A DNA stretch of 64,000 nt from positions 2,144,001-2,208,000 of the forward strand of contig OZ242008.1 of NCBI GenBank assembly GCA_965204735.1, read 5' to 3'. This DNA comes from Longimicrobiales bacterium. Lineage in GTDB: Bacteria; Gemmatimonadota; Gemmatimonadetes; Longimicrobiales; Gaopeijiaceae. Numbering within the stretch: position 1 is the first letter of the stretch; each line of letters starts with the position of its first letter. Below the pieces are notes generated by a model. That model did not search any database. It was not told the origin of the DNA and saw only the letters and a list, made by a program, of their open reading frames with translations. Positions 1-64,000 of this stretch are shown one piece after another. The position numbers and the translations under genes were made by a program.

Positions 1-2005
1 TCGCGTCCGTCGTCGTCCCCTGCCGCCGAATGTAGGCCCCCGACCCCGCAGGAAACGTCAGCGCGTTCGCGCCGATGCTGATCCCCGTCGAGTCCCTGTC
101 CGCCGCCACGACCGTATAGCAGAAGAACGCAAACCTGGGGTTCTGGCCGCACAGCGGGGCCTGCCGCGTCTGCGTCCCGATCCCCAGCGCCAGTTGCGCC
201 TGCGTCGCCGTCGTCGTCGCAATCCTAACGTTCGTGTTGAACCCAACGATCACGCGAACCACATCCCCCGATCCGAACACGCTGTCCGTGCCGGCATGGA
301 ATATCTGCACCCCCTGCGGGTTCGCGACAAAGATGGTCGTCACGTAGGGCACGTCGCCCGTCACCTTGTGCCCCGTCGCGTTCGAGATCGCGTGGCCGCC
401 CAAACCAAGGTTCGCGTTCGCCGATCCGCCCTTGAGCTCGATCGTCCCGCCGTTCAACGCCAAAGCGCTCGCGCCGATGCTGATCCCCGTCGTGTCCACG
501 TCCGCCACGACCACTGTATAGCGAAACCGCAATGAATTGGTGCCCGTGCCCGCCGCGTAGCCCGCCTGCCGCGTCTGCGTCCCGATCCCCAGCGCCACCT
601 GCGGCGTTCCCGTCACGTCCACCGGACGGTCGAAGGCGACCTTGACCTCGATCACGTTCCCTTCCGCGTACGCGCTGTCCGCGCCCGGGTCGCTGCTGAT
701 CGACACGGCGCTCACGTTCGGCGCCACCTCCTTCGTGCCGTCCACCTTGAAAGCAGCATTGTCCGTGTTGTCGTGCGCCGCCAGCGACAGGTTGGCGTTC
801 GTCGACGTGCCCTGCCGCCGGATCGCGCCCCCGGGTATCGTCAGCGCGCTCGCGCCGATGCTGATCCCCGTCGAATCCCTGTCCGCCGCCACGACCGTGT
901 AGTTGAAGTACAGCGAGTGGGCGTTGAACGCGTAGAAGGTCGCGCTTCTCGTGTTCGCCCCGATGGTCAAGGCCAGCCGCGGCCACTGAGTGTGCCAGCT
1001 GATCGGCCTGTCGAACGTCACCTTCACCCTGATGACGTCTTCCAGCCCGAAGGTGCTGTCCGCCGCAGCCTGCGTCATGACAGCGCCTTGTGCGGTGATG
1101 TATTCCACGGCAGACACGAACGGCGGCGCCACCTTGGTGCCGTCCACCTTGTAGGCCACATTGTTCGTGAACGTGTGGTCAGCCAGCGACACGTTCGCGT
1201 CCGTCGTCGTCCCCAGCCGCCGAATGTAGTGCCCAGATGGTATCGTCAGCGCGTTCGCGCCGATGCTGATCCCGGTCGAATCCCTGTCAGCCGCCACGAC
1301 CGTGTAGCAGAAGACCGCAATCGAGGCGGTGCGGGTGCACACCGAGCTCTGCCGCGTCTGCGTCCCGATCTCCAGCGCCAGGTGCGCCGGCGGCTGCACC
1401 TCCACCGAAAAAACGTTCGTGTTGAACACTACGGCCACCCGAATCTCGTCCCCAAGCCCGAACACGCTGTCCGTGCTCGCATGGAATATCTCCGTCCCTG
1501 CGGAGTTCACGAGAAACATGGCCGTCACGTAGGGCACGTCGCCCGTCACCTTGTGCCCCGACGCGTTCGAGATCGCGTTCGTCCCCAACCCCAAGTTCGC
1601 GGCCGTCGCGCCGCCCGCGATCTGGATCGTCCCGCCGTTCAGCGCCAAAGCGCTCGCGCCGATGCTGATGCCGTCCGCGTCCGCGTCCGCCACGACCACT
1701 GTATAGCGGAACCTCAAAGACGTGGTGCCCGAGCCCGTCGCGTAGTCCGCCTGCCGCGTCTGCGTCCCGATCCCCAGCGCCACACGCGGCGTTCCCGTCA
1801 CGTCCACCGACTGGTCGAAGTCGACCTTGACCTCGATCGTGTTGCCTTCGGCGTACGCGCTGTCAGCGCCCGGGTCGCTGGAAATCGACACGCCGCTCAC
1901 GTTCGGCGTCTGGGCGTTCGCAACGACCGGCGACCCGGCGACCACCAGCCCGGCGACCACCAGCACCAAGCCGAGAGCCGAAAGAAGCCTTCGCACTACC
2001 CACAT
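1..2005 (-). CDS. Giant repeat surface protein/adhesin, N-terminal part (runs off left edge); paralogue of 43767-54203
   Basis: Not in the ORF track because there is no stop in the window. Manual translation from ATG 2005 gives MWVVRRLLSALGLVLVVAGLVVAGSPVVANAQTPNVSGVSISSDPGADSAYAEGNTIEVKVDFDQSVDVTGTPRVALGIGTQTRQADY...; no stop seen down to position 1. Signal peptide, then 5 copies (the last partial) of the same ~120-aa repeat as the 3478-aa protein. Confidence 0.9.
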   Translation of the reverse strand, partial: MWVVRRLLSALGLVLVVAGLVVAGSPVVANAQTPNVSGVSISSDPGADSAYAEGNTIEVKVDFDQSVDVTGTPRVALGIGTQTRQADYATGSGTTSLRFRYTVVVADADADGISIGASALALNGGTIQIAGGATAANLGLGTNAISNASGHKVTGDVPYVTAMFLVNSAGTEIFHASTDSVFGLGDEIRVAVVFNTNVFSVEVQPPAHLALEIGTQTRQSSVCTRTASIAVFCYTVVAADRDSTGISIGANALTIPSGHYIRRLGTTTDANVSLADHTFTNNVAYKVDGTKVAPPFVSAVEYITAQGAVMTQAAADSTFGLEDVIRVKVTFDRPISWHTQWPRLALTIGANTRSATFYAFNAHSLYFNYTVVAADRDSTGISIGASALTIPGGAIRRQGTSTNANLSLAAHDNTDNAAFKVDGTKEVAPNVSAVSISSDPGADSAYAEGNVIEVKVAFDRPVDVTGTPQVALGIGTQTRQAGYAAGTGTNSLRFRYTVVVADVDTTGISIGASALALNGGTIELKGGSANANLGLGGHAISNATGHKVTGDVPYVTTIFVANPQGVQIFHAGTDSVFGSGDVVRVIVGFNTNVRIATTTATQAQLALGIGTQTRQAPLCGQNPRFAFFCYTVVAADRDSTGISIGANALTFPAGSGAYIRRQGTTTDA

Positions 2006-2057
2006 GGCACGCCACCTGCATCCGGGCTTGGTCCGAGATGGCGAATACTGAAAGGCG

Positions 2058-2089
<32 letters not shown>

Positions 2090-2117
2090 AATGGAAGCTC
2101 ATCTTGGCCAAGCTCCA

Positions 2118-2155
2118 GGAAGGTGGGCGAACGCCGGGAAGGTGGGCGAACGCCG
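2118..2155. repeat. Perfect 19-bp tandem duplication (ggaaggtgggcgaacgccg x2)
   Basis: Copies at 2118-2136 and 2137-2155, upstream of the poly-C leader. Confidence 0.9.
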
Positions 2156-2296
2156 AAGGACAGCACCGTTGGCGGCATGTATCGGTCGGTCGAATATAGC
2201 AGTAGAGGTTGCAGATGGGGAGGCGCAATGGTCCGAAAGGCTCCCCGACCAAGCGCCCGAGCGCCAGGGCCGCCATCCGAACGGCGCCGCCGTTGA

Positions 2297-3246
2297 TCAT
2301 CTCCACTCCACGTCTTGGATGGCGGTCCAGGGAACGACTTCGGCGCCGCTCCGCCGACCGAGCGGGCCGTCGCCGCCGTAGACCAGCCGGGCGACGGGCT
2401 CCAGGTGCGGGTTGGCGCGTCGGGCGCGTTCCGGGAACGTCTTCAGCGCCCGGAAGAACTCGGACGTGACGGTGGCGCCCGACTTCACCTCCACGGCGAT
2501 CGTGCGTCGGGCCGACTCGACCACCAAGTCCAGCTCCACGCCCCTCGCCTCGCGAAGGTGGAAGAGGCCGTCCGTCTCGCCTCGGTGCACGCGCGCCTTC
2601 AGGATCTCGGACGCGCACCAGCTCTCGAACAGCGCGCCGCGCAGCGGGTGGACGCGCAGCTGGTCGGGGTCGCGAACTCCCAGCAGCCGGCACGCAAGCC
2701 CCGAGTCCACGAAGTGCAGCTTGGGCGCCTTGACCAGGCGCTTGCGGAAGTTCCGCAGCCACGGGGCCGCGCGGAAGACGACGAAGCTGGCTTCGAGCAC
2801 CGAGAGCCATGCTCGCACGGTCGCGTGGGCCACGCCCGCGTCGGACCCCAGCGACGACAGGTTGAGTTCCTGGGCCGTGCGCCCCGCCGCCAAGCGCAGG
2901 AAGGTGGTGAAGGCGGTCAGGTTGGTCACTTGGAGCACTTGGCGAACATCCCGCTGGACGATACGTGTCGGCGTACCCGGCCAGCCATTCGTCCGCCGGA
3001 GAAGAGGCCAGGCGCCCGCTGAACTTCGTCGAACACCACGGGGCCGGAGTGCTGGGCCAGAAACCCCCTCGGGTCCGTCTCGGCGAACTCGCGCCCGTCC
3101 AGCGGCTCCAGGCTCACGTAGTCGTGGTCCGGGAAGCACGCACGACACAAGGTCGTCTTGCCCGACTGGCGCGGGCCGGTCACCGCGACCACCGGGGACT
3201 GGCGGGCGGCACGGCGCAGGCTCGGCTCGAGGGTGCGGGCGATCAT
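2297..3246 (-). pseudogene. AAA+ ATPase (AAA_14 + DUF4143 type) with internal deletion and frameshifts
   Basis: N-terminus MIARTLEP...GPRQSGKTT (Walker A)...VVFDEVQRAPGLFS (Walker B) is in one frame. PADEWLAGYADTY is in a second frame near 2962-3000. VQRDVRQ...KAPKLHFVDSGL...GALFESW...ELDLV...IAVEVKSG is in a third frame. The central segment typical of the family is missing. Confidence 0.85.
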
Positions 3247-3253
3247 GGCACGG

Positions 3254-3282
3254 ATCGTAGATCGCATTGCCGATCGGTGCAA
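3254..3282 (-). promoter_or_regulatory. Putative sigma70 promoter, near-leaderless transcript of the AAA ATPase gene
   Basis: TTGCAC-N17-TACGAT, 7 nt before ATG 3246. Confidence 0.5.
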
Positions 3283-3367
3283 CCGGCAACCGAGCCCCAT
3301 CGCCGCACGCCGACTCGCTCTATCCGTAGTCCCCGAAACGCAACCAGATTCCTCGGATCATGTCTGT

Positions 3368-4270
3368 CTATCGGGGAATAGAGCATCCTGCCCAATGGCC
3401 CCCTTTGGGCAAGGCGGGATCATAAATCGGCTTGTGCATGGGGCGGGTTCGCAGTACGCCTGCGTCCAGGTCGCGGACGCGTTGACGGGCGATCTCGACG
3501 TACTCGGAGACTACGTCGCAACCGAAGGCGGCGCGTCCGTGCTTGCGGGCTGCCACCACAGACGATCCGACGCCCATGTAGGGATCCAAGACGGAGCCTC
3601 CCTGTTCGGTCATGGACAAGACCAGCCTCTCCACGAGCTCGACTGGGAACTGGCAAGGATGCGTCGTCTTCTCGACGTGATTGGCCTTTACGTTCGGGAT
3701 GTCCCACACGTCCGAGGGGTTCTTGCCCAGTGGGTTTCCCGACCGTTTTCCCCTGTTCGGGCCCTTGAAGTACTTCTTGCCGGGGTACTTCGAGGGGACC
3801 CGAACCGGATCGACGTTGAAGTAGTAGTCGTCCGACTTCGTGAACCACAGAATGGTCTCGTATCGACCGGAGAACCTCTTTGTGCAGTGCAGTCCGTGGC
3901 CAAAGCGCCACACGATCCGGTTGCGCAGCTTCAGTCCGTGGGACTTGAACACGTCGTACAGCACAATGTCCAAGGGAAACACCTCGCGGTTGCGCACGTG
4001 GTTGCCAACCTGCCAACAGATCGACCCCTTGGGATCAAGTACCCTCACGCACTCGGCGACGGTCGCCTCCTGTTCCTCCAAGTAGCGGTCGAGGCTTGTG
4101 CGCGTTTCGTACGCCTTGCCGATGTTGTAGGGAGGCGAAGTGACGACCAGATGCATCGAATCGCTGGACAACGTTGCAAGAAAGTCCAGGTTGTCGGCGC
4201 ATTCGATTCTCGCGGCGAGGCTGGGGTCCGGCCCGCTTGCGATTTCAGCGCCGAGAACGTATTGGGTCAA
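3368..4270 (-). CDS. Site-specific DNA methyltransferase, N4-cytosine type, beta class (M.BglII-like)
   Basis: Motif IV TSPPYNIGK precedes motif I VLDPYMGVGSS; HPCQFPVELVERL. TTG 4270 overlaps the pyrC stop (TTGA). Lower GC than its neighbours. Confidence 0.9.
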   Translation of the reverse strand: MTQYVLGAEIASGPDPSLAARIECADNLDFLATLSSDSMHLVVTSPPYNIGKAYETRTSLDRYLEEQEATVAECVRVLDPKGSICWQVGNHVRNREVFPLDIVLYDVFKSHGLKLRNRIVWRFGHGLHCTKRFSGRYETILWFTKSDDYYFNVDPVRVPSKYPGKKYFKGPNRGKRSGNPLGKNPSDVWDIPNVKANHVEKTTHPCQFPVELVERLVLSMTEQGGSVLDPYMGVGSSVVAARKHGRAAFGCDVVSEYVEIARQRVRDLDAGVLRTRPMHKPIYDPALPKGGHWAGCSIPR

Positions 4271-5571
4271 CTGTCCAGCCCCCAGACGGTCTCGCCCGCC
4301 ACTACAGTTCGGACCACCCGGCCCACGAGGCGCCGGCCCGCGAAGGGCGTGTTGCGGCTCTTGGAGAGAAAGGAGTCGGGGTCCGCTTCCCACTCTTCCT
4401 TCGGATCGATCAGAGTCAGGTCGGCCGGGGAGCCCGGGGCCAAGCCGCCGCCGGGCAGGCCCAGGGCGCGCGTCGGGCCGGCCGACATGCGCTCGATCAG
4501 CGTGGGCAAGTCCGTGACGCCCTTCAGGACCAGATCGGTGTGGAGGACCGCAAAGGCGGTCTCGAAGCCCACGGCGCCGTAGGGGGCGTCGTCGAACGCC
4601 TGCTCCTTCTCGTCGTAGTGGCGGGGCGCGTGGTCGGTGGCCACCGCGTCGATCGCGCCTTCGGCCAGGGCCGCCTGCAACGCCTCCACGTCTCCAAGGG
4701 GCCGCAGGGGCGGGTCCACCTTGTAGTTGGAGCCGTAGCTGTCCAGCAGGTCGTGGGAGAGAAGCAGGTGGTGCGGGGTCGCCTCGGCGGTGACCTGCAC
4801 GCCGCGCTCCCGCGCTTGGCGGATCAGCCGGCAGGCGGCGGCGGTGGAGACCCGCTGCAGGTGGAGGCGGCCGCCCGTCGCCTCGGCCAGCGCCAAGTCC
4901 CGGTGGACGCCGATCTCCTCGGCGGCGCCCGGCTTGCCCCGCAGACCCAGGCGGGTGGACACGACCCCCTCGTGCATGACGGCGCCCTCCGCCAGCCAGG
5001 GGTCCTCCGAATGGGCCAGCACCGGAACGCCGAACGACTGGGCGTACTCCAGGGCCAGGCGCATCAGCGCCGACGAGCGGAGCGCGCGGCCCGCGTCGCC
5101 CACGGCCACCGCTCCCGCTTCCACGACTTCGCCGAACTCGGTGAGGCGCTCCCCTGCCCTGCCGACCGTGACCGCCGCCGCCGGGAAGACCCTGGCGCCC
5201 GAGGCTCGGCGTCCAGCCGCCACCACGAACCCGACCGCAGCGGGATCGTCCACGGGCGGGTCGGTGTCGGGCATGGCGCACACCGCCGTGAAGCCGCCCG
5301 CCGCCGCGGCCGCCACGCCGGAAGCGATCGTCTCGCAGTGCTCCCAGCCGGGCTCGCAGAGGTGGGCGTGAGGGTCCACGAAGCCCGGCGCGACGACGAG
5401 GCCGACGGCGTCGATCGACTTCGCGGGCGGCGAGCCCTCCGGCGGCGCAGTCGACGCCAAGTTCTCGCCGACCGCGGCGATCCTTCCGTCCTCGACCAGC
5501 ACGTCGCACACGGCGTCGAGCCCCTGGACCGGGTCGATCACCCGGCCTCCCTGCACCAGCAGTCGGGTCAC
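4267..5571 (-). CDS. pyrC: Dihydroorotase-family protein (type I), possibly a catalytically inactive PyrC'
   Basis: VTRLLVQGGRVIDP...PGFVDPHAHLCEPG...AAGGFTAVCAMPDT...EATPHHLLL...KVDPPLR...ATDHAP...SKSRNTPF; lies downstream of pyrB. Confidence 0.9.
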   Translation of the reverse strand: MTRLLVQGGRVIDPVQGLDAVCDVLVEDGRIAAVGENLASTAPPEGSPPAKSIDAVGLVVAPGFVDPHAHLCEPGWEHCETIASGVAAAAAGGFTAVCAMPDTDPPVDDPAAVGFVVAAGRRASGARVFPAAAVTVGRAGERLTEFGEVVEAGAVAVGDAGRALRSSALMRLALEYAQSFGVPVLAHSEDPWLAEGAVMHEGVVSTRLGLRGKPGAAEEIGVHRDLALAEATGGRLHLQRVSTAAACRLIRQARERGVQVTAEATPHHLLLSHDLLDSYGSNYKVDPPLRPLGDVEALQAALAEGAIDAVATDHAPRHYDEKEQAFDDAPYGAVGFETAFAVLHTDLVLKGVTDLPTLIERMSAGPTRALGLPGGGLAPGSPADLTLIDPKEEWEADPDSFLSKSRNTPFAGRRLVGRVVRTVVAGETVWGLDS

Positions 5572-5641
5572 CGGCTCGCGCTCCCGACCGGGCGGCAGCG
5601 GCGGCCAGGCGGCCGCGGCCTGCTCGGACCCAGCAGTCGGA

Positions 5642-6801
<1,160 letters not shown>

Positions 6802-6805
<4 letters not shown>

Positions 6806-7329
6806 CGCGGCGTCGTGTCGGTCACCACGACGGCCAGGCTGCCGTCCACGCGGGGCACCAGCACGTCCACGCGCTGGCGGGGCAGCACTTGGCAGATTCG
6901 GCCCACGATGTCGGGCTGGATCGGCATCTGCCGCTCTCCCCTGTCCACCAGGACGCAGAGGAGTATTCGCGCTGGACGACCGAAGTCCATGAGCTCGTTG
7001 AGGGCCGCCCGCACAGTGCGGCCCGTGTACGCCACGTCGTCCACGAGCACGACCGCCTTGCCGTCCACGCCGCCCGGGGGAAGCCGCGTCTCGCCGACCC
7101 GGGGCAGGTGGCCCAGGGCCATGAGGTCGTCCCGGTACATGGTGATGTCCAGAGTGCCCGTGGGAACCGGCTCGCCCTCGACGGCGGCCGCCTCGGCGCC
7201 GATCATGGCGGCCAGGTCGACCCCCCGGCGCTGGATGCCCATCAAGACCAGGTCGCGCCCGCCGCCGGCCTTCTCCAGGACTTCGTGGGCCATGCGGTCC
7301 ACGGCCCGCCGGACGGCGCCGGCGTCCAT
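6802..7329 (-). CDS. pyrR: Bifunctional pyrimidine regulator/uracil phosphoribosyltransferase
   Basis: [56 protein letters not shown]. Start codon uncertain. Confidence 0.93.
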
Positions 7330-7503
7330 GAGCACCGTGGGCGTCGGCGAAGTCGCCGGGAGTTCGGCAGCCGACGGGACGGAAGGGCCGGCCGGGGGGC
7401 TGTCTGGGTTCGCGCCTGGGTTCACGGCGGGGAAAGGTAATTGCCATGTGAACGACAGTCCAACATGATGGAGAACGGCCCAAGACCCTGCCCAGGAGTG
7501 CCG

Positions 7504-9528
7504 ATGTTCCGTCTCCAAGCGCCGATCTCGCGTACACGCGGAGCGACCCGTCCCCGGACGCTCGCCCGACACTTCCCCTGTTGGCTGGGCGTGCTCGCGC
7601 TCGCGCTCCCGGCCGCGGCCAGCGGCCAGCGCGTGAGCGACGGCCCCAAGGTCGTGCTGGGGTCGGTGCCCTTCTCCCTGTCCGTGGAGGGGCAACCCCT
7701 CGCGGCGGACGGAGAGCCGGGCCTCTCCGCCCTGGTGGAGGTTCGGGACGCCCACGGCGCCCTCTTGGCGTCGGGAGCGGTGGACGCCGGGGAAGTGCGG
7801 GAGTTCCGGGATATCTCCGTCGCTTCCCGGGACGCGCTGCCCCTCTCGGTGCGGGCGGGCGAATCGGTGGAGGAGTTCTCCCGTCCCTACGCGCCGGGGT
7901 GGTTCTCGGTGCTTCCGCCCCTCTTCGCGATCCTGCTTGCGCTGGTCTTCAAGGAAGTGATCACGGCGCTGGTGGCGGGGGTGTGGCTGGGGGCGCTGGC
8001 GGTGTCGGGCTACAACCCGGTGGAGGCCACTTGGCGCCTGGTGGACCAGTACGTCGTCTCGGCGCTGGCCGACACGAGCAGCGGCCACGCCCAGATCGTG
8101 ATCTTCAGCCTGATGCTGGGCGGAATGGTGGGGATCATCGGCCGCAACGGGGGCACCCTGGGAGTGGTCCGGGCGGTGGCGCCCCTGGCGAGGAACCGTC
8201 GCCGAGGGAAGGTGGCCACTGCCCTGGCCGGCCTGGCGATCTTCTTCGACGACTACGCCAACACGCTGGTGGTGGGCAACACGATGCGGCCCATCACCGA
8301 CAAGCTGAGGATCTCCCGCGAGAAGCTGGCGTACCTGGTGGACTCGACGGCGGCGCCGGTGGCGGCCCTGGTGCCCGTGTCGACCTGGGTCGGCTACGAG
8401 ATCTCGCTGATCGGAGGGGGACTGGAGGCGGCCGCCGCGGAGGCGCAGGGCGCGGACGCCGCCTTCCTGGCCGGGATCAGTCCCTTCGCCGTCTTCCTGG
8501 AGACGATTCCCTACCTCTTCTACCCGCTCCTGGCCATGGCCTTCGTCCTGCTCACGTCGGCGACGAACCGCGACTTCGGGGCCATGGCGAAGGCGGAAGC
8601 CCGGGCCGCCAAGGGCGACGGGCTCAACCGACCGGGCGCCACGCCCGCGACCGACACGTCGGGCAGCTTCCTGAAGGCCAAGGAAGGGACGCCGGTTCGC
8701 TGGTGGAACGCCGCGCTGCCCGTGCTGACGGTGGTGGCGGTCGTCCTGGGCGGACTCTACGCGACCGGGCGCGCCGGCGCGGGTCCCGACGCCTCGCTGA
8801 TGGACGTCTTCGGCGCGTCGGACCCCTTCAGCACGCTGCTGTGGGGCTCGTTCGCCGGATGCCTGGTCGCCCTGGCGCTCTCGGTGTCGCAGCGGCTGCT
8901 CACGGTCCACGAGTGCGTGGACGCCTGGACCGGAGGCGTGCGCGCCATGATGATCGCCATGGTGATCCTGACGCTGGCCTGGGCCCTGGGAGCGGTGACG
9001 ACGGACGTGGGCACCGCGGGCTACCTCGCCCAGCTGCTCGAGGGCAACCTTCCCCTCGTCCTCCTCCCGGCGGTGGTGTTCGTCACGTCGGGGGCGATGG
9101 CCTTCGCGACGGGCACGTCGTGGACGACGATGGCGATCATGATCCCCCTGGTGGTGCCCCTCGTCGTCTCCTTGGCGGGCGGAACCGGCTTCGCCGACGG
9201 CGCCCAGTACGGCATCCTGCTCGGCTCGGTGAGCTCGGTGCTGGCGGGAGCGATCTGGGGCGATCACTGCTCGCCGATCTCCGACACCACGGTGCTGTCG
9301 TCCACGGCCGCGGCGTGCGACCACGTGGACCACGTGCGGACCCAGCTGCCGTACGCCATGCTGGTGGGCGCGGTGGGGCTGGCGCTGGGCAACGTGGGGA
9401 CGGCGCTGGGGCTTCCGGTGTGGATCGCCCTGCCCGCCGGCGTGGCGCTGCTGGCCGTCTTCCTGCGGGTCTTCGGGACGCCGGTGCCGGAGGTGGAAGA
9501 GGCGGACGGGAGGCGGGCGGAGACGTAG
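7504..9528 (+). CDS. Na+/H+ antiporter NhaC-family transporter with N-terminal soluble extension
   Basis: [71 protein letters not shown]...[17 protein letters not shown] precedes ATG 7504. Confidence 0.92.
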
Positions 9529-9565
9529 CGCGCACTTCGCGCGCGGTCCTGCGCGACGGGGCGTC

Positions 9566-10090
9566 CTACCGCCGGCGTCGCCCCCGACGGGCGCGGAAGA
9601 ACGTTCTCAGCAGCTCCGCGGACTCGTCGGCCAGAACGCCGGCAAGGACTTCGGCGCGGTGGTTGAGGCGGGGGTGGCGGACCAGGTCGCCCAAGCTGCC
9701 GGCCATCCCTGCCTTGGGGTCGGGGGCGCCGTAGACCAGGCGCGGCAGGCGGGCCAGCACGACGGCGCCGGCGCAGTGGGCGCAGGGCTCCAGGGTCGCG
9801 TAGAGGGTGCATCCTTCCAGGCGCCAGTCGCCCAGCGCACGGGCCGCGCTCCGGATCGCCACCGCTTCGGCGTGGGCGGTCGGGTCGGACCACGCCGCCG
9901 TGCGGTTGTGGGCCTCGGCCAGCAGGCGGCCGTCGCGGACGATCACCGCGCCGACGGGCGCTTCGCCCCGGATTGCGGCGACGCGGGCCATCTCCAGCGC
10001 CCGGGCCATCCAGGCCAGGTCCTGGGCGCCGGGGGAAGGCGGGGACGAAGCGCCGGCAGGCGCCGAAGAGCGGCCCGCTGGCGCCGACAC
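9566..10090 (-). CDS. tadA: tRNA adenosine(34) deaminase
   Basis: GEAPVGAVIV, DPTAHAE, TLYATLEPCAHCAGA, LVYGAPDPKAG. Start approximate. Confidence 0.92.
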   Translation of the reverse strand: MSAPAGRSSAPAGASSPPSPGAQDLAWMARALEMARVAAIRGEAPVGAVIVRDGRLLAEAHNRTAAWSDPTAHAEAVAIRSAARALGDWRLEGCTLYATLEPCAHCAGAVVLARLPRLVYGAPDPKAGMAGSLGDLVRHPRLNHRAEVLAGVLADESAELLRTFFRARRGRRRR

Positions 10091-10095
10091 GGCGG

Positions 10096-10863
10096 CTAGT
10101 GGGCGGTGAGGGCGGCCGTAAAGGGCAACGGGCCCACCCGGCGGTAGAGGGCCGACACCCGTCCGACGATCGCCGGCCGCCGATCGGATTCCTCCATCGT
10201 CGCCGCGGCGGCCGGCATGCCGCCTCCCTCCATGGGGTAGAGCGAGATTCCCGTGGTCGTTCGCCGCAGCCGGTAGTACCCGGAGGCTCCGTCCAGGCTG
10301 GCGGCCACGATCTCGCCGTCCGCCAACTCCTCTGCCGCGACCGGCTCGATCACCAGAAAGTCCCCTTCGTCGATCCCCGCGGCGGCCAGGCGGTCGCCGG
10401 GACTCCGCACCATGAAGCTCCCCTTGCGGCCGACCAGCTGCCGGTCGAGGGCCAGGCGCAACGGGGCGCTTCCCGTGCCCGCCCCGTCGGCCGCCTCCGC
10501 CAAGTCGCGGTAGCACGCCACGTTGACGGTCGGGGGACCAAGGTCCAGCCCCACGATCCTGACCGCTCGAGACCGCGACGGGTCCCGCTCCAGAAACCCC
10601 TTCTCCGCCAACGACCGCAGGTGCTCGGAAACCGTCTTGGTGCTCTTGATGCCGAACCGCTCGCCGATCTCCCTGATCGACGGCTGATAGGTGTTCGCGC
10701 GCAGGTAGCGCACCATGAAGTCCAGGATCTCGCGCTCCATGCCGGTCAGTCGGGAGGCGACGGGAGCGGGGGCGGCTCGAGGCGACGTCGCCGGGCCGGA
10801 CTTGGAAGCGAGTGGCATCTGGTATCGAGGCGGGGACGGCGGTTCGGGGAGGGCGGGAATCAT
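10096..10863 (-). CDS. lexA: LexA-like repressor with degenerate peptidase domain
   Basis: LexA wHTH: EREILDFMVRYLRANTYQPSIREIGERFGIKSTKTVSEHLRSLAEKGFLERDPSRSRAV. S24-like C-terminal domain. ATG 10863 overlaps the gltX stop; an alternative start is 10818. Confidence 0.8.
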   Translation of the reverse strand: MIPALPEPPSPPRYQMPLASKSGPATSPRAAPAPVASRLTGMEREILDFMVRYLRANTYQPSIREIGERFGIKSTKTVSEHLRSLAEKGFLERDPSRSRAVRIVGLDLGPPTVNVACYRDLAEAADGAGTGSAPLRLALDRQLVGRKGSFMVRSPGDRLAAAGIDEGDFLVIEPVAAEELADGEIVAASLDGASGYYRLRRTTTGISLYPMEGGGMPAAAATMEESDRRPAIVGRVSALYRRVGPLPFTAALTAH

Positions 10864-12314
10864 ACACCCCGAACGGACGGGCTGCAATCGACTTCGCCGC
10901 CGCCCAGGGCGGCGAGGGCGGCATCCACCCGACGGACCGAACGCTCCCGTCCAAGGATCGCCAGCACGTCGAATATCCCCGGGCTGGCGGAGCGCCCCGT
11001 GAGCGCCAGGCGCAGGGGCTGGAAGAGCTTCCCCGCCCCGATCCCGAGCGCCTCCGCCAAGCCGCGAAGCTCCGCCTCCAGGGCGTCGTCGTGCCAGGCG
11101 GCGCGGGCCAGCGTCTCCCTCGCGGCCGACAGCGTCTTCGCGGCCTGGTCGGGGTTCCGGCCCCACGTCTTTCGGGCCGCCTTAGGGTCGTAGCCGGAGA
11201 GGGGAGCGACGTAGGGCCGGGCGCCCTCGGCCATCTCCGCCAAGGTGCGGCTCCGGGGCGCCAGCGCCGCCGTCATGCGGAGGTGCGCCGGCGCCGGGAG
11301 CGCGGCGGCGTCCGGGAGCCGGCGACGCAGCAGCCCGGCCAGCGCCTCCGTCTCCATGCCGGCGATGTGCCGGCCGTTCAACCAGCGGAGCTTCTCCGGG
11401 TCGAAGACGGCCCCCTTCTTGAGGACCCGCTCCATGGAGAAGCGGGCCGCCAGCTCCTCCCTCGTCATCGCCTCTTCGTCGGTTCCGGGGGACCAGCCCA
11501 GCAGCGCCAAGTAGTTGACCATCGCTTCGGCGAGCACGCCCTCCTCGCGGTACGACTCCACCGACTGGGCGCCGTGGCGCTTGGAGAGGCGCTTGCCGTC
11601 GGGGCCCAGGATCATGGGGAGATGGCCGAACGCGGGGAGTTGGCGGCCGAGGGCTTGGTAGAGGAGGATCTGCTTGGGAGTGTTGGAGATGTGGTCGTCG
11701 CCCCGGATCACGTGGGTGACTTGGGCGTCGGCGTCGTCGGAGGCCACGGCCAAGTTGTAGGTGGGGGCGCCGTCGCTCCGCAGGATCACGAAGTCGTCGA
11801 TCTCGGCGTTCCGGAAGCGCGTCGAGCCGTGCACCAGATCGTCCCAGGAGACGGCTCCGTCCGGCACCCGGAAGCGAAGCGCGAAGGGCTCCCCCGCCGC
11901 GGCCCTGCGCTCCCCCTCGTCGAGCGGGACCCGGGCCGCCAGCTCTCGCGAAAGGCGCGTCACGGCCCCGGCGCCCGCAGCCACCGCGGCGTCCCGCGCC
12001 CTCGCGAACTCCTCCTGGGGCGTGAAGTCGCGGTAGGCGCGGCCCTCGGCCAGCAGGCGCAGCGCGTCCCGCCGGTGCCGCTCCGCGCCGTCGGCCTGGA
12101 AGACGGGCCCCTCGTCCCACTCCAGCCCCAGCCAAGCCAGCCCGTTCGTGATGGCGTCCACGTGCTCGGGCCGGCTCCGGCTCCGGTCCGTGTCCTCGAT
12201 GCGCAGGAGGAAGGCGCCCCCGTGGCGTCGGGCCAGGAGCCAGTTGAAGAGGGCCGTGCGGGCCCCGCCCACGTGAAGGAAGCCCGTGGGAGACGGGGCG
12301 AAGCGGAGCCTCAA
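10860..12314 (-). CDS. gltX: Glutamate--tRNA ligase
   Basis: LRFAPSPTGFLHVGGARTALFNWL, LRIEDTD, THVIRGDDHISNTPKQ, KRLSKRHG. TTG start overlaps the upstream TGA. Confidence 0.97.
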   Translation of the reverse strand: MRLRFAPSPTGFLHVGGARTALFNWLLARRHGGAFLLRIEDTDRSRSRPEHVDAITNGLAWLGLEWDEGPVFQADGAERHRRDALRLLAEGRAYRDFTPQEEFARARDAAVAAGAGAVTRLSRELAARVPLDEGERRAAAGEPFALRFRVPDGAVSWDDLVHGSTRFRNAEIDDFVILRSDGAPTYNLAVASDDADAQVTHVIRGDDHISNTPKQILLYQALGRQLPAFGHLPMILGPDGKRLSKRHGAQSVESYREEGVLAEAMVNYLALLGWSPGTDEEAMTREELAARFSMERVLKKGAVFDPEKLRWLNGRHIAGMETEALAGLLRRRLPDAAALPAPAHLRMTAALAPRSRTLAEMAEGARPYVAPLSGYDPKAARKTWGRNPDQAAKTLSAARETLARAAWHDDALEAELRGLAEALGIGAGKLFQPLRLALTGRSASPGIFDVLAILGRERSVRRVDAALAALGGGEVDCSPSVRGV

Positions 12315-15300
12315 GCGCGCGCTTCCTTGCGCCGCTCGAAGAGGAAGTACAGGGCCGGCGTGGCCGTCAGGACGAGGAAGGTGGAGGTGAGGAGTCCCCC
12401 GATCAGCGCGTAGGCCAGGGCGTTCCAGATGTTGGAGTTGGCGGTCTCGCTGAAGAGGACCAGAGGCAGCATCCCCAGGATGGTGGTGGTGGAGGTCATG
12501 AGGATCGGGCGCACCCGCTCCACCGTCCCCTGGACGATCGCCGCCCGCAGGGCCATGCCCCGCTCCCGCCGCACCCTGCCCACGTGGTCCACCAGCAGGA
12601 TCGCGTTGTTGACGACGATGCCCCCCATCATGATCACGCCGATCCACGCCTCCCGGGTGAAGTGGGCGTCGGTGAAGAAGAAGATCATGAAGACGCCGAT
12701 CAGCGCCATGGGAACCGCGAGCAGCACGCACAGGGGCAGCAGGAGCGACTCGAAGAGCGCGGCCGTGACCATCAGCACCAAGAAGATCGAGACGCCCAGC
12801 ACGAGCCGGATCTGGGACTTCTCCTCCGTCGACCATCGCCAGCGGTCCGCCTTCTTCACCGTGTAGCCCGGGGGCACCTCGGTGGACTCGATCACCGTGT
12901 TGTGCACCAAGTCGCCCAGCTTGTAGGGACCCCGGAACTCGTAGGCCACGGAACGCTCGTACTGCTGGTTCTCGCGGTTGATCTCGGCCAGCACCTCGCG
13001 GGACTCGATCCGGACGAGCTCGCCCAGGCGCACGGGCTGGCCGACGTTCGTCATGACCAGCGCCCGGCGAAGGTCCAGCAGGTCCACCTCCCGGTTGCCC
13101 TCCAGCTTCACGTCGTAGCGCACCTCGTCGCCGCCGATCTTGAGGGTCGTCATGCTCACTTGGCCCCGAACCGCCGCGTGGACCTGCCGGGAGAGGTCCT
13201 CCACCGTGAGCCCGTGGCTGGCCACCACGTCCCGGTCGATCGTCACGGCGAACTCGGAGGCGCGCTCCCGCTGGAACCAGCTCCGGGAAGCGTTGGTGTT
13301 CACCTCCCGGACGCGAGCGATTCGCGAGAGGCGCTTGCCCAGGTCCTCGGCGATGTCGCGAACCATCTCGTAGTTGTAGCCGAGCACCTGGATCGTGTAG
13401 TTGGGGGCCGATCCGCCGCCGCCGTAGAACGAGGGGCCGAAGCCGTGCACCCGCACCTCGGCGCCCGTGAACTGGAGGGAGAAGGCGAAGAGCTGGTCCT
13501 TGATCGCCACGGGCACCGCGGTGGTCTCCAGCTCGTCGGGGAACGTCACCCTGGTGTAGCTGTTCTCGGTGGAGATGTTGGAGGTGAACTGCTCGACCTC
13601 GGGCATCTGGCGGAGGCGCTCCTCGAAGTAGCGCGTCAACTGGTCGGTGCGCTCGATGTCCGAGCCCCGGGGAAGCCGGATCATGATGCTGATGTAGGTC
13701 TCGTTGCCCCATCCGCCGCCCCAGATGCGGCCCTTGGTCACGTATTCGTCGAAGAGGTAGTAGGAGCCGCCCAGGGCGCCCAGGCCGATCGCCACCGTGA
13801 TCCACGGCCAGCGCAGGGTGCGGACGACCAAGCCGCGGTAGAAGCGCTCGTACAGGGGCGCGCGACGCCCGGCGGTCTCCCCCGGGTCGATCGGCCGGGC
13901 GCCCGTGGTCCCCGTGCCGGCGCCCCCTGCGGCGACCGACTCGGCCCGGGCGGGCAGGAGCTTCTTGACCAGCGCCGGGATGAAGGTGAAGGCGACGGCC
14001 AGCGAGGCCAGGAGGGTCAGGGCGACGACGACGGCCAGGGGCACGTAGAAGACCCGAAGCTCGTCCTGCATGTAGACGAAGGGAACGAAGACGATCAGGG
14101 TGGTGGCCGTCGCCGCCATGATCGGCAGGACGACCTGGGACGCGCCGTTGCGAATGGCGTCCTCGGCGCGCTCGCCCGACTGCCATCGCCGGTAGATGTT
14201 CTCCAGCACGACGATGGAGTTGTCCACGATCAGCCCGAAGCCCATCGCCAGCCCCATCAGGGTCATGATGTTGAGGGAGAGGCCGGTGAAGTAGATCAGG
14301 TTGAGGGCGATGAGGATCGAGAAGGCGATGGTGGCGAAGACCACCATGGCGGAGCGGAAGGAGCGGAGGAAGAGCAGCAGCACCCCGAAGATCACGAACA
14401 CGGACACGGCGGCCCGGTTCCGCAGGTCCGAAAGCTGGCGGCGGATGTCCCGGCTCTCGTCCCAGTCCAGGATGAAGCGCGTGTTGGGCGGATTGCTCCG
14501 CTCCAGGATCGCCAGCCGCTCCTTCACCCGGTCGGCCACGCGGACGGTGTTGGTGCCGATCTCCTTGTAGAGGGAGAGGCTGACCGCCGGACGGCCGTTG
14601 ATCCGGTAGTGGCTGCGGACGTCCTCGTAGGTGTCCCGGACGACGGCCACGTCCGAGACCCGAACGACCCGGCCCCCGGCGCCGCTGACGATCGCGCTGC
14701 GGATGTCCTGGGCCGAACCGGGACGGTTGCGGATCGTGACCGTCCACTCCCGGTCGCCGTCGCGCACGCTGCCCGCCTCGCGCACCAGGTCCAGGTCCAT
14801 GAGCTTGCCGGCCACCTGGGGCGCCGACACGCCCATCGCCGCCATCCGCTCCCGGTCGAGCTCCACTTCCAGCAGCCGTTCCCGACCGCCCCGGGCTCGA
14901 ACCACCGAGACGCCCTCCACCCGGTTGAGCTCGGGGACCACCACGTCGTCCAGGTGCTCGCGAAGGGACTCCAGCGTGCGCGGGCCCGTGAAGGTGTACT
15001 CGAGGAAGGCGCGCCGGATGTCCCGGAAGTCCTGGGGGACGTAGGGCTCCACCAGGACTCGGCGCACGCCGGCCGGCAGCTCCTTCTCCTCCAGCGTGGC
15101 CAGCCGCTCCGACAGGTCCAGGCGGGCGAAGTCCATGTCGGTCTCGCGGGTGAACTCCACGTCGATCGCCGCCTCGCCCTCGCGGGAGACCGAGGTGACC
15201 TTCTCCACGCCGCGAACCAGCTGGATCGCCGCCTCCACGGGCGACGTGAGGAACGCTTCCACGGTCTCCGGAGATGCGCCGGGCCACGTGCCGCGCACGG

Positions 15301-15430
15301 TCAGGCGGGGCAGCTGGGTGTCGGGAAGGAGCTCGACCGGCAGGTTGCGCCAAGCCGCCACGCCCAGCAGCGCGACGGCGAAGTACCCCATGGCCACGGC
15401 CACGGGCCGGCGGATGCTGGTGCGGATCAC
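12311..15430 (-). CDS. RND efflux transporter permease subunit (AcrB/AcrD/AcrF family)
   Basis: 1039 aa; SIRRPVAVAM, GLIVDNSIVVLENI, RVRPILMTSTTTILGMLP. Confidence 0.95.
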   Translation of the reverse strand: MIRTSIRRPVAVAMGYFAVALLGVAAWRNLPVELLPDTQLPRLTVRGTWPGASPETVEAFLTSPVEAAIQLVRGVEKVTSVSREGEAAIDVEFTRETDMDFARLDLSERLATLEEKELPAGVRRVLVEPYVPQDFRDIRRAFLEYTFTGPRTLESLREHLDDVVVPELNRVEGVSVVRARGGRERLLEVELDRERMAAMGVSAPQVAGKLMDLDLVREAGSVRDGDREWTVTIRNRPGSAQDIRSAIVSGAGGRVVRVSDVAVVRDTYEDVRSHYRINGRPAVSLSLYKEIGTNTVRVADRVKERLAILERSNPPNTRFILDWDESRDIRRQLSDLRNRAAVSVFVIFGVLLLFLRSFRSAMVVFATIAFSILIALNLIYFTGLSLNIMTLMGLAMGFGLIVDNSIVVLENIYRRWQSGERAEDAIRNGASQVVLPIMAATATTLIVFVPFVYMQDELRVFYVPLAVVVALTLLASLAVAFTFIPALVKKLLPARAESVAAGGAGTGTTGARPIDPGETAGRRAPLYERFYRGLVVRTLRWPWITVAIGLGALGGSYYLFDEYVTKGRIWGGGWGNETYISIMIRLPRGSDIERTDQLTRYFEERLRQMPEVEQFTSNISTENSYTRVTFPDELETTAVPVAIKDQLFAFSLQFTGAEVRVHGFGPSFYGGGGSAPNYTIQVLGYNYEMVRDIAEDLGKRLSRIARVREVNTNASRSWFQRERASEFAVTIDRDVVASHGLTVEDLSRQVHAAVRGQVSMTTLKIGGDEVRYDVKLEGNREVDLLDLRRALVMTNVGQPVRLGELVRIESREVLAEINRENQQYERSVAYEFRGPYKLGDLVHNTVIESTEVPPGYTVKKADRWRWSTEEKSQIRLVLGVSIFLVLMVTAALFESLLLPLCVLLAVPMALIGVFMIFFFTDAHFTREAWIGVIMMGGIVVNNAILLVDHVGRVRRERGMALRAAIVQGTVERVRPILMTSTTTILGMLPLVLFSETANSNIWNALAYALIGGLLTSTFLVLTATPALYFLFERRKEARA

Positions 15431-18400
15431 GGCGAGCCCGCTCCGGCCGGGAGCGGCGCGGGCGACGGGGCTGCCGCGTCGCGGGAGCGGCCCGTCGCAA
15501 GCGCGCGCAGGTCCTCGACCAGGGAGTAGACGACGGGGACGACGACCAGGGTGAGGGCCGTGGCCACGATGAGCCCGCCGATGACGGCGACGGCCATCGG
15601 CGCCCGCAGGTCGGCGCCGCGGCCGATGCCCAGCGCCATCGGCGTGAGTCCCAGCACGGTGGTCGCCGTGGTCATGACGATGGGGCGCAGGCGCACTTCG
15701 CCGGCCTCCAGGATCGCGTCGCGCAGGCTGCTGCCGCGCGCTCGGGCGCGGTTGATGAAGTCGACCTTCACGATGGCGTCGTTCACCACGATGCCGACGA
15801 GGATCACGATCCCGATCAGGCTCATGGTGTTGAGCCCTTGCCCCGCCAGCGCCAGGGCGAGCACGGCGCCCACCAGGGCCAGGGGAACCGCCATGAGGAT
15901 CGTGAAGGGGTGGACGAACGACTCGAACTGGGCCGCGAGGATCATGTAGACCAGCAGCAGCGCCAAGCCGAAGGCGAACGTCAGGTCGCGGAAGGAGCGG
16001 CGCATCTCCTCGTTCTCGCCCCCCACCTCGAGGCGAACCTCGGAGGGCGGCTGCACGCTCGCAAGGGCGGCCTCCACCGAGGCGATGGCCTCCGCCAGCC
16101 CGCCCGACGCCACGTCGGCGTACACGGTCACGACCCGGCCCTGGTCCTCCCGGCGGATCTCCGCTGGGCCGACCGTCTCGCGCACCTGGACCAGCTCCCG
16201 GAGGGGCACGCCGTCCACTTGCAGCGCCTCCAAGGTGGACGCGTCGTGGCGGAGCGCGTCCGGCAAGCGCACCACCACCGCGATCTTGCGGTCGAAGTCC
16301 ACGAACTCGGTGGCCCGGTCGCCCCGCATGGCGTTCTCGATCGTCTCGGCCACCGAGCGCGGCTCGATCTCGTAGCGGGCCGCCGCTTCCCGGTCGATGG
16401 AGACCTGGTACTGGGGCTGGCCCCGCTCCGAGCCGATCCGGACGTTGCGGACCGCGGCCACGCCGCGCATCCGGGCCTGCACGGCCTCGGCGAAGCCGTA
16501 CGCCTCTTCCAGGTCCTCGCCCCGGACGCGGACGGCGATGTCCGACTCGCTGCCGCCGAGGATCTGGCCGAGCGCCGTGGCTTGGCCGGTCTCGAAGGAG
16601 AGGAAGCCGGCCAGCTCCGCCGACGACCCGCTCCGGGACCGGCGGACCACTTCCTCGGTGACGGCCCGGTCGTCCAGGCGCACCTGCAGCAGGGCCGTGT
16701 TGACCCCCGCCGCTTCGCCTTGGGCGCCCTGCACGTCCCTGCCCACGCGGCTGAAGACCGCCGCCACTTCGGCGTCCCCCAGCAGCCTGCCCTCCACCTC
16801 CTCGGCGGCTTCGGCGGTCGCCTCCAGGGACGTGCCCTCGGGAAGCTCGACCCGGACGTCAAAGGCGCCCTGGTCCACGTCGGGGAGCAGGTCGCGGTCC
16901 AGCGAGCTGCCCAGCAGAACGGTGCCGGCCAGCGCCGCCGCGGCGGCGGCCAGCACCGTGCCTCGGCGGTCCAGCGCCTGTCCCAGCTTCCGGTGGTACC
17001 AGGCCGCGAAGGCGTCGAACGCCCGGTCGAAGGCGCCGAAGAGCGGGGCGAGGGCCGCCTTGAGAAAGCCGCCCGCCGACGCCGCCCAGTAGCGGACCAG
17101 CTGGGGGACCAGGCGCCAGAGCGCGCGCAGGACCCAGAACGGCACGTAGACCAGCCAGAGGAAGACGCAGACCACCGCCCGGAACGCGTGGCGCGCACCG
17201 CGGCCCGCTGCCCGCAGGGCCCCGGGGCCGGCGGGCCGCCTGGAACGGCGCCAGTAGACGAGGGGCCAGGGGCCGGCGGCCGAGCCGTCGGCGTCTGTCC
17301 GGGGTCGCCTGCCGACGAAGTGGGCCGCCATCGTCGGCAGGAGGGTGACGGCGACGGCCAAGCTGGCCAGCAGCGAGAACGCCACCGCCAGGGAGAGGGC
17401 CCCGAAGAGCTCGCCGGCGACCCCTTCCACGTAGATGATCGGTCCGAAGACCGAGATCGTCGTGAGGGTGGAGGCGGTGATCGCGCCCTGCACCTCTTCG
17501 GCGCCCTTGGCGGCGGCGTCCAGGATCGGCATCCCGCCTTCCCGGTGCCGGAAGATGTTCTCGAGGACGATGATGGAGTTGTCCACCAGCATCCCGACCC
17601 CGAGGGCGAGTCCCCCCAGGCTCATGATGTTGAGGGAGACGCCGAACGCCTCCATGAGGGAGAAGGTGGCCACGACGGAGATCGGGATCGCCAGGGCGAC
17701 GGCCACCGGGTAGCGGGGGTCGCGAAGGAAGAAGAAGAGGATCGCGAAGGCCAGCGCTCCCCCCAGGATCAGCGCCTGGACCACGTTGCTGATCGATTCG
17801 TCGATGAAGGTGGCCTGGTTGGACGCGATCTCGACGGTGAACTCGGGGTACTGCGCCCGGAGCAGGTCGAGGGTCTCCTGCACCAGCTCGGAGACGGCGA
17901 CCGTGTTGGCCCCCGATTCCTTGAAGACCAGGACGCCCACCGACTCGGCGCCGTCGTAGCGGGCGATCGACTCCCGCTCCTCGTAGCCGTCCACCACCCG
18001 GGCCACGTCCGAGAGCCGCACCAGCCGGTCCGTGGTCTCGGCCTCCTCGCCCTCGCGGCGCTCTTCCGGCGGAAGCGGACGGCCCGCCTGCTCCCGGCTG
18101 ACCACCACGTCCTCGATCTCCTCGACGGTCTGGAACTCGCCTAGGGTCCGCAGGGGGTAGCGGTAGCGGCCGCGCAGGATCGTCCCGCCCGGCGCCGAGT
18201 AGTTCGCCCTTTCCAGGGCCTCGGAGACTTCGTCGAGGCCGACGTTGTAGGCCTCCAGCAGGGCCGGGTCCACCTCGACCTGGATCTCCCGGTCCAGTCC
18301 GCCGGTGACCGACGCCTGGGCGATCCCGTCCAGCTGCTCGAGCCGCCGCCGGAAGACCGTCTCGGCGATCTCCTTCGTCTGCCACAGGTCTCGTCCGCCG

Positions 18401-18831
18401 GCCACCGAGACCGTCAGGATCGGCTCCGCCTGGGGGTCGACCCGCAGGATCGTCGGACGTTCGGCGGTTTCGGGAAGCGCGTCGCGGATGTTGTCCAGCC
18501 GCTCCCGCACGTTGAGGGCGGCAAAGTCCATGTCGGTGCCCCACGCGAAGCGCAGGGTGACCAGGCTCACGCCCTCTTGGGAGACCGAAGTGACCTTCTC
18601 CACGCCCGGCACCGCCGCCGCCTGGGACTCGATCCGCTCCGTCACAAGGCGCTCCACCTCGGCGGGCGCCACGTCCGGGTAGCCGGTGTGGACCACCAGG
18701 CGCGGGAAGCTCACGTCGGGGAGGAGGTCGATCGGCAGCCTGACGTAGGAGATCGCGCCGAGCAGCACCACCGCCAGCACGAGCATGGCGACGGCCACCG
18801 GGCGCCGCGTGGAGGTCCGGGGGATCGACAC
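15427..18831 (-). CDS. RND efflux transporter permease subunit (second, probable heteromeric partner)
   Basis: 1134 aa; RRPVAVAML, GMLVDNSIIVLENI, RLRPIVMTTATTVLGLTPMAL. Confidence 0.95.
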   Translation of the reverse strand: MSIPRTSTRRPVAVAMLVLAVVLLGAISYVRLPIDLLPDVSFPRLVVHTGYPDVAPAEVERLVTERIESQAAAVPGVEKVTSVSQEGVSLVTLRFAWGTDMDFAALNVRERLDNIRDALPETAERPTILRVDPQAEPILTVSVAGGRDLWQTKEIAETVFRRRLEQLDGIAQASVTGGLDREIQVEVDPALLEAYNVGLDEVSEALERANYSAPGGTILRGRYRYPLRTLGEFQTVEEIEDVVVSREQAGRPLPPEERREGEEAETTDRLVRLSDVARVVDGYEERESIARYDGAESVGVLVFKESGANTVAVSELVQETLDLLRAQYPEFTVEIASNQATFIDESISNVVQALILGGALAFAILFFFLRDPRYPVAVALAIPISVVATFSLMEAFGVSLNIMSLGGLALGVGMLVDNSIIVLENIFRHREGGMPILDAAAKGAEEVQGAITASTLTTISVFGPIIYVEGVAGELFGALSLAVAFSLLASLAVAVTLLPTMAAHFVGRRPRTDADGSAAGPWPLVYWRRSRRPAGPGALRAAGRGARHAFRAVVCVFLWLVYVPFWVLRALWRLVPQLVRYWAASAGGFLKAALAPLFGAFDRAFDAFAAWYHRKLGQALDRRGTVLAAAAAALAGTVLLGSSLDRDLLPDVDQGAFDVRVELPEGTSLEATAEAAEEVEGRLLGDAEVAAVFSRVGRDVQGAQGEAAGVNTALLQVRLDDRAVTEEVVRRSRSGSSAELAGFLSFETGQATALGQILGGSESDIAVRVRGEDLEEAYGFAEAVQARMRGVAAVRNVRIGSERGQPQYQVSIDREAAARYEIEPRSVAETIENAMRGDRATEFVDFDRKIAVVVRLPDALRHDASTLEALQVDGVPLRELVQVRETVGPAEIRREDQGRVVTVYADVASGGLAEAIASVEAALASVQPPSEVRLEVGGENEEMRRSFRDLTFAFGLALLLVYMILAAQFESFVHPFTILMAVPLALVGAVLALALAGQGLNTMSLIGIVILVGIVVNDAIVKVDFINRARARGSSLRDAILEAGEVRLRPIVMTTATTVLGLTPMALGIGRGADLRAPMAVAVIGGLIVATALTLVVVPVVYSLVEDLRALATGRSRDAAAPSPAPLPAGAGSP

Positions 18832-18834
18832 CGG

Positions 18835-20310
18835 TCAGCTCCCTTCCGCGTCGCCGCCGGTTCTCATTCCCGCTTCCACGGCCACGACGCCGGCGGCCTC
18901 GTGGAGCCTGACCAGCGCCGCCGCGAACTCGAAGCGCTGGTCCACCGCGTCCCGCAGGGCCGACGCCTCTTCCCGCACGGCGGCCTGCAGGTCTTCGACG
19001 CTCTTGGTGGCCAGCTCGTACTCCTCCCGCACGATGCGGAGCCGCTCGCTGGCGATCTCCAGCTGGCGGTCCCGCTCCTGCTGGGTCGCCCACGCCGTCT
19101 CCAGGTCCACGTAGCGGGCGTGGATGTCCTCCCGCACCTCCAGCTGGAGGCGGGCGATCTCTTCGTTGGCGTTGCGGAGTTCCACGTCGGCGTCCGCGAT
19201 CGCGCGAGAGGTCTGGAAGCGGGTGAAGAGCGGCACGGCGACGGAAAGGGAGAGGCCGCCGTAGATGTCCTTGGGATTGAGGGCGAAGAGGGCGCTCCGG
19301 TCCTCGCCGTTCACGCTTCGGTAGATGTTCGAGCTGAGCGAGAGGCGCGGCCAGCGCGTGGCCTTCTGCCTCTTGAGGGCGGCCTGCCGCATCGCCAGGG
19401 CGGCTTCGCCTTCTTCGACCTTGGGATTGTCCCGCAACGCCGCGGCGACGAGGCCGTCCAGGTCGAGGCCGGCCGGGTCGAACACCTCGGGCTGCTGTTC
19501 CTCCACGTCCAGCTCGCCGATCTCGGGGTCGCCGATCGCCCTGTGGAGGGCCAGGAGACCCTTCCTGTACTCGCCTCGGGCCCGGGTGACGGCAGCGCGC
19601 TGGCGCTCGAGCTCCAGCTGGGTCGCCAAGAGGTCGGACCGTCCCACGGCCGCCAGCTCGAAGCGCCTCGTCTGGACGTCGACGTCGCGCTCTCGGGCGG
19701 AGAGAAGGTCGAGTTCGACGGCCAGCCTGCCCTTGTGGCGCTGGGCGAGGAGGAACTGGACCTGCACGTCGGCCAGGACGCGGTTGAGCTCGCTCCGGCC
19801 CGCGTGGCGGGTGGTGCGCGCCCGGGCGCGAGCTTCGTCGACCGCGTGGAAGCGGGCGCCCCCCTGGAGCACGTCGAGGCTCAGAGAGATGCTTTGGTTG
19901 GCGTTCGAGCTGATCCGGGTGCGCAGGTCCGGGTTCTCCAGCGTGTTGCCGAAGAAGTCGATCGCCACCGACTCGCGGCGGAAGTTCTGGCCCGTGCCGT
20001 AGCGGAGGTCGAGGCTCGGGAGGAAGGCGCCCCACGCTTCCCGTCGCTGCGGCGTCTCCAGGTCCATGCGGTTCAGGGCCTGCCGGTACTGGGGGTTGTG
20101 CTCCGCGGCCCGGCGCAGGGCGTCCTTCAGAGAGAGGACGGTGGCTCGCCCGTCGCGCCCGTGGTCCGCGCCCAGGCCGCCGGTGCTGACGCTTTGCTTG
20201 AGGCGAGGACTGCTATTTTGTTTCTGGGCATGGAGTTGCGGAACCAGAGCGGTGGCGGTGCAGATCGCTCCGACGACGGCTGCGCGCGCCCAGGACCGGG
20301 CGGGCCTCAT
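18835..20310 (-). CDS. TolC-family outer membrane efflux protein
   Basis: Signal peptide MRPARSWARAAVVGAICTATALVPQLHAQ; LSLKDALRRAAEHNP, AFLPSLDL, helical repeats. ATG 20310 overlaps the MFP stop. Confidence 0.88.
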   Translation of the reverse strand: MRPARSWARAAVVGAICTATALVPQLHAQKQNSSPRLKQSVSTGGLGADHGRDGRATVLSLKDALRRAAEHNPQYRQALNRMDLETPQRREAWGAFLPSLDLRYGTGQNFRRESVAIDFFGNTLENPDLRTRISSNANQSISLSLDVLQGGARFHAVDEARARARTTRHAGRSELNRVLADVQVQFLLAQRHKGRLAVELDLLSARERDVDVQTRRFELAAVGRSDLLATQLELERQRAAVTRARGEYRKGLLALHRAIGDPEIGELDVEEQQPEVFDPAGLDLDGLVAAALRDNPKVEEGEAALAMRQAALKRQKATRWPRLSLSSNIYRSVNGEDRSALFALNPKDIYGGLSLSVAVPLFTRFQTSRAIADADVELRNANEEIARLQLEVREDIHARYVDLETAWATQQERDRQLEIASERLRIVREEYELATKSVEDLQAAVREEASALRDAVDQRFEFAAALVRLHEAAGVVAVEAGMRTGGDAEGS

Positions 20311-21485
20311 CGGGACGGTCTCCCGCCAGCGGCGGCCGGGTCGTCCACGAGCTGCACCGCCGCGTCGTGGGTCAGGTAGTGGTGGCCGTCCACCAGCACG
20401 ATCTCGCCGGGCGCGACCCAGTCCTCGTCGCCCTCCACGAGCTCGATGAACTCGTCGTTCTCGAGGCCCGTCGTCACGTAGCGCCACTTGGCCCTCCCCT
20501 CCTCGAAGACGAAGAGCATGGTGCGCCGGTCTCCTCTCTCCAGGACGGCGGACCTGGGCACGAGGATGCGGTCCGGGAAGTTGCGGGCCTGCAGCTCCGC
20601 CTCGGCGAACATTCCGGGCTTGATCCGGCCCCGGGCGTTGGGCAGGTGGACGGTGACCCGGGCCGTGTTGTTGGTCGGGTCGATCACCGGGTTGATCGTC
20701 TGAATCCGCCCCGTGAAGGTGGTGTCCGGAAAGGCCGTGAACGTCAGCTCGGCGACCCGTCCTTCCTGCAGGTTGACGACCTCGGTCCCAAGGGCCTGGA
20801 GCTCCACCTTGATGGGGCTCAGATCGACCAGGGTGACAAGCTCGTCGCCCGCTCGAACCAGCTGTCCCGGAACGACCTTCAGGTCGGCGGCCCGGCCGCC
20901 GAAGGGAGCGCGCACGGCGGTCTTCTCCAGGTCCAGGAGCGCGCGGCGGTGCTCCACCTGGGCCTGGTCGAGCCCGGTGGCCGAGCGTGCGAAGCGGTCT
21001 CGGCTGGCCCGGACCTCGTCGTCTTCGATCTCTTCGTCGAAGAGGACTCGGGCCTGGTAGTCGGCCTCGGCCTTGAGCAGCGCCGCGGCCTTCGCCGCCA
21101 CCTCCAGGGCGTACTCGGCGGTGTCGACCAGTGCCATCAGGTCGCCCTCGCCGAGGTACTGGTTCTCCCGGACCTCGACCTGGGCGACGCGCCCCTCGAC
21201 CTGGGCGGTCAGCTTCACCGAGCGGATCGCCGCGGCCCGCCCGTTGGCGTTGACCGATATCCACAGCGTGTCCTGCAGCGCCGCGACGCCGCGGACGGGC
21301 TGTGGGAGCTCGGTGTTGAACTGCTGCTGGACCGACTCGACGACTTCGGCGTGCTCCTGGGGTTCGCCCGACGCCTGGGCCTCGGCTTCGGGCTCGGGCC
21401 GGAGCCGCCAGTAGATCGCGCCCCCGAGCAGCCCCAAGCCGATGACGACGGTGAACCAACGCAGGATCGTTCGGGAATAGGCCAT
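20307..21485 (-). CDS. RND efflux periplasmic adaptor (membrane fusion protein)
   Basis: N-terminal TM anchor, VRAPFGGR, FTGRIQTINPVIDP, IKPGMFAE, VPRSAVL. Confidence 0.93.
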   Translation of the reverse strand: MAYSRTILRWFTVVIGLGLLGGAIYWRLRPEPEAEAQASGEPQEHAEVVESVQQQFNTELPQPVRGVAALQDTLWISVNANGRAAAIRSVKLTAQVEGRVAQVEVRENQYLGEGDLMALVDTAEYALEVAAKAAALLKAEADYQARVLFDEEIEDDEVRASRDRFARSATGLDQAQVEHRRALLDLEKTAVRAPFGGRAADLKVVPGQLVRAGDELVTLVDLSPIKVELQALGTEVVNLQEGRVAELTFTAFPDTTFTGRIQTINPVIDPTNNTARVTVHLPNARGRIKPGMFAEAELQARNFPDRILVPRSAVLERGDRRTMLFVFEEGRAKWRYVTTGLENDEFIELVEGDEDWVAPGEIVLVDGHHYLTHDAAVQLVDDPAAAGGRPSR

Positions 21486-21554
21486 GATCGAAGCTCCCTT
21501 GGGTTCGCGTTGCGGCAGTCGCGTCGAGGCCGTCCGAACGACCTCCTATAGTCG

Positions 21555-21583
21555 TCAGACACCGAAGAGGCGCGAATGGTTCC
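21555..21583 (-). promoter_or_regulatory. Putative ECF-sigma promoter of the RND operon
   Basis: GGAACC-N17-GTCTGA on the minus strand, about 70 nt upstream of ATG 21485; resembles the sigmaE-type consensus. Confidence 0.4.
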
Positions 21584-21843
21584 CTGGATGCCGTTCGGGG
21601 CGGAAATGTGCAACCGGAACCAATCGCCCGGCAACCACTTGCCCTGCCGAGGAGGTCCTTACGCGACGTTCCAAAGACGAGCGACCAGCGCGACTGCGAA
21701 GCTGCTTGGGGCGGGCCGAAGGAAGTGCCGCCCAGGGCCCGCCGCGCCGTCGCCGAAGAGCAGCGTCCGCTCTGCACGCGACGCTTCCACCGTCACCTGC
21801 CCCGGCGGTCCACCCGCGCCATCCGAGCTGCTTCTGACATTGA

Positions 21844-22122
21844 TTATCGGCAACTTAGCGGCAACGCCAGCGTCAAGGCGGGAGCCGAAAGAATCGGGGC
21901 GTCCTCGCCAGCACGCCGGGCAAGGAAGGGACCCGTCCCGAACTTCCTGGCGCCCTCGTCAACGGCTGCCTCGTACGTGTCAAAGTGTCCGACGAGGGCG
22001 TCACCGCGAACGAGCAGGTACCGACCGGGATAGCGTTCGGCGAACCTCTCGCGGTTCCGATCGAAGAAGGCGATCTCGGTCGCCAGCAACCTCGCTTCGG
22101 ATCCTTCTCCCTCAGTGCTCAT
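21844..22122 (-). CDS. Small hypothetical protein, DUF5678-like
   Basis: 92 aa: EIAFFDRNRERFAERYPGRYLLVRGDALVGHFDTYEAAVDEGARKFG. GGAGGAG RBS upstream. Confidence 0.65.
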   Translation of the reverse strand: MSTEGEGSEARLLATEIAFFDRNRERFAERYPGRYLLVRGDALVGHFDTYEAAVDEGARKFGTGPFLARRAGEDAPILSAPALTLALPLSCR

Positions 22123-22182
22123 TCAACTCCTCCTCCGCCGTGTCCGTCGGAGCCCGCCACGCTCGCCGGCGGTTGCGAGACC

Positions 22183-23388
22183 TCACGAGCGAGCGTACCG
22201 CCGGGCCACGTACCCGTCCAGGATTTCCTTGAACTCCTCCACGATGCGGTCCCCCTTCAGGGTCCGCAGGTGGGCGCCGTCGGCGTAGACCGGGGCCTTG
22301 GGCGCCTCGGAGTTCCCGGGCAGCGAGATGCCCAGGTCGGCGTGCTTGGATTCGCCGGGGCCGTTCACCACGCAACCCATCACGGCCACTTTCAGGTCCT
22401 CCACGCCCGGGTAGAGGCGCCTCCACTCGGGCATCCGCTCCCGGATGTGGCCCTGGACGTCCTCCGTCATCTCCTGGAAGAACGTGCTGGTGGTGCGTCC
22501 GCAGCCGGGGCACGCCGTGACCTGGGGTTCGAAGCTGCGTATCTCCAGCGACTGTAGGATCTGCTGGGCGACCCGGACCTCCTCCGCACGGTCTCCGCCG
22601 GGGCGAGGCGTGAGGGAGACTCGGATCGTGTCGCCGATCCCGTCCATGAGGAGAGGCGAGAGAGCGGCGGCTGTGGCGACGATCCCCTTCGAGCCCATCC
22701 CGGCCTCCGTGAGGCCCAAGTGGAGGGCGTGGTCCCGCAGAGGGGCGAGCTGCCGGTAGACGGCGATCAGCTCCCGCACTCCCGACACCTTGGCACTGAG
22801 CACGATCTGGTTCGGGGACAAGCCCGTCTCGACGGCCAGGTCGGCAGAGCGAACCGCGCTCTCGACGATGGCGTCCCGGAGCACGTCCCCCGCGTCCTTC
22901 GGGTTCTCGCGGCGTCCGTTGGCGTCCATCATCTCGGTGAGGAGCCGCTGGTCGAGCGAGCCCCAGTTGACCCCGATGCGGACCGCCTTGCCGTTCTCGA
23001 CGGCGATTCGGACGATCGACTGGAAGTTCTCGTCCCGGCGGCTGGTGCCCACGTTGCCCGGGTTGATCCGGTACTTGGCCAGGAGCGCCGCCGTCCGGGG
23101 GTAGTCGCGCAGCAGGATGTGGCCGTTGTAGTGGAAGTCGCCCACCAGGGGAACGGCGCATCCGGCGTCGGCGAGGCGCTCGAAGAGTTCCGGGACGGCG
23201 GCTGCGGCCTGCTTGTTGTTGACGGTGACGCGGACCAGCTCGCTGCCCGCCTCCGCCAGCTGCTGGACCTGGCTGGCGGTGGCGGCCGGGTCCGCCGTGT
23301 CCGTGTTGGTCATGGACTGGACGACGACGGGGGCGTCGCCGCCCACGATCACGCCGCCGACGTCCGCTGCGCGGGTCTGTCTTGGCAA
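22183..23388 (-). CDS. ispG: 4-hydroxy-3-methylbut-2-en-1-yl diphosphate synthase
   Basis: [66 protein letters not shown]. Confidence 0.97.
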
Positions 23389-23395
23389 GTGTCGG

Positions 23396-23542
23396 CTCCG
23401 TTCGCTGCCGCTCCACGGAGGGGGTGGGATTGCCCCCAAGGGGGCTGTCTCCGCAGGCCGCCGCAAGCGGCGCCCGCTTCGGCTCGAACACGTTCGAACC
23501 CCAACCCTCCGTTCGCTGTCGCTCCACGGAGGGGGTGGGATT
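23396..23542. repeat. tRNA-linked repeat: 36-bp direct repeat of the tRNA 3' end plus flank, with an inverted copy of the 3' end between
   Basis: ctccgttcgctg(c/t)cgctccacggagggggtgggatt at 23396-23431 and 23507-23542 (1 mismatch). gttcgaaccccaaccctccgt (23492-23512) is an imperfect inverse of 23526-23547. Confidence 0.85.
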
Positions 23543-23613
23543 CGAACCCACGTGTCCGTTTGGCGGACGCCGGTTTTCAAGACCGGTGCATTGAGCCGCT
23601 CTGCCACCCCTCC
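23527..23613 (-). tRNA. tRNA-Ser (anticodon TGA), CCA not encoded
   Basis: GGAGGGGTGGCAGAGCGGCTCAATGCACCGGTCTTGAAAACCGGCGTCCGCCAAACGGACACGTGGGTTCGAATCCCACCCCCTCCG: acceptor stem, anticodon arm CCGGT-CTTGAAA-ACCGG, long variable arm, TTCGA T-loop. Confidence 0.97.
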
Positions 23614-23684
23614 TTCGGCAAACAAGAAGATGGCCATGGAGGCGGGAAGCTTCAAGGCGAGGCGCGCGCCGGAGCAGCCAGCCT

Positions 23685-25397
23685 TCAGTGGCGGAACAGC
23701 CTGCGTCCCGTGAAGACCATGGCGATATCGTGCTCGTCGGCCGCCTCGACGACCTCGCGGTCGCGCACGGAGCCCCCAGGCTGGACAATCGCGCGGGCGC
23801 CCGCCGCAGCAGCCGCATCCACGCCGTCGCGGAAGGGGAAGAAGGCGTCGGAGGCCATGGCCGCGCCCTGCAGCTCGGCAGCGAGGCCGGCTTCCCGGGC
23901 CTTGGCGACGGCGATCCGGGACGAGTCCACGCGGCTGGTCTGGCCGCCGCCGATCCCGACGGTGGCGCAGTCCTTCGCCAGCAGGACGGCGTTGGACTTG
24001 ACGCTGGCCACCGACGCCCACGCGAAGGAGAGGTCGCGCGCCTCGCGGGAGGTCGGGGAGCGGCGGGTGACCACCTTCCACCGGGGCGACGGGCCGTGGA
24101 AGGGCGGCGCCATGGCGGACTGGGCCAGCGCCCCGCCGTAGACGGACCTGATCGTCGGCAGGCCGGGGGCGGCGCCGGAGCCGGCACGGGCCAGGAAGCG
24201 CGCCCCTGCGCGCACGAGCTCGCCGGCCTCCTGCCACCACCTGGCGTCGGCGGGCTCGGCCGGGTGGGGCTCGGCGGGCTCGGCCCGAGCCGGGAACTCC
24301 AGCAGGCGCAGGTTCTTCTTGGCGGCAAGAACTTCTCTCGCCTCCGAGGTGAAGGCGGGAGCTACGACGCACTCCACGAAGATCCCAGCGACGGCGGACG
24401 CCGTCTCGCGGTCCACCGCGCGGTTGGTCGCGATCACCGAGCCGAACGCCGACACCGGGTCCGTGTCCCGGGCGCGGGCGAACGCCTCGGCCAGAGTGGG
24501 GCGCAGCGCCAAGCCGCACGGCGCCGTGTGCTTGACGACGCACGCCGCCGGCTCCCGGGCGAAGGCGAAGGGGGCAAGGGCGAGGAGCGCCCCGTCCAAG
24601 TCCAGCAGGTTGTTGTACGAGAGCTCCTTGCCCTGGAGCTGGACGAGCGCGGCCAGGCCGGTGGGCGCGCCGGCAGTCCCGTTGTTCCCCGCCCCGGCGC
24701 CCGCGGGCACGTAGAAGGCGGCCGCCTGGTCTGGGTTCTCGCCGTAGCGGAGGGTCCCGCTGCGCTGGAGCGCCAAGTCGATCCGGGAGGCGCCGGGCCG
24801 CGAATCGACCGCCAGGTACTCCGCCACGGCTGCGTCGTAGGACGAGATCTCCAGGAAGACCTTGGCCGCAAGCCGCTGCCGCAGCGCCGCCGATTCTTGG
24901 TTGCGCTCGTCGCCGTCCGCCAGCGCCCGCAGGACTTTGCCATAGTCGGCCGGGTCCACCACCGCCCACACGTCCCGGTGGTTCTTCGCGGCCGCGCGGA
25001 GCATCGCCGGGCCGCCTATGTCCACGTTCTCCATGGCCATTTCGTGGCTCGCGCCGGGGGCGGCCACCGTCTGTCGGAAGGGGTACAGGTTGACTGCGAC
25101 CAGGTCGACGGGCCGGTAGCCGTGCCGGGCAAGCTCCTTCATGTCGTCCGGGCGCCGGCGACGGGCGAGGACGCCGGCGTGGACCGCGGGGTGCAGCGTC
25201 TTGACCCGGCCCTCCATCATCTCCGGGTGGCCCGTCGCATCGCCGACCTCCGTCGCCGGAACTCCGGCTTCCGCCAGCACGCGGGCCGTACCTCCTGTGG
25301 AGAGCACCTCCCAGCCCATCTCCGCCAGCGCCTTTCCGAAGGCGGCCGCTCCGGTCTTGTCGGAGACGCTGATCAGGGCCCGGCGCCTAGCCAACAC
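23685..25397 (-). CDS. purH: Bifunctional AICAR transformylase/IMP cyclohydrolase
   Basis: [63 protein letters not shown]; contains a Pro/Ala-rich insertion. Confidence 0.97.
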
Positions 25398-26148
25398 CGC
25401 CCCCGAAGGCTTCCGCCACCAGCCGTCGAAGGTCGTCGTCGTCCGGACGCCGATTCGCAGGGAAGGCCTTGCCGACCGCCGGTCCAGCCCCCGACGCCGC
25501 GCCGAGACCCCGTCCCGGCCACCGAAAGTGCGGCGCCGACCCCGAGACGATCCCGCGGGCCAGCGCGTCGGCAGCTTCCGGGTAGAGGGCGTGCTCCACT
25601 TCGAGCACCCGGGCGGCCAGGGCGGCGGGCGTGTCGCCAGGAAGCACCGGCACCGGCCACTGGGCCACGATCTCGCCGTCGTCGTAGCGCTCGTTCACGT
25701 AGTGGACCGTGGGTCCGGAGAGCTTGGCACCGGCGCGCAACACGGCTTCGTGAACCCGGGCGCCGTACATCCCCTTGCCGCCGAACGACGGAAGCAGCGC
25801 CGGGTGAACGTTCAGCGCCCTGCCCCGGTAGGCCTGGCAGACGGGGGCGGGCAACAGCTGGACGAAGCCGGCCAAGAGGATCGCCTGCGCGCCAGCCCCT
25901 TCCAGGGCCGCCAGCACTTGGGCGGTCGGATCGCCGCTGGCGCCCGAGTCGTCAAAGCCCACCCGGCGAACCGCCTTCCCCGCGGCTCGCGCGCGGCCCT
26001 CGGCGGCGCACGCCCTGTCCGTCACCAGCAGCTCGATCCGGTAGGCCGCCCCCTCCGCCTCCCGGTCGAGGAGGGATTGGAAGTTGGTGCCGGAGCCCGA
26101 GGCGAAGACGGCGACGGGGACTTGGACGGGCGAGTCGCCTCGCGTCAC
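25387..26148 (-). CDS. purN: Phosphoribosylglycinamide formyltransferase
   Basis: VAVFASGSGTNFQSL, LAGFVQLL, LNVHPALLPSFGGKGMYG, SGPTVHYV. GTG 26148 overlaps the upstream stop. Confidence 0.95.
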   Translation of the reverse strand: MTRGDSPVQVPVAVFASGSGTNFQSLLDREAEGAAYRIELLVTDRACAAEGRARAAGKAVRRVGFDDSGASGDPTAQVLAALEGAGAQAILLAGFVQLLPAPVCQAYRGRALNVHPALLPSFGGKGMYGARVHEAVLRAGAKLSGPTVHYVNERYDDGEIVAQWPVPVLPGDTPAALAARVLEVEHALYPEAADALARGIVSGSAPHFRWPGRGLGAASGAGPAVGKAFPANRRPDDDDLRRLVAEAFGGGVG

Positions 26149-26792
26149 GCGAACTGGCCGGCGTAGACCGGGGCCACGAAGGGGTTGGTGCGGGCTTCGC
26201 GACCGACGGTGGTCTCGGGTCCGTGCCCGGGGTACAGCCGGGTCTCGTGGGGAAGGACCAGCACCTGGGTGCGGATCGACTCGATGAGCGTGCGGTGGTC
26301 GCCGCCGGGCAGGTCGGTGCGACCGATCGAGCCATTGAAGATCACGTCGCCCACCAGCGCCACGGGCTCTGTCGTCGAGACGAAGATCACGTGTCCCGGC
26401 GCGTGGCCGGGGGCGAAGGCGACTCGGAACTCGGAGCCGCCGAAGGTCAGCGCGTCGCCGGCGACCAGGTCGGCATCGGGCGGCTCGGGCGGCTCGAAGG
26501 GCACGCCGAAGGCGGCGGCGCGGGCGGTCGCGTCGTCCCACAGAGGACGGTCGGCCGGGTGAAGGTGGACCGGCGCGCCCGTCTCGCGCTTGGCCAGGGC
26601 GACCCGCTCGATGTGGTCGAAGTGGGCGTGGGTGAGGAGGATCGCCTCGATGGCCAGACCCTTGGCCTTGGCCGCGGCCAGGGCCGAAGGGGCGGCGGCG
26701 CCGGGGTCCACGAGCACGGCGGAGCGGCCGTCGGCACAGGCGACCAGAAAGGTGTTCTGGGCGAAAGGGCCGCCGGTGAAGGAGAAAATCAA
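26145..26792 (-). CDS. MBL-fold metallo-hydrolase (glyoxalase II/YcbL-like)
   Basis: LLTHAHFDHI, PGHAPGH, GDVIFNGSIGRTDLPGGD, YPGHGPETT. Confidence 0.92.
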   Translation of the reverse strand: MIFSFTGGPFAQNTFLVACADGRSAVLVDPGAAAPSALAAAKAKGLAIEAILLTHAHFDHIERVALAKRETGAPVHLHPADRPLWDDATARAAAFGVPFEPPEPPDADLVAGDALTFGGSEFRVAFAPGHAPGHVIFVSTTEPVALVGDVIFNGSIGRTDLPGGDHRTLIESIRTQVLVLPHETRLYPGHGPETTVGREARTNPFVAPVYAGQFA

Positions 26793-26807
26793 GCCGCTTT
26801 GTCCTTC

Positions 26808-27137
26808 CTAGACGGTGAAGGAGCTTCCGCAGCCGCAGCCGCCCGTGGCCTGGGGGTTTTTGAAGGAGAAGCCGGAGCCCATCATCGAAGTGACGTAGTC
26901 GATCTCCAGGCCCTCCAGGTACTGGGCGCTGAAGGGGTCCACGAAGATGCGGACGCCCTGCCGCTCGAGGACTTCGTCGTCGCCTTCGGGGGCGTCGTTG
27001 ATCTCCACGCCGTACTGGAAGCCGGAGCATCCGCCGGGCAGGACCGAGACCCGCAACCCCGCCCCCGGTCGTCCCCCGTGCTCCTCGAGAAATCCCTGCA
27101 CCTTCTCGGCGGCGTGCGGGGTAAGATTCAGCTGCAT
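26808..27137 (-). CDS. Iron-sulfur cluster assembly accessory protein (HesB/IscA/ErpA family)
   Basis: LRVSVLPGGCSGFQY, IFVDPFSAQYLEG, FKNPQATGGCGCGSSF. Confidence 0.95.
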   Translation of the reverse strand: MQLNLTPHAAEKVQGFLEEHGGRPGAGLRVSVLPGGCSGFQYGVEINDAPEGDDEVLERQGVRIFVDPFSAQYLEGLEIDYVTSMMGSGFSFKNPQATGGCGCGSSFTV

Positions 27138-27192
27138 GGCCGAGCCTTCGCGCTCCGTTGGCGGGTGGCTTGCGGTTCCGTCTCCGGTCGGG

Positions 27193-27221
27193 AAGCTACC
27201 CAGCTGAAAGGGTAGGGTCAA
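27193..27221 (-). promoter_or_regulatory. Putative sigma70 promoter of the iscA-purN-purH unit with overlapping palindrome
   Basis: TTGACC-N17-TAGCTT; contains the inverted repeat CTACCC-N8-GGGTAG. Confidence 0.55.
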
Positions 27222-27480
27222 CGCTGGCCAACCGCCGCAATGTCGGACGGGCTGGAAGGTCTGGGGCGGCAGGTCGAGGGGCGGAGGCATGGGAGTTGCG
27301 GCCCAAGCGAGCCGTGCCCGACCCACTCGCTCGCACCCTGGATCGCAACCGCAAAATAGGCCGATCCAGCTATCCAAACGCCCATTTCCCGGGTGCATAC
27401 TGCTTCTGGACCGGCCATTCCCCGGCCTCGGAGCGCCCTCGCCCGGCCTCCGCGAACCCCCGCGCTCAAGGAGGCCCCCG

Positions 27481-28476
27481 TTGCCCGACTCCCCCATCCA
27501 CAACCCCCGCTCCCCGCGCCGCAAGCACGACGAAGTCTACAAGTTCTTCTTCTCCCAGACCCCCACCATCGCCGAAGTCCTCGAAGACTACGTCGCCCCC
27601 GACTGCGTCGACCAACTCGACCTCGCCACGCCGCGCAAGCTCACGCCCGAGCGCGTCGGCTCCCAGCTCGCCCGCCGACAGGCCGACATGCTCTGGCGCA
27701 TCGACTTCCGCCACCAGCCCGGCTTCATGGTCCTGCTCCTCGAATTCCAGTCCCAGATCGACCCCTCCATGGGCGCCCGCGTCCTGCGCTACGTCGCCGA
27801 CACCTACGAGGACCTGATCCGCGAGAAGCAGCCCGGCGGCGACCCCCGCCTGCCCCCCGTCGTCGCCTGCGTCGTCTACAACGGCGGCCGCCGGTGGCAC
27901 GCGCCCCTCGACATGGCCGAGCTGATCTCGCCTACGCTGGCGCAGCTCCGGGACCGCTCGGTCCAGTTGCCGTACCAAGTGCTTGACATGCGGGCTCCGC
28001 CCAGGCGAAGCTTGCGGAAGCGGCGCATCCTGACTTGGTTGCGGGAACTCGAGCGGGAAGGCGGCACGGTGGAGAAGGTCCGAGCCGTGCTGGGCGAGGT
28101 GTTGGAGGCGTACCCGGGTCCCGAGCACGCTCGGATCGCCGAGGCGTTCAAGCTGTGGACGGTGGGCGCGGCCCGAAGGTGGGGCGGCTCGAAAGAGGAA
28201 CTGTCGAAGATCACCACTTTGTCGGAGGCGAGAGAGATGTACACGCTGATCGAAGAAGAGATGGCAAGGTTGCGGGACGAAGGCCGCCGGGAGGGCCATC
28301 GGGAAGCGCGGCTCCGGCTGGAGCGCCAGGTGGCCAAGAAGTTCGGCGCGGCCGCGGCCGTGCAGTTGTCGGGCCTGATCGGTGGCATGGACGGACGCGA
28401 CGAGTTGGACGCGGCGGCGGATGCCGTCATCGAGTGCGACTCGGTCGCGGAGCTGCTGGCCCGACTCGCGAACTAG
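27481..28476 (+). CDS. Rpn family recombination-promoting nuclease/putative transposase (YhgA-like), copy 1
   Basis: HDEVYKFFFS, RRQADMLWRI, LLLEFQS...SMGARVLRY, LPPVVACVVYNG, EGRREG, KKFG C-terminus. AAGGAGG RBS before TTG 27481. Confidence 0.9.
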   Translation: MPDSPIHNPRSPRRKHDEVYKFFFSQTPTIAEVLEDYVAPDCVDQLDLATPRKLTPERVGSQLARRQADMLWRIDFRHQPGFMVLLLEFQSQIDPSMGARVLRYVADTYEDLIREKQPGGDPRLPPVVACVVYNGGRRWHAPLDMAELISPTLAQLRDRSVQLPYQVLDMRAPPRRSLRKRRILTWLRELEREGGTVEKVRAVLGEVLEAYPGPEHARIAEAFKLWTVGAARRWGGSKEELSKITTLSEAREMYTLIEEEMARLRDEGRREGHREARLRLERQVAKKFGAAAAVQLSGLIGGMDGRDELDAAADAVIECDSVAELLARLAN

Positions 28477-28694
28477 CCCTAGCGAGCCGCGGCACCTCGC
28501 GACGGCGGGGGTTGGGCTAGCGCCAGCCGCGAAGAATCGGTTGCAGCCCTCTTCGACCCCCGGGTCGCTCCGACGCCCCCGTGCGCCCAAGTGCGCTCCA
28601 CCCTGCCAGGAACGCCTGTGGGCAGCGGCTTCCTGCGGGGCGACCGTCGGGGCGGCGTTTGATTTCCTGCCCCGAGCGGGTGCTGGGGCGTCCT

Positions 28695-28985
28695 CCACTC
28701 CAGCACGATCTTGCCGAAGTTCAAGTTGGCTTCCATGCGCTCGTGGGAGTCTGCTACTTGGTCCGCCGGGAAGACGCGACCGCCGCTTGGTTCCGCGCCA
28801 AGTACGGTCCATCCCCGTGGGCGCCGCCACGGCCACGGTCTCCTCCGACTCGCCGGCCGGAGGCGGGTAGAGCCCCCGTCGCTGGAGCAGGTCCGCCCGG
28901 TTGACTCCCGACGCCGCCACGCGCACCACGATCTCGCCGGTGCCCGGCATGGGGTCGGGCCTGGAGGGGGCGTTGGGCGACGATC
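28695..28985 (-). pseudogene. Remnant of NAD(P)H-quinone oxidoreductase (PIG3/Qor family) with large internal deletion
   Basis: N-terminal PDPMPGTGEIVVRVAASGVNRADLLQRRGLYPPPAGES lies about 60 nt from C-terminal RVFPADQVADSHERMEANLNFGKIVLEW, in different frames. Confidence 0.8.
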
Positions 28986-29202
28986 GCAGCGAGGGCGGCC
29001 GGCCGCTGGAGAACCGGAGTTCCTGCGGTCAGCGTGCACTGGAGCCTCCGCATTCGGGCGTGCAAGCGAAATAGGCCGATCCAGCTATCCAAACGCCCAT
29101 TCTCCGGACGCATACTGCTTCTGGACCGCCATTCCCCGGCCCCGGAGCGCCCTCCCCCGGCCTCCGCGAACCCGCGAACCCCCGCGCTCAAGGAGGCCCC
29201 CG

Positions 29203-30210
29203 TTGCCCGACTCCCCCATCCACAACCCCCGCTCCCCGCGCCGCAAGCACGACGAAGTCTACAAGTTCTTCTTCTCCCAGACCCCTACCATCGCCGAAGT
29301 CCTCGAAGACTACGTCGCCCCCGACTGCGTCGACCAACTCGACCTCGCCACGCCGCGCAAGCTCACGCCCGAGCGTGTCGGCTCCCAGCTCGCCCGCCGA
29401 CAGGCCGACATGCTCTGGCGCATCGACTTCCGCCACCAGCCCGGCTTCATGATCCTGCTCCTCGAGTTCCAGTCCCGGATCGACCCCTCCATGGGCGCCC
29501 GCGTCCTGCGCTACGTCGCCGACACCTACGAGGACCTGATCCGCGAGAAGCAGCCCGGCGGCGACCTCCGCCTGCCCCCCGTCGTCGCCTGCGTCGTCTA
29601 CAACGGCCGCCGCCGGTGGCACGCGCCCCTCGACATGGCCGAGCTGATCTCGCCTACGCTGGCGCAGCTCCGGGACCGCTCGGTCCAGTTGCCCTACCAA
29701 GTGCTTGACATGCGGGCGCCGCCCAGGCGAAGCTTGCGGAAGCGGCGCATCCTGACTTGGTTGCGGGAACTCGAGCGGGAAGGCGGCACGGTGGAGAAGG
29801 TCCGAGCCGTGCTGGGCGAGGTGTTGGAGGCGTACCCGGGTCCCGAGCACGCTCGGGTCGCCGAGGCGTTCAAGCTGTGGACGGTGGGCGCGGCCCGAAG
29901 GTGGGGCGGCTCGAAAGAGGAACTGTCGAAGATCACCACTTTGTCGGAGGCGAGAGAGATGTACACGCTGATCGAAGAAGAGATGGCAAGGTTGCGGGAC
30001 GAAGGCCGCCGGAGGGGCCGCCGGGAGGGCCATCGGGAAGCGCGGCTCCGGCTGGAGCGCCAGGTGGCCAAGAAGTTCGGCGCGGCCGCGGCCGTGCAGT
30101 TGTCGGGCCTGATCGGTGGCATGGACGGACGCGACGAGTTGGACGCGGCGGCGGATGCCGTCATCGAGTGCGACTCGGTCGCGGAGCTGCTGGCCCGACT
30201 CGCGAACTAG
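29203..30210 (+). CDS. Rpn family nuclease, copy 2
   Basis: Same motifs as copy 1; five amino-acid substitutions and a 4-aa (RRGR) expansion in the EG repeat. Confidence 0.9.
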   Translation: MPDSPIHNPRSPRRKHDEVYKFFFSQTPTIAEVLEDYVAPDCVDQLDLATPRKLTPERVGSQLARRQADMLWRIDFRHQPGFMILLLEFQSRIDPSMGARVLRYVADTYEDLIREKQPGGDLRLPPVVACVVYNGRRRWHAPLDMAELISPTLAQLRDRSVQLPYQVLDMRAPPRRSLRKRRILTWLRELEREGGTVEKVRAVLGEVLEAYPGPEHARVAEAFKLWTVGAARRWGGSKEELSKITTLSEAREMYTLIEEEMARLRDEGRRRGRREGHREARLRLERQVAKKFGAAAAVQLSGLIGGMDGRDELDAAADAVIECDSVAELLARLAN

Positions 30211-30250
30211 CGACCAGCAAGTTGGCGGTACTTGCGAGTCTGCCGGGGCG

Positions 30251-30835
30251 TCAGGGGGCTTGGCGGGGAGAGGCGGCGCGGCCCTCCAGCGCGGCCACCA
30301 GCTCGGCCGCCGCGGCCAAGTCGTCGGCTACCAGGTGTTCCGGCGGCAGAGTGGGCTCCACTTCCCGGCCCCAGCCCGTGCGGACCAGGATGCCGGTGCC
30401 GTCGAGCGCCCGGGCGGGCTCCACGTCGCTCGCCTTGTCGCCTACGCAGTAGGAGCCGCGAACGACGAGCCCCAGGTCGCGGGCGGCGGTGCGGTGCATC
30501 AGCGTGCTGGGCTTCCGGCAGGTGGTCGCCGGATCGCCGCCGGGGGCGTCGGGGCAGAAGTAGACGCCGTCCATGACCACGTGGGCACGGGCCAGTTGCC
30601 GCTCCACTTCGGCGGCCACGCGGCGGTAGTCGTCCACTCCGTAGAGTCCGCGCCCGATCCCGGACTGGTTGGTGACCAGGACCAGGGCGAAGCCCATCTC
30701 CCCAAGCCGCAGAAGGGCGTCGGTCGCCCCTGGGATCAGGGAGACGCCGGCCGGGTCCGAGAGGTAGTGGCGCTCCTCGATGATCGTCCCGTCTCGGTCG
30801 ACGAAGACGGCGCGACGGGGCTTCGGCGGCGTCAC
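30251..30835 (-). CDS. gmhB: HAD-IIIA phosphatase, D-glycero-D-manno-heptose-1,7-bisphosphate phosphatase-like
   Basis: VFVDRDGTII, LVTNQSGIGRG, YFCP, CRKPS, VGDKASDV. Confidence 0.8.
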   Translation of the reverse strand: MTPPKPRRAVFVDRDGTIIEERHYLSDPAGVSLIPGATDALLRLGEMGFALVLVTNQSGIGRGLYGVDDYRRVAAEVERQLARAHVVMDGVYFCPDAPGGDPATTCRKPSTLMHRTAARDLGLVVRGSYCVGDKASDVEPARALDGTGILVRTGWGREVEPTLPPEHLVADDLAAAAELVAALEGRAASPRQAP

Positions 30836-32229
30836 TGCCGGGGCGCCGTCGCGCGCAGCGCCGTTGCCAGGGCCGACGAGACCGCGGCGTCCTGCTCGGG
30901 CAGGACGGTCCTGAAGTCGAGAACGACCTTGCCGCTTCGGCTCCGGGCCACAACGGGCGGATCGTGGGTGCGAAGCGCGGTCAACCAGGCGTCGGCGTCG
31001 GCGCCGGGCGCGGGCACGCGAAGCACGGCAGTGGGGATCCCCGCACCGGGGAAGGTGCCGCCGCCCACCAACGACTCCCCCGCCCCGACTTCGGCGTCCA
31101 GCCCCGGGACGCCCGCCAGGACCGCGCGGGCGCGTTGCTCCAGCTCGGACGCGGTCGCCGCGATCATGCGAAGCGCCGGCACGCGCTCCCTAGCCCGCTC
31201 GGGATCGCGGTAGAGGATCAGGGTCGCCTCCACCCCGGCCAGCGTCGTCTTGCCGCAGCGCAACGCCCGGCACAGGGGATGCGCCTTCGCCCGGGCCACG
31301 TGCTCCTGCGACCCGGCCAGGACGCCGGCCTGCGGCCCGCCCATGAGCTTGTCGCCCGAGAAGACCACCACGTCCGCGCCGGCGGCGATGCTCTGCGCCG
31401 GGGTCGGCTCCGAGGGAAGCCCCAGCTCGGCGGCGTCCGCCAGCAAGCCCGAGCCCAGGTCGTGGACGAGGGGCAGGCCGCGGGAAGCAGCGAGCTGGGC
31501 CAGCTCTCGGAGGCCAGCCTCTCCCGTGAAGCCCGTCATGCGGAAGTTGGAGCGGTGGACCTTGAGGACGGCGCCCACGTCGCCGCCTTCCACGGCGCGT
31601 GCGTAGTCGGCCGGCCGGGTGCGGTTGGTCGTGCCCACGGCCACCAGCCTGGCCCCCGCCGCCTCCACCACCTCCGGGATGCGGAAGCCGCCCCCGATCT
31701 CGACCAGCTCTCCATGAGACACGACGACGCCCTTCCCGCCGGCCAGCGACGCCAGGGCCAGGGCCAGGGCGCCCGCCCCGTTGTTGACCACCACCGCGTC
31801 GGCGGCGCCGGCGAGTTCGGCGAGGAGCCGGGCGCAGTGCGCGTATCGGGAGCCGCGCTCTCCGGCCGCCAGGTCGAACTCCACGCTGGCGTAGCCCGAC
31901 GCGGCCGCCATCGCTGCCCGGGCTTCGGCCGCCAGGGGCGCTCGGCCCAGGTTCGTGTGCAGGACCACTCCCGTGGCGTTGACGACGGGCCGCAGCGACG
32001 GGGCGCTCGCCCGGGCGACCTCGGCGCGAACCAAGCCGGCCAGCGCTTGATCGGCGGTCGGGGCGGGATGCTGGCCGGCGCGGAGCCGCTCCAGCACGGC
32101 GCGCACCCGGGCCGCGATCCACGGACGGCCGTGCTGGGCGACCAGGGCGCGGCACCAGGGACGAGCCAGGACCCGGTCGACGCCGGGCACGGCTCGGCGG
32201 GGGTCGTCGATCTCGGGAGGGACCGCCAC
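30832..32229 (-). CDS. selA: L-seryl-tRNA(Sec) selenium transferase
   Basis: VVNATGVVLHTNLGRAPL, VNNGAGA, GELVEIGGGFRIPEV, VGTTNRT, KVHRSNF, DLGSG, FSGDKLMGGPQAG. Start approximate. Confidence 0.95.
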   Translation of the reverse strand: MAVPPEIDDPRRAVPGVDRVLARPWCRALVAQHGRPWIAARVRAVLERLRAGQHPAPTADQALAGLVRAEVARASAPSLRPVVNATGVVLHTNLGRAPLAAEARAAMAAASGYASVEFDLAAGERGSRYAHCARLLAELAGAADAVVVNNGAGALALALASLAGGKGVVVSHGELVEIGGGFRIPEVVEAAGARLVAVGTTNRTRPADYARAVEGGDVGAVLKVHRSNFRMTGFTGEAGLRELAQLAASRGLPLVHDLGSGLLADAAELGLPSEPTPAQSIAAGADVVVFSGDKLMGGPQAGVLAGSQEHVARAKAHPLCRALRCGKTTLAGVEATLILYRDPERARERVPALRMIAATASELEQRARAVLAGVPGLDAEVGAGESLVGGGTFPGAGIPTAVLRVPAPGADADAWLTALRTHDPPVVARSRSGKVVLDFRTVLPEQDAAVSSALATALRATAPRQ

Positions 32230-32234
32230 GCGGA

Positions 32235-33698
32235 TCAGGAGCGGAGGTCGGCGCCGTCGCGCACGGGACGGGCGTCGAGCGCCGTGGGGCACATCTCGGA
32301 CGCCGATGCCGGATGCCTGTCTGCCGACGCCGGATGCATGTCCGACGCTGATGCCCCAAGCGCGTCCGGCGCGGTGTCCGGCAGCAGCTGCACGCTGTCC
32401 GACGGGGCTTCCAGGCTGTCCGCCGGCGGGGCCGCCCCTCCAGAGTCCGGGACCGGGGCGCCCTCTGCCGAGGTCGTGTCCGACGCGACGTCCGCGCTGT
32501 CCGTCGCAGGTTCCCACACCACCAGCGCCGCGCTCTCACCGCTGGACGCGCCGGCCAAGTTGGCGACCGCAGCGACGCCGGCCATGTAGGGCACGCCGGG
32601 GCGCAGGAACCCCTCCTCCAGCACACCGACCAGGAACTGGGAGGGAAGGAGCAGTCCCGAGAGGCCCACGGCTTCGTCGGGGTAGTGGGCGTTGGTGCAG
32701 TCGCCCACGGTCATCGGCGGCGGCGGGTCGCCTTCCGTCCTGCCCTCGGCGCGAGCCGCGGAGTCGGCGCGAAGAGCCGTCCAGCGCCGGTGCTCGTGTT
32801 CCTGGAAGATGCGCAGGGAGCTGGACAAGGTATCGCCCTCCGCTTCCTCCCAGCGCGCGAAGCCCGAGACGGCGATGCCAGGCGTGCACGGGTTCAGGTG
32901 GTCGTCGAACTCGAACCGGATCGTGACCGAATCCTCCGCCGAGACGCTCGCCAGCCGCGCCCCGGTGGTGTCGGGCTCGATCAGGGACAGCACGACGAAG
33001 CTGGTGTCCGGGACGGCGGCCAGCCCTCCCCGCCGCCACTCCGAACGGGGCTCGCCGGCATCCAGGGAGTCGTTGCGGTTGCGGTCCTGCCACGCCCGGG
33101 CCTCGAAGGCGCCGGAGGGGACGTAGCGCAAGGAGAAGACCCCTTCGCTGCCGGTGTAGTTCCAGTGCACGGGCGCGCCCTCCTGGTCGGGGAACCGGGC
33201 CTGAACCCGGACGCCGTCCACCGCCGCTCCCGTCACTCGGTCCTCCACGAACCCGGCCAAGACGTTGGGAACGAACTCGCCGCCGGTGGAGACCACCAAG
33301 TCGAAGGGGTCGCGGAGACGATTGCCGAACATGTCGTTGATCACCGGCAGCACAGTGATCCTGTAGACCCGGCCCGGCTCGAGCGCGTGCTGGGCGCGGA
33401 CCCTGATCCCGTCGCGACCGTGGCTCACGCGCAGGTTTCCGGCGGAGGGAGACACGACGACCGCGTCGTCCATGACGCCGGAGGAAGGCCGTTCGCTGAT
33501 CCGCTCGCTGAAGCGGAACTCGAACTCGCGGAGATCGACGCCGTCCGGCACCGTGGCGAAGGTGTCGGGAACGCTCTCCACGACGTAGGGCGGCATGCGG
33601 TCCTCGGGACCTCCGCGAGGAGGCTCGGGACGGGCGCAGCCCCCGGCCAGCGTCCACGCCCAGGCGGCGATCGGGGGGACCAGAAGCCGGCGAACCAC
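32235..33698 (-). CDS. Lipoprotein with Ig-like (Big_5-type) domain
   Basis: Lipobox LAGGC followed by ARPEPPRGGPEDRMPPYVVESVP, FRFSERI, WQDRNRNDSLDAGEP; low-complexity C-terminal tail. Confidence 0.75.
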   Translation of the reverse strand: MVRRLLVPPIAAWAWTLAGGCARPEPPRGGPEDRMPPYVVESVPDTFATVPDGVDLREFEFRFSERISERPSSGVMDDAVVVSPSAGNLRVSHGRDGIRVRAQHALEPGRVYRITVLPVINDMFGNRLRDPFDLVVSTGGEFVPNVLAGFVEDRVTGAAVDGVRVQARFPDQEGAPVHWNYTGSEGVFSLRYVPSGAFEARAWQDRNRNDSLDAGEPRSEWRRGGLAAVPDTSFVVLSLIEPDTTGARLASVSAEDSVTIRFEFDDHLNPCTPGIAVSGFARWEEAEGDTLSSSLRIFQEHEHRRWTALRADSAARAEGRTEGDPPPPMTVGDCTNAHYPDEAVGLSGLLLPSQFLVGVLEEGFLRPGVPYMAGVAAVANLAGASSGESAALVVWEPATDSADVASDTTSAEGAPVPDSGGAAPPADSLEAPSDSVQLLPDTAPDALGASASDMHPASADRHPASASEMCPTALDARPVRDGADLRS

Positions 33699-33786
33699 GC
33701 CGGCCCCGTCTGTCCAGCGCGAGAGAGTGGCGGAAGCCGCCGTCGAGACTTGCCGCCTGGAGCTGCGGACCACGGCAGTCCTGCCC

Positions 33787-36600
33787 CTACCGGCCGTCCG
33801 ACGACCCGCCGCCGCCCAGAGCCGCCCGCTTCTCCCGCAGCTTGGCGATCCGATCGGTCCACGACGCGGCCTTCTCCCGCTCGCGCTCCACCACGGGCGG
33901 CGGCGCCCTGGAGGTGAAGTTCCGATTGGCCAAGCGGGCCTCGGCGCCCTTGAGCCCGGCGGCCAGTCGGTCGATCTCGGCGGCCAGCCGGTCGCGCTCC
34001 TTGGCCACGTCGATCACGCCCTCCAGAGGGACGAAGACCTCGGTGCCGTCCTGCAGCACCGCGCTGGCACCTGCCGTCTCCGGCGGGGGCTTCGTCGTCT
34101 CGACCCGCCCGACCCGCGCCAAGCGCCGCAACGCGGCTCCCCTGCCCGTCAGCGCCGCCGCCCCGCCGCCGGTCGCATGGAGCACGACCTCCTTGCCTTC
34201 GCCCACGCCGTACTCCTTGCGCATCGCGCGAACCTGGACGACCAGCTCCTGAAAGCGGCCGAAGCGCTTCTCGGCGTCCGGGTCGGCCAGCTCGGGCGAG
34301 GGCGCCGGCCAGCGGGCGGCGGCCAGGGGACCGTCCTCGGCGCGACGCCCGGGCAGGCGGCCCCACAGCTCCTCGGTCACGAAGGGGACGAAGGGGTGCA
34401 GGAGCCGGCACGTCCGGTCGAGCACGTGGACGAGCACGGAGCGGACCAGCTCCCGGTCCGGTCCTTCCGCCCGCAGCCGGTCCTTCGCCGTCTCCAGGTA
34501 CCAGTCGGCGAACTCGCCCCGGAAGAACTCCCGCAGCGCCTCGGCCGCCCCGTGGATGCGGAACTCCTCCAGCTCCTCGTCGGCGCGTCCCGCCGCGAAC
34601 TGGAGCCGCGAGAGGATCCACCGGTCCTCCAGCCGCAGGGGAGCCACGGGCTCCGGCGACGACGCGGCCCCCGACCCCGCCGAGCCGTCGGCTGCGCCGC
34701 CGGACCCGCCCAGCACGTCCGCCAAGGGCGCCACCGGAGCGCTCCCCAGGCTCATGAGCGCGAAGCGGCCCGCGTTCCACAGCTTGTTGACGAAGTTGCG
34801 GCCCGGCGCGAACGCCGCCTCCAGGTCCTGGTGGTCCAGCCGGATGTCGGCGCCGACCCCCGCGCTCGCCACCAGCGTGAAGCGCAGCGCGTCGGCCCCG
34901 TAGAGCTCGACGACCTCCAGCGGATCGATCCCGTTGCCCAGGGACTTGGACATCTTGCGCCCGTGCTTGTCCCGAACGGTGCCGTGGAGGTAGACCCGAC
35001 CGAAGGGGGCGTCGCCCATGGCGTGGAAGCCCGCCATGATCATTCGGGCGACCCAGAAGAAGAGGATTTCCGGCGCCGTGGAGAGCACGTGGCCCGGGTA
35101 GAACGCCGCCAGGTCCCGGTTCTTCTCCGGCCATCCGAAGACGGAGAACGGCCACAGCCACGACGAGAACCAGGTGTCCAGGACGTCCGGGTCCTGCTCG
35201 AGGTCGCGTCCCCCGCACTTCGGGCAGGCGTCCGGGTCGTCTCGGAGGGCCGTCGCCTCGCCGCACTCGCCGCAGTACCAGACCGGAATGCGGTGGCCCC
35301 ACCACAGCTGCCGCGAAATGCACCAGTCGCGGATGTGCTCCATCCACTGCTCGTACACGGCGGTCCAGCGCCCCGGAACGAAGGAGACGGCGCCGCTCCG
35401 AGACGCCTCCAGGGCCGGCTCGGCCAGGGGCTTCATCCGCACGAACCACTGCTCGCTCAGGCGGGGCTCCACCACCGTGTCGCAGCGGTAGCAGCGGGGC
35501 ACCGCGTGGACATGGTCGTCGCGGCCCGCCAGCAGGCCGGCCTCCTCCAGGGCCGCCAGCACCGCCTTCCGGGCCTCGAATCGATCCATGCCCTGGAAGG
35601 CCGCCGGGGCGCGGTCGTTCATCACCGCCCGCTCCGTCATGACGTCCAGCACCTCCAGGCCGGCGCGCGACGCGATCTCGAAGTCGGCGGGGTCGTGGGC
35701 CGGGGTCACCTTGACCATCCCCGTGCCGAAGGCTGCGTCCACGTGGGGGTCGGCCACCACCGGGACGGCGCGGTCCGTCAGCGGCAGCTCGGCGGAGGCT
35801 CCCACCAGCGCCCGATACCGCTCGTCGTCGGGCGCGACGGCGACTCCCGTGTCGCCCAGCATCGTCTCGGGGCGGGTCGTGGAGACCGTCAGGAACCAGC
35901 GGCCGCCCTTGGTCCTCCCCACCGCCTTCGCCCCGGCGGCCAGGGCCGCGGCGGCAACCTCTTCGTTGCCCGCCGCCAAGGGGTAGCGGACGTGCCACAA
36001 GGCGCCCTGCGACTCGGACGCCTCCGCCTCTTCGTTGGAGAGGGCGGTGAGGCAGCGCGGGCACCAGTTGATGATGTACTTGCCGCGGTAGACCAGGTCG
36101 CGCTGGTGGAGACTGACGAATATCTCGCGGACGGCGCGAGAGAGCCCTTCGTCCAAGGTGAAGCGGGTACGGCGCCAGTCGCAGCTGCAGCCGATCAGCT
36201 TGAGCTGGTCGACGATCCGGCCCTCGGTCCGCTTCACGTGTTCCCACACCCGCTGCACGAACGCTTCGCGCCCCAGATCGTGGCGGGTCTTTCCGTCCGC
36301 CGCCAGCTGCCGTTCCACTACGTTCTGGGTGGCGATCCCGGCGTGGTCGGTTCCCGGAACCCATAGCGCGATCCGACCCTGCATCCGGCGCCAGCGGATC
36401 AGCACGTCCTGGACGGTGTTGTTGAGTCCGTGGCCCATGTGGAGGACGGCGGTCACGTTGGGCGGCGGGATGACGATGACGTAGGGATCGCCGGCCGCCT
36501 CCACGGCCTCGGCGTCGGCGTGGAAGCAGCCGCTCTCCTCCCACAAGCGGAGGACCCGGGGCTCCACGGCCCGGGGGTCGAACACGGTCGGGAGCGTCAA
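33787..36600 (-). CDS. valS: Valine--tRNA ligase
   Basis: PPPNVTAVLHMGH, DWCISRQLWWGHRIP, DVLDTWFSS, KMSKSLGN, C-terminal coiled coil. TTG 36600 overlaps the upstream stop. Confidence 0.97.
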   Translation of the reverse strand: MTLPTVFDPRAVEPRVLRLWEESGCFHADAEAVEAAGDPYVIVIPPPNVTAVLHMGHGLNNTVQDVLIRWRRMQGRIALWVPGTDHAGIATQNVVERQLAADGKTRHDLGREAFVQRVWEHVKRTEGRIVDQLKLIGCSCDWRRTRFTLDEGLSRAVREIFVSLHQRDLVYRGKYIINWCPRCLTALSNEEAEASESQGALWHVRYPLAAGNEEVAAAALAAGAKAVGRTKGGRWFLTVSTTRPETMLGDTGVAVAPDDERYRALVGASAELPLTDRAVPVVADPHVDAAFGTGMVKVTPAHDPADFEIASRAGLEVLDVMTERAVMNDRAPAAFQGMDRFEARKAVLAALEEAGLLAGRDDHVHAVPRCYRCDTVVEPRLSEQWFVRMKPLAEPALEASRSGAVSFVPGRWTAVYEQWMEHIRDWCISRQLWWGHRIPVWYCGECGEATALRDDPDACPKCGGRDLEQDPDVLDTWFSSWLWPFSVFGWPEKNRDLAAFYPGHVLSTAPEILFFWVARMIMAGFHAMGDAPFGRVYLHGTVRDKHGRKMSKSLGNGIDPLEVVELYGADALRFTLVASAGVGADIRLDHQDLEAAFAPGRNFVNKLWNAGRFALMSLGSAPVAPLADVLGGSGGAADGSAGSGAASSPEPVAPLRLEDRWILSRLQFAAGRADEELEEFRIHGAAEALREFFRGEFADWYLETAKDRLRAEGPDRELVRSVLVHVLDRTCRLLHPFVPFVTEELWGRLPGRRAEDGPLAAARWPAPSPELADPDAEKRFGRFQELVVQVRAMRKEYGVGEGKEVVLHATGGGAAALTGRGAALRRLARVGRVETTKPPPETAGASAVLQDGTEVFVPLEGVIDVAKERDRLAAEIDRLAAGLKGAEARLANRNFTSRAPPPVVEREREKAASWTDRIAKLREKRAALGGGGSSDGR

Positions 36601-37619
36601 CGCGAGCGTGCGGCGCGGGTGGTGTCCGGCTTGATCACGGGGGGCGGCTTGCCCTCCTCGCCCTCGCCCTCCTCTTCCTCGGCTTCCGTCTCGGCTTCGG
36701 CCTTCGCCTTGGCCTCGATCTCCGCCTGCCGGCGAGCCTCCCGGCGCTGCCTCATGACCTCGGCCCTCTCCTTCCAGGACTGGCGGGCAGCCGTGGAGCC
36801 CGCCGCCCGATCGATGTCCGACAGGCGGAACGCCATCTCGGCGCGGTCGCCGTCGTAGTCGGGCGGGGGGCCGAAGCCGAAGGGCAGCGGGATCGTGATG
36901 TCGCCCAGGTGCAGGCGGCCGGGAGTGACGCCCCACTTGCCCCCGTCCTCGTCGGTGTGGGTCCAGTCGAGGGCAGCCCGAGCCCGGGCCGCCTCGGCCG
37001 TCGCCGAGTCGTTCATCGCCTCGATGGCCGCGAGGATGCGAAGCTCGAGGGCCTCTTCCGGCGTGGGCTCGATCGGCCCCGGATCGAGAACGTTCAGCAG
37101 GCGCGGATCGTCGATGACGGCGCGGAGGCGCTCGGCGGCGGAGCGGTAGCGTCCCGGAAAGCGTGGACCCTCGTCCTCGAAGGTCTGCAGCTCCAGGGCC
37201 ACGTCGGGGTCGTCGGGGGTCTCGATCTCGCTCGGGTCGGTCGGGTCGCCGGGCAGCCGGCCCTCGACCTCCACGAGGCGCACGACTTCGATGCCGTCGG
37301 GCGACGCGGGCGGAGGCAAGGCGGGGGGCAGCGCCGGGCGACCGGCGGGCGCGGTCGAGAAGGAGTAGACGACGACGGCGAGGACGTGGGCCAGCGCCGA
37401 GAGAGCCAAGCCCACGGCCGTCGCGCGGCGGCCCCGGCGGCGGACGGGCCGGGCCGGGGCGGAGAGGCTGCTCGGAAGCGCTGGGCCGCTTGGGCGCCGG
37501 GAGCCGCGGTCCGAAGGAGGGCGATCCGAGCCTTCGGGGTGGTCCCTCGAGCGCGTTGCCGCCGGCCCCGGCCGGGCCGGGCGATCCGAGCCCCGGGGGT
37601 GGTCCGCGTCGCTTCGCAT
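36597..37619 (-). CDS. Hypothetical membrane-anchored protein
   Basis: TM segment VGLALSALAHVLAVVVY; DWTHTDEDGGKWGVTPGRLHLGDITIPLP; in-operon overlap with valS. Start uncertain. Confidence 0.7.
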   Translation of the reverse strand: MRSDADHPRGSDRPARPGPAATRSRDHPEGSDRPPSDRGSRRPSGPALPSSLSAPARPVRRRGRRATAVGLALSALAHVLAVVVYSFSTAPAGRPALPPALPPPASPDGIEVVRLVEVEGRLPGDPTDPSEIETPDDPDVALELQTFEDEGPRFPGRYRSAAERLRAVIDDPRLLNVLDPGPIEPTPEEALELRILAAIEAMNDSATAEAARARAALDWTHTDEDGGKWGVTPGRLHLGDITIPLPFGFGPPPDYDGDRAEMAFRLSDIDRAAGSTAARQSWKERAEVMRQRREARRQAEIEAKAKAEAETEAEEEEGEGEEGKPPPVIKPDTTRAARSR

Positions 37620-37629
37620 GGTGAGGCTC

Positions 37630-38289
37630 CTACCCCGCCGGGGGAGTGGGCGTTCCCCCGGGCGAGATCGGATCGCCCGCTTCCACGGCGTTGGTCACCT
37701 TGGAGCCGCAGGAGAGTTCGACGGTCACCGTCTCGCCGGGAGAGAGGGGGCCGATGCCGTCGGGCGTGCCGGTCAGCACCAAGTCGCCTTCCTCCAAGGT
37801 CATCATGTGGGAGACGAAGCTGACGATGCGCCGGGGCGAGAACGCCATCTCGTCGGCGCTGGCCCGCTGGCGCTCCCGACCGTCGACCAGCGTCGCGAGC
37901 GAGAGGCTCGAGAGGTCCACCGCCGCCGCGTCGACCGGATTGCCCACGGGGCAAAAGGTGTCCATCCCCTTGGCGCGCGCCCACTGTCCGTCGATCCGCT
38001 GGAGGTCGCGGGCAGTGACGTCGTTGGCCGCCGCCACGGCGCCGACGAAGGACCACGCTTCGTCTTCGGACACGCGCCGGCAACGCCGGCCGATCACCAA
38101 GCCGATCTCGCCCTCGTAGTCCACCCGGCCGACGTCGGGGGGCACGCGGACGGCGGCTCCCGAAGGAATCAGCGCCGACGGCGGCTTGAGGAAGATCAGG
38201 GGCTCCGTGGGGACCGTGTTGCCCAGCTCCGCCGCGTGCAGGGCGTAGTTGCGCCCGACGCAGACGATCTTGCTGGGCCGGCCGGCCAC
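37630..38289 (-). CDS. Fumarylacetoacetate hydrolase family protein
   Basis: SKIVCVGRNYALHAAELG, IFLKPPSA, DYEGEIG, NDVTARDLQ, KGMDTFCP, TLEEGDLVLTGTP. Confidence 0.94.
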   Translation of the reverse strand: MAGRPSKIVCVGRNYALHAAELGNTVPTEPLIFLKPPSALIPSGAAVRVPPDVGRVDYEGEIGLVIGRRCRRVSEDEAWSFVGAVAAANDVTARDLQRIDGQWARAKGMDTFCPVGNPVDAAAVDLSSLSLATLVDGRERQRASADEMAFSPRRIVSFVSHMMTLEEGDLVLTGTPDGIGPLSPGETVTVELSCGSKVTNAVEAGDPISPGGTPTPPAG

Positions 38290-38290
38290 G

Positions 38291-38485
38291 TCACTCCGAC
38301 CGGGCGTGGATCGCAGTGCCGACCAGCGCGCCGACGGCCGCGATGCCCAGGAAGCCCGCGATGACCGTCCACCAGAACCCGACGTCCGAGTGGCCTCCGC
38401 CCCATCCGAGGAAGGCGGTGCGGGCCGCGGCGGCGGCGAGGGAGAGGAGACCGAGTCCAGCAAGGAAGCCGAGAGCCTTCTTCAT
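38291..38485 (-). CDS. Small two-TM hypothetical membrane protein
   Basis: 64 aa, MKKALGFLAGLGLLSL...WWTVIAGFLGIAAVGALVG; abuts the FAA hydrolase start. Confidence 0.7.
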   Translation of the reverse strand: MKKALGFLAGLGLLSLAAAAARTAFLGWGGGHSDVGFWWTVIAGFLGIAAVGALVGTAIHARSE

Positions 38486-38555
38486 CGTGGGAGCACGCTC
38501 CGAGGGATTGAAGTTTGGAGCCGGGTCGAGGAGCCAGGGTTGCCGCGCCCGTTGG

Positions 38556-38583
38556 AATCTACCGGCCCGGCACCAAGGGTCAA
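38556..38583 (-). promoter_or_regulatory. Putative sigma70 promoter for the operon running to valS/selA
   Basis: TTGACC-N16-TAGATT. Confidence 0.45.
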
Positions 38584-38681
38584 CGGTGGACGGGAGTGCT
38601 GCGCCCGGGGTTCCGTCGGGTCGTAGTCGGGCGGGTCGAGCCCGCCGACCGGGGGACAGCCCGCCGAATCGGGCGGCCGAG

Positions 38682-38976
38682 AGTGCCAGGTCCGGCCGCC
38701 GACCAGGTCCGGGCCGACCGAACAGTGCCAGGTCCGGCCGAGTGACGCCCGGCGGGACGAGTCGGGTGCTGTCGCACCGGGTTTTCCCCGCCGATCAGTC
38801 CCACGGTTCGGGTGGCAGGCCCGAGTCGGCCGAGTCGAGCGCTGTCGCACCGAACGGGTGTCCTACTACGGCTATGGACCCGCCCATCACGGCGGGCCGA
38901 GTCGGCCGAGTCGGGGAGTGTCGCACCCCCTGCGTAGCTTGCCCGGTTGTTCGCGAAACCGCATCGCGAAACCGCA
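38682..38976. repeat. Intergenic repeat cluster including three ~31-bp degenerate repeats with unique spacers
   Basis: (agtg)ccaggtccg(g)gccg x3 at 38682-38740; cgagtcg-N5-tgtcgcacc units at 38748-38778, 38821-38851 and 38897-38927; tcgcgaaaccgca x2 at 38951-38976. Confidence 0.7.
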
Positions 38977-39034
38977 GCCGTGCCGCCTTGGTTGGTCCGG
39001 TTGCGCGCCCCTTTGCCCGAACCCCTCGCGCCCC

Positions 39035-39493
39035 ATGCAGACGCCCCAGCCCTTCCGCTCCCGTCGCTCTCCTTCCCGTCTTCCTTCCCTCGCGCTGCTG
39101 GCGGCCCTTGTCGGCGGCGGGTGCGCCGGCAAGTTCATGGAGCGCGGGCCGAACCCGGCGTTCTGCGACTCGTCGCGAGTCTTCTCGGCAGTGGACGGAG
39201 TCGTCGGCGCCGGGGCCCTCGTCTGGGGGCTTCAAGTCGACATGGACCGCATGGCGAACGACTTCACCTTCAAGCGGTTGGAGGACGGTTCGCTGGGCGG
39301 CGGCTACGACGCGCTGCAGCTGGCGGTGGGCATTGCCGTGGGGGCCTCGTTCCTCGTCGAAGCCGGCCGCAGCTACAAGGCCGCGAACCGTTGCCGGCGC
39401 GTGTTGGAGTTCCAGAACGGCGAGGGCGCGGTCGGGGCGGCGCCTGTTGCGGGCCGCGACACCGTCCGCCACGACGGCTTTCGCAGACGTTGA
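39035..39493 (+). CDS. Hypothetical lipoprotein with Cys-flanked hydrophobic hairpin
   Basis: LALLAALVGGGC lipobox; two hydrophobic helices between Cys residues; the stop overlaps the next TTG. Confidence 0.6.
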   Translation: MQTPQPFRSRRSPSRLPSLALLAALVGGGCAGKFMERGPNPAFCDSSRVFSAVDGVVGAGALVWGLQVDMDRMANDFTFKRLEDGSLGGGYDALQLAVGIAVGASFLVEAGRSYKAANRCRRVLEFQNGEGAVGAAPVAGRDTVRHDGFRRR

Positions 39494-41772
39494 CGCGACG
39501 CCGTCCCGGTCGGTCCTGGCCTTGGCGGGGCGTCCGGGCGCTCGCCGTCCTTGTCCTCGCCGCCTGCGACACGCCCGAGTTCGTCAAGCCCGACCCGACG
39601 CCCGTTTCTCCCGATCCGCCCCTCGCCGGCTCGGTTTCGGGGTTCGTGCGAGTGGACGGTCGGGCTGCTCAGGGCGTTCGCGCCACGCTGGCGCCTGGAG
39701 ACCGGAGCGAATGGACCGACGCCGGCGGCCGGTTCGCCTTCACCGAACTTGACGCGGGCCAGTACACGGCCGCGATCGCGCCGCCCCCGCTGACCCGCTT
39801 CGACAGCGTTGCCAAGGCGGCGGTCGTGACCCGGGACGCGCCCCATGCGACGCTGACCTTTGCCGGCGCATGGCTGCCCACGGCTTCGATCCGGGGCGTG
39901 GTCGTCGTCGAAGGGGAACCGGCGAACCGCACGGCGGTCCTGTCCAGCGACGCCATCGAGGCCCGTCGCGAGTCGCCTGGTCCGGAGTTCGTCTTCGACA
40001 GCCTTCCGGCGGGAAGGTACTTCCTCACGGCACGGCCCCTGACCGACGAAGCCGACCTGCGCTTCGACACGCTGGAGCTCGTGCTGGAGCGCGGCGAAGC
40101 GGTGGTGGACACGTTGAACGGCGCATGGCTCCGCACAGCTGCCATTCGAGGCTCGGTCCTCATCGACGGATTGGAAGACCGAACGCCCGGCAGGCTGGTC
40201 GTGCTCTCTTCGCAGCTCCTGCCGGGCGGACGTGCCGCGTTCAGGTTGCCGGAGGGCGGCGCAGGCTTCGCATTCGACAGCTTGCGGGCCGGGTCGTACT
40301 TCCTCGGCGCCCGGGCCGAGCCAGACGAAGAAGTGGCGTTCGACCGGAGCCTGGTCAGGGTTGCTCCCGGCGACACCCTGCTGCACAACGCCGTCGGGGA
40401 GTGGATCAGGGAGTCGGCCGTCGCAGGCTTGGTCACGATCAACGGCGCGACCGTCGATCCCACCCCTTTTCGCCTGGTGCGGCTCACGGCGACGTTCCTG
40501 CCGGTTCCCATCGAGTTCCAGTCCACTTCCGATCCTGCCACCGGACGGGCGTGGTTCGCCCGAGAGAAGCTGCGCTCCGGACGCTACGGCGTCACCGTCG
40601 TTCCCTCCGTCGGCGAATCCGGGCTGGTGTTCGATCGGGTCGAGTTCCAGGCCGCTCGACACGCCGTGGCCCGCGTCGTCGTGAACGGTCAGTGGAAGGG
40701 CGGCCTTGCGCGGGTCAACACCACGGCCTACGTGGTGCAGTCCGTCCAGCGAAGGGACGGCACCGTCGACTTGGTGCTGGGCAAGCGTTCGATGCTTCGG
40801 GCCTTCGTGACGTCCACGCTGCCCCGCCCCTGGCCCGACTCCGTGACCGCAGACGTCGTAGCCGAGGCCCCCGGCGGCGCCGTCAGGAAGCACTTTCGCC
40901 TGGAGCGAGGCCGCCCGCGCAACGACACCGGGCTGCCCGAGACCGTCCAGGAGTGGGACCTGTCTTCGTCCTACAACGTCCTCTTCCCCGACGGAGTCGT
41001 CGTGCCCGGCAACGGGCTTCACATCACGACGCAGGCGCACTTCAGCCCCGCCGCCCGCCTTTCGCTGAGTCCGGAGAGCTCCTACACCCACTTTCAGCGC
41101 TTGGCGGTCCACCACCCGGCGAAGGAGTTTCGGCTGGTCGTGATCCCGTTCCACACCGGCGACGAGGCAGCCAACGCGCGACTGGACGCCCGGGTGGGCC
41201 AGCTCGACCGGGCCGACCCCTTCTTCACGCTCGCGCTGGAGTCCCTGCCCCTGGGCCACTTCACGCTCGAGGTGCGGGAGCCCATGCGGATCGACCCCGC
41301 CGCCCACGGCTCGATCTGCACGTGGCTGGACCTGCTGGACGCCCGACGCAGCGGCGACCAGAACAGCTTCTACTACGGCGTCTTCAACTACTGGGCGTCG
41401 GACACCGGCGGCCCCTACGCCGGGTGCGCCTACCTCTCGCATCCGACCGCGGTCGGGTTCATCGGCATCGACCGGCCCGGACGGGCTGCGGGAACGTTCG
41501 CCCACGAGATCGGCCACAACTTGTCGCTCATGCACGCGCCCTGCGGCGGCCCGGCCAACGTGGACCCGCGCTTCCCCTACTCGGGCGGCACCATAGGCGT
41601 GTGGGGCTACCGGCCGAGCACGGGCGAAGTGGTCGCCAACGAGGTTCCCGACCTGATGAGCTACTGCGGCACCGGCTCGGAATGGATCAGCGACTACCAC
41701 TTCGAGAAGGCGCTGGCGTTCGTGAACTCGGGGTGGTCGCTGCGCAGGGGGCCGAAGATCGCGATTCCGTAG
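39490..41772 (+). CDS. Lipoprotein with tandem beta-sandwich (carboxypeptidase-regulatory-like) domains and C-terminal zinc metallopeptidase (M66/metzincin-like)
   Basis: Lipobox VLAAC; four repeats with F(T/D)xLxAGxY-like motifs; FAHEIGHNLSLMHAPCGG, DPRFPY, IGVWGY, DLMSYC, WISDYHF. Confidence 0.85.
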   Translation: MTRRRPGRSWPWRGVRALAVLVLAACDTPEFVKPDPTPVSPDPPLAGSVSGFVRVDGRAAQGVRATLAPGDRSEWTDAGGRFAFTELDAGQYTAAIAPPPLTRFDSVAKAAVVTRDAPHATLTFAGAWLPTASIRGVVVVEGEPANRTAVLSSDAIEARRESPGPEFVFDSLPAGRYFLTARPLTDEADLRFDTLELVLERGEAVVDTLNGAWLRTAAIRGSVLIDGLEDRTPGRLVVLSSQLLPGGRAAFRLPEGGAGFAFDSLRAGSYFLGARAEPDEEVAFDRSLVRVAPGDTLLHNAVGEWIRESAVAGLVTINGATVDPTPFRLVRLTATFLPVPIEFQSTSDPATGRAWFAREKLRSGRYGVTVVPSVGESGLVFDRVEFQAARHAVARVVVNGQWKGGLARVNTTAYVVQSVQRRDGTVDLVLGKRSMLRAFVTSTLPRPWPDSVTADVVAEAPGGAVRKHFRLERGRPRNDTGLPETVQEWDLSSSYNVLFPDGVVVPGNGLHITTQAHFSPAARLSLSPESSYTHFQRLAVHHPAKEFRLVVIPFHTGDEAANARLDARVGQLDRADPFFTLALESLPLGHFTLEVREPMRIDPAAHGSICTWLDLLDARRSGDQNSFYYGVFNYWASDTGGPYAGCAYLSHPTAVGFIGIDRPGRAAGTFAHEIGHNLSLMHAPCGGPANVDPRFPYSGGTIGVWGYRPSTGEVVANEVPDLMSYCGTGSEWISDYHFEKALAFVNSGWSLRRGPKIAIP

Positions 41773-41792
41773 TAGGGCTTGCTCTCTTCGGC

Positions 41793-42605
41793 TCAGCCCA
41801 GTTTTGCCATGACGCGTTCAGCGTCGGCGGCGGTGGCCGTCTCAGTGAACACCTTGAGGAATCGACGCCAGTGCTTGGCGGGGATGCCGGACAATAGACG
41901 GCCCCCGGCGGCGGTCACGAACTCGTCCATGAGGCCGCAACGCGCTATTCTTCCGAAGTTTCGCCCCGAGTCGTCTTCGGCGCGATCGAGTATCTCGTCG
42001 CCCTTCGCCGGATACGGATCTGAGCGATCCGACACGACCACTGTCGCCGACTTGCGATGGGTCATCACGTGCTCCCAGTGGTAGTTGCGATACTCGGCCA
42101 CGTACCGTGCCATTTCCGTGTACGGTGCAGCCAGCCGAGGCACGCCGGAGACGACCTCGCTCAGGTGCCAGGGGTAGACGACAAACAAGTCGGCCTGGGC
42201 GCACGCCCCCGGCGTAGCCAAGAACCGGAAGCTGGGCGCTTCTTCCTTCGCCAACAGATACCACCCCTTCAACTCGATGCCGAGGATCACGTTGGACGGG
42301 TCGGCGGAGTGCTGAAGCCGGACGTCTGGAAACGTCTGTGGTTGCCGAACAAACGAGTACATGGCGTACTGCTCGTTTGCATCCCAAAGTGGGCGAAGCG
42401 CGTTGAGCGTCTCGACTACGCCTTCTTCAATCGCAGCTCCGAGCAGAGCGTTCAGGTTGAACAGATCGCCGGCCTGGACACCCCGGATCACGACGTCGGA
42501 TCGGAAGTTGCCGGGCACCGCGAACACAGCCTCTCGCACTCGCTCGAAAAGGTGATGGTGGTGCCAAGAGGGCCCTGGAAAATGCCGAACAGGAGGAGCG
42601 GACAC
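41793..42605 (-). CDS. Putative PD-(D/E)xK restriction endonuclease
   Basis: RQPQTFPDVRL...ILGIELKGWY motif; directly downstream of the MTase on the same strand; lower GC. Start approximate. Confidence 0.6.
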   Translation of the reverse strand: MSAPPVRHFPGPSWHHHHLFERVREAVFAVPGNFRSDVVIRGVQAGDLFNLNALLGAAIEEGVVETLNALRPLWDANEQYAMYSFVRQPQTFPDVRLQHSADPSNVILGIELKGWYLLAKEEAPSFRFLATPGACAQADLFVVYPWHLSEVVSGVPRLAAPYTEMARYVAEYRNYHWEHVMTHRKSATVVVSDRSDPYPAKGDEILDRAEDDSGRNFGRIARCGLMDEFVTAAGGRLLSGIPAKHWRRFLKVFTETATAADAERVMAKLG

Positions 42606-42619
42606 GAGGGAAGCCGTTT

Positions 42620-43738
42620 TCAGATCAGTCGGAGCTGAAAGCCGTCCTTCAGGCGCTGCACTGCAGCGGCATGGTATTCGGGGAGCAGCTCCGCCGAATA
42701 GCACTCGCGGTCAGTGTCGGCGCAGACCATGGCGGCGGTGCACAGGCCTCCGAAGGGTTCCCACACGACGTCTCCGGGATCGGAGGCCGCGTCGACGATT
42801 CGCCACATCAGTTCCTTCGGCTTCTGGTTTGCATGAACGAACTTGCCCGAGCCGTCCCGACGACGAACTCGCTCCTCGCCTCGAACCGCAGGCGACGACC
42901 AGACGTTGGTGACCCCAAGACGGAGATTGAACTTCGATCTCATCCGTGCCCAACGCGCGGCCGTCAACGGAACCTGTCCATCGACGGAGTAGTATGGGCG
43001 GCCGTGGGGATGGCCGTGAGCATTTGCATAGTCGGCCAAGCGCTGAAACGCTTCCGGGGGCGGGAAGTACCAGACGTGGTCCTTGGTCAGGTACTTGCGC
43101 GTCGCGGCGTTCTTGACGCCGCAGGCTTCGTTCGACCGGCTCAAGGGCAGGCCAGACCGCTCCCACTCCCACCGCAGCCACTCCTTGACGCCGAGGCTTC
43201 GACCGCTCACCACGAACCTGGGCGCCTTCACGTACTGGGCGCATACTTCGGTTACCACGGGAAACTTGCGCAGCGTCTTTGAGTTCGTGTTGCCGGAGAC
43301 ATGGGCGATCCCCTTGTCCCAGATGTTGCATCCCACGTACACCCATCCGAACTCGACCAACAGCGGATGAACCGTGGCCCACCCGACTTCGGTGTTCCAG
43401 AACCAGAGCGTCGTCTCGCCCGTCGCCGCCGTGGACCACTCCGCCACGTGGGGCCGATACCACTCCACCAGCCCCGCCGGCGTGGGGCTGTCTCCCGGAA
43501 ACCCGGACACCCCGTACGCTCCGTCGGAGACGATGACGACGGGGCTGGGCCACTGGGAATACAGCTGAAGCGCGTCGCCGAGGAAGAGCCTGGCGCCGGC
43601 GTGCCGCGCCGAGGGCGGTCGAGGCGGCGAAGAAGGCGGGTCGGGCCGGGCCGGCGGCGGGGAGCTGACCGAACGGACTGCCATGGGCGAAAGCTGAGCA
43701 GCGACGCGCGCCAAAGCAAGATCGGCGTCCGTTGCCAA
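42620..43738 (-). CDS. DNA amino-methyltransferase (N4C/N6A), beta class
   Basis: LFLGDAL, IVSDGAYG (motif IV variant), NIWDKG, HANQKPKELM, DVVWEPFGGLCT (motif I), YSAEL. Start is 43738 or 43684. Confidence 0.85.
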   Translation of the reverse strand: MATDADLALARVAAQLSPMAVRSVSSPPPARPDPPSSPPRPPSARHAGARLFLGDALQLYSQWPSPVVIVSDGAYGVSGFPGDSPTPAGLVEWYRPHVAEWSTAATGETTLWFWNTEVGWATVHPLLVEFGWVYVGCNIWDKGIAHVSGNTNSKTLRKFPVVTEVCAQYVKAPRFVVSGRSLGVKEWLRWEWERSGLPLSRSNEACGVKNAATRKYLTKDHVWYFPPPEAFQRLADYANAHGHPHGRPYYSVDGQVPLTAARWARMRSKFNLRLGVTNVWSSPAVRGEERVRRRDGSGKFVHANQKPKELMWRIVDAASDPGDVVWEPFGGLCTAAMVCADTDRECYSAELLPEYHAAAVQRLKDGFQLRLI

Positions 43739-43766
43739 ACCGCGGAGGGGCTGGACCTGCTGCGGC

Positions 43767-46700
43767 CTACTTGAAGGTGATCGTGCCGACGACTCCGACG
43801 CGGCGTTCCGGGAGCTGGACGCCGTTGGCGACCTGCTCGCCGAAGAAGTCCATCACCAGGCGGAGGCCGGGGGCCTGCTGCTCGGCGGTCTCGCCACCCA
43901 GCGTCGCCCACTGCGTCCCCACGTTCAGGCGGTAGCCCGCCGCGCCCTCGCGGCTCCAGCGACCGAACGGCTTGATCCGGCCGCCGCCGGGGAGCGCCAC
44001 GCCGTAGCCTACCTCCATCGCCAGGCGGTCGGGCGTCCAGCCTCGTGCGTCCTGGTGTGCTCCCAAGCCGTAGGCGGACGGGAAGCCGTGGGTCGGCCCG
44101 TCGCCGTTGCTCGTGGGACTGCCTGGCCCGGCGGGACCGCCGTGGCCGGTGGGGCCGCCTTGGTCGGTGGGGCTGCCGTGGCCGGCTTGGTCGCCGGCGG
44201 CGGGCACACCGTTGCGCTGCACCGCCGGACCCGGCCAGCCCAGGCCCGGCACGCCGCCGCTCCGCCACACGTCGGCACCGCCCTGCCACAGCGTCTGCGC
44301 GCCCCCCGAGGCATTGCCCCACGACGGCTCCAGCGAGAACGACAGGCCGCCGTCTTCGCGGCCGGGCTGGACCCGCAGCGCCACCGCCGCGCCCCACTCC
44401 TTGAAGTTCCGGTCCTGGTGGATCAGCAGCATCCGGCCCCGTGCATCCAGGCTCAAGCCGCTGCCCACGTGCACGAACCCAAGGTCGGCGCCCGCTTCGG
44501 CACCCATCCCCGTCTCCGCGTCGCCACCGTCGTAGCGACCGCCCACTTCGATCCGCGTCCGCATGGCGATGCTGCCGCTCGTCCACTGCCCGCCCAGCTC
44601 GGGCGCCAGCCGCACCCGCTGCGCGTCGGCCTTCACGGCAGCCACATGTCCGTTCGACGCGTCCGTCGTCATGCGCACCGCGAAGGCGTCGGCCTTCAGC
44701 GCCAAGCCGCCCACCAGCTGCTGACGCACGCCCAGCGCGCCCATCCGCATCCTCAGGTCGGCGTCGTAGGTCGGACCCGTCTCGCCCACGTTGGCGGCGC
44801 CCCGCCCCGCGCCGGCCAAGCCCCAGACGCCGAAGCCGCCCTGGGACGACCAGCTCGCGTAGGGGTAGAGGCTGGTCAGGTGGGCCTTCGTCTTGCCCAC
44901 GCCGTTGATCCCGCTCTCGTAGTTCGCCGCCATGTCGCTGCGCGAGCCGGCCAGGCCCATCAGGAAGCCCGAGCCGAAGCGGTAGTCCAGGCCCAGGTAC
45001 GCCGAGCGGGTGCGGCCGTCCATGGTGAAGTCGTCTTCGGGGCGGCCCTCGAACTCGCCCACGTTGGCCTGGCCCCACAGCGTCCAGCCCGTCTGGGAGG
45101 CCGTCTGCGCCGGGGACGCGCCGGGCGAGCGGCTGGCGGCGCCGGCGTGGGTGTCGGCGTTGTCCTGCTCGCCGCCCGAGCCGCCGAAGGAGAGCTGGAA
45201 CGAGCTCCGGGAGCGGAGGTCGCGGCCCGTCAGAGGGCTGAACGCGACGCCGCCGCGGGTGCGCTCGGCGGGCAGCGCGTCCTCTTCCCGCTGGCCCTGG
45301 TACGAGCCGCCCAGGCCGAGGGATCCGCCCCCAGCGCCCAAGCCCGCTCCGCCGTCGCCGAAGAGGATGGTGGCCAAGTCCAGCGTTCCGCCCGGGATGC
45401 CGCCAAGTCCCGAACCGGCGGCGCCCGGATGCGTGATCTGGAGCCCCAGCAGCCCCGTTGCGTTCCGCACGAGCGACTCGAGCCCGCAACGGCCGCCCAA
45501 AACGCCCCCGCCCAAGCCCGCGCCCCCTTCGTCCGGGCCAGCGTGGGCCGAGGCCGTGCCGCTGGACACGCCGCCCGAGCCACGGCCGCCGCCGAACGCG
45601 ACGCAGCTCAGCGAACGCCCGCCCAGCTGCACGTGCGAGCGGCCCAGCGAACCCGACGACTCCAGACCCAACCGACCGCCGATCGCGTCCACCGTCTCCG
45701 TGCCCAGCGACCGACCGAACGCCGCCAGCGTCAGCTTCAGCGCACGCGCCCGATCCGCACGCGACGCCGACACCGTCACGCTCGCCTGCTGCGTCGCCGT
45801 CAAGCCGCCCGCGTCCGTCGCCGTCACCGTCACCACCGCCGCGCCGATCTCCCGCGGCGCCACCGACAGCCGCCCCGCGCCCGACACCGACGCCGCCGCC
45901 ACGTCCGGCGACGACGACACCACCACGTAGCTCAGCGCGTCCCCGTCCGGGTCCCGGAAGTACTCGCCCAGACCCACCTCCCACGGCGCGCCGCCCACCT
46001 CCAGCACCGGCGGCGACAGCGAACCCACCGCCTCCGGCCCCTCGTTCACGTCCAGCAGCGTCACCACGACCGCCGCCTCGGCCGTCAGACCGCCCACGTC
46101 CGTCACGCGCACCGTCAGCGCGAACTCCGGTGGACCGTCCTCGTAGTCCTCGCCGCCGCCCACGTAGCGCACCTGCCCGCTGGCCCCGTCCACCTGGAAC
46201 CGACCCGCGTCGCCCTGCGCCAAGCTGTACGTCAGCGCGTCGCCTCGGTCCGGGTCCGTCGCCTCGACCCGTCCCAGCTCCCGAGGCCCGCGCACGTTCT
46301 CCGCCAGCTCGAAGGCGTACGCGGAGTCCACGAACGCCGGGGCCTCGTTCACGTCCAGCAGCACCACCCTCACCTTCGCCACCGCCGCCAACCCCGCCCG
46401 GTCCGTCGCCACCACCTCGAACTCCCAGCCATCAGGACCCGTCTCCGCGTCCTCGCCAGCGCCCACGTACCGCACCGCCCCGCTCGACTCGCCCACGTCG
46501 AACAGCGCCGCGCGCGTGCCGCTCAAGCTGTAGCGCAGCGTGTCGCCCGCGTCCACGTCCGTTGCCTCGACCGCACCCAGCTCCACCGGGCCCGCCACGT
46601 GCTCCGCCAACTCCCACTCCCAGATCGACTCGACGAACACCGGGCCCTCGTTCCGGTCCTCGAGCGTCACCACCACACGCGCCCGCGCTGCCAAGCCGCC

Positions 46701-49700
46701 TCGGTCTGTCGCCGTCATCTCCAGATCCCAGCTGCCTGGGCCTGTTTCCGCGTCCTCGCCCGCGCCCACGTACTGCACCGCACCGCTCGTCGCGTTCACC
46801 TTGAACCGCTCGGCGTCGCCCGCCGTCAGCGCGTACGACAGCCAGTCGCCGCCGTCCGGGTCCGTCGCCCGAACCGCGCCCAGCAGCAGCGGACCACGCT
46901 CGTTCTCCGCCAGATCGAAGGCGTACGCAGAGTCGGCGAACGCTGGACCCTCGTTCACGTTCGTCAGCGCCACCGCCACCAACGCCCGCGCGCTCGAACC
47001 CGCCAGGTCCGTCGCCGTCACTTCCAGCTCCCACGACTTCGGTCCCGCGCCCTCGTAGTCCTCCCCGCCGCCCACGTACCGCACCTCGCCTGTCGCGCCG
47101 TCCACCGCGAAGCGATCGGCGTCGCCCGCCGCCAGCCGGTACGTCAGCGTGTCCCCCTCGTCCAGGTCCACCGCCTCCACCGCGCCCAGCGCCAGCGGTC
47201 CGGCAACGTTCTCCGCCATGGCGAAGGCATAGCGCTCCGCCGTGAACACCGGCGCGTCGTTCACGTTCACCAGCCGCACCGTCACCGTCGCGTCGCCCGT
47301 CCGCTCCCCGTCGTCGGCCGTCGCGCGCACGATCATCACGAACTCCGAACGCGACTCCGCGTCCTCGCCCGTCCCCACGTACCGCACCTCGCCGGTGCGA
47401 GCGTCCACCTCGAAGAGACCTTCGTCGCCCGCCGCCAGCGAGTACGCCACCTCGCCGCCGAAGGGGTCCGTCGCACTCACCGTCCCCACCACCACCGGCC
47501 CCGACACGTCCTCCGTCAGCTCGAACTCGTACTCCGCGCGACCGAACACCGGGTCCGTGCCCCCCGCCCCGTTCACCTGGTGCTCCTCCAGGTTCTCCAT
47601 TTCGTGGCCGCTCAAGTCCAGCGCCGCCGCCGTCGTGCCGCCCGCGATCCGCAGCGCAGCGCCGCCCGTCGCAGTCAGCGCGTCGGCAGCGATGCTGATC
47701 CCGTCCTCGTCCCGGTCCGCAGGCTGCACCACGTACTCGAACACCACCGCCGGCGTGCCCGAACCCGACACGTAGCTCGCCTGGCGCACGGCCGTCCCGA
47801 TCTCGATCGACAGCTGCGGCGCGCCCACCACCTCCACTGGTCGGCTGAACGTCACCGTCACACGGATCACGCTCCGGGGACCGTACAGTCCGCTCGCGCC
47901 CGGCGTGCTCGTCACCGCCATCGCCATCACCGCAGGCACCGCCTCCACCGTGCCGTTCACCTTGTCGTTCGCCGCCGCCGCGATTGCGTGGCTGCCCAAC
48001 GCCAGAACCGCCGGACGAACCCCGTCCGCCGTGTTCACGATCGTCGCGCCGTTCAGCGTCAGCGCAGCAGCTGCCACGCCCACGCCGTCGGCGTCCGCGT
48101 CCACGCCGCCCGTCCCGCTCCCGCCACTGCCCGCGCCCTGCACGCGGTACGCGAACGACAGCGTCGCCGTGCCGCTGCCGCCGACGTAGCTCGCCTGCCG
48201 CGTCGTCGTGCCCACCGTCAGCGCCAGCTGCGGCGCGCCCGTCACCGTCACCGCACGGTCGAACGTCACCTGAACCTCGATCCGCTCGCCCAGGCCGTAC
48301 GTGTCGCCGCTCTCCGGCGTGCTCGACACTGCGACGCCCGTCACCGACGCGCCCGCCAGCGTACCGTCCACCTTGTGGCCCGCAGCAGCGCTCAACGCAT
48401 GGCTGCCCAGTCCCAACGCCGCCGCAGTCGTGCCGTCGCGGGCGTCGTTGAGCGTCCCGCTGTTCAGCGCCAAGGCACTCGCGCCCACCTCGATCCCGTC
48501 CGCGTCCGCGTCCGCAGCCACCACCGTGTAGCGGAACGTCAGCGTGTGCGTGCCCGTCCCGCTCGCGTAGTCCGCCTGCCGCGTCTGCGCGCCCACCGTC
48601 AGCGCCACCTGCGGCGTGCCCGTCACCGCCACGCGACGGTTGAACGTCACCTGAACCTCGATCTGCTCGCCCCGCGCGTACGTCGTCCCCACCGCAGGCG
48701 AACTCGTCAGCGACACGCCGCTCACTGACGCCGCCGTGAACGTTCCGCCCGCAACCTTGTGCCCCGCGCTGTTCGTCACCGCGTGGGCGCCCAGCCCCAG
48801 AACCGCGTCCACCGCCCCGCCCGCCACGTCGATCATTCCGCCGTTCAGCGCCAACGCGGTCGCGCCGATGCTCAACCCGTCCGCGTCCGCGTCCGCCTGC
48901 ACCACCACGTACCGGAACACCAACGACGCCGTGCCCGTCCCGCTCGCGTAGCTCGCCTGCTTCGTCGCAGCGCCGATCGTCAGCGCCAGCTGCGGCGTGC
49001 CCGTCACGTCCACCCCCTTGTTGAACGTCACCGTCGCCACCACGGTGTCGCCACGCTCGAACGTGTCGCCGATCGGCGGCGACGCGACCGACACCCCGCT
49101 CACCCCCGGCGGGCCCTGGGTGCCGTCCACACGGTGGCCCGTGCTGTTCGATATCGCGTGGCTGCCCAGCCCAAGGCTCGCAGCCGTCGAACCGTCGCGC
49201 GCATCCGAGATCGTCCCGCCGTTCAGCGCCAGCGCGCTCGCACCGATGCTGATCCCATCGGTGTCCGCGTCCGCAGCCGCCACCGTGTAGCGGAACGTCA
49301 GCACGCCGCCGCCCGCCGCCACGCTCGTCGCCGAATCGTACGCCGCCTGCCGCGTCTGGCTCCCGATCGTCAGCGCCAGCTGCGGCGCGCCCGTCACCGT
49401 CACGTTGCGGTCGAACGTCACCTCCACCTCGATCTCCTCGCTCAACCCGTACGTGCTCGCGCCCGCCGGGCTGCTCGTGATCGTCACGCCGCTCACCGAC
49501 GCCGCCGTGAACGTCCCGCCCGCAACTCGCAACGCGCCGTCGTTGCTGATCGCATGATGCGCCAGGCTCAGCAAGGCGTCCGTCGTACCGCCCGCCACGT
49601 CGATCGTACCCCCGTTCAGCGCCAGCGCGCTCGCGCCCACGCTCAAGCCGTCGGTGTCCGCGTCCGCCGTTACCACCACGTACCGGAACACCAGCGCCGC

Positions 49701-52700
49701 CGAGCCCGTCCCCGATGCGTAGCCCGCCTGCCGCGTCTGCCCGCCGATCCCCAGCGCCAGCTGCGGCGTCCCCGTCACGTCCACCGCCTTGTTGAACGTC
49801 ACCGTCGCAACCACCGTGTCGCCGCGCTCGAACGTGCCGCCCGGCGGCGCCGCCACCGACAAGCCTGCGACCCCCGGCGGCCCCTGGCTACCGTCCACCT
49901 TGTGCGCCGCAGCGCTCGTCACCGCATGCGCGCCCAGCCCCAGCGCCGCAGCCGGCGCTCCAGGCCGCACGTCCGCAATCGTTCCGCCGTTCAGCGCGAG
50001 CGCGCTCGCACCGATGCTGATCCCGACCGTGTCCATGTCCACAGGACGAACCGCGTACGCGAACACCAGCGTGTCCACCTTGCTCGAAGCCGAATCGTAG
50101 CTCGCCTGTCGCGTCTGCGTTCCGATCGTCAGCGCCAGCCGCGGCGTGCCCGTCACCGCCACCGGACGACTGAACGCCACCTTCACCTCGATCTGCTCGC
50201 CCAGCTTGTACGTGCTGTCCGCCGCCGGCGCGCTCGATATCGTCACCGCGCTCACCGCCGGCGTCGTGAACGTCCCCGTAACCTTGTGCCCCGTGCTGTT
50301 CGCCACCGCATTCGAACCCAGGTCCAGCACAGCGTCCAACGTCCCACCCGCAACCTTGATCGTCCCGCCGTTCAGCGCCAAAGCGCTCGCGCCGATGCTC
50401 AATCCGTCCGCGTCCGTGTCGCCACTCGCCACCACGTACCGGAACACCAGCGTGTCCGTGCCCGTCCCGCTCGCGTAGCCCGCCTGCCGCGTCGCACTCC
50501 CGATTCCCAGCGCCAACTGCGGTGTCCCCGTCACGTCCACCGAACGGCTGAACGCCAGCGCCACCTCGATCGTCTCGCCCCGCTCGAAGGTGTCGCCCAC
50601 CGTCGGAGAACTGATCGACAACGCCGTCACGCCCGGAGGACCCAGACTCCCGTCCACCTTGTGCAAAGCAGCGTTCGCGATCGCGTGCGAACCCAACCCC
50701 AAGCTCGCGTTTGCCGTGGCGCCGGCGAGCACGATCGTACCCCCGTTCAGCGCCAAAGCGCTCGCACCGATGCTCAACCCGTCCAAATCGCTGTTCGCCG
50801 CCACCACCACGTAGCGGAACGTCAGCGTCCTCGTCTCCGAACCGCTCGCGTAGCTCGCCTGGACCGTGTCGCTGCCGATCTCCAGCGCCAGCTGCGGCGT
50901 CCCCGTCACCGCCACCGAACGCTCGAACTCCACCTCCACCTCGATCGCCTCCGTCCGGCCGTACGTCGAGTCGGCGCCCGCGTCGCTCGATATCGTCACC
51001 CCGCTCACGCCCGGCGCCACCTCCTTCGTCCCGTCCACCTGGAACGCCGCCGCGTCCGCAAAGTTCCACGGCGCCAAAGTCAGCCGCGCGTCCGTCGTCG
51101 TGCCCGTCCCACGGATCGTCGCGCCGCCCGGCAGCGTCAGCGCGCTCGCCCCAATGCTGATCCCCGTCGAGTCCGCGTCCTCAGCAGCCACCGTGTAGCA
51201 GAACACCAGGATGACGCCGCCCCCTGTCGTGCCGCACTGCGGAGCACTCCGCGTCTGCGCGCCGATCCCCAGCGCCAGACTCGGCGTCCCCGTCACCGTC
51301 ACGCCCGTGTTGAACCCAACCCCCACGCGTATCGGGTCGCCCAGACCGAACACGCTGTCCGTGCTCGCGTACGACAGCCCGCCGAGCGTCGCCGACAGGA
51401 AGAACACGCTCGTCACGTAGGGAATGTCGCCCGCAACCTTGTGCGCCGCCGCATTCGTGAACACGTGCGACCCCAACGCCAAGTTCGCCGCGTCCGACCA
51501 CAGCCGACTGTCCGCGATCGTGTCCGACGCGCTCACCGCCAGCGCGCCCGTTCCCACGCTGATCCCGTCCGCGTCCGCGTCCGTCGCCTGAACCACGTAC
51601 CGGAACGTCACCCGCGTGAACGTCGCGTCCCTGCGGTTGTACTCCGCCTGACGCGTCGAGTCGCCGACCGCCAAGGCCAGCTGCGGCGTCCCCCCCACGT
51701 ACACGCTCCGCACGAACTCCACCTCCACCTCGATCGCCTCGCCCCCCAAGTAAGTGTCGCCCACCGCCGGAGTGCTCGTTATCCTCATGCCCTTCACCAC
51801 CGGCGTCGTCCGCGTGTTGCCCGCAACCTTGTGCGCCGCGCTGTTCGAAATCACGTGGCCGCTCAGGCCCAGAACCGCGTCCGTCGTCGTCCCCATCCGC
51901 CGGATCGTGCCCCCGGACGGAGTCTCCAAAGCGCTCGCCCCGATGCTGATCCCGTCCGTGTCCGCGTCCGTCTGGAACACCGTGTACTCGAACTCCAGCG
52001 ACGTCGTCCCCGAACCTCTCACGTACAGCGCGTTCCGCGAACTCGAGCCGATCCCGAGCCGAACCCGCGGCCTGTTTGCACCTGTGCCCGTCACCGTCAC
52101 CGCAACGTCGAACTCCACCGTCACAACCACAACGTCGCTCAATTCGAACGTGCTGTCCGCCACAGCATCGCTGATCGACACCCCCGTCACCACCGGACGG
52201 TCGCCCGCCACCTTGTGCGCCCCAGCGTTCGCGATCGCATGAGAACCCAGTCCCAGCTCCGCCGTCACCGTCGCGCCCGCCTTGTTGATCGTCCCGCTGT
52301 TCAACCCCAACGCGCTCGCGCCAATGCTCAACCCGTCCGCGTCCGCGTCCGTCGCCGCCACCGTGTAACGGAACGTCAGCGAATCCGTCCCCGTCCCGCC
52401 CGCGTAGCCCGCCTGCCGCGTCGCCGCCCCGATCCCCAACGCCACCTGCGGCGTCCCCGTCACGTCCACCGCCTCGCTGAACTTCACCCACACCTCGATC
52501 CGCTGGCCCACCCCGTACGTGCTGTCCGAGCCCGTCGTGCTCGCGAGCCCCGCGCCCGCCACCACCGGCACGCCCTGCAAACCGTCCACCTTGTGCGCCG
52601 CAGCGTTCGACACCGCGTGCGCGCCCAGCGACAAGTCCGCCCGCGCCGTGCCCCCGACGCGCGTGATCGGCGCCGCGAAGTTGCTGAAAGCGTTCGCCGG

Positions 52701-54203
52701 GATGCTGATCCCGTCCGCGTCCAAGTCCGCGCGCGTCACCGTGTACCGGAAGAACACGTCGTCCGCGTCCTTCGAGTACCAGCCCGCCGCCCGAACGTTG
52801 TCCCCGATCTCCAGGTTCAGCGTCATGTTGCCCAGGAAGTTCGGCGTCACCACCGCACGGTCGAACTGAACCCGCACGTTGATGTTGTCGCCCGCAGCGT
52901 ACGTCGAGTCCGTGCCCGCGCCGCTCAAGAACGTCACCGCCGATATCCTCGGCACGATCAGCGCGCCGTTCACCTTGTGCGCACCAGCGTTGGTGATCGC
53001 GTTGGCGCCGAGCGACAGCGTCGCGTCCACCGCCGTGCCCGCGTTCCTGATCGTCGCGCCGGACGGGGCCGCCAGCGCGCTCGCGCCGATGCTTATCCCG
53101 TCCGCGTCCGTGTCCGCCGCCACCACCGCGTACTCGAACACCAGCGTGTCCGTGCCCGTCCCGCTCGAGTAGGCCGCCTGCCTGGTCTGCGTGCCGATCC
53201 CCAAAGCCAGCTGCGGCGTCCCCGTCACGTCCACGTTCCCGCTGAACGCCACCGCCACCCGAATCCGCTCCGCCCGACCGTACGTGCTGTCCGCAGCGAC
53301 CGGCGTGCTCGCCACGGCCACCCCGGTCACCGTCCGCCTCGCCGTCCCCCCTTGCACCTTGTGGGCCGCGGGGTTCGCGATCGTGTGGCCGCTCAGGCTC
53401 AGTATCGCGTTCTTCGAGCCGAGCCTGATCGTCCCGCTGTTCAGCGACAACGCGCTCGCGCCGATGCTGAGCCCGTCCGCGTCCACGTCCGACGACGCCA
53501 CCACGTACCGGAACACCAGCGACGCCGTGCCCGTCCCGCTCGCGTAGTTCGCCTGCCGCGTCGCCGCACCGATCCACAGCGCCAGCTGCGGCGTGCCCGT
53601 CACCGCCACCGTCGAGTCGAACGTCACCGTCACCGCAATCGTATCCCCAGCATAGTACGTGCTGTCGACGCCCGCGCTGCTGGATATCGTCACCCCCGTC
53701 ACCTTGGGATACCCCTGGACGCCGTCCACCTTGTGGGCCGCAGCGTTCGTGATCGTCTTGCCCGTCAAGCTCTCGTTGATTCGTGAACCACTGGCGGCAC
53801 CGTCCAGATCGTGAGGACCCATCTGGGTGACGCTGATCCCGTCCGCGTCCGCGTCCGACGTCTGCACAAGGTACCAATACTCTATCCAGCTGAACCCAGT
53901 GCTGTATCCTGGAAGTGGGGTATTTGCGGTGAACGTTCCGGTTCCACCCCTCGCCCGTGCGTACCTGGTTGTCGTCCCGATCGTCATATGCACGGCCGCA
54001 CCGTCGGTTTGGGCAAAGTCCACACCGGCACTGAAGTACGCCCTGATCTTGATGGTGTCGTCCGCCGCGTACGTGTTGTCCGAACCCGACGAGCTGACGA
54101 TCTTCAGACTGTCCACGTTTTGGGCGCTCAGCGGCGCCGGCGCCGCGATCCCGAACGCCGCCAGCAGGCCGAGGGCCGCGAGCGCGGTTCTGGCTGCCGG
54201 CAT
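43767..54203 (-). CDS. Giant autotransporter-like adhesin, 3478 aa: signal peptide, 17 x ~120-aa beta-rich repeats, 5 cadherin-like domains, an Ig-like domain and a C-terminal beta-barrel
   Basis: Repeat consensus VTGTPQLALxIGxxTRQAxYxSGTGTxxLxFxYxVxxxDxDxDGISIGASALxLNGGTI...HKVxG. Cadherin motifs AEN..GxVxAxDxD...DVNE(A/G)P. TGWTLWGQ...YLGLDYRF...GGRYDGGDAETGMG barrel ending ITFK. Confidence 0.92.
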   Translation of the reverse strand: MPAARTALAALGLLAAFGIAAPAPLSAQNVDSLKIVSSSGSDNTYAADDTIKIRAYFSAGVDFAQTDGAAVHMTIGTTTRYARARGGTGTFTANTPLPGYSTGFSWIEYWYLVQTSDADADGISVTQMGPHDLDGAASGSRINESLTGKTITNAAAHKVDGVQGYPKVTGVTISSSAGVDSTYYAGDTIAVTVTFDSTVAVTGTPQLALWIGAATRQANYASGTGTASLVFRYVVASSDVDADGLSIGASALSLNSGTIRLGSKNAILSLSGHTIANPAAHKVQGGTARRTVTGVAVASTPVAADSTYGRAERIRVAVAFSGNVDVTGTPQLALGIGTQTRQAAYSSGTGTDTLVFEYAVVAADTDADGISIGASALAAPSGATIRNAGTAVDATLSLGANAITNAGAHKVNGALIVPRISAVTFLSGAGTDSTYAAGDNINVRVQFDRAVVTPNFLGNMTLNLEIGDNVRAAGWYSKDADDVFFRYTVTRADLDADGISIPANAFSNFAAPITRVGGTARADLSLGAHAVSNAAAHKVDGLQGVPVVAGAGLASTTGSDSTYGVGQRIEVWVKFSEAVDVTGTPQVALGIGAATRQAGYAGGTGTDSLTFRYTVAATDADADGLSIGASALGLNSGTINKAGATVTAELGLGSHAIANAGAHKVAGDRPVVTGVSISDAVADSTFELSDVVVVTVEFDVAVTVTGTGANRPRVRLGIGSSSRNALYVRGSGTTSLEFEYTVFQTDADTDGISIGASALETPSGGTIRRMGTTTDAVLGLSGHVISNSAAHKVAGNTRTTPVVKGMRITSTPAVGDTYLGGEAIEVEVEFVRSVYVGGTPQLALAVGDSTRQAEYNRRDATFTRVTFRYVVQATDADADGISVGTGALAVSASDTIADSRLWSDAANLALGSHVFTNAAAHKVAGDIPYVTSVFFLSATLGGLSYASTDSVFGLGDPIRVGVGFNTGVTVTGTPSLALGIGAQTRSAPQCGTTGGGVILVFCYTVAAEDADSTGISIGASALTLPGGATIRGTGTTTDARLTLAPWNFADAAAFQVDGTKEVAPGVSGVTISSDAGADSTYGRTEAIEVEVEFERSVAVTGTPQLALEIGSDTVQASYASGSETRTLTFRYVVVAANSDLDGLSIGASALALNGGTIVLAGATANASLGLGSHAIANAALHKVDGSLGPPGVTALSISSPTVGDTFERGETIEVALAFSRSVDVTGTPQLALGIGSATRQAGYASGTGTDTLVFRYVVASGDTDADGLSIGASALALNGGTIKVAGGTLDAVLDLGSNAVANSTGHKVTGTFTTPAVSAVTISSAPAADSTYKLGEQIEVKVAFSRPVAVTGTPRLALTIGTQTRQASYDSASSKVDTLVFAYAVRPVDMDTVGISIGASALALNGGTIADVRPGAPAAALGLGAHAVTSAAAHKVDGSQGPPGVAGLSVAAPPGGTFERGDTVVATVTFNKAVDVTGTPQLALGIGGQTRQAGYASGTGSAALVFRYVVVTADADTDGLSVGASALALNGGTIDVAGGTTDALLSLAHHAISNDGALRVAGGTFTAASVSGVTITSSPAGASTYGLSEEIEVEVTFDRNVTVTGAPQLALTIGSQTRQAAYDSATSVAAGGGVLTFRYTVAAADADTDGISIGASALALNGGTISDARDGSTAASLGLGSHAISNSTGHRVDGTQGPPGVSGVSVASPPIGDTFERGDTVVATVTFNKGVDVTGTPQLALTIGAATKQASYASGTGTASLVFRYVVVQADADADGLSIGATALALNGGMIDVAGGAVDAVLGLGAHAVTNSAGHKVAGGTFTAASVSGVSLTSSPAVGTTYARGEQIEVQVTFNRRVAVTGTPQVALTVGAQTRQADYASGTGTHTLTFRYTVVAADADADGIEVGASALALNSGTLNDARDGTTAAALGLGSHALSAAAGHKVDGTLAGASVTGVAVSSTPESGDTYGLGERIEVQVTFDRAVTVTGAPQLALTVGTTTRQASYVGGSGTATLSFAYRVQGAGSGGSGTGGVDADADGVGVAAAALTLNGATIVNTADGVRPAVLALGSHAIAAAANDKVNGTVEAVPAVMAMAVTSTPGASGLYGPRSVIRVTVTFSRPVEVVGAPQLSIEIGTAVRQASYVSGSGTPAVVFEYVVQPADRDEDGISIAADALTATGGAALRIAGGTTAAALDLSGHEMENLEEHQVNGAGGTDPVFGRAEYEFELTEDVSGPVVVGTVSATDPFGGEVAYSLAAGDEGLFEVDARTGEVRYVGTGEDAESRSEFVMIVRATADDGERTGDATVTVRLVNVNDAPVFTAERYAFAMAENVAGPLALGAVEAVDLDEGDTLTYRLAAGDADRFAVDGATGEVRYVGGGEDYEGAGPKSWELEVTATDLAGSSARALVAVALTNVNEGPAFADSAYAFDLAENERGPLLLGAVRATDPDGGDWLSYALTAGDAERFKVNATSGAVQYVGAGEDAETGPGSWDLEMTATDRGGLAARARVVVTLEDRNEGPVFVESIWEWELAEHVAGPVELGAVEATDVDAGDTLRYSLSGTRAALFDVGESSGAVRYVGAGEDAETGPDGWEFEVVATDRAGLAAVAKVRVVLLDVNEAPAFVDSAYAFELAENVRGPRELGRVEATDPDRGDALTYSLAQGDAGRFQVDGASGQVRYVGGGEDYEDGPPEFALTVRVTDVGGLTAEAAVVVTLLDVNEGPEAVGSLSPPVLEVGGAPWEVGLGEYFRDPDGDALSYVVVSSSPDVAAASVSGAGRLSVAPREIGAAVVTVTATDAGGLTATQQASVTVSASRADRARALKLTLAAFGRSLGTETVDAIGGRLGLESSGSLGRSHVQLGGRSLSCVAFGGGRGSGGVSSGTASAHAGPDEGGAGLGGGVLGGRCGLESLVRNATGLLGLQITHPGAAGSGLGGIPGGTLDLATILFGDGGAGLGAGGGSLGLGGSYQGQREEDALPAERTRGGVAFSPLTGRDLRSRSSFQLSFGGSGGEQDNADTHAGAASRSPGASPAQTASQTGWTLWGQANVGEFEGRPEDDFTMDGRTRSAYLGLDYRFGSGFLMGLAGSRSDMAANYESGINGVGKTKAHLTSLYPYASWSSQGGFGVWGLAGAGRGAANVGETGPTYDADLRMRMGALGVRQQLVGGLALKADAFAVRMTTDASNGHVAAVKADAQRVRLAPELGGQWTSGSIAMRTRIEVGGRYDGGDAETGMGAEAGADLGFVHVGSGLSLDARGRMLLIHQDRNFKEWGAAVALRVQPGREDGGLSFSLEPSWGNASGGAQTLWQGGADVWRSGGVPGLGWPGPAVQRNGVPAAGDQAGHGSPTDQGGPTGHGGPAGPGSPTSNGDGPTHGFPSAYGLGAHQDARGWTPDRLAMEVGYGVALPGGGRIKPFGRWSREGAAGYRLNVGTQWATLGGETAEQQAPGLRLVMDFFGEQVANGVQLPERRVGVVGTITFK

Positions 54204-54304
54204 CAGGGCAGACCTAATAATAAGACCGAGCGCCCGATCCAGGTTGCTGACTGAAGTCGCCCCGGGAAAATCCAGGGGGGGGGGGGGGGGGGGGGGGGGG
54301 ACAT
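54203..54304 (-). CDS. Out-of-frame poly-Pro leader ORF (33 aa); probable true 5' end of the giant adhesin gene
   Basis: AGGAGA (54309-54314), then ATG 54304, then T-C26. Reads MS-P8-WIFPGRLQSATWIGRSVLLLGLP*; its TGA overlaps ATG 54203. Confidence 0.55.
   Translation of the reverse strand: MSPPPPPPPPWIFPGRLQSATWIGRSVLLLGLP
54275..54300. repeat. Homopolymer G26 (C26 on coding strand)
   Basis: 26 consecutive G. Confidence 0.9.
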
Positions 54305-54336
54305 GAACTCTCCTACTTCACCATGAGGTGCGCCGA

Positions 54337-54489
54337 CCAGGGGGTGGCGGGCGGCCAGGGGGGTGGCGGGCGACGGCGACACCGATAAGGTCAAAGGCAC
54401 CCGCGACAAGGTCAAGGCATCCGGCCAAAGAACTGGCGACCCGCCTGGTCGCAACGCCGGGGTGACGACCGCAACGCCGGGGTGACGAC
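54337..54489. repeat. Three adjacent short tandem duplications upstream of the giant adhesin
   Basis: ccaggggg(g)tggcgggcg x2 (54337-54372); cga(t/c)aaggtcaa(a)ggca x2 (54383-54422); cgcaacgccggggtgacgac x2 (54450-54489). Confidence 0.85.
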
Positions 54490-54530
54490 AATATCCCCAT
54501 CGGCCCAACAGCAGCACCGAGATCGCAGGC

Positions 54531-57221
54531 TCACCGCCCGGCCGCCGGAGCTGGACGACCCCCGTAGAACGCCTCCACGTGGCGTCGGGCCTCGGCCCAT
54601 GGTCCCTTGACCAATGGCATGGGCGGCAACGTTTCCCGCATGACCCGGCCGTAGCGCTTCCGGAGGATGCGGTCGTCCAGCAGCACGACCACGCCCCGGT
54701 CGGTGCGGCGGCGGATCAGGCGGCCCACGCCCTGCTTGAGGCGAATCGCGGCGTCGGGGACCATGAACTCCCAGAACGAGTTCTTGCCCCGTTCCTCCAT
54801 TGCCTCGACCCGGGCTTCGGTGACGGGCTCGGTGGGCACGCGGAAGGGCAGCTTCTGGACCACCAGCGCGCGGAGCGGGTCGCCGGGCACGTCCACCCCC
54901 TCCCAAAACGACGCCGTGCCCAGCAGGACGGCCGCCCCCGACTCGGTGAAGCGCTGGAGAAGCGCGGAACGGTCGGCCTCGCCCTGCACCTGGAGCGGCC
55001 AGCGGGCTTCGGCGCCGCGCGCGCGCAACTCCCGCGCCACCCCCCGCAGCGCGGCGTAGGAGGTGAAGAGCGCGAAGAGGCCCCCGCCCGAGCGCTCCGC
55101 CACGTCGTGGACCACGCCGGCGACGGCGCGGTGGTAGGCGTCGCCCGCGTCCCGCTCCCGGCCCGGCGCGGGCAGGCCCGTGGGCACCACCAAGCAGGCC
55201 TGGGACCGGTAGTCGAAGGGCGAGTCGAAGGCGGCTTCGGCAGGGGGCGGGAGAGGGTCGGGCGGTGGCGGGAGAGGGTCGCTGTCCAGCAACGTGGGCG
55301 TCGTCGCGCGCGCCGCCGGGCCGGGGCCGCCGCCGGAGAGGCCCAGGCGGTCCTTCAGGTAGCCGAAGCCGCCGTCGGCGGTCAGGGTCGCCGAGGTGAG
55401 GACGGTGGTCTTCGCGGCGCCGAAGAGGTGCTCGGCCAAGATGGGGCCCGGCTCCACGGGGGCGGTGGCCATCACCAAGTTGCCGACGCGGCCGATCCCG
55501 CCCGAAGCGGCCCGCTCGCCGGAGCCGGGCCCCGGGCCCGCCTGCCGCCGGGGGCGCCGGAGCTCGATCCAGCGCACGATGCGCGGGCCGTCTTCCGGGC
55601 CCGGGAGGAGGCAGCGGCGCAGGGCGGTCTCCGCATGATCCATCCGGTTCGACGAACTTCGCAGGTCGAGCAGGCGGCCTTCCAGCTCGGGGGCCATTTC
55701 CTCCTCCCCCTCCAAGCGGTCGTAGAGCGACTCCAGCTCCCGCCGCACGTCCGCCAGCGACGCGAGCGCCCGGTCCAGGGACTCGGCCACCGCCGAATCG
55801 TCCGTGGGCTCCAACCCGGCGGAAGAGGCGGCCCCGCCGGCGCCCGACCCGCCCGGCGCTCCCAGCCGCAACGGGCCGCGTCCGGCGCGCTCCTCGGCCC
55901 AAGGCTCCATGAAGCCGAAGAACTCGGTGAGGGCCTTCCGCAGCTCCTCGACCTTGCTCCGGGTCCGGCGGAAGCGGGCCGCCAGCGCCTCCGCCTCCTG
56001 GGGGCCGACGGCGGAGCGGGCCGCCGCTTCGATGGAGGGCAGCACGCCCTTTCCCTGCCGGTGGAGACGGGAGACGGCTCGGAAGAGCCCGGCCCGAGTG
56101 GCCTGGGTGCCCAAGCGGTCGGTGGCGGCGTCCTCCAGATGGTGGGCCTCGTCGAAGACGACGCGCCTGTACGGGGGCAGGACCGCCGCGTCGCGGAAGT
56201 TGTCGGTGGCGATCCGGACCGCCAAGTCGGAGAAGAAGAGGGCGTGGTTGACGACCAGCAGGTCGGCGGCGGCGGCCCTGCGGCGCGCTCGCTGGTAGTG
56301 GCAGGCCTGGAAGTAGGGACAGCGGGCGCGCATGCAGGCGTCGGTGTCGCTGCGGACTTCCTCCCAGACGTCGGGGGCGGGCGCGAAGCCCAGGTCGGCC
56401 AGGGAGCCGTCGTCGGTGTTGCGGAGCCACTCCAGGACCGCCGCGATCTCGTCGGAGCGGTCGCTGCGGAAGAGAGTGGCCGCCGACTCCCCCGCCAGGA
56501 ACGCCCGACGGATCGACACGTAGTTGGCCCGGCCCTTCACCAGGGCCCACCTGATCTCTTCGCCCAGCACCTCCTCGGCCAGCGGAATGTCCTTCCGGAC
56601 CAGCTGCTCCTGAAGGTTGATCGTGTTGGTGGAGACCACCGTCCGCTCGTGGTTGCGCACCGCCCACCGCGCCGCCGGCACCAGGTAGGCCATCGACTTG
56701 CCCGTCCCGGTCCCCGCCTCCACCAGCCCGGTCCCGCCCTCGTTGAAGCGCTCCGCCACGAAGCGCAGCATCGCCCGCTGGCCCGCCCGGTCCTCGTAGC
56801 CCGCCATCGAAGCCATCGCCCCGCCGGGGGCCGCGACGCCTTCCAGCTCGTCCACATCCAGCAGCTCGATCCGCTTCGGCGCCGGGGGCTCGACCACCAC
56901 GTACATCCGGTCGGCCCGGTTGCTGACGATGGCGCTGCCCAGCCCCTCGTCGTGAAGGCGGGCGGCCACGTCCAGGTCCGCGTCCGACGGATCGAGGACG
57001 CCCGACGGGTGGTTGTGGATCATCAACCCGCCCTCGGGCGCGTCCCGGGCGACGGCAAGCACCGCGGAGCGGCTCCCCCGGGCGACGGCCCTGGGGTTGA
57101 CGACCACCCGGTCGCGAGTCACCTCGGCCAGGAACGAGACTTCCCGACCGCCGGCCCGGGCCACCTCGTCGCGAACGACCCGCGCGGCCTCCGGAGCCAG
57201 CCGGAGGGGCAAGGCGGTCAC
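54531..57221 (-). CDS. DinG/YoaA-family helicase with N-terminal JAB/MPN domain
   Basis: JAB: GREVSF...IHNHPSGVLDPSDAD. Helicase: EAGTGTGKSMAYL, STNTINLQEQL, KGRANY, FDEAHHLE, TSATL, LFTSY, FWEGVDVPG, QGVGRLIR. GTG 57221 overlaps the upstream stop. Confidence 0.92.
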   Translation of the reverse strand: MTALPLRLAPEAARVVRDEVARAGGREVSFLAEVTRDRVVVNPRAVARGSRSAVLAVARDAPEGGLMIHNHPSGVLDPSDADLDVAARLHDEGLGSAIVSNRADRMYVVVEPPAPKRIELLDVDELEGVAAPGGAMASMAGYEDRAGQRAMLRFVAERFNEGGTGLVEAGTGTGKSMAYLVPAARWAVRNHERTVVSTNTINLQEQLVRKDIPLAEEVLGEEIRWALVKGRANYVSIRRAFLAGESAATLFRSDRSDEIAAVLEWLRNTDDGSLADLGFAPAPDVWEEVRSDTDACMRARCPYFQACHYQRARRRAAAADLLVVNHALFFSDLAVRIATDNFRDAAVLPPYRRVVFDEAHHLEDAATDRLGTQATRAGLFRAVSRLHRQGKGVLPSIEAAARSAVGPQEAEALAARFRRTRSKVEELRKALTEFFGFMEPWAEERAGRGPLRLGAPGGSGAGGAASSAGLEPTDDSAVAESLDRALASLADVRRELESLYDRLEGEEEMAPELEGRLLDLRSSSNRMDHAETALRRCLLPGPEDGPRIVRWIELRRPRRQAGPGPGSGERAASGGIGRVGNLVMATAPVEPGPILAEHLFGAAKTTVLTSATLTADGGFGYLKDRLGLSGGGPGPAARATTPTLLDSDPLPPPPDPLPPPAEAAFDSPFDYRSQACLVVPTGLPAPGRERDAGDAYHRAVAGVVHDVAERSGGGLFALFTSYAALRGVARELRARGAEARWPLQVQGEADRSALLQRFTESGAAVLLGTASFWEGVDVPGDPLRALVVQKLPFRVPTEPVTEARVEAMEERGKNSFWEFMVPDAAIRLKQGVGRLIRRRTDRGVVVLLDDRILRKRYGRVMRETLPPMPLVKGPWAEARRHVEAFYGGRPAPAAGR

Positions 57222-58573
57222 GTCTTGAGCTTCTTCTTCTTCGCGGCCGGGAAGAGGACGTTGTTGAGGATCAGCCGGTAGCCGGGCGAGTTGGGGTGGA
57301 GGGCCAGGTCGGTGGGGGCGTCGCCGATCTGATGCTCCGGGTCCTCCGGGTCGTGGCCCCCGTAGTAGGTCCAGGTCCCTTCCCCGGCCACGCCGTGGAT
57401 GTACTTGGCCCACGGCCCTTCCGTCGCCAGCTGGACCACGCCGGGCTTGAGGCGGTCGATGGAGAAGGAGGTGGTGAGCCCGTAGAAGTCGGACAGCACC
57501 GACTCGTGGTTCTGGGTGAGCATCGCCGGCACCGGATCGAACTTCGCGGAGAACTCGAAGAGAGTGAACGCGCCCAGCTCCTTTCGCCACGGCGTGTTGA
57601 CCTGATGGCCGTCGATGTCGGAGAAGGAGTTCACCGAGGGGGCGACTTGGATCTCGGCGTCCCGAAACGCCATGGACAGGCCCCAGTCCACCTTCGCGCC
57701 TGCGTCCGGGTCCGGAGGCGTCCCGTCGGAGTAGGCGGCGGCGATGTCCACCGAGCGCGCCGCCAGCGCCAGCTCGAGCGTCTCGGGCGCCGAGCACATG
57801 GCGAAGAGGAAGCCGCCCTCCTCCACGTACCGCCGGATTCGGCGGCTCACCGCCTTCTTCAGCGCGGGCACGTCGGCGTAGCCCAGGGCCAGCGCCGCCT
57901 CCTCGTTGCGCGCCACTTCCTCTTCCAGCCAGGGCGCGCCCGCGTAGGTGACGTAGAACTTCGAGTACTGCCCCGTGAAGTCCTCGTGGTGCAGGTGGAG
58001 CCACTCGTACTCGCCCAGGTCGTCTCCGAGCACGTCGGCGTCCCAGATGCGGTCGTAGGGGATCTCGGCGTACTCCAGCGCCATCGTCACGGCGTCGTCC
58101 CAGGGAGCGCTGTTGGGCGGCGTGTAGATCGCAATGCGGGTGGCCTTCTCCAGCACGACCGCTTCCATGTTGGAGACCGATATCCTCCCTCGGATGCGGG
58201 CTTCGTCGGCCGCGCCCACCGACTGGACCGTCACTCCCGTCAGGGCCGCCGTCCGCCGCGTGGCCTCCGTGTCGCCGAGCAGGAAGGAGCCGCCCTGGTA
58301 GTTCAGGAGCCACTCGGCCCGCTCCCCCCGCTCCAGCGCCGAGTACGCCAGCCCGTACGCCTTGAGGTGGTTGGCCTGGGTCCGGTCCATGGGGACCAGA
58401 AGCATCTGCCCGGCGCCCGGGGCGGGAAGAACCGCTGGCAAGAGGCAGAGAACTCCGCCTGTCGAGAAGCGCCGCAGGGCGACTAGAAGCGGGCGACGGC
58501 AGGGGGCGTCCGCGCGCTTGTCGCAGGCGCGACCGCTCCTGCGGCGACGGCCCGAATCCGGAGCGGCGCTCAC
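57218..58573 (-). CDS. Conserved exported hypothetical protein (family often mislabelled asparagine synthetase B)
   Basis: LLVPMDRTQANHLKAYG, WLLNYQGGSFL, PWDDAVTMALEYAEIPY, WLHLHHEDFTGQYSKFY, YGGHDPED, SPGYRLILNNVLFPAAKKKKLKT. Confidence 0.8.
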   Translation of the reverse strand: MSAAPDSGRRRRSGRACDKRADAPCRRPLLVALRRFSTGGVLCLLPAVLPAPGAGQMLLVPMDRTQANHLKAYGLAYSALERGERAEWLLNYQGGSFLLGDTEATRRTAALTGVTVQSVGAADEARIRGRISVSNMEAVVLEKATRIAIYTPPNSAPWDDAVTMALEYAEIPYDRIWDADVLGDDLGEYEWLHLHHEDFTGQYSKFYVTYAGAPWLEEEVARNEEAALALGYADVPALKKAVSRRIRRYVEEGGFLFAMCSAPETLELALAARSVDIAAAYSDGTPPDPDAGAKVDWGLSMAFRDAEIQVAPSVNSFSDIDGHQVNTPWRKELGAFTLFEFSAKFDPVPAMLTQNHESVLSDFYGLTTSFSIDRLKPGVVQLATEGPWAKYIHGVAGEGTWTYYGGHDPEDPEHQIGDAPTDLALHPNSPGYRLILNNVLFPAAKKKKLKT

Positions 58574-60462
58574 GTGCGTCCCCCGCGAAGTCGTTCCAGC
58601 TCCCGGCGGGCGCCGGGGACCACCGGGCTCTCGGGGTGGGCCACGATCAGCTCCTCCAGGATCCGCGCCGCCTCTTCGCCGCCCTCGGGCCGGTCGGCGA
58701 GCCCCCTGGCCAGCTCCAGCGCCGCCTCGGCGAACTCGGGAGCGTCGGCGTGGTCGGCGACGATCGCGCGGCGGAACGCCGTCGCGGCACGGTCGAGCCC
58801 GGCGGCGGCGGCGGTTCGCGCCCCCATGGCCAGCACCGCGGGCCGGTCGGCTTCCGGGACGGCTTCGGCCCCGGCCTGCACGGCGCCGACGGCCTCCGCC
58901 GGGGCGCCCCGGTGCACCGCCACGGCCGCGCGAGCCACCACGAGAGCGCCGACGGGCGTGAGGCGGTCGAGGGTCAGGGCCAGGGCGAGCGCTTCGGTCG
59001 CTCGGGCGGGCTCCAGCTCCGGCAGGGACTCTTGCAGGGCGGCCGCTCCTTCGGCTATTGCGCCGCCTTCCAGAAGGAGGAACGCGCGCTCCAGGGCGGC
59101 GCCGGGCCCGTCGATGCCGGCGAGGACCTCCATCGCCCCGGCGACGTCGGCGCTCCGCATGAGACGGGAGGCCAGCGCCGCGGAGAGCCGGTCGAGCTCC
59201 TCGGCGTCCGGGAACTCGTCCCGGTAGCGGGCGAGCGCCTCGCGCACTTCCCGCACGTCGGAGGCGGCGACGCGCAGCGCCAGCTCCGCCGTCCAGGCCG
59301 CGCGCCGGGCGTCGGAGCCGGGCGGGTGCGAGGCCGTCACGCGCGAAAGGGCGCCCAGCGCCGCCGCCGTGTCCCCCGCCGCCAGGGCGACAGGGGCCAT
59401 GCGCTCGTCGGTGGCGCGGCGCTCCGCCTCGTCCCTCGCCGTCTCGCCCAGCCGAGAGTACGCCCACAGGGCGCTCCCGGGGCGGTTCAGCTCCTCGGCC
59501 CGGCGGGCGAAGCCGCGCAGGTAGCCCCGTCCCTCACGGTCGCCGAACCCCTCCAGCGCCGTCTCGGCCATCGTCCGGGCGTCGTCCTCCAGCCCTTCGC
59601 GCAGGGCGACCTCCGCCCCGACCTCCAGCTGCGACGCCGTGGCCGTCGGCGCCCCGAGCGCCGCCACCAGGGCCCCGGCGGCCCGCGCCCGATCCCCCGG
59701 CGCGCCCTCGCCCGGACCGTCGCCCAGCTCCTCCAGGCGGCGAAGCACGTCCCCGGTCCGAGCCCGGTCGCGCCCCAGCGCCTGCGCCCACGCCTCGGCC
59801 CCGGCCTCGAACCGCCCGGCGGAGACGTGCACGTCGCCCAGCGCGACCCAGAGCTCCGGCGGGCTTCCCAGCGCCCGCAAGCCGTCCTCGATCAGCGCCG
59901 CGGCCTCCTCCGCCTTGCCGGCCTCGAGGTAGGCGCGGGCGCCCTCCCGGTACGGCGCCGGCGACCCGGGAACGGCCCGCGCCCACGCGCTCGACGTCTC
60001 CTCCAGGGCGGCGAGCGAGTCGCCCTCGACCAGCGCCCGGAGCTTGAGGGACCAGACGGCGCCCGACGACGGGTCGGCCGCCAGGAACGCGTCGGCGACG
60101 GGCAGCACCGCGGCGAGCCGTCCCGCGCTCCGAAGGACGCGCTCCAGGGCCAGCACCGCCGAAGAGGCGTTCGGGCGCCGACGAAGGAGCTCGCGCAGCG
60201 TCTCCTCGGCGCCTGCCAACTCCCCGCGCGCTTCCTGGGCGGAAGCGTCCCGCAGCATCCGGTCCTCGACGCGGGGCAGCCGGCGCTGGCCCGCCCCCGC
60301 GGATTCGGGGACCACCGCAAGCCACCCGCCGACGCCGAGCGCCGCGGCCAGCAGGAGCCGCTTCGCCGCTCCGAGCGACCGGTGGGAGCCGGGCGGCGCC
60401 CCGCGACGGATCCAGCGAGAACGGCGGCCCGTCCGCCTCGGAGCCTCGGTCGAGGCCGTCAC
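58570..60462 (-). CDS. Tetratricopeptide-repeat protein
   Basis: TM/signal segment LLLAAALGVGGWLAVV followed by Ala/Leu-rich TPR-like helices; ends ILEELIVAHPESPVVPGARRELERL. GTG 60462 overlaps the upstream stop. Confidence 0.75.
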   Translation of the reverse strand: MTASTEAPRRTGRRSRWIRRGAPPGSHRSLGAAKRLLLAAALGVGGWLAVVPESAGAGQRRLPRVEDRMLRDASAQEARGELAGAEETLRELLRRRPNASSAVLALERVLRSAGRLAAVLPVADAFLAADPSSGAVWSLKLRALVEGDSLAALEETSSAWARAVPGSPAPYREGARAYLEAGKAEEAAALIEDGLRALGSPPELWVALGDVHVSAGRFEAGAEAWAQALGRDRARTGDVLRRLEELGDGPGEGAPGDRARAAGALVAALGAPTATASQLEVGAEVALREGLEDDARTMAETALEGFGDREGRGYLRGFARRAEELNRPGSALWAYSRLGETARDEAERRATDERMAPVALAAGDTAAALGALSRVTASHPPGSDARRAAWTAELALRVAASDVREVREALARYRDEFPDAEELDRLSAALASRLMRSADVAGAMEVLAGIDGPGAALERAFLLLEGGAIAEGAAALQESLPELEPARATEALALALTLDRLTPVGALVVARAAVAVHRGAPAEAVGAVQAGAEAVPEADRPAVLAMGARTAAAAGLDRAATAFRRAIVADHADAPEFAEAALELARGLADRPEGGEEAARILEELIVAHPESPVVPGARRELERLRGGRT

Positions 60463-63400
60463 CGGTCGCCGGCCGGCCGGGTCGAGCCGGCTTCGGCTTC
60501 CGGCTCGCCGTTCCGGTTCAGCCGCTCGAAGTAGCTGATCACGAGGGCGCGCTGGGCCGGCGGCAGCCTGCGCAGCGCCGCTCCGCTCGGAAGCCGGAAG
60601 CGCAGCACGTCCAGGTCGTCCTCGGTGAGCGGTCCGGCGTCCTCCCGCGAGAAGTCGCCGGGGGCCTCCGACTCTCGTTCCTCCGATTCCTCGTCGCGCT
60701 CCAGGGTGCGTCCCGCGTCCAGGAGACGGTGGAAGAGGCGCTCCTGACGCCGAAGCACCTCCGGGTCCAGACGTCCGCCGGCGAGCGCCTCCGCCAGCCG
60801 CTCGGCCTCTTCCGCCATCGCCGACAAATCTCCCAGCGGGTCGGCTTCGCCCTCTTCCTCGCCACCCTCGGACTCCGATATCTCGCCCAGCTCGCGGGCC
60901 ACGTCCTCCTGGCGGGCGGACATCTCCTCCACCTGCCGGCTCATCGTCTCTTCGCCCAGCCGCATCGGCGAGAGCGACGCCGCGTCCTGCATGATCTCGC
61001 CCTGCTGCTGGGCCAGCTGCTGAAGCTGCTGCATCATCTGCTCGGAGGCGGTCGCCGCGCCCTGGGACTCGCCCTGCCGCCCCGAGGTCATCGCCAAGCG
61101 GGCGACTTCGTTCAGCGCGCGGACCACCGCCTCCGCGCTGGCCGTCGGCGGCGGCCCCCGGCTGCGACGCCGCTCCATGGCCTCGACGGTGCGGTCGAGC
61201 TGCTCCATCGCTTCCCCGAGCGCCGTCATCAGGTCCCGAGCGCCGGGCGCCGCCATCTCCGTCTCCGCGGCGTAGTTCTCGGCCAGGTTGCGGACGCCCT
61301 GTGCGAGAGCCGCCTCGTCGCCCCGCAGCGCCGCCAGCTCCGACGCCGTGGCGCCCACCATCTCCCCCCGCAGCTCCGACTGGCGGCGGGCCAGCGAGAG
61401 CGCGTCCAAGGCGGTCCGGCCCAGCGCGTCTTGAAGCGCCTGCATCATCTGCTGCTGCATCTGCATCATCGCCTCGTTCAGCTCCTGGGAGACCTGCGCC
61501 ATCTCGCCCGCCGCCTCGCCAGCCTCCTCCGACGCGCTCCGGCTCTGCCCCTGCGACGCCATCCGGCCGGCCTGCGCCATCTGCCGACGGGCCTGGGACA
61601 GCTGGCGCCGCGCTTCCTGCACTCCGGCCCCTGCGTCCTGCTCCCCCGCTTCGGCCAAGCGCCGCTGCAACGCCTCCAGCTGTTCCTGAAGCTCTCCCGC
61701 GCGCCCTTCCAGCGCCGCCTGCTGCTCGGCCCGGAGCGCGTCGTCGCCCTCCTCGCCCATGGCTTCGGCCAGCAGCTCCTGCTCCTCCGCCAGCTCCTCC
61801 GCCTCCCGGCTGGTGGCCCGGAAGTCCTGGTCCAGCGCCGCCTGGCGGAACTGCTCGACCGACGCCTCCAGCCGCCGGCGCAGCTCCTCCTGGGCCGCCA
61901 CCATCTGCTCCAGGGCCTCCTGCAACGCCTCGGGGTCCATCTCCGACAGCCGCTCGATCTGCTGGGCCAGGGCGTCCCTCTGCTCGTCGGAGGCCGCGTC
62001 CTCCAGGAGCTCCTCCAGCCCCTCGATGCGGTCGCGCAGCTCCGGGTCCGCCGTTCCCGCGTCCCGAAGGGCCTCCCGCAGCTCGGCCAGCTCCCGCTGG
62101 AGCGAGTCCACCGCCGAAGTCACGCGCTGCTGCCGCTCCAAGGCCTGGGCGACTTCCTCCCGCGCCTCGAAGCCGTTCTCCTCTCCGCTTCGCCGGCCCT
62201 CGCCCTCGGCTTCGCTCCGGGACCGAAGCTCTCGGGCCTCCTGCTCCGCCCGCTCGGCCTCTTCCGCCAGCGACCGCACCTCTTCGGCGGCCCTGTCCAG
62301 CTCCTCCTGAGCGGCCCGCTCCACCTCCGAGACCTCCGGCGCCCGCAGGACGTGCTCGCGAGTCTCCGCGGTCTGCCGCGACGGATGGTTGTCCACCGAC
62401 CTGGCCCGATAGCGCACGACGTCGCCCGGCGAGAGCTTCCACTCCGACACGTCGAGCACAGGACGGACGATCGCTCCCTCCACGCCTCCCAGAGCCACGC
62501 CCCGCACCACGGGCTCGCCCGCTTCGCCGAAGGCGGCGACCCGGCGGGCCACGATCTCCACCCTTTCGACGCCGTAGTCGTCCTGAACCCGCACGACCAG
62601 CGGCTGGCGCATGTCGACGGGCAGGACCGTGTCGGGACCCGGGTACGCGATCTCGATCTGCGGCGGCCGGTCGGGCGACACCTCCAGCGCCAGCGGCTCC
62701 GGCGCGGTTGCGGCGCGGTCGCCCGCGGCGTCGCTGAACTCCCAGGAGTAGACGCCGGAGCGGGCAGGAGTCCACGACCCCTGGAAGCGCGGGCCGTCCA
62801 CGGCGAACGCCAGCGCCGTGCGTCCTTCCTCGTCCACCAGCGCGCCGCTGCCGATCGGGCGGCTCCCCTCGCCCCGGATGCGGAGCAGCGTGCCGGCGGG
62901 CAGCGCGAGCGGCGGCGCCTCGTTGCGATGCTCTTCGTCGGAGAGCCCGGTGTGCGGGGGGTAGGCCACCTCCAGCGCGAACGTCCCGACGAAGAGGGGG
63001 TCCACGGGCGTCAGGACGTGCACCGGGCTCTGGGCGCCGTCGGGCGCCTCGACCCAGTAGCGCGTCTCGGCGGCGACCGGCGGCAGGACCGACCGCCCTT
63101 CCCCATCGTCCAGAAGCACGGTTCGGGCGCCGGCCACCTGGCCCGTCGCGTCCCATCGCAGCACGACGCTGTCCCGCAGCGGCGCCCTCGCGACCACCTC
63201 CACGACCGCGCCCCGGCGCACCTCGACGGTGCCCGGCGCCAGCGACAAGGAGGGCAGGACGGGCTCGGCCAGCACCGCGAAGGGATGGAGGAGGCCGTTC
63301 CAGGCGCTGAAGGCGCGGGCCGGAGCCAGCGCTGCGACGAGCGCCACCAAGGGCGCCGCCAGCGCCAGCGACGCGCCTGCCCGCTTGGCCATCGTCTCGG

Positions 63401-63902
63401 CCCCCCGGCCCAGCTTGCCCGAGAGCGCCTTCGGACCGCCGTGAAGCCGGTCGCCGACCAAGTTCAGCGCCAGCTCGCGCAACCCGGGGGACGTGCCGTC
63501 GGGCGCGGAGCGGTACAGCTCCAGGCTCCCCAGCGTCGCGCCTTCGTCGAGCCCGGCCACGGCGTCCATGGCCCGGGTGATGCGATGGTCGGCGCCCCAC
63601 CACCTTCCCATCCTCCGCCACGCCGCGAAGCCGGTCGCGGCCACCGCCAGCGCCGCGGCGACCACCAGCAGGGGGACCGGGCTCCCGGGACTCCACCCGC
63701 TGCTCCCCGACAGCCAGGGGGCCAGCGCCATCAGCCCCAGGAGCGCCGAGCCGCACCATGCCGCGACTGCGACCGCCAGTCCCCGAAAGACGTGCCGCCG
63801 GACGTCCGCTACCGTCTGGCGGATGCGGGGCCCGGCCGGTCCGGGGCTCCGCCCGCTCCCCCCGACCCCGGCTTCCGCCTGCGTCCTTGCGCCTCGCCTC
63901 AC
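60459..63902 (-). CDS. DUF4175-family membrane/coiled-coil protein
   Basis: N-terminal TM helices, Ig-like middle (YPPHTGL, DRPPQIEI, DDYGVERV), Gln/Glu-rich coiled coil, RQERLFHRLLDAGRTL, YFERL. Confidence 0.8.
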   Translation of the reverse strand: MRRGARTQAEAGVGGSGRSPGPAGPRIRQTVADVRRHVFRGLAVAVAAWCGSALLGLMALAPWLSGSSGWSPGSPVPLLVVAAALAVAATGFAAWRRMGRWWGADHRITRAMDAVAGLDEGATLGSLELYRSAPDGTSPGLRELALNLVGDRLHGGPKALSGKLGRGAETMAKRAGASLALAAPLVALVAALAPARAFSAWNGLLHPFAVLAEPVLPSLSLAPGTVEVRRGAVVEVVARAPLRDSVVLRWDATGQVAGARTVLLDDGEGRSVLPPVAAETRYWVEAPDGAQSPVHVLTPVDPLFVGTFALEVAYPPHTGLSDEEHRNEAPPLALPAGTLLRIRGEGSRPIGSGALVDEEGRTALAFAVDGPRFQGSWTPARSGVYSWEFSDAAGDRAATAPEPLALEVSPDRPPQIEIAYPGPDTVLPVDMRQPLVVRVQDDYGVERVEIVARRVAAFGEAGEPVVRGVALGGVEGAIVRPVLDVSEWKLSPGDVVRYRARSVDNHPSRQTAETREHVLRAPEVSEVERAAQEELDRAAEEVRSLAEEAERAEQEARELRSRSEAEGEGRRSGEENGFEAREEVAQALERQQRVTSAVDSLQRELAELREALRDAGTADPELRDRIEGLEELLEDAASDEQRDALAQQIERLSEMDPEALQEALEQMVAAQEELRRRLEASVEQFRQAALDQDFRATSREAEELAEEQELLAEAMGEEGDDALRAEQQAALEGRAGELQEQLEALQRRLAEAGEQDAGAGVQEARRQLSQARRQMAQAGRMASQGQSRSASEEAGEAAGEMAQVSQELNEAMMQMQQQMMQALQDALGRTALDALSLARRQSELRGEMVGATASELAALRGDEAALAQGVRNLAENYAAETEMAAPGARDLMTALGEAMEQLDRTVEAMERRRSRGPPPTASAEAVVRALNEVARLAMTSGRQGESQGAATASEQMMQQLQQLAQQQGEIMQDAASLSPMRLGEETMSRQVEEMSARQEDVARELGEISESEGGEEEGEADPLGDLSAMAEEAERLAEALAGGRLDPEVLRRQERLFHRLLDAGRTLERDEESEERESEAPGDFSREDAGPLTEDDLDVLRFRLPSGAALRRLPPAQRALVISYFERLNRNGEPEAEAGSTRPAGDR

Positions 63903-64000
63903 GAGCTCCACGCCCCCTGCGCCATCGCGAAGACGAAGATGTTCACGCCCATCCGCAGGGCCGCCTCCCGCGTCTCCTCCGGGTCCCGATGCACGTCGGC
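63899..64000 (-). CDS. DUF4159-family protein, C-terminal end only
   Basis: DVHRDPEETREAALRMGVNIFVFAMAQGAWSS*; typical C-terminus and typical position upstream of DUF4175. Confidence 0.7.
   Translation of the reverse strand, partial: ADVHRDPEETREAALRMGVNIFVFAMAQGAWSS

Follow-up and report, generated by a model that had tools for sequence, protein, structure and literature searches.

A 26-cytosine run just past the start codon of a giant adhesin gene as a very likely on/off switch in a sponge symbiont

The window analysed here (the whole 64,000-nucleotide stretch of DNA) raises the question of what 26 consecutive cytosines are doing directly behind the start codon of a gene for a giant adhesin. 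Very likely the run is a switch that turns the gene on or off at random, as pathogens are known to have. Its most probable form is a simple-sequence-repeat contingency locus similar to pilC, in which slipped-strand mispairing would produce translational phase variation and 24 or 27 C would correspond to the fully ON state.

The giant adhesin and its leader

On the minus strand, AGGAGA is followed by GTTC, the ATG at 54304, a single T and the 26 cytosines, as the original prediction had described (Table 1). The AGGAGA/anti-SD duplex reaches −7.3 kcal/mol (genome quartiles −6.9, −4.5 and −2.2). The leader that was predicted for 26 C (MS-P8-WIF...LGLP), ending at a TGA that overlaps the second ATG at 54203, was recovered at 33 aa, and its frame is open farther 5′, back to GTG 54517. 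This −1 stop/start overlap, present at 26 C, is the arrangement typical of termination-reinitiation; the SD of the second ATG is weak (−3.1), and with 0.15 unpaired this start is poorly accessible. As computed from the sequence, 25 C would place the leader stop 13 nt upstream of ATG 54203, while 24 or 27 C would join the leader frame to the adhesin frame, which proved stop-free back into the tract, again as predicted.

Table 1. Features of the adhesin locus and its sibling (positions in the window)
Feature	Position	Strand	Basis or remark
Shine-Dalgarno-like AGGAGA	54309..54314	-	Sequence
Upstream ATG, inferred main start	54302..54304	-	Sequence; arrangement shared by the majority of the genus's adhesin tracts
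Poly-C tract, 26 nt (G26 on + strand), proposed switch	54275..54300	-	Sequence; C22 at the equivalent site in the G002 homolog L059
Spacer, 71 nt, adhesin frame without stops	54204..54274	-	Sequence; apparently no amino-acid constraint
Leader ORF, 33 aa at 26 C	54203..54304	-	Sequence
Weak terminator-like hairpin in spacer	54223..54240	-	T-rich tail missing in G002 homolog
TGATG stop/start overlap at second ATG	54201..54205	-	Sequence; present also in G002 homolog
Giant surface protein ORF, 3,478 aa from second ATG	43767..54203	-	Autotransporter-like adhesin
Signal-peptide-like N-terminus, aa 1-28, A-L-S-A-like motif before Q	54120..54203	-	Judged by eye
17 tandem repeats, each ~127 aa, all-beta, Ig-like	47568..54119	-	Sequence and model
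Five cadherin-like domains	45984..47555	-	PF00028, E 1.6e-30; five motif starts
Bacterial Ig domain (Big_9)	45654..45986	-	PF17963, E 2.9e-7
Probable autotransporter beta-barrel	43770..45116	-	Atlas features 0.96 to PF03797 clusters
Sibling switch: GGAG, ATG 2102, C27 (2087-2061), second ATG 2005	2003..2102	-	Heads a 4,899-aa paralog in the same window

Given its signal-peptide-like start, Ig-like repeats and cadherin domains, the gene product is predicted to be a surface protein. The ~127-aa repeat matched no Pfam family and gave no Foldseek match at an E value of <0.001; its structure was modelled with a pLDDT of 97, and the best structural matches, of middling score (Z of 6 to 8.4), include adhesin and S-layer Ig domains. 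The C-terminal domain is probably an autotransporter beta-barrel, possibly the 12-stranded PF03797 barrel of type Va autotransporters: 28 of 30 Atlas hits fell in the PF03797 set, but no Pfam HMM matched this region, and its model (pLDDT 34) was uninformative. Codon-position bias marks the signal-peptide-like segment as coding, and coding-type constraint starts at the second ATG. Conservation of the amino acids encoded by the spacer was rejected, as substitutions there are flat across codon positions (38/42/44). A 1-nt deletion at 54217 in the spacer, found in contigs of runs X3 and X4, alters the encoded peptide, although by our reading the fused frame stays open.

Poly-C tracts in the genome, the genus and beyond

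Counts of G/C runs in the genome fall from 1,419 6-mers to 168, 15, 1 and 2, reach zero at 11, and are then followed by 27 runs of 12 to 36. Extrapolating the decay of the shorter runs gives an expectation of 0.003 runs of at least 12, so the long tracts are beyond chance. Twelve of them, of 16 to 33 nt, stand at the 5′ ends of 12 of the 16 genes of at least 3,000 aa, with C on the coding strand every time. Loss of mismatch repair as the cause of such tracts was rejected, as MutS and MutL domains were found in all five genomes tested; the same five encode EF-P.

Across four genomes of the genus (G000 to G003), 34 adhesin tracts were compared. All have C on the coding strand, 32 open into the adhesin frame, and a stop-free ATG lies within 30 nt before the tract at 24 of the 34 (8.3 expected); the original prediction had proposed a test for such enrichment of long C tracts behind the ribosome-binding site and ATG of giant exported proteins. 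An independent count of the pattern in these genomes returned 51 matches against 12 in a reversed control. No fused-frame stop occurs in the spacers of 30 loci, which had been chosen as open, against 6.7 expected; the +1 frame is no more open than by chance (4 blocked, 6.6 expected). The tract of 26 at this locus corresponds to 22 in its closest homolog, in G002, and other homolog pairs differ by 27 to 21 and 19 to 14. With adhesin tracts of 13 to 33 nt in the genus, the present one is not unusually long, contrary to what had been supposed. The enriched start codons, open fused frame and variable lengths together support switching by DNA slippage well; this part of the predicted frameshift switch is supported by the comparison, while its three-state part is only suggestive.

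No enrichment of ATG before the tract was found when five further genera from the family were scanned (10 matches, 8 in the control). Among 20 homologs from other genera, whose 5′ ends are estimated, five carry a run of at least 15 there: L260 fits fully, L257 has a fused-frame stop, and L265, L266 and L267 have no fitting ATG, misses that weigh little because the ends are estimates. Of 22 SD-ATG-Cn loci picked from other phyla, 19 had no detected second Met before the signal peptide, and the fused frame is thus the sole plausible ON state at those loci. Two exact-pattern scans of metagenome contigs gave no match.

A mechanism and its competitors

According to the contingency-locus reading, a ribosome would initiate at the SD-bearing ATG 54304 and then traverse the C run, in which replication slippage would gain or lose single cytosines. 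At 24 or 27 C a leader-adhesin fusion would carry a proline-rich extension of ~33 aa ahead of the signal peptide, and expression would be fully ON; at 25 C the early leader stop would turn it OFF. At the assembled 26 C, the stop on TGATG would either leave the gene OFF or allow some native precursor to be made by termination-reinitiation, to which we give slightly less than an even chance. Eleven or twelve such switches would operate independently on giant adhesins, and clonal cells would therefore show differing adhesin sets. The sibling switch, as assembled, has a leader that overruns its second ATG out of frame. The second ATG is structured like an internal Met (median −21.6, compared with −20.8 for internal Met and −14.6 for stand-alone starts) and is for that reason a poor independent start, in favour of the contingency-locus reading. 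Several observations sit uneasily with this reading. Among contigs from 4 of 17 listed runs, the only hint of variation within the population is a net difference of one base between the contigs of runs X3 and X4 (46 and 45 deleted letters), at an unlocated site; a form made by fusion alone has no need of a second Met, yet this is retained in 30 of 30 scored loci; and at 6 of 34 loci there is no ATG within 60 nt, two or three tracts standing directly before a TTGACA box instead. SD strength did not differ significantly between the upstream and downstream ATGs of 24 loci (p 0.17), and the relatedness of the paralogs makes the p-values overstated.

The retained Met bears on an unlikely alternative, that ATG 54203 is the sole productive start, the leader serving to deliver ribosomes by termination-reinitiation, so that 26 C would be ON and the fused form unproductive or incidental. 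At 26 of the 30 loci the first +1-frame stop lies at −2, +1, +7 or +13 relative to the second ATG, while the +2 frame has a stop within 12 nt at none. In one family the +7 stop is borne by the rare codon GTA at 12 of 12 Val codons (genome use 1.6 to 3.9%), and the two members without it, the present locus and its G002 homolog, both carry TGATG. The onset of coding-type constraint at the second ATG also fits, as do the assembled frame states of 26 loci (12 with the leader stop at the second ATG, 9 fused, 5 other) and the adherence of L260, from another genus, to the same rule. Against this alternative, the background is high, the first +1 stop falling between −2 and +13 in 42 to 47% of ATG genes; the canonical −1/−4 overlaps make up just 15 of the 30 first stops, and the 30 loci represent ~8 families. 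Furthermore, the +7 stop is no commoner in closely spaced gene pairs (3.8%) than in stand-alone genes (4.3%), and it is the fused frame, not the +1 frame, that is kept open beyond chance. The pattern is thus only suggestive of a third, coupled state at 26 C. A wider proposal is more tentative still, and we lean against it: a three-position switch (fuse, coupled reinitiation or miss) with graded rather than on/off output, present in each genome on roughly twelve giant adhesins, within an SD-ATG-poly-C cassette that would extend across sponge-symbiont lineages to adhesins, restriction-modification systems and RiPP-like precursor peptides.

No more probable is an action of the tract on transcription or mRNA (promoter spacing, a leader rheostat, attenuation or Rho loading) in which frame would be irrelevant. 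In one paralog (genome position 1448582), as in its relatives L057 and L066, the run stands directly before TTGACA, and the adhesin frame is closed in two of these three loci. C-rich RNA is the preferred substrate of Rho, which the genome encodes, and the spacer contains the terminator-like hairpin. However, no sigma-70-like promoter, the only type searched for, was found in 53900-54900, and hence no such box beside this tract; the T-rich tail of the hairpin is not conserved in the closest homolog; and this account predicts neither the ATG enrichment nor the open fused frame.

It is very improbable that the DNA length is fixed and that expression depends on RNA polymerase slipping, or ribosomes shifting by +1, within the run. 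In E. coli, CCC-C beside a start codon is known to favour +1 shifts (PMC6335274). Such shifting could add leak to any state, but homologous tracts vary freely in length through all three frames, whereas programmed recoding would hold one register. A sequencing or assembly artefact (two-colour poly-G, or a true in-frame 27 C), allowed for in the original prediction, is hardly credible and largely refuted: long homopolymers are difficult to size, the tract breaks the contigs of runs X1 and X2 and fragmented relatives have many C runs at contig ends, but this run lies inside one contig of 4.14 Mb, has a counterpart at the equivalent site in G002, and belongs to a set with uniform strand orientation that is found at specific gene classes. 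The length of 26 is the assembly value, in which a one-base error is possible and would alter only the current state.

Known systems and significance

To our knowledge, repeat-driven phase variation has been studied almost wholly in vertebrate pathogens. Here, an uncultured symbiont appears to equip 12 of its 16 largest genes, which reach 40 kb, with stochastic switches that work independently; surface combinations in the thousands would follow. The sponge host has no antibodies; candidate pressures may include phage, host amoebocytes and the cost of 10- to 40-kb genes. The retained second start suggests a route to an intermediate level from one repeat. Gene callers choose the second ATG, which conceals the switch. 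Chlamydia pneumoniae may likewise have poly-C gene families. Literature searches found no paper on poly-C switches in sponge-symbiont genomes and nothing relevant on lic1A multi-start switching.

The closest parallels are in Neisseria gonorrhoeae, where a poly-G tract lies in the signal-peptide region of pilC and the leader peptide of opa contains CTCTT repeats (PMC5354566). As in both, the repeat comes after the start codon and before the mature part of a surface adhesin and would act by frameshift, and, as with opa and its up to 12 paralogs, a family of paralogs would be switched independently. The features shared with these systems are a repeat above background, a 5′ position between a presumed start and the signal peptide, a surface protein as target and length differences among homologs. 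Unlike pilC and opa as described there, the present tracts are poly-C on the coding strand (13 to 33 nt), their targets are autotransporter-like proteins of 3,500 to 13,300 aa in a sponge symbiont, and a second ATG is retained with a nearby out-of-frame stop.

Translational coupling by termination-reinitiation occurs at TGATG and ATGA overlaps (PMC10666635). The −1 overlap at 26 C and the weak-SD, structured downstream start resemble it; the upstream ORF here would instead be a length-variable leader, so that coupling would itself be switched by slippage, and at 11 of the 30 loci the overlap measures 10 or 16 nt rather than the common −1/−4. In Streptococcus gallolyticus, leader-peptide phase variation controls pil1 through a transcription terminator (PMC3894217). 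Here too the repeat would control the adhesin gene by shifting the end of an upstream leader peptide, but one state would be a direct in-frame fusion, and a conserved premature terminator of the pil1 type was not found, the one weak hairpin apart.

Other tracts of the genome fall within restriction-modification genes, either in or out of frame, which recalls the phase-variable DNA methyltransferases (phasevarions) that carry poly-C/G tracts, described for type III mod genes (PMC3711429). Unlike those, the genes here belong to MmeI/Eco57I-type and N6_Mtase families. A C18 tract interrupts an MmeI/Eco57I-type gene out of frame, and in one methyltransferase gene the internal tract measures 13, 18 or 26 among homologs.

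Reading frames and tract length at the probable switch locus

The minus strand carries AGGAGA-GTTC-ATG-T-C26, followed by a 71-nt spacer and the second ATG, which opens the 3,478-aa adhesin ORF. With 26 C, as assembled, the leader reads MS-P8-WIF...LGLP* and ends in TGATG. A tract of 24 or 27 C fuses the leader to the ORF, and 25 C places the leader stop 13 nt ahead of the second ATG. When re-read in the sequence, this layout matched the original prediction throughout, from the AGGAGA to the fusion at 24 or 27 C. Two 20-bp tandem duplications lie upstream, and the genes on either side of the adhesin gene showed no link to the switch.

Coordinates of the features discussed
Feature	Sequence	Position	Strand
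Upstream ATG of the switch locus	window	54304	−
Second ATG	window	54203	−
Adhesin ORF	window	43767..54203	−
20-bp tandem duplication	window	54383-54423	
20-bp tandem duplication	window	54450-54489	
DinG-like helicase with JAB-like N-terminus	window	54534-57221	−
N6/N4 DNA methylase	window	42623-43510	−
Sibling tract of another giant gene	window	2061-2087	
12,965-aa paralog	G000	2772607-2811504	
C33 before TTGACA	G000	1448582	
C19 before leader-like peptide	L122	1501-1537	
C18 in restriction-modification gene	L321 (G000)	2461	
C13 in restriction-methyltransferase fusion	L323 (G000)	6059	
C13 ahead of cas3 ORF	L320 (G000)	2206	
C36 in small gene	L319	2407	
C15 in small gene	L325	2038	

An invariant tract in relatives would have spoken against the proposed frameshift switch, but the closest homolog (L059 in G002, another genome of the genus) has C22 against C26, with 90% identity over 4 kb, a 53-nt spacer, and a different upstream region. 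Lengths in other homologous sets were 27/21, 19/14, 33/19, 20/17, and 13/18/26. Since lengths differ among homologs, tract variation is established between species, not within a population. In each of two sequencing runs, X3 and X4, a single contig spanned the switch site; compared with the window these contigs lacked 46 and 45 letters, including one at 54217, with a gap of about 45 letters in both runs over the region of the upstream duplications. The one-base difference between these runs may lie within the C tract. L059/L002 (G002) lies in a different neighborhood and shares tract, spacer, and gene with the switch locus, with a different upstream ATG; a transposase-like ORF, presumably IS630-like, is found upstream on the opposite strand.

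Long C tracts across the genus

The source genome, G000 (one contig of 4.14 Mb, 69% GC), contained 1,419 G/C runs of 6, 168 of 7, 15 of 8, three of 9-10, and none of 11, together with 27 runs of 12-36, where extrapolation of the decay gave 0.003 expected. Runs of at least 12 numbered 6 in G001, 27 in G002, and 46 in G003 (same genus; all extracted). Twelve of the 16 G000 genes of at least 3,000 aa (gene calls of this analysis) begin with a stretch of 16-33 consecutive C near the 5′ end, and a sibling tract of another giant gene falls within the window. A beta domain was at least 91% identical in 12 G000 genes, 11 of them with a tract. The twelfth, a 12,965-aa paralog with no tract, has a frameshift inside the beta domain near its end, reflecting either a pseudogene or an assembly error.

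From 117 tracts scanned, 36 preceded a long high-scoring ORF, and 34 adhesin tracts were kept after dropping L032 (not an adhesin) and a second, distant tract in L050. C was on the coding strand at all 34, and at 32 the tract continues without a stop into the frame of the adhesin. Upstream, 24 loci had an ATG with no intervening stop within 30 nt, where shuffled sequences gave 8.3, and 28 had one within 60 nt (13.4 in shuffles), with p-values overstated because the tracts belong to related paralogs. When the pattern was counted separately, 51 matches turned up versus 12 in a reversed control. The search for further long C tracts called for by the original prediction returned an excess at the 5′ ends of giant genes, with upstream ATGs enriched. 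As judged from sequence, the adhesin-tract architecture is translational. C33 (G000), C19 (L057), and C26 (L066) immediately precede a TTGACA with a −10-like box, and a giant gene follows. These are both closed-frame adhesin tracts plus L066, and they look promoter-type, a second use of the C tract.

Fused and possible coupled states

Thirty loci were scored, all of them open in frame and possessing a second Met, leaving out the two closed loci, L066, and L078. Loci with a spacer stop numbered 0 in the fused frame (the adhesin frame entered from the upstream ATG), 4 in +1, and 8 in +2, with ∼6.6 expected in each. Spacer substitutions were flat across codon positions (38/42/44; signal peptide, 101/42/141), and this, with the stop-free fused frame, points to an extension held open but free in sequence. 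A GGAG-ATG-C16 scan of named genomes, several of whose taxa we take to be sponge symbionts, returned at least 121 stretches, many at contig ends. Among the matches listed, 22 loci leading into secreted-type proteins were chosen by eye, and a second Met was undetected in 19 of these, making fusion the plausible ON state there. Given the open fused frame and these other loci, 24 or 27 C is taken as the fully ON state of the switch locus.

Coupling would require a leader stop at or near the second ATG. The first +1-frame stop lay at −2 (8 loci), +1 (7), +7 (9), or +13 (2) relative to this ATG, that is, in 26 of 30 loci from ∼8 families, against a background of 42-47% for such a window; no +2 stop occurred within 12 nt in any of the 30. 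TGATG and ATGA are standard coupling overlaps (PMC10666635, excerpt), and canonical overlaps by themselves accounted for 15/30 loci. Gene pairs lying close together showed no enrichment of the +7 overlap. In one family, GTA provides the +7 stop at 12/12 Val codons (genome use of GTA, 1.6-3.9%), and the members without it, the switch locus and L059, have TGATG in its place. At the second ATG the SD is weak, and the codon lies in structure much as an internal Met does, as expected if a ribosome must be delivered to it. Assembled states of 26 loci, whose lengths may be off by one, were 12 coupled, 9 fused, 3 overrun, and 2 early stop, by our estimate no clear departure from equal thirds. A functional coupled state at the second ATG is possible, though somewhat less likely than not. 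Of the ON/OFF or three-state switch originally proposed, the frames, the upstream ATG, and the length differences between species favor the frameshift switch itself; the third state is possible.

Known systems, other tracts, and habitat

The switch locus is a real and probably functional switch of a known kind, working like Neisseria pilC and opa (PMC5354566, excerpt). An excess of repeats toward the N-terminus is an established hallmark of phase variation (PMC3315296, excerpt), and Haemophilus influenzae has repeats directly after the start (PMC2651432, excerpt). pil1 also has a repeat-tuned leader peptide but acts via attenuation (PMC3894217, excerpt). Phase variation and coupling are separate classes in the accessible part of PMC3711429, and no mention of such sponge-symbiont switches was found in that of PMC11868660. 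Among openly accessible articles, no paper was found on such phase variation in sponge symbionts or joining phase variation with coupling like this. The scale, the lineage, and the retained second start, possibly giving a third state, are what set the locus apart. MutS, MutL, EF-P, and Rho domains were present in all five genomes examined. Meningococcal mismatch repair suppresses G5-G8 slippage, with no measured difference at G10-G13 (PMC4085013, excerpt), which would agree with a repair-proficient genome carrying long tracts. A CCC-C close to a start codon promotes +1 shifts (PMC6335274, excerpt), so OFF states may leak.

Elsewhere in G000, C18 breaks an MmeI/Eco57I-type restriction-modification gene out of frame (L321), and C13 is in frame within a restriction-methyltransferase fusion with C18 and C26 homologs (L323); both genes are candidate phasevarions. 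C13 in L320 is just ahead of a cas3 ORF, near repeats that by eye are CRISPR-like. L319, L325, L058, and L101 carry C36, C15, C15, and C16 at the equivalent place in a small gene common to three genomes and without a Pfam match. Genes resembling PMT_2 membrane glycosyltransferases and SGNH-like genes also contain tracts (L317, L318, L033, L040, L041, L276, and L277), which suggests switchable surface-glycan modification. Short peptide genes had a strong SD, ATG, and C run of 13-25, in and out of frame, before a leader motif presumably of PW..P type (G003: L067, L081, L087, L088, L090, L092, L093, L094, and L102; named genomes: L113, L116, L134, L135, L141, L153, L166, L180, and L218). G003 holds ∼13 related copies, some adjoining P450 genes and one tract adjoining an asparagine-synthase-like gene, and shares peptide-leader tracts with L136, L161, and L163. 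By their sequence, these genes look like phase-variable RiPP (lasso-like) precursors. In L122, SD-ATG-C19 precedes a leader-like peptide, out of frame as assembled, which we take to resemble an NHLP-type precursor leader.

The 3,478-aa adhesin has a signal-peptide-like N-terminus (by eye), 17 repeats of ∼127 aa, five cadherin-like domains, and one Big_9 domain. Structure prediction gave a confident all-beta model of the repeat, which in structure comparison resembled Ig-like adhesin and S-layer domains to a middling degree. Language-model features of the C-terminal domain matched autotransporter clusters; a Pfam HMM search gave no match to it. Sponge symbionts have been reported to be enriched in cadherin-domain genes (PMC8163846, excerpt). 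Four of the six runs containing at least half of the words were labeled sponge metagenome, and long contigs matching the window were present in two of these four, the two examined.
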